A DNA stretch of 15,951 nt from Candidatus Omnitrophota bacterium (GTDB taxonomy: Bacteria > Omnitrophota > Gorgyraeia > JABMRG01 > JAFGKX01). Each line of letters begins with the position of its first letter. Position 1 is the first letter of the stretch. Made by a program: the position numbers and the translations under genes. Below are positions 1 through 15,951 of this stretch, piece by piece. The DNA is taken from NCBI GenBank assembly GCA_020354945.1, contig CP070655.1, positions 398,989 through 414,939 on the forward strand. Reading direction: 5' to 3'. The notes below the pieces were generated by a model that ran no database searches, was not told the origin of the DNA, and worked only from the letters and a program-made list of their open reading frames with translations.

Positions 1-78
1 GGAACCTTCTATTACCTTGGATAATTTTACATAAAGCTGACGCGGTATCTTTATAGTAACCCTTTCTTCTTTTTCCAC
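1..78 (-). CDS. Partial (N-terminus only) ribbon-helix-helix/CopG-like transcriptional regulator; runs off the window edge
   Basis: Not in the ORF track. GTG at 78-76 with AGGAGG at 90-85. Translates MEKEERVTIKIPRQLYVKLSKVIEGS, an alternating beta-strand (VTIKIP) followed by a helix, typical of RHH proteins. Confidence 0.65.
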   Translation of the reverse strand, partial: MEKEERVTIKIPRQLYVKLSKVIEGS

Positions 79-100
79 AAGACACCTCCTCGGGCTCTTA

Positions 101-143
101 TTACACTCTAATTGGAGTGTAACACAACATAAGAAAATATCAA
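101..143 (-). promoter_or_regulatory. Putative sigma70 promoter with overlapping palindromic operator
   Basis: Minus strand TTGATA (143-138), 16 nt spacer, TGt-TACACT extended -10 (124-116). Palindrome TTACACTC-taattg-GAGTGTAA at 101-122 overlaps the -10. Confidence 0.5.
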
Positions 144-178
144 GAAAAAAATGGGATTGCTCGCAACGGTAAGATTAC

Positions 179-1579
179 TTACGACTTAAGAAAAACAACC
201 TCGCCCCTGGAGGGAATGCGTGGTTTAAGATTGAGTTTTTTAAGATTGCTTCTTAATGCCTCTGACTGGTCTTCATCGCCGTGAACAATAAAAACTTTCC
301 TTAACCTTCCTCTGCAATTTTTAACATATTCCACTAATCCACTCTCATCGGCATGAGCGCTGAAAGCATTAATGACAACGACTTCAGCATTTAACTCATG
401 CAGCTGGCCAAATATTCTTACCTGCTCGTTTTTCTCTACAATGCGTTTTCCTAGAGTATTTTTTGCCATATAACCGATAATGAGAATTGTATTATTCGGA
501 TTCTCAATATTATTTTTTAAATGGTGCAGAATCCGTCCGTTTTCGCACATGCCGGAAGCAGATATTATTATCATCGGCCCTGTTTCATTGTTTAATCTTT
601 TTGAACTATTGACACTTCTTATGTATGCAATATTATCGTAGCCGAGGGGATCCTTTTCTCTCAGGAAAGCCTCTCTGGTTATATCGTCAAAATATTCCCA
701 GTTCCTCCTGAATACATCCGTAAGATTCACCGCCAGAGGACTGTCAACATAAATCGGGATTCTTTTTATCTTCTTTCTCTTCATAAGTTCGCTTATAAAA
801 AATACTGCCAACTGTGTCCTTTCAAGAGCAAATGAGGGGATAATAATTTTCCCGCCCCGTTTAATAGTTCGATTTATTGCATCGGTAAGCTTTCCTTCTG
901 CATTTTTTATGCTACCATGATTTCTTCCACCATAGGTGCTTTCAATAATAAGATAATTTATATCATTTGGAATCTCTGGGTCTTTAAGAAGCGGCATATC
1001 CTTTCTACCTAAATCTACGGCATAGGCTATCTTCATAATGCCTTTTTTGGTTTTTATATCAATGACAGATACTGCCGAGCCGAGAATATGGCCTGCTTCA
1101 AAAAATGTCAAATCAATATCTTTTGAAACAGGGAATTTCCTATGGTACTGAATGGACCTGAAATATTTAAGGGATTTTTCCGCTTCTTTCCTGGTATAAA
1201 GAGGGAGACGCGGGGGAAGGCCTTTTCGTTTATTTATTTTGTTTACATATTTTATATCCTTCTCCTGAACAAAACCGCTGTCAGGGAGCATATATCGACA
1301 AAGCCCTTTGGTGGGCGGGGTAGCGTATATGTTTTGCCTGTAACCCCTTTTTATAAGAGTAGGGAGGTTTCCGCAATGGTCTATGTGAGAGTGGGATAAA
1401 ATACAGGCATTCAAGCTCTGCGGATTAAAGGCGAAATTAGAATTAACGGCATAATATTCATCTCTGTGCCCATAAAAAAGGCCGCAGTCTAATAATATTT
1501 TGCAGCGGCCAGCCGATACAAGATGCATAGAACCTGTAACGGTCCTTGCCCCTCCACAAAACTTAATTGTTACACTCAT
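179..1579 (-). CDS. MBL-fold beta-CASP metallo-hydrolase (predicted RNA-processing nuclease)
   Basis: GGARTVTGS start, LDCG, HSHIDHCG (HxHxDH), AGHILG, ESTYG, IIPSFALERTQ, FSAHAD and VHG motifs; 466 aa. Confidence 0.92.
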   Translation of the reverse strand: MSVTIKFCGGARTVTGSMHLVSAGRCKILLDCGLFYGHRDEYYAVNSNFAFNPQSLNACILSHSHIDHCGNLPTLIKRGYRQNIYATPPTKGLCRYMLPDSGFVQEKDIKYVNKINKRKGLPPRLPLYTRKEAEKSLKYFRSIQYHRKFPVSKDIDLTFFEAGHILGSAVSVIDIKTKKGIMKIAYAVDLGRKDMPLLKDPEIPNDINYLIIESTYGGRNHGSIKNAEGKLTDAINRTIKRGGKIIIPSFALERTQLAVFFISELMKRKKIKRIPIYVDSPLAVNLTDVFRRNWEYFDDITREAFLREKDPLGYDNIAYIRSVNSSKRLNNETGPMIIISASGMCENGRILHHLKNNIENPNNTILIIGYMAKNTLGKRIVEKNEQVRIFGQLHELNAEVVVINAFSAHADESGLVEYVKNCRGRLRKVFIVHGDEDQSEALRSNLKKLNLKPRIPSRGEVVFLKS

Positions 1580-2145
1580 ATCTTTAAAATAATCTCATCT
1601 AACGACCTTTTTGGCACATGGTGAGTGTTGTTTTTATTACGATAATATTTGATATCTCCTTCGCTCTCTTCTATCACTACCTTTTCTTTTGGTTTTCCAA
1701 GCGCAATTACAAGGAGTATATCGTATTGTTGGGGAATGTTTAAGTTCTTTCTGAGTAAATCTTTGTCTATTGCGCCGAGCATGCAGCCGCCAAGGCCTTT
1801 TTCTACTGCGCCCAATAAAATGCTATGAGCGGCAATGCCACAATCATATTCAAAAGTTTTGGCTATTGTTTTATCGCCTAAAATAATAATGTAAGCAGAG
1901 GGCCTTTCTCCTTCTTTTGGCCCGGGCCAATCTTTTATATGCCCTGCCCAGAATAATGCTGGAAATATTAGATCATTCCTTGTGGGTTGACAGGAAAGCA
2001 TATACTTTAACGGCTGTAAATTCGCAGCGCTGGCAGATAAACGGGCAAGGTCAACTAATTCCCTTAAAAGGTTTTCTTCAATCTTGCAATCTTCGTAAAA
2101 TCGCCTGTAACTCCTGCAGCGTTTTATCAGGTCTTTAAATGGCAT
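1576..2145 (-). CDS. Nitroreductase family flavoprotein
   Basis: RSYRRF FMN-binding start, ARLSASAANLQP, DCGIAAHSILLGAVEKGLGGC, LVIALGKP and C-terminal PKRSLDEII. Confidence 0.92.
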   Translation of the reverse strand: MPFKDLIKRCRSYRRFYEDCKIEENLLRELVDLARLSASAANLQPLKYMLSCQPTRNDLIFPALFWAGHIKDWPGPKEGERPSAYIIILGDKTIAKTFEYDCGIAAHSILLGAVEKGLGGCMLGAIDKDLLRKNLNIPQQYDILLVIALGKPKEKVVIEESEGDIKYYRNKNNTHHVPKRSLDEIILKI

Positions 2146-2174
2146 AATTCCCCTTACATAAAATAGTTATCCAC

Positions 2175-2209
2175 AATAGTAGGGTAGGCCTTAAGCCCGC
2201 CCTACTATT
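2175..2209. repeat. Intergenic inverted repeat, GTAG-type REP-like hairpin; possible terminator or mRNA-stability element
   Basis: AATAGTAGGGTAGGC-cttaa-GCCCGCCCTACTATT: 15-nt arms with 13 Watson-Crick pairs; GTAG on both strands near the ends. Confidence 0.6.
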
Positions 2210-2218
2210 AGCTTGTAC

Positions 2219-2578
2219 TTAAACTTTCTTAACTACTATCTTATCCCCTTCCTTTACTTTGAGGAAAATATCCAAATTTTGGATGATTTTACCAATATGA
2301 TTTACCTCAGAATAGGGTCCTGATTTCCCAAAGAATATACAAATGGCCTGCCCCGGAGGCCAGTAAGAAAGATCGCCCTTGCAAGATGTAGAAGATTTAT
2401 TCTCATAATTCAATTTTAAGGAGGTCTCAAAGTAAACTTCCTCCTGCCATAACTTAGTTATTCCCTCTATGGGAAGTTTCTCATAAATCTTTTCAGCAAT
2501 CTGGGGGTTTCGATTGTCCAACTCTGCTAAAGCTCTCCCTTTGCCCTCAATTTCGATTTCTATATTAACTTTTCTCAT
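2219..2578 (-). CDS. Cyclophilin-like fold protein (TM1367/DUF369-like)
   Basis: LWQEEVYF and GDLSYWPPGQAICIFFG...VNHIGKI motifs; 119 aa. Confidence 0.8.
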   Translation of the reverse strand: MRKVNIEIEIEGKGRALAELDNRNPQIAEKIYEKLPIEGITKLWQEEVYFETSLKLNYENKSSTSCKGDLSYWPPGQAICIFFGKSGPYSEVNHIGKIIQNLDIFLKVKEGDKIVVKKV

Positions 2579-2591
2579 TGGCTAACAAAAA

Positions 2592-2819
2592 TTATCCAAC
2601 CACCTTATCTGACTTTAAAAAATCGAGCCAGGATTTGGAAAAGAATTCATAATTTAGAAAGCAAGGGAATTCTGGACAATTAAAACAAATCTCTACGCCC
2701 TTTTCCTTAGCGCAGGCGGGCATCTTGCACACAGGATTTAACCCACAGCCAGAACATTGTTTCTTCAAAAATTTGGGACACTTCTCACAGTAAATTCCAC
2801 ATACCCCGACTTTCATCAT
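2592..2819 (-). CDS. Small Cys-rich protein, DUF3795-like (putative metal/Fe-S binding)
   Basis: CGIYCEKC..CSGC..C..C..CFNCPEFPC pattern; 10 Cys in 75 aa. Confidence 0.75.
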   Translation of the reverse strand: MMKVGVCGIYCEKCPKFLKKQCSGCGLNPVCKMPACAKEKGVEICFNCPEFPCFLNYEFFSKSWLDFLKSDKVVG

Positions 2820-2826
2820 ATTCCTA

Positions 2827-3213
2827 CTATTTTCTCTTCTTTTTTTCCGGATAACTTAAACTTTCACCTATCCACTTCAAATATTCTTTATTGCCGCCAA
2901 TTATAGGCAAATCTATTATCTCTGGAACTTCGTATTTGTGAATTTTTTTGACCAGCGTAACAATCTCCTTAAACATAATTGCCTTTGTTTTGGCTAAGAT
3001 TAAAACCTCGTGAGCCGAATCTATTTTAGCAGGGGCCCGCTGAAGGCGGGAGGGCGGAGGGGGAGTTGGAGCCCACCAGAAAAAGGATTCTACTTTTGGA
3101 ATGATATTTATACAGGCAACTTTTCTTTCCTCTAATAATACTTTCTTTATCTTTAAAGCTTCTTTCCTTGAAGAACAAGTAATCATAACTATCACATAAG
3201 TAGTCTCTTTCAT
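2827..3213 (-). CDS. cutA: Divalent-cation tolerance protein CutA with a Pro-rich in-frame insertion
   Basis: VMITC..EA..I...LLEERKVACINIIP.V.S.FWW, E.LILAKT and HKYEVPEII..PI..GN..YL.WI motifs. Confidence 0.9.
   Translation of the reverse strand: MKETTYVIVMITCSSRKEALKIKKVLLEERKVACINIIPKVESFFWWAPTPPPPSRLQRAPAKIDSAHEVLILAKTKAIMFKEIVTLVKKIHKYEVPEIIDLPIIGGNKEYLKWIGESLSYPEKKKRK
3028..3072. repeat. GC-rich palindrome-containing insertion inside cutA
   Basis: Encodes APTPPPPSRLQRAPA between WW and KI, where CutA normally has about 2 residues. Contains CCCGC-tgaag-GCGGG (3036-3050). Confidence 0.6.
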
Positions 3214-3752
3214 TTTGCCTTGATTACCTTTCCTAATAGTCCGAATTCATTTCCTCCGATATGCATTAAGGGATTGGCCCTAGTAATTAGATATTTTCCT
3301 CCAGGAAAATACTCATCCCTAACGTATGCCTGAAGGATTTTACCTACAATAAGCAAATGGTCGCCAGCCAGATATTTCTTGAATAGTTTGCACTCAAAAT
3401 GAGCAAGGCATTCTTTAATTCCGGGGGATTTTACCTTAGTGGATTTTTCTTCCGTTAGGCCTGCTTTTTTGATTTCACTTACTCCGGCAGGAAAATCCTT
3501 TGCGCAGATCCATAATTCTTTAAGTATCTCCCGATCAGGTATATTGACGACAAAATCTTTTGTTTCCAAGATGTTTTTCACTGTGTGGTGATCCGGGTCA
3601 GAAGCAAATATTACAAGTGGTGGTTCGGTAGAACATGGCATTACAAAACTAAAAGGGGCAGCATTAGAAACTCCTTTTAAATTTACCGTAGAAATCAACA
3701 CTACCGGCCGTGGCGCCAGAACCTTATACCACTGATTAAGACTCAATTCCAT
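3210..3752 (-). CDS. Flavin reductase-like (DIM6/NTAB, flavoredoxin-type) FMN-binding protein
   Basis: PRPVVLIST, NAAPFSF, HTVKNILETKDFVVNIP, IKECLAHFEC and GDHLLIVG motifs. Confidence 0.9.
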   Translation of the reverse strand: MELSLNQWYKVLAPRPVVLISTVNLKGVSNAAPFSFVMPCSTEPPLVIFASDPDHHTVKNILETKDFVVNIPDREILKELWICAKDFPAGVSEIKKAGLTEEKSTKVKSPGIKECLAHFECKLFKKYLAGDHLLIVGKILQAYVRDEYFPGGKYLITRANPLMHIGGNEFGLLGKVIKAK

Positions 3753-4634
3753 TTAATTACCTCGCCTTTTATAAGGATTAACATGTACCATAACATCTCG
3801 GATGTATGGGATTCGTTTAAGAAGTTTGGCCCTTACATTAGAAGCTATTTTATGGCCTTCATCTACAGTAATGTTACCATCCACTGCTACTTCTAAATCA
3901 ATAGTAAATGTAGAACCCCGACGGTGTACCTTGATATTATCTATGGTTTTAACTCCATTTATCTGTTGAGCAATAGCCCTGATATTATTCAAGAATACTG
4001 AACCGGGCTTCTCATCCATTATTATACCGATGTTTGAACGAATAAGGCCAAACCCTATTTTGATAATAAATCCTGAGACTATTATTCCTGCTAAAGGGTC
4101 CAGGTATAAAAATGAAATTCTGGCTCCTGCAATGCCTATTAGAGCCGCTACTGAGGAATAGGCATCTGAGCGATGGTGCCAGGCGTCAGCGATGACAGCC
4201 GGATTATTACTCATCCTGCCAACCTTAATGGTATATCGATATAATCCCTCTTTAAGGACTATGGAAATTATTGCCGCTAAAATGGCAATCATCAATGGGG
4301 TTTTGAACTGCCTGTGAATAATAGCTAAACTTGAAGATACGCCAGCAAAAACTCCTATTATAAGAATGATAAGAGAAACAAGACTTGCAGCAATTGTCTC
4401 AGCATTACCATGCCCATAGGGATGTTCTTCATCCGGGGGCCTGGCTCCAATACATATACCCGCATAGACAACACCTGATGTCAGGATATCGGAAAGGGAA
4501 TGAAGGCCATCGGCAATCATAGCCTTACTAAAACCTAATATGCCTGCCAAGAGCTTAAAGATCGTTAAGGCTATATTGGTAAAAAGCCCTATCTGTATAC
4601 AAATCTTAGGATTAAAAAAGTCAAATTTAGGCAT
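3753..4634 (-). CDS. Cation diffusion facilitator (CDF; FieF/YiiP-like) metal transporter
   Basis: S.AMIADGLHSLSD, PPDEEHPYGHG..E, ADAWHHRSD, DPLAG and C-terminal dimerisation domain ending VMVHVNP. Confidence 0.93.
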   Translation of the reverse strand: MPKFDFFNPKICIQIGLFTNIALTIFKLLAGILGFSKAMIADGLHSLSDILTSGVVYAGICIGARPPDEEHPYGHGNAETIAASLVSLIILIIGVFAGVSSSLAIIHRQFKTPLMIAILAAIISIVLKEGLYRYTIKVGRMSNNPAVIADAWHHRSDAYSSVAALIGIAGARISFLYLDPLAGIIVSGFIIKIGFGLIRSNIGIIMDEKPGSVFLNNIRAIAQQINGVKTIDNIKVHRRGSTFTIDLEVAVDGNITVDEGHKIASNVRAKLLKRIPYIRDVMVHVNPYKRRGN

Positions 4635-4655
4635 AAAAAGGCTCCAAAGCCCTTT

Positions 4656-4778
4656 CTAGCAGATAAACGTGCAAGGCCAACTAATTCCCTTAAAATGCTT
4701 TTCTTAATCTTAATAGTCTTCATAAAACCGACTGTAACTTTGGCAACGTTTTATTAAGTCTTTAAAACATTTCTGCAT
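4656..4778 (-). pseudogene. Truncated, frameshifted remnant of a nitroreductase 5' end (homolog of 1576-2145)
   Basis: ATG at 4778 gives MQKCFKDLIKRCQSYSRFYEDY*. After one extra T it continues KIKKSILRELVGLARLSA. Hand alignment to the intact gene: 88/108 nt and 28/36 aa identical. Confidence 0.88.
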
Positions 4779-4781
4779 TTT

Positions 4782-5069
4782 TTATCTTTTCGTGGTTACA
4801 TGGTTAGCAAGAGTTGGATTAATCTTCGCGAATGCAAGCACAAAAGCCCAGGTTAAAAGTATACATAATGTAATAGTTACTCCCAGCAGCAAATCTTTAA
4901 TTATATTTTCTGAAATAAGAAATAACTCACCATTCCAGAGATGGTCTATTACTCCAAAGAGTGCTCCTCCATAAAACATTAGATTTAGCCACCAGAGTTT
5001 TACACTTTTACTCTTTCTCCATGCTAGTGATGTAATCATAGCTCCTGCTAACGGTACAGTATAGCACAT
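4782..5069 (-). CDS. Small membrane protein of unknown function (about 3 TM helices)
   Basis: Strong RBS AAAGGAGGT (5086-5078), hydrophobic segments, GGALFGVIDHLWNGEL motif; directly follows hypE. Confidence 0.8.
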   Translation of the reverse strand: MCYTVPLAGAMITSLAWRKSKSVKLWWLNLMFYGGALFGVIDHLWNGELFLISENIIKDLLLGVTITLCILLTWAFVLAFAKINPTLANHVTTKR

Positions 5070-5091
5070 TTAAACTTACCTCCTTTCATTT

Positions 5092-6078
5092 TCAGCATAT
5101 GCGTGGAAGCTGGTCGGTCTCCAGCATCGGCAGAATGCGAGTTGAACCAATTTTGGTTTTTAAATAGACCTCTTTTTTATGAACAGATGTAACCCTGCCA
5201 ATAATTGCAGCTTGTGGACCAATGGCACGTTTTACTTTTTTGGCATTTTTCTCGTTGACAAAACAGATGAATTTCCCCTCGTTGGCTACGTATAAAGGAT
5301 CGAATCCTAATACGTCGCATAATCTTTTTACGCTTGGTTTTATCGGAATATCCTTTTCATAAATCTCTATGCCAACATTCGAAGAATGTGCAATTTCATT
5401 TAATGCTGTAGCGAGCCCTCCCCTTGTTGGATCACGCATAACACTGATATTTTTCGAATCCTTAAGGCACCTTTCTACTTCAAAGTTTAGATTGCGGCAG
5501 TCACTTCTAATAGAGGGTGTAAATCCGAGCTTTTCTCTTGCATTCAGAACAGCCATTCCATGCTCAGCTATACCACCGTTTATGATAATAACATCATCAA
5601 CTTTTGCCTTTGTACCTACGGACCCTGAATAATCCATGGCTCCTATGCCAGCAGTGTTTATATATATTTTATCTGCTGCGCCTTTTTCTACAACTTTTAT
5701 ATCGCCTGTAACTATTAAAACTTTTGCTTTAGCAGCAGCCTGCTTTATTGAATGAGCTATTTTCTCCAATTGCTGAATTGGGAATCCTTCTTCAATAATA
5801 AAAGCCAAAGATATAAAAACAGGTTTGCCTCCCCTCATAGATATATCGTTTACAGTGCCAAAAACAGCAAGCTTGCCTATATCTCCTCCTGGGAAAAATA
5901 ATGGCTTTACAACATATGAATCTGTACTGAAAGTGAGTTTTTTCTCCTTTATATTAAGCTCAGCAGCATCTGAGAGTTCATTTAGAATCTTGTTTGAAAA
6001 CTTAAGACGCAAAGTTTCTATAAGCTCATGCATTAATCTGCCGCCATTTCCATGCGATAACGTTATTATTTTATTCAT
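5092..6078 (-). CDS. hypE: Hydrogenase maturation carbamoyl dehydratase HypE
   Basis: LSHGNGG, STDSYVV.PLFFPGGDIGKLAV.GTVND, TGD.KVV, MRDPTRGG, ANEG and C-terminal LPRIC. Confidence 0.97.
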   Translation of the reverse strand: MNKIITLSHGNGGRLMHELIETLRLKFSNKILNELSDAAELNIKEKKLTFSTDSYVVKPLFFPGGDIGKLAVFGTVNDISMRGGKPVFISLAFIIEEGFPIQQLEKIAHSIKQAAAKAKVLIVTGDIKVVEKGAADKIYINTAGIGAMDYSGSVGTKAKVDDVIIINGGIAEHGMAVLNAREKLGFTPSIRSDCRNLNFEVERCLKDSKNISVMRDPTRGGLATALNEIAHSSNVGIEIYEKDIPIKPSVKRLCDVLGFDPLYVANEGKFICFVNEKNAKKVKRAIGPQAAIIGRVTSVHKKEVYLKTKIGSTRILPMLETDQLPRIC

Positions 6079-7069
6079 ATTTATAATATGCTGCGCAGGT
6101 CCCTTCTGACGAAACCATGCACGGCCCTATTGGTCTCTCAGGTTTACATACTTTTTTAAATAACTTGCAATCTAAAGGCGATTCTATGCCTTGCAGCACT
6201 TCGCCGCAGATGCATCCTTTGGGTGAAGTTGCTTTAGGAATTTCTACCTTAAACTCTCTCTCTGCATCAAAATCTTTGTATACTTTTTTAAATCTTAATC
6301 CACTTTTTTTGATTCTTCCTAAACCTCGCCAGTCTGAATCCGCAGTCTCAAAAACTGAATATAAAATTCTTCTTGCTGCGGCATTTCCATTCTTTTTAAC
6401 AGCTCTTTTATATTCTATTTCTACTTTAGAGACACCTTTTTTAACTTGCTCAACCAGTCGCTTAATACCTTTTACAATGTCAATGTCATCAAAGCCGGTG
6501 ATAACACAGGGCATTTTATAACGCTTTGCAATCTCCACATAAGCAGCTGACCCTATAATAACGCTAACATGGCCCGGGCATACAAAACCATTTACCTTTA
6601 CCCTATCAGACTTAGCAATAGCAACGAGGGCAGGGGGAATAAGTTTAAAATTTGACAACACGAAAAAGTTTCTTATTTTTTGCCTTTTTGCCTCTAATAT
6701 CGTCGCCGCTATAGTTGGAGAGGTGGTCTCAAAACCAACCCCCATAAATACTATTCTTTTTGCTGGATTACTGCAAGCAATATTTAAGGCATCAAGGCAT
6801 GAATAGACTATTCGAATATCCGCACCGTCTCTTTTTGCATCCATAAAACTTGACTTAGTTCCCGGAACGCGCATCATATCGCCAAAGGTAGTCATAATAA
6901 CATCTTTTATCTTTACTATCTCTATTGCCCTATCGATGTCACTTTGATCAGTTACGCACACAGGGCAACCCGGTCCTGATATAAGCTCTATTTCTTTCGG
7001 CAGGAGTTTCTTTATGCCTGATCTGGCAATATTCACGGTATGCGTTCCGCATACTTCCATCAGTTTCAT
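6071..7069 (-). CDS. hypD: Hydrogenase maturation factor HypD (N-terminally short)
   Basis: MEVCGTHT, GPGCPVC, GFETT, PGHVS and C-terminal Cys cluster ending GPCMVSSEGTC. Confidence 0.97.
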   Translation of the reverse strand: MKLMEVCGTHTVNIARSGIKKLLPKEIELISGPGCPVCVTDQSDIDRAIEIVKIKDVIMTTFGDMMRVPGTKSSFMDAKRDGADIRIVYSCLDALNIACSNPAKRIVFMGVGFETTSPTIAATILEAKRQKIRNFFVLSNFKLIPPALVAIAKSDRVKVNGFVCPGHVSVIIGSAAYVEIAKRYKMPCVITGFDDIDIVKGIKRLVEQVKKGVSKVEIEYKRAVKKNGNAAARRILYSVFETADSDWRGLGRIKKSGLRFKKVYKDFDAEREFKVEIPKATSPKGCICGEVLQGIESPLDCKLFKKVCKPERPIGPCMVSSEGTCAAYYKYE

Positions 7070-7287
7070 CTTGCAACTTCCTCTAATTCCTTCAAAACCT
7101 TCAGGGTATTCTCTGCTTCGGTTTTTTCTAATTTTCCTATTGCAAAACCGGCATGAACGAGGACATAATCGTCCTCTTCGACGCTGCTTAGGATTCCAAG
7201 GGAAATCTTTTTACGCACGCCGCCGAAATCTACAACTGCCATATTCTCTTCTATTTTTTTAACCTTTGCAGGTATAGCAAGACACAT
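7066..7287 (-). CDS. hypC: Hydrogenase maturation chaperone HypC
   Basis: MCLAIP N-terminus and DYVLVHAGFAI. Confidence 0.97.
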   Translation of the reverse strand: MCLAIPAKVKKIEENMAVVDFGGVRKKISLGILSSVEEDDYVLVHAGFAIGKLEKTEAENTLKVLKELEEVAR

Positions 7288-8317
7288 AATATTGTCCTAA
7301 TGATATATTAAGGTCATTTACTGGTGTTATGTTGTTGGTAAAAACTTTAAAACCTGAATCGCTTAATTTTTTGATTGCCTTTGTCTTTAAGAATTTATTC
7401 TGGAATACTCCGCCGCTTAATGCGGTATTTTTAATACCGAGTTGCTTCGACAATTTTTTGACCATGCTAATGATAATCTCCGACACAGAGTTGTGAAACT
7501 TCGTTGCAATATATGGTTTATCTTTGTCTTTTCTTAAATCTCGCACCATGCCTAAAAATAGTTCACCCGTATCTATTGCATGGCAACCATTTTGCTTTAC
7601 CGTTGTAAACTCATATCTGTCATCTATTTTATCATCACACATTGCCTCGAGTTTTATAGGCCCTTCTGCTTCATATGAAGGGAATTTGCATATACCCAAA
7701 AGTGCAGCAGCAGCATCAAAAAGCCTGCCTGCACTGGAGCTTAATGGTGAATTTATATTTTTTGCCATCATTGATAATATTAGGTCTTTATCCTGTTTTT
7801 TCACATCGTTTAAGTAGCCGGTTGCTTTCTCTTTTAGGATACTTATTATCATCCTCCACGGCTCATATACAACTCTATCTCCACCCGGCATCATTCTGTA
7901 TTTAAGATGAGCCAGGCGTCTAAATCCGTTTTTGTTAACCATAAGAAACTCTCCGCCCCACATATTGCCGTCTGCGCCATAGCCTGTTCCATCAAAAGAG
8001 ACGCCAATAACAGGCTTTTTTAAATTGTGCTCACACATTACACTTGCAATATGAGCATGGTGATGCTGGACCGGAAATTGGTAGTAGCTAAATTCTTTTG
8101 CAAGGCGGGATGAAAAATAGCCAGGGTGTAAATCATAGGCAATAATATTAGGTTTAAGTTTTTCTGCGACCTTACGTATTTGGCTTTTAAAAAACGCATA
8201 GTTTTCTGCATTGGACAAATCGCCTATCTCAGGCCCGGGGTATAAATCCCTCCCTTCTGCAACAAGAAAGCGATTCTTTATATCCGCACCCAGAGCTAAT
8301 ATTGTTTTATTCAACAT
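7259..8317 (-). CDS. hypF: HypF carbamoyltransferase, Kae1-like C-terminal domain only
   Basis: LALGADIKN, IGDL, DLHPGY, VQHHHAH, DGTGYGADG.MWGGE, SSAGRLFDA, LSGGVFQN and ND..ISLGQ. Only 352 aa; no acylphosphatase, zinc-finger or YrdC domain. Confidence 0.9.
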   Translation of the reverse strand: MLNKTILALGADIKNRFLVAEGRDLYPGPEIGDLSNAENYAFFKSQIRKVAEKLKPNIIAYDLHPGYFSSRLAKEFSYYQFPVQHHHAHIASVMCEHNLKKPVIGVSFDGTGYGADGNMWGGEFLMVNKNGFRRLAHLKYRMMPGGDRVVYEPWRMIISILKEKATGYLNDVKKQDKDLILSMMAKNINSPLSSSAGRLFDAAAALLGICKFPSYEAEGPIKLEAMCDDKIDDRYEFTTVKQNGCHAIDTGELFLGMVRDLRKDKDKPYIATKFHNSVSEIIISMVKKLSKQLGIKNTALSGGVFQNKFLKTKAIKKLSDSGFKVFTNNITPVNDLNISLGQYYVSCYTCKG

Positions 8318-8549
8318 CGAATGATACTACCTCTATTCTTGTGCCTGGGAAAAATGTAAGTTCAAGCTCGGCGTCCTCAAGAGGGGTCCCTTTTGCCAAA
8401 ACGGCAAAGGTCTCCTTAAAGGAATCTTCTTTAACCCCAGTAAGAGCTCCTACTTTTAGTCTTACTTTTGATACTGAATTTGCACCTTCTTTCTTTGCAT
8501 GCTCCGATATACCTTTTATTATGGGTTCTATTAAATGTGATTCATGCAT
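8307..8549 (-). CDS. hypA: Nickel metallochaperone HypA lacking the zinc-finger domain
   Basis: MHE Ni-binding N-terminus, V.L.VG.LTGV...F...F...A.GT.LE.A.L pattern and C-terminal strand IEVVSFDVE; 80 aa, no Cys. Confidence 0.88.
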   Translation of the reverse strand: MHESHLIEPIIKGISEHAKKEGANSVSKVRLKVGALTGVKEDSFKETFAVLAKGTPLEDAELELTFFPGTRIEVVSFDVE

Positions 8550-8983
8550 TTTGTAATCTCCCCAAGCGTCTTTTCAACTTCTTCAGACATCTCTTCTCCA
8601 AAATTAACATTTTCCGGCTGAACACCTAACATATAAATATTAGCGCTGGTTTCTCTCTCTAAATATTCAATAAACATGTGGGGTGAGATATCATGAGTCG
8701 TAAAGCCGCTTTTTACTATATCGGGTTTTGTTAAAATTTCATATTCGCCGGGTTTTTTTCCTAAATGGACGGTGTCGACGATTAAGATGGTATCGGGTTC
8801 CTCCTTCGCAATCTTGCCAACATAATTCTCTGGAGCGCTTCCAGCATCAATGCATATCACCCTGATATTATCTTTTAATCTCTTAATGAGGGCAGGGCCA
8901 AAGCCATCATCTGCCCGCATTATATTACCGACCCCAACAACGACAATCTTTCCTTTAAATATGTCTTTGAGGGTAGCCTGCAT
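8531..8983 (-). CDS. hycI: Hydrogenase maturation endopeptidase, HycI type
   Basis: VGVGNIMRADDGFG, IDAGSAPENY, ILIVD, TTHDI and LGVQP...FGEEMS motifs. Confidence 0.9.
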   Translation of the reverse strand: MQATLKDIFKGKIVVVGVGNIMRADDGFGPALIKRLKDNIRVICIDAGSAPENYVGKIAKEEPDTILIVDTVHLGKKPGEYEILTKPDIVKSGFTTHDISPHMFIEYLERETSANIYMLGVQPENVNFGEEMSEEVEKTLGEITKCMNHI

Positions 8984-8987
8984 TTTT

Positions 8988-9605
8988 TTATTCTTTAGTA
9001 GTAAGGGTGGTTTCTCTCCTGCAACGGGCGCATAGAATCTTTATTCTGTCGGAACGACCATGGTCTTTTAATGCGGATATGATATTTTCATCTATGATTC
9101 CAAGGCTTTTAAGACGGGATAAATATAAGGTAGGGCTTGAAAAGGCGAGTTCACCTATTCTTTCAGCTATCCATTTTAAATGGTCTTTGCAAGCAATAGG
9201 CTCACCACATATCTCGCAAAGCTGCAGGTCCTTCTCAATCGTTTCATAGGATTCTTCTTTTCTATCGAAAAATGAAAGTTCCCAATCATTGGAAAGCTTT
9301 ATCCCTTCCTTATCTGCAATGCAGGCAGCTTCGCACTGACCGCAGAATATACAGACATCTGTATAATGAATCATACCTCTTTTTGCATTGCCATTTTCAT
9401 CAATTATATCTTTATGAGCGATCGCAGCTGCCGGGCAAATTTCTTCACATGCCAGACAGCCAATACACTTTTTCTCATCAAATTTGGGTTGTCCCCTGAA
9501 ATTGGGGTGGGGCTTATGCGGCTGCTTGGGAAATTTAGATGTATAAGGCCCTTTTATCAGCGCTTTAATAGCTTCTCTTAACTCCCTAACCTTTGGCAAT
9601 CTCAT
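8988..9605 (-). CDS. NuoI/HycF/MbhN-like 2x[4Fe-4S] ferredoxin subunit of a group 4 hydrogenase-type complex
   Basis: PYT.KFP...FRG.P, CIGCLACEEICP and CIFCGQCEAAC, plus extra CEICG and CARC pairs. Confidence 0.9.
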   Translation of the reverse strand: MRLPKVRELREAIKALIKGPYTSKFPKQPHKPHPNFRGQPKFDEKKCIGCLACEEICPAAAIAHKDIIDENGNAKRGMIHYTDVCIFCGQCEAACIADKEGIKLSNDWELSFFDRKEESYETIEKDLQLCEICGEPIACKDHLKWIAERIGELAFSSPTLYLSRLKSLGIIDENIISALKDHGRSDRIKILCARCRRETTLTTKE

Positions 9606-9940
9606 TCTTTCCCTTCCTTATCCTCAGCATACCTATCGACAACGCTTCCTTTCCAGAGCTTTACTCCGGATCTGTGCGCACCTCTTGCAATTGCATGAGC
9701 AGAAACAGGAGCTGTCAGTATCAAAAATATAATACATAAAAGTGATTTTATGCCTGCAGGTGTAAATCCTAACATCAAAAATACACCAAACATAATGCTG
9801 CATGTTCCCAGCGTCACGCATTTAGTAGAGGCCTGAAGACGATTATAAACATCCGGCAATCTTACCAAACCCAGGCATCCAAAAAAATCAAAGGCAAGCC
9901 CTACGAATATAAAAATTATACCAAATATATTATTCATCAA
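9602..9940 (-). CDS. mrpG: Mrp/Mnh antiporter subunit G (MbhC-like)
   Basis: G.LGLVRLPDVYNRLQASTK..TLG and LTAPVSAHAIAR. Confidence 0.93.
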   Translation of the reverse strand: MMNNIFGIIFIFVGLAFDFFGCLGLVRLPDVYNRLQASTKCVTLGTCSIMFGVFLMLGFTPAGIKSLLCIIFLILTAPVSAHAIARGAHRSGVKLWKGSVVDRYAEDKEGKE

Positions 9941-10328
9941 AATCCTTTCCCTCTAAATATTTCGATAATGCCAGCGCTCCTATAAAACTCTGCAAGGCCC
10001 AGGCTATTCCTATATCTATGTACCAGCTTCGGCCTGTAGGAATGCACAAAAGCGCGCAGAAACCAACAATGAGTATTCCAAGTATATCAACCGCTACAAT
10101 CCTGTCAGGTGCGGTAGGACCTTTTAATATACGGTAAAGACAAAAAATGCAGGATAACAGGAGTATGTAAAGAGCGCGTGTAAAAAGTGGTATATATGGA
10201 AGGTCCGGATAAAAGAGAATCTTTATAGGATAAAATATAATGACAGCAAAAATGCCCAGAATAATGAGTGTTCCTATAAACCACCTAAGTTTCTTCATGG
10301 CTATTAAAGGAGCCCCGGACTCCTTCAT
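9930..10328 (-). CDS. mrpF: Mrp/Mnh antiporter subunit F (MbhB-like) with N-terminal extension; alternative start at 10298
   Basis: LYRILKGPTAPDRIVAVD, YIDI and FIGALALSKYL motifs. Confidence 0.88.
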   Translation of the reverse strand: MKESGAPLIAMKKLRWFIGTLIILGIFAVIIFYPIKILFYPDLPYIPLFTRALYILLLSCIFCLYRILKGPTAPDRIVAVDILGILIVGFCALLCIPTGRSWYIDIGIAWALQSFIGALALSKYLEGKDFDE

Positions 10329-10819
10329 TCAAAAATCCTCCTTAAGATTTTCTCAAAACGTTCTACTACTATTTTTGTCGCTATTTCTATATCCTTATCC
10401 TTTACATCTATCCAGTGGATATAGAGAAACCCCCCATCCTGATCTACGTCAACACTTAATGTCCCCGGAGTTAATGTAATAGAATTTGCCAGAAATGTTA
10501 AACCAGTCTCAGATTTTAAAGTTGTCTTTACCTTAACAATTCCCGGGTGTATCGGCACATCCGGATGACTTACTCTGTAGGCAACATCTATATTTGCCTT
10601 GATACACTCCCAGATAAACAAAGGTAAGTAATAGGCAAACCAGAAGTATCTTTTAATATGTGTAAACAGCTGTGGCCTCTGAACAAACATATCTCCAGTC
10701 ATAAAGGCTACAAAACCGGCAACTAAAACCCCGACTAAAAGATGCTGTAGGTCTGGTGGCCAGCTTAAAAGGAACCATACAAAAAGGCCCAATATAAATA
10801 GTATAATTCTACTTCTCAT
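10325..10819 (-). CDS. mrpE: Mrp/Mnh antiporter subunit E (MbhA-like)
   Basis: KANIDVA, IHPGIV, LANSITLTPGTL and LYIHWID. Confidence 0.95.
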   Translation of the reverse strand: MRSRIILFILGLFVWFLLSWPPDLQHLLVGVLVAGFVAFMTGDMFVQRPQLFTHIKRYFWFAYYLPLFIWECIKANIDVAYRVSHPDVPIHPGIVKVKTTLKSETGLTFLANSITLTPGTLSVDVDQDGGFLYIHWIDVKDKDIEIATKIVVERFEKILRRIFE

Positions 10820-12312
10820 TTAATAGCCTCAAATATAACAGCAGCATAATCTTTTCCGATATATACAGCGTCTGTTGCTGCTTTAAGAAATACCTCCCTT
10901 ATTCCCGGAATCAAAAGTGCCCCTCCTACTATTGAAATTAAGGCTAATATGACCATTGATAATCTCATAGTAAATGGGACTTCTTTAATATTCTTCCATT
11001 TATCTTTCAATTTTCCAAAGAAGGCGTATCTTTGAAGTTTTAGATAATATCCCAGTGTTACGATGCTTACCAAAACAGCAATTAATGCCAGTAGGTAATG
11101 GCGGCTCTGTATAGCTGCAAAGATAATAATCAGTTTGCTCCAGAAGCCGCTTAAAGGAGGAATTCCTGATATAGACATAGAACCTATTAAACTTGAAGTT
11201 CCTGTTATCGGCATCCGAGCATTTAATCCACCCATCTCTCTTAAGTCCCTGGTTCCTGTAGAATACTCTATTGCACCTGAGTTTAAAAACAGAAGCGATT
11301 TAAATATGGCGTGATTGATTAGATGAAAGAGCGCGCCCAGTATAGCAAGCGGTGTTGCTATCCCTATTGCTAAAACTATATATCCCATCTGGCTGATACT
11401 GGAATATGCCAGCATCCTCTTTATATCTTCTTGCCCTATAGCCAGAAGTCCTCCAGCCACCATAGAGATGGTTCCAAGAATCAGCAAAATATTCAACATA
11501 GCAGGTTGAGCTCCTAACACATTGAAAAATATTCTAATCAATGCATATATACCAAGGACCTTGATTAAAAGTCCGGAAAGCATAGCAGAAATAGGCGCTG
11601 GAGCTGATGGATGGGCATCCGGCAGCCAGGCATGAAATGGCATTATTGCTGCTTTTAAACCGAATCCTGTTAAAAATAGAACAGATACAAATAGAACCAA
11701 CTTGCTGTTTGTTCCGCTTGCTGTTAAAACTCTTGCCATATCAGCCATATTTAATGTTGAAGTAAGGCTATATAAAAGTGCTATTCCTAAAAGAATAAAT
11801 AATGATGCAACTTCTCCCATTACCATATACTTAAACGACGCCTCAAGCTCTTCATGCTCGATACCAAAAGCCACCAGTGCATAGCTGGCAATCGAAGCTA
11901 TCTCTAAAAAGACAAAGAGGTTAAACATATCCCCTGTTACAATCACACCATTCATGCCTCCAAGCATAAGCATAAATAAAGTATAAAATTTCCATTTGGC
12001 TGTGTATTTTTTCATATAGCCTATAGAAAATATGGCAACTAAAAAGGCAACCAGATTAACCACAACCAGCATAAAAGAGCTTAATCCATCTAAGACCATA
12101 GAGATGCCTATTGGCGGAATCCATCCTCCTATTTTATAAACCTGCGCACCAACTTCTTTAACTAAAAATATGGAATATATGGATAAACAAACCAAAACAA
12201 GCATTCCTAAATTGGCTAAGGAATCAGATAATCCCTTTATTCTTTTGCCCAAAAGAGAAATTAAAAATGCGCAGCCCAATGGTATAACTACGAATAGGGG
12301 GATAATGCTCAA
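10816..12312 (-). CDS. mrpD: Mrp/Mnh antiporter subunit D (MbhH-like proton-translocating subunit)
   Basis: GGW.PP.GI..VLDGLS, TGDMFNLFVFLE, LEASFKY, K...PFH.WLPDAH..AP, KRMLAYSSISQ.GY and GIPPLSGFWSK. Confidence 0.92.
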   Translation of the reverse strand: MSIIPLFVVIPLGCAFLISLLGKRIKGLSDSLANLGMLVLVCLSIYSIFLVKEVGAQVYKIGGWIPPIGISMVLDGLSSFMLVVVNLVAFLVAIFSIGYMKKYTAKWKFYTLFMLMLGGMNGVIVTGDMFNLFVFLEIASIASYALVAFGIEHEELEASFKYMVMGEVASLFILLGIALLYSLTSTLNMADMARVLTASGTNSKLVLFVSVLFLTGFGLKAAIMPFHAWLPDAHPSAPAPISAMLSGLLIKVLGIYALIRIFFNVLGAQPAMLNILLILGTISMVAGGLLAIGQEDIKRMLAYSSISQMGYIVLAIGIATPLAILGALFHLINHAIFKSLLFLNSGAIEYSTGTRDLREMGGLNARMPITGTSSLIGSMSISGIPPLSGFWSKLIIIFAAIQSRHYLLALIAVLVSIVTLGYYLKLQRYAFFGKLKDKWKNIKEVPFTMRLSMVILALISIVGGALLIPGIREVFLKAATDAVYIGKDYAAVIFEAIK

Positions 12313-12647
12313 CCTTTTAGTCTCCTTATCTTTGTTATATCAAAAGTTCTATATCTATCATAAATCCTTACAGCGATTGCCGCTATCAGGGCAGTAGTTG
12401 CCAGTCCAATAACTATGGCAGTTAAGACCAAAGCCTGCGGTAAAGGGTCAACCATATTCTTTACTATTTGGTCAGCCGCTAATATCGGCGCACGGCCTGC
12501 AAACCGATAACCAAACAGGATAAATGCGAGGTTGACAGCAGATTCCATTATTATCAGACCTATAATAATCTTGATAATGTTCCTCTTTACCAGGATGCAA
12601 TATAATCCAACAGAAAAAAGAACAAGGCACAAAAGATAGACTATCAT
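12309..12647 (-). CDS. mrpC: Mrp/Mnh antiporter subunit C (MbhG-like)
   Basis: KRNIIKIIIGL.IME.AVN and DPLPQALVLTAIVIG. Confidence 0.95.
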   Translation of the reverse strand: MIVYLLCLVLFSVGLYCILVKRNIIKIIIGLIIMESAVNLAFILFGYRFAGRAPILAADQIVKNMVDPLPQALVLTAIVIGLATTALIAAIAVRIYDRYRTFDITKIRRLKG

Positions 12648-13099
12648 TTTTCTCCTTTTGAATTTATTTTCAATAATACCAGAGCTACAAATATGGCAAA
12701 AAGGCCTGCTCCAACCTTAAGCGAGATAGCAATATTACATAAAGGTATAATCCCTGCACTGAATAATTTAAAGGGGGCACCTTTATTCATAAAAAAGTTT
12801 AAAAAGAAATACCCGCCAACAAAGCCTATTACGGCAACGGAGAGAAACATAACTGCTCCTATGCCTTCAAATAAACTGGCTATGGGCCTTGAAACCTTTT
12901 TTAAGGCTACTTCCTTTCCAAATGCCAACATAAGATGTATAAATGACAATGCAATTATCACTCCACCTGCAAATCCTCCTCCTGGGGTAAGGTGTCCATG
13001 CAATACTATATAGATACCATATAAAAGTATAAGCCCCACGGTAAGCCGTGTAATGGTCTTTACTATTAAGGTCATACCTTTGGTATCTTTTTTAGTCAT
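12644..13099 (-). CDS. mrpB: Mrp/Mnh antiporter subunit B (MbhF-like)
   Basis: HGHLTPGGGFAGG and N.AI.LKV motifs. Confidence 0.92.
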   Translation of the reverse strand: MTKKDTKGMTLIVKTITRLTVGLILLYGIYIVLHGHLTPGGGFAGGVIIALSFIHLMLAFGKEVALKKVSRPIASLFEGIGAVMFLSVAVIGFVGGYFFLNFFMNKGAPFKLFSAGIIPLCNIAISLKVGAGLFAIFVALVLLKINSKGEK

Positions 13100-13637
13100 C
13101 CTCTTTTACAACCTCGTCTTTCCTCTTACGTCCAATCCGGCGCAAAACCGTTAACACACCGATTACTGCCGTAAAAAGCACTGTTGCCTCACCCAGTGTA
13201 TCATAAGCACGGAAATCTAAAATTACCGAAGTTACCAAATTGGTTGCTCCGGTCTTTGTCTGTCCGGTCTCTATAAAATTTTTAGCCACTCTCATTATGG
13301 GCTGACCAAAAACAGGCAATTCCTTTAACGCAGAATAAGCAAAGAATAAAAATACCCCAATAAATATCAAGCCCATTATTGCAGTTAAAAATCCTCGTAT
13401 ATCTTTGGTTGATATGCTTTCTCTTTTCGCTATAGCTCTAATTAATATAATAAGACAAAGAAGCTCTACTACCAATTGAACAATGGCTAAATCTGGTGCT
13501 TTTAAGATTAAAAATGCTGCGGTCAAACCCAGGCCAACTGCTCCCAAAGCAATGATTGAAGATAGAAGGTCTTTTATCTGGACCGCAATAATAGCAGCCG
13601 CGATCATAAATAACAAAAGTATGTATAGCTCAATCAT
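13092..13637 (-). CDS. DUF4040 plus MrpA C-terminal part (MbhD+MbhE-like fusion)
   Basis: APDLAIVQLVVE (DUF4040) followed by NLVTSVILDFRAYDTLGEATVL. Confidence 0.88.
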   Translation of the reverse strand: MIELYILLLFMIAAAIIAVQIKDLLSSIIALGAVGLGLTAAFLILKAPDLAIVQLVVELLCLIILIRAIAKRESISTKDIRGFLTAIMGLIFIGVFLFFAYSALKELPVFGQPIMRVAKNFIETGQTKTGATNLVTSVILDFRAYDTLGEATVLFTAVIGVLTVLRRIGRKRKDEVVKEDD

Positions 13638-13640
13638 TGA

Positions 13641-15281
13641 CTACCTCATTAAAATGAAAAATAGAATCAGCGCCCCCAATAGCATCCAGATAAGATATGT
13701 AGTTAAAATCCCTGTATGGAAAAGGCGTAATATCTTTGTAAAAAACAAACAGAATTTTTTCAACTGCTCATAAATATCAAACGCACGCTCTTGGGCCAGT
13801 TTATAAATTCCATTTAAGATCGGAATATCTTTTATGGTATTATAAAATCCGGTTCCTGAAACTCTCATATCGGGATGTTCTTTAATGAGTTCTCCGCCTA
13901 CAAATGCATCAGTTACTCTTAGGTTTTTGGAAATGTTACCGAGCATATAGATAATCCCGCCTATTACTATACCAACCAATATCAATAAAGTGGCAAGATT
14001 TACATTCCATATCCCCGTATAAGCTATTTCGCCTTTAACACTTGGCCCGATAAATAGGCCTATAGGTATCCTGTAAGCAAATACTCCAAAAATAATACAA
14101 AGGCCGGCTAATATTACCGACGGTGCCCACATAGAGAAACCGACTTCTTTGACTCCTTTTCTATCTTTTGCTGGCTGTCCTAAAAATACAGAATGGGTCG
14201 CTTTCATAAAGCTCGCCAGGGTTAAAGCTGAACCAAACATTGCGGAAATCAACCAGATTATCCAGATCCTAGAACCGCTCTTCGCTGTTTCAATCACGCC
14301 CTGATATATCATCCATTTTGAAAAGAATCCATTAAGGGGCGGTACACCTGAAATTGCTAATGAGGCTATTAAAAATGCGGCGAAACTTACAGGCATAAAC
14401 TTAGATAATCCACCCAATTTTTCCAAATCTGAAGTGTTGGCCCTTTTTTCAGCTGCGCCACCTGATAAGAACAGGCATGATTTATATATAGCATTGTTTA
14501 GCATATGGAAAAGCCCGCCGGCAATTCCTATTGGATTACCCGTTCCAATCCCTAAGACCATATAACCAACCTGGCTGACTGCATGATAACCTAAAAGCCT
14601 TTTTAAATCATGTTGAACCAATGCCATCATAACAGCAGCAATAATGGTAAAGCTGCCCAAAGCCATCAAAAATATATTCATACTTAAATTTATCACAAAC
14701 ATATCCATTGTAATCCTTGCTAGGAAGTATATCCCCAGTAATTTATCCAATGATGCAGGCAAAAAGGCAACTACAGGAACAGGGGCATCGGAAGCTACAT
14801 CAGGAACCCAGGTATGAAAAGGTATTGCCCCGGCTTTGGCAAACGCACCTGCTGCAAAACAAAGATATGCCCAGATGGCGAGTTTGGTATCAAATGCAAT
14901 ACTTATCTTATCCATCTGAAGCGAACCTGTGACCCGCCACACAAAGGCTAATCCTAAAAGGATAAGGGCGTCTGTTCCACCGATTATTATAAAGCTCTTT
15001 TTGGCTGTATAAGAGGTGTGTTTTTTTTCTCCGAAACCTATTAATAGATATAAAAGAAGGGCCAGAAATCCCCAGAATACAACAAACAATATAAGGTTAT
15101 TGGAAAATACAACTCCAAGCGAAGCAACTAACGTAAGGATGATATATGAATAATATCGGATGAGCCCTTTCTTTTTACGCATGAAACCAAAGGAATATAG
15201 AAGAATTAATAAAGAAAAGAAACCGATAAATATTCCTACAAAATTGGATAAGTTGTCGAATCTAAAAAATTCAAAAATCAT
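13641..15281 (-). CDS. NuoL/MrpA-like antiporter-type membrane subunit, N-terminally truncated
   Basis: K.GA.PFHTW.PD, DLKRLLGYHAVSQVGYM, FHMLNNA.YKS.LFL, GVPPLNGF.SKW, and a C-terminal lateral helix plus last TM (HTG.L..Y). Confidence 0.88.
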   Translation of the reverse strand: MIFEFFRFDNLSNFVGIFIGFFSLLILLYSFGFMRKKKGLIRYYSYIILTLVASLGVVFSNNLILFVVFWGFLALLLYLLIGFGEKKHTSYTAKKSFIIIGGTDALILLGLAFVWRVTGSLQMDKISIAFDTKLAIWAYLCFAAGAFAKAGAIPFHTWVPDVASDAPVPVVAFLPASLDKLLGIYFLARITMDMFVINLSMNIFLMALGSFTIIAAVMMALVQHDLKRLLGYHAVSQVGYMVLGIGTGNPIGIAGGLFHMLNNAIYKSCLFLSGGAAEKRANTSDLEKLGGLSKFMPVSFAAFLIASLAISGVPPLNGFFSKWMIYQGVIETAKSGSRIWIIWLISAMFGSALTLASFMKATHSVFLGQPAKDRKGVKEVGFSMWAPSVILAGLCIIFGVFAYRIPIGLFIGPSVKGEIAYTGIWNVNLATLLILVGIVIGGIIYMLGNISKNLRVTDAFVGGELIKEHPDMRVSGTGFYNTIKDIPILNGIYKLAQERAFDIYEQLKKFCLFFTKILRLFHTGILTTYLIWMLLGALILFFILMR

Positions 15282-15886
15282 TATTGTTCCTTATGGGCCC
15301 TGGCTATATTTGTGCAGTGTCTGGCGATATTTCCTGTAAAATCGAGCATATCAAAATACATATTTGCCGCTCTTGGCTCGCATATACCTTTAGCCAGGCG
15401 CTTCATATGCTCAGTTCTATATTTTTCTATCAATTCTTTAATCTCATCACCGTTTTTTAAAATCATATCTAAGAGTTCTATCTTTTCCTCATCTAAAAAC
15501 TTCATGGTTAAATCCAGCGACCGGCGCATTTTTTCAAAAACTTCCTTGTACTGCTCTATGCCCAGTTCACTGAATAATAATTTCTCCGCAACCTTAATTT
15601 CAATTCGTTCAATTAAAGAACGGAATTCATCACCCATACGCTCTATATTTTGGGCAGTCTGACCCAGTATAACAAATTCTTTTTGTCCTTTTTTATCAAA
15701 TGCCTTGGAACCCTGTATGATATTGGCGGTTACCTCTTTTTCTAAATCATCGATTATGCGCTCTTTGTTCAAAGCACTGTTTAAATAATGGGCATCATTT
15801 TCCATAAGGCCTTGATAAACAAAATTGGCCATATCAGTGATAGCCTTGGACATCTGTTTTAAGGATGTTTTAATAACGTCTTTCAC
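15281..15886 (-). CDS. Stand-alone PhoU-domain protein resembling the cytoplasmic domain of Na+/Pi cotransporters
   Basis: GTG start with AAGGAG RBS. Two helical repeats: E..IDDLEKE..NIERMGD, and H..RL..G.C...A...Y.D.L....NIARHC.NI. No TM segment. Confidence 0.75.
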   Translation of the reverse strand: MKDVIKTSLKQMSKAITDMANFVYQGLMENDAHYLNSALNKERIIDDLEKEVTANIIQGSKAFDKKGQKEFVILGQTAQNIERMGDEFRSLIERIEIKVAEKLLFSELGIEQYKEVFEKMRRSLDLTMKFLDEEKIELLDMILKNGDEIKELIEKYRTEHMKRLAKGICEPRAANMYFDMLDFTGNIARHCTNIARAHKEQ

Positions 15887-15951
15887 TTTAATTTCTCCTT
15901 TAATTTTTCGGTCTTTTTCTGAGAAAGCTTAATCAGGTCTTCTCCGTTATA
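15883..15951 (-). CDS. Partial CDS (C-terminus), possibly the tail of the [NiFe]-hydrogenase large subunit
   Basis: Open frame YNGEDLIKLSQKKTEKLKEKLK* whose TGA overlaps the next GTG (GTGA). The DLIKLS..KT segment resembles, from memory, MbhL-type C-terminal extensions. The identity rests mainly on context. Confidence 0.45.
   Translation of the reverse strand, partial: YNGEDLIKLSQKKTEKLKEKLK

What the first reader, a model, noticed from the sequence alone, without database searches (positions are those of the whole stretch)
5092..8983. Streamlined [NiFe]-hydrogenase maturation system: mini-HypA, half-HypF, trimmed HypD, no HypB
Seen: hycI-hypA-hypF-hypC-hypD-hypE all overlap one another, so no room exists for missing domains or hypB, and there are no stops or frameshifts. 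Known: canonical maturation needs HypA with a zinc finger, the NTPase HypB and a four-domain HypF. Inference: both zinc-finger modules and two nucleotide-using modules (HypB, YrdC) are missing while catalytic cores are intact. This looks like a coherent minimal or alternative route to the NiFe(CN)2CO site rather than random decay. Best candidate for an undescribed system in this window.
Basis: partly seen in the sequence, partly recalled or inferred. Interest (0 to 1): 0.85.

Follow-up and report, generated by a model that had tools for sequence, protein, structure and literature searches.

The report
Reduced hydrogenase maturation set, Omnitrophota
This uncultured Omnitrophota bacterium builds its membrane-bound nickel-iron hydrogenase with conserved short helper proteins (a one-domain HypF, a zinc-free 80-residue HypA, an N-trimmed HypD and no HypB), which makes it a natural test of which parts of the textbook maturation pathway are really needed.

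Summary
On the minus strand, hycI, hypA (80 aa), hypF (352 aa, Kae1-like domain only), hypC, hypD (332 aa, N-terminal about 20-30 residues missing) and hypE overlap one another without stops. They end an operon for an Mrp-linked group-4 [NiFe] hydrogenase.

The short forms are not decay. The same operon recurs in many Candidatus Omnitrophota genomes. dN/dS is about 0.1, and contigs of three other studies show the same gap-free junctions.

HypB, a full-length HypF, a HypF N-terminal half and a second HypA were not found in this 89%-complete MAG. Nor were they found in the most contiguous relatives that carry the half-HypF.

The "missing" hydrogenase is an assembly break: the last 66 bases of the window encode the C-terminal tail of the large subunit.

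The set is not one coherent package. The reductions are nested: half-HypF is the widest, then mini-HypA, then trimmed HypD. HypB is rare across the class.

The half-HypF has a studied precedent, Cupriavidus necator HypF1, which arose independently. I found no paper on a zinc-free HypA, yet it is a large, diverse family. How a Kae1-only HypF gets an activated carbamoyl group is unknown.

This scan had already noted the same pattern on other Omnitrophota genomes. Verdict: real, a new variant of a known pathway, moderate interest.

The parts
15883..15951 (-). 3' end of the [NiFe] hydrogenase large-subunit gene (last 22 codons plus stop), cut by the contig end
   Evidence: The translation matches the extreme C-termini of the 392-412-aa large subunits of 8 relatives' loci. 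The best is L049 residues 371-392, 86% identity, E 5e-14. The G003 large subunit carries Pfam Complex1_49kDa + NiFeSe_Hases.
15281..15886 (-). PhoU-domain protein (201 aa) between the large subunit and the Mrp module
   Evidence: Pfam PhoU, E 1e-15. It sits in the same place in G002 (L048) and G024 (L051/L023) at 61-66% identity. It was not found in the loci of G003, G008, G010, L022 or L025.
9602..15281 (-). Mrp-type membrane module: 546-aa MrpA/D-like, MbhD/E, MnhB, MnhC, MrpD, MnhE, MrpF, MnhG
   Evidence: Pfam Proton_antipo_M, MbhD, MbhE, MnhB, Oxidored_q2, MNHE, MrpF_PhaF, PhaG_MnhG_YufB. The order is the same in 8 relatives' loci.
8988..9605 (-). NuoI/HycF/MbhN-like 2x[4Fe-4S] subunit (205 aa) with a C-terminal extension
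   Evidence: Pfam Fer4 families and NCBIfam HycF-like NF009053 below its cut-off. Eight cluster cysteines plus an extra CxxC...CxxC pair are invariant in 8 of 8 aligned sequences.
8531..8983 (-). HycI-type maturation endopeptidase (150 aa)
   Evidence: Pfam HycI 62.1 bits. TIGR00072 scores 114.8 against a cut-off of 47.45. TIGR00142 hycI scores 113.9 against 119.1.
8307..8549 (-). Mini-HypA (80 aa): the nickel-binding domain only, with the zinc module cleanly excised
   Evidence: Pfam HypA positions 1-68 of 112, 58.2 bits. The alignment with full-length HypA of G004 and G018 shows a 25 + 6-column gap exactly over the CxxC...CxxC part. The AF2 model has pLDDT 91.8. Foldseek to T. kodakarensis HypA 3a43_B gives TMq 0.91, rmsd 1.7 A.
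7259..8317 (-). Half-HypF (352 aa): the Kae1-like carbamoyl-transfer domain only
   Evidence: TIGR00143 positions 390-739 of 741, 275.6 bits against a cut-off of 466.1; Pfam HypF_C + HypF_C_2. It aligns to residues 400-745 of 3vth_A with the conserved motif blocks intact. The stop-to-stop frame is only 355 aa.
7066..7287 (-). HypC (73 aa)
   Evidence: Pfam HupF_HypC positions 1-65 of 65, 94.5 bits. TIGR00074 scores 75.2 against 48. The N-terminus is Met-Cys.
6071..7069 (-). HypD (332 aa) lacking the canonical N-terminal segment
   Evidence: Pfam HypD positions 20-351 of 351, 490.7 bits; TIGR00075 positions 34-366 of 372. The alignment shows about 28 N-terminal residues present in G004, G018 and L024 but absent here and in 6 relatives. 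There is no hidden N-terminus upstream.
5092..6078 (-). HypE (328 aa), full length, ending in a C-terminal cysteine
   Evidence: TIGR02124 positions 2-332 of 332, 414.3 bits against 251.6. The translation ends ...PRIC.

Best explanation
The region is the maturation tail of an operon for an Mrp-linked, membrane-bound group-4 [NiFe] hydrogenase of a Candidatus Omnitrophota bacterium. It is a working, evolutionarily reduced Hyp pathway.

Inferred sequence of events:
1. [quoted passage not shown]
2. HypE dehydrates it to thiocyanate.
3. HypC-HypD assemble Fe(CN)2CO and HypC hands it to the large subunit.
4. The zinc-free HypA delivers nickel through its N-terminal Met-His-Glu site, without a HypB NTPase.
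5. HycI then cuts the C-terminal extension of the large subunit. The end of that extension is visible at the edge of the window.

Shown: gene content, domain content, conservation, selection and fold.

Inferred: every biochemical step, and above all where the activated carbamoyl group comes from. The acylphosphatase and YrdC-like sites are absent. The donor is therefore either carbamoyl-AMP made in trans or carbamoyl phosphate used directly by the Kae1-like domain. For trans supply, the only YrdC-fold proteins found are the housekeeping TsaC/Sua5 and, in most genomes, a NodU/CmcH-type carbamoyltransferase. I cannot choose between these routes.
For: Domain content.

Taxon: the titles of 4 of 5 related loci name Candidatus Omnitrophota.

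The same operon order (large subunit, Mrp module, NuoI-like, HycI, 80-aa HypA, half-HypF, HypC, HypD, HypE) appears in G003, G008, G010, G024, L022 and L025. It appears in part in G002 and L026. Identities are HypA 72-86%, HypF 55-66%, HypD 64-72%.

Class sample of 41 genomes:
- Half-HypF only in 16, plus 1 fragment at a contig end; full-length HypF in 3.
- HypD in 20, exactly the HypF holders plus the fragment case.
- Mini-HypA in 14, none of them with HypB.

Phylum sample of 151 genomes: 39 have HypF. Of those, 28 are half only, 9 are full length and 2 are unclear.

Most contiguous relatives: G166 and G171 (listed as 1 contig each) and G022 (6 contigs) have half-HypF, mini-HypA, no HypB and a single YrdC-domain gene far away.

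Selection: dN/dS is 0.08-0.14 where it can be computed. pS is 0.63-0.92, so saturated. The values are the same for the short genes as for HypE and MrpD.

Fold and motifs:
- The mini-HypA folds as the complete nickel domain and keeps the MHE N-terminus.
- The half-HypF keeps the motif blocks of the Kae1-like site of 3VTH.

The hydrogenase:
- The G003 large subunit has both NiFe cysteine motifs and a C-terminal extension.
- The window holds the tail of its own large subunit.

Other support:
- A carB fragment at a contig edge indicates that carbamoyl phosphate synthesis is present.
- Independent contigs confirm the junctions.
- Precedent: C. necator HypF1 has the same architecture. PMC9100943 (passages read) says it 'likely requires carbamoyl adenylate'.
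Against: No expression or activity data exist.

The genome is an 89%-complete MAG of 129 pieces, and the window's own large-subunit gene is cut off. Absences in G000 alone prove little.

Carbamoyl-AMP is described as highly labile and channelled inside full-length HypF (PMC6022934, passages read). A freely diffusing donor is therefore chemically awkward.

The NodU/CmcH-type carbamoyltransferase is not specific to half-HypF genomes. It is present in 14 of 16 of them against 14 of 25 others. It is missing from G005 and G006, which have half-HypF.

[quoted passage not shown] If that were general, it would argue against a Kae1-only HypF working alone in an anaerobe.

The same-genus genome G001 (94% complete) lacks HypF, HypA and HypD, so the operon is dispensable or patchy.
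Confidence: 0.8

Rival explanations
1. The missing parts (full-length HypF or its N-terminal half, HypB, a zinc-bearing HypA) exist but lie in the unassembled or unbinned 11% of the genome, so the pathway is canonical after all.
For: G000 is 89% complete and made of 129 pieces. The hydrogenase large subunit itself is cut off at the contig end, which shows that relevant genes are missing from the assembly.
Against: The same short genes without the missing parts are seen in relatives listed as 1, 1 and 6 contigs (G166, G171, G022). In the phylum sample, 28 of 39 HypF-bearing genomes have the half form only. None of the 14 mini-HypA genomes has HypB. I could not check whether the '1 contig' records are truly closed, because G000 is also listed as 1 contig.
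Confidence: 0.07
2. The hyp genes are non-functional relics of a hydrogenase system that is being lost in a reduced genome.
For: The genomes are small. The same-genus G001 lacks the whole set. Hyp gene content is patchy across the class.
Against: There are no stops or frameshifts. dN/dS is about 0.1 with saturated synonymous sites, equal to HypE and MrpD. HypA is exactly 80 aa in 9 of 9 loci. Catalytic motifs are kept. Translationally coupled overlaps are kept.
Confidence: 0.04
3. The organism is host- or partner-dependent and receives the missing activities or intermediates (nickel loading, an activated carbamoyl donor) from another cell.
For: Seymour et al. 2023 (PMC10066038; title, abstract and the passages found) describe host-dependent traits in Omnitrophota. 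The genome is 1.1 Mb.
Against: Nothing here points to such transfer. Labile intermediates such as carbamoyl-AMP (PMC6022934, passages read) are unlikely to cross cells. The same half-HypF also occurs in larger genomes of the phylum, up to 3.2 Mb in G172.
Confidence: 0.03
4. The truncations are assembly or gene-calling artefacts.
For: It is a metagenome assembly of modest depth.
Against: Contigs of three other studies cross the junctions without gaps. Eight or more independent relatives' assemblies show the same gene boundaries.
Confidence: 0.01

Closest known systems
Cupriavidus necator (Ralstonia eutropha) H16 HypF1, megaplasmid pHG1 (NC_005241.1 10034-11218, 394 aa)
   Same: The domain content is identical: Pfam HypF_C + HypF_C_2 only, with no acylphosphatase, zinc fingers or YrdC domain. 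It sits in a hyp operon directly before hypC-hypD-hypE.
   Different: HypF1 coexists with a full-length HypF2 on the same plasmid, and with full-length HypA and HypB. Here the half form is the only HypF found. In the tree HypF1 is sister to HypF2 (SH-aLRT 99), apart from the Omnitrophota clade (SH-aLRT 100), so the truncations arose independently. The host is an aerobe with group 1, 2 and 3 hydrogenases. This one is presumably an anaerobe with a group-4 enzyme.
Canonical HypABCDEF plus endopeptidase pathway (E. coli, Thermococcus kodakarensis)
   Same: HypC, HypE and HycI are full length. The HypD core motifs, the HypA nickel site and fold, and the HypF transfer domain are all conserved.
   Different: There is no HypB of either the GTPase type or the Mrp/MinD ATPase type. 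HypA has no zinc module. HypF has no acylphosphatase, zinc-finger or YrdC domains. HypD has no N-terminal segment.
t6A synthesis by TsaC/Sua5 (YrdC fold) plus TsaD/Kae1
   Same: It is a naturally split YrdC-fold plus Kae1-fold system in which an acyl-adenylate made by one protein is used by the other. This is a working analogy for a Kae1-only HypF. The genome has one Sua5-like gene and one TsaD.
   Different: The intermediate (threonylcarbamoyl-AMP) and the acceptor (tRNA) differ. No evidence here links TsaC/Sua5 to HypF.
Group 4 Mrp-linked membrane-bound hydrogenases (Mbh type); Omnitrophota enzymes are called group 4g by Seymour et al. 2023 (passages read)
   Same: Relatives have the small, NuoC-like, large and NuoH-like subunits, followed by Mrp-type subunits and a NuoI-like subunit.
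   Different: I did not classify this enzyme's subgroup. The hyp genes are fused to the end of the structural operon. In some genomes a PhoU-domain gene sits inside it.

Membership tests
HypF (carbamoyltransferase, NCBIfam TIGR00143 equivalog) | Score over the curated cut-off for the whole four-domain protein | tested here: not met
   275.6 bits against a cut-off of 466.1. Only profile positions 390-739 of 741 are matched.
HypF | N-terminal acylphosphatase domain, two zf-HYPF fingers and a YrdC-like domain | tested here: not met
   None was found in the 352-aa protein. All are found by the same scan in the full-length HypF of G018. The open frame extends only 3 codons upstream.
HypF | Kae1-like carbamoyl-transfer domain with its conserved metal and nucleotide motifs | tested here: met
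   Pfam HypF_C 93.7 bits and HypF_C_2 259.8 bits. The alignment to 3vth_A residues 400-745 has the His-rich block, the DGTGYG block and the C-terminal GG/ND blocks conserved. Which residues bind the metal is recalled, not tested.
Truncated HypF of the C. necator HypF1 kind | Same one-domain architecture | tested here: met
   HypF1 has HypF_C + HypF_C_2 only, in 394 aa.
Truncated HypF of the C. necator HypF1 kind | Common descent with HypF1 | tested here: not met
   HypF1 groups with C. necator HypF2 (SH-aLRT 99). The window's protein lies in a 9-row Omnitrophota clade (SH-aLRT 100). The backbone is unresolved.
HypA (nickel metallochaperone) | N-terminal Met-His-Glu nickel site and the alpha/beta nickel-domain fold | tested here: met
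   M1, H2 and E3 are invariant in 10 of 10 aligned sequences. The model has pLDDT 91.8. Matches to 3a43_B, 5yxy and 6g81 give TMq 0.83-0.91. Pfam HypA scores 58.2 against 28.9.
HypA | Zinc site of two CxxC pairs | tested here: not met
   There is no cysteine in the 80-aa protein. The gap lies exactly over the CxxC...CxxC part of the full-length HypAs. TIGR00100 scores 52.7 against a cut-off of 88.1.
HypD | Family score and conserved motif blocks (CGxH, GPGCPVC, GFETT, PGHVS, C-terminal cysteines) | tested here: met
   Pfam scores 490.7 bits and TIGR00075 scores 465.2 against 192.8. The blocks are invariant in 12 of 12 aligned sequences.
HypD | Canonical N-terminal segment (Pfam positions 1-19; about 28 residues) | tested here: not met
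   It is absent here and in G002, G003, G008, G010, G012 and G024. It is present in the other 12 full matches.
HypE | Equivalog score and C-terminal cysteine | tested here: met
   TIGR02124 scores 414.3 against 251.6. The protein ends ...PRIC.
HypC | Family score and cysteine at position 2 | tested here: met
   TIGR00074 scores 75.2 against 48. The protein starts Met-Cys.
HypB | A HypB gene anywhere in the genome | tested here: not met
   TIGR00073 gives 0 matches among 11 candidates scored. The cobW-profile (PF02492) hit is an HflX-like GTPase by my reading of its translation. PF10609 (Mrp/MinD type) gives 0 matches at E <= 1e-10. The genome is 89% complete.
[NiFe] hydrogenase operon | A large subunit with NiFe cysteine motifs and a cleavable C-terminal extension | tested here: inconclusive
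   Only the last 22 codons lie in the window. PF00346 and PF00374 find nothing else in G000. The orthologue in G003 has both motifs and the extension.

The most novel reading that the evidence does not exclude
A whole bacterial lineage, and for the zinc-free HypA probably several phyla, may mature [NiFe] hydrogenases with a five-protein core. In this reading the Kae1-only HypF carbamoylates HypE without any dedicated acylphosphatase or adenylating domain. It would do so either directly from carbamoyl phosphate or from an adenylate made by a housekeeping YrdC-fold enzyme. Nickel would be inserted by an 80-residue HypA with no NTPase partner. That would redefine the minimal requirements of the pathway. 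It would also mean that the channelled three-site mechanism of full-length HypF is an optimisation and not a necessity.
Probability: 0.35. Interest if true: 0.7.

Novelty: new variant of a known kind. Interest (0 to 1): 0.48.

Why it matters
The textbook pathway treats HypA with its zinc site, the NTPase HypB and the four-domain HypF as standard parts. Here a whole lineage appears to do without the zinc site, without HypB and without three of the four HypF domains, while keeping everything else under strong selection.

This gives a natural minimal system for three questions:
- Which activated carbamoyl donor can the Kae1-like domain accept?
- Can nickel insertion run without nucleotide hydrolysis?
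- What do the HypA zinc module and the HypD N-terminus contribute?

It also bears on genome annotation. Profile cut-offs (TIGR00143, TIGR00100) miss these short forms, so hydrogenase maturation capacity can be under-called in uncultured phyla. A compact maturation set could also help heterologous hydrogenase expression.

Tried and rejected
Hidden HypD N-terminus. The frame upstream of the hypD start is open for about 46 codons. It has no start codon and no likeness to canonical HypD. Rejected.

Second HypA or HypB in G000. By my reading of their translations the weak hits are a rubrerythrin-like protein and an HflX-like GTPase; no family scan was run on them. Rejected.

Split HypF. Apart from the Kae1-like gene, the only TIGR00143 hits in G000 are these:
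- a stand-alone 99-aa acylphosphatase;
- one Sua5-like gene, fused to what looks like a low-molecular-weight phosphatase domain (my reading of the translation);
- TsaD;
- a 571-aa NodU/CmcH carbamoyltransferase.
There is no zinc-finger piece. Stand-alone acylphosphatases occur in relatives whether or not they have HypF.

NodU/CmcH carbamoyltransferase as the dedicated carbamoyl-AMP supplier. The co-occurrence is only loose: 14 of 16 half-HypF genomes against 14 of 25 others, and it is absent from G005 and G006. Not supported as a general answer.

HydG-type radical-SAM route in this genome. There is no HydG in G000.

'No hydrogenase in the genome'. This is explained by the contig break.

Literature:
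- 'HypF1' + 'truncated' + 'acylphosphatase': 0 papers.
- 'truncated HypA': 0 papers.
- HypA/zinc/lacks/HypB: 12 papers listed. In the 2025 review PMC12134894 the passages found describe only the zinc-bearing HypA.
- Omnitrophota papers PMC10066038 and PMC8542988: no occurrence of hypA, hypF or maturation in the main text.
- These searches cover open-access full text only.

RNA evidence: no RNA holder listed.

Complex prediction was not used. A half-HypF plus Sua5 job would at best pass by likeness to solved full-length HypF.

The genomic context of mini-HypAs outside Omnitrophota could not be examined. Their wider range therefore rests on sequence make-up and on Atlas labels, one of them below score 0.9.

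Rows left out of the tree: L018, L019 and L021, which duplicate genomes already in it, and the half-HypFs of G012, G017, G022 and G037, which were not fetched.

Full report
WHAT IS THERE

The window is one whole contig of a metagenome-assembled genome. Completeness is 89%. All genes run on the minus strand. In order of transcription they are:
- a PhoU-domain gene;
- a full Mrp-type membrane module;
- a NuoI/HycF-like iron-sulfur subunit;
- hycI, hypA, hypF, hypC, hypD and hypE.

THE SHORT FORMS

HypA
- It is 80 aa, has no cysteine, and matches Pfam HypA positions 1-68 of 112.
- Against full-length HypA from two relatives, the missing part is exactly the CxxC...CxxC zinc module. The last strand of the nickel domain follows directly.
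- An AlphaFold2 model built on 54 zinc-free HypAs has pLDDT 91.8.
- The model superposes on the nickel domain of T. kodakarensis HypA (3a43_B, TMq 0.91, rmsd 1.7 A). It also superposes on HypA in the HyhL-HypA complex.

HypF
- It is 352 aa and matches only positions 390-739 of the 741-position HypF model. These are the two Pfam Kae1-like subdomains.
- The stop-to-stop frame is 355 aa.
- It aligns to residues 400-745 of Caldanaerobacter HypF (3VTH) with the conserved blocks intact.

HypD
- It starts three residues before the conserved MEVCG block. It lacks about 28 N-terminal residues that canonical HypDs of the same phylum have.
- The open frame upstream is an off-frame of hypC and is unrelated to HypD.

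HypC, HypE (ending in cysteine) and HycI are ordinary.

NOT AN ARTEFACT, NOT DECAY

Contigs of three other studies, 90-99% alike, cross hycI-hypA-hypF and hypC-hypD without gaps. The only indels listed in the best-supported rows are a compensating pair inside hypE.

Record titles of related loci name Candidatus Omnitrophota. The whole operon, with an exactly 80-aa HypA and a 353-364-aa HypF, recurs in G003, G008, G010, G024, L022 and L025. It recurs in part in G002 and L026.

Pairwise dN/dS against four relatives is 0.08-0.14 where it can be computed. Synonymous sites are saturated. The values for HypA, HypF and HypD match those for HypE and MrpD.

WHERE IS THE HYDROGENASE

Searches for large-subunit profiles find nothing in G000. 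In relatives, a 392-412-aa group-4 large subunit lies just upstream of the Mrp module. In G002 and G024 it lies upstream of the PhoU gene.

The last 66 bases of the window encode 22 residues plus a stop. These match the extreme C-termini of those large subunits in 8 loci. The best match is 86% identity, E 5e-14. The structural genes are therefore cut off by the contig end.

The G003 orthologue has both NiFe cysteine motifs and a C-terminal extension, which is the substrate for HycI.

ARE THE MISSING PARTS ELSEWHERE

In G000 I found no HypB, no Mrp/MinD-type ATPase, no second HypA and no full-length or N-terminal HypF. G000 alone is weak evidence, so I looked at relatives.

In 41 genomes of the class:
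- 16 have only the half-HypF, plus one fragment at a contig end. 3 have a full-length HypF.
- HypD is present in exactly those 20 genomes.
- 14 have a mini-HypA, and none of these has HypB. 8 have a full-length HypA, and 4 of those have HypB.

In 151 genomes sampled across the phylum, 39 have HypF. 28 are half only, 9 are full length and 2 are unclear.

The most contiguous half-HypF genomes are G166, G171 and G022. They have mini-HypA next to hypF, no HypB, and a single YrdC-domain gene far away. G118, with a full-length HypF, has two YrdC domains, one of them inside HypF.

NESTED, NOT ONE PACKAGE

- Genus g4 (G004-G006) combines half-HypF with full-length HypA, HypB, a canonical HypD and a group-3-type hydrogenase.
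- G022, G030 and G037 combine half-HypF and mini-HypA with a full-N-terminus HypD.
- The trimmed HypD is confined to 7 genomes. All of them have the Mrp-linked operon form.
- HypB is missing even from genomes with canonical HypF and HypA: G029 and G039, G118.

The reductions therefore accumulated stepwise.

WHAT IS KNOWN

C. necator H16 HypF1 on pHG1 is 394 aa and has the same two Pfam domains and nothing else. Fan et al. 2022 (PMC9100943, passages read) say three things about it:
- it comprises only one of the three domains of canonical HypF;
- it 'likely requires carbamoyl adenylate';
- it seemed inactive anaerobically in E. coli.

In a 25-row tree of the Kae1-like domain, HypF1 is sister to C. 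necator HypF2 (SH-aLRT 99). The window's clade of 9 Omnitrophota half-HypFs is separate (SH-aLRT 100). At least two independent truncations are therefore needed. The backbone is unresolved, so the number inside Omnitrophota is open.

For the zinc-free HypA I found no paper. It is nevertheless a large family:
- Of the 150 best 50%-identity cluster representatives, 69 are 92 aa or shorter. About six of those are fragments. 68 of the 69 lack any CxxC and 54 start MHE.
- By contrast, 63 of the 81 longer ones have two CxxC.
- Some sources name them HypA/HybF.
- The Atlas lists 80-81-aa HypA clusters of 1238 and 119 members, commonest in Omnitrophota. A third cluster of 140 members is commonest in Acidobacteriota, but its score of 0.88 makes it a lead only.

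HOW IT MOST LIKELY WORKS

After carbamoyl activation the pathway looks canonical: HypE, HypC-HypD, the endopeptidase.

The open step is the donor for the Kae1-like domain. Full-length HypF makes carbamate, then carbamoyl-AMP, and channels these labile intermediates between its sites (PMC6022934, passages read). Two routes are possible here:
- Trans supply of carbamoyl-AMP. The only YrdC-fold candidates are the housekeeping Sua5/TsaC and a NodU/CmcH carbamoyltransferase. The latter is common but not universal among half-HypF genomes.
- Direct use of carbamoyl phosphate, for which carB is present.

I cannot separate these routes. Nickel insertion by the MHE site of a zinc-free HypA without an NTPase is inferred from gene content only.

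EARLIER NOTES OF THIS SCAN

After my own analysis I found that the scan had already described the same reduced set on other Omnitrophota genomes, with the same HypF1 comparison. My results agree with those notes.

Other notes describe a HydG plus HypC::HydE module next to [NiFe] hydrogenases with a zinc-free HypA. In my class sample HydG is over its cut-off in 19 of 41 genomes, not in G000. It is present in seven genomes that have hydrogenase-type large subunits but no HypF or HypD. This fits that lead but lies outside this finding.

VERDICT

This is a new variant of a known pathway, of moderate interest, with one real open mechanistic question.

Noticed in passing
window 15281-15886 (-): A PhoU-domain gene sits inside the hydrogenase operon, between the large subunit and the Mrp module. 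This holds here and in G002 and G024, but not in five other relatives' loci. Its role there is unknown.
   Followed up: partly
window 8988-9605 (-), residues about 125-205: The NuoI/MbhN-like iron-sulfur subunit has a C-terminal extension with an extra CxxC...CxxC pair. The pair is invariant in 8 of 8 aligned relatives. It may be a further metal site. Any link to the missing HypA zinc module is pure speculation.
   Followed up: partly
class sample G000-G040: HypD and HypF co-occur exactly, in 20 of 41 genomes. Seven genomes with hydrogenase-type large subunits but no HypF or HypD all carry HydG (G016, G019, G020, G027, G032, G033, G035). In three of them HydG is on the same contig as the large subunit (G020:C3, G027:C18, G035:C9). 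This suggests two alternative maturation modules in this class. Three genomes have a mini-HypA without HypF or HypD (G019, G025, G033).
   Followed up: partly
G001 (same genus as the window): The same-genus genome is 94% complete and 1.8 Mb against 1.1 Mb here. It lacks HypF, HypA, HypD and the group-4 large subunit, but has HydG and a NuoD-type protein. The operon is therefore variable within the genus.
   Followed up: no
window 2827-5069 (-): Directly downstream of hypE lie a 95-aa membrane protein, a cation-diffusion-facilitator transporter and a CutA1 divalent-ion-tolerance protein. The membrane protein is also found after hypE in G008. This may be a metal-handling neighbourhood.
   Followed up: no
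G000:C1:122866-124092 (+): The genome's only YrdC-domain gene is a 409-codon open frame. A Sua5/TsaC-like part is followed by what looks like a low-molecular-weight phosphatase domain (my reading of the translation). In G171 and G022 the YrdC gene also sits in long frames of 500 and 470 aa.
   Followed up: no
G000 as a whole: The genome is listed as 1 contig but is 129 pieces joined by 100-N spacers. Other genomes listed as 1 contig may be scaffolds of this kind too.
   Followed up: yes
G067:C3:13659-15221: One Omnitrophota genome has a HypF match to profile positions 2-518 only, in a 715-aa open frame. It may be a divergent or C-terminally altered HypF.
   Followed up: no
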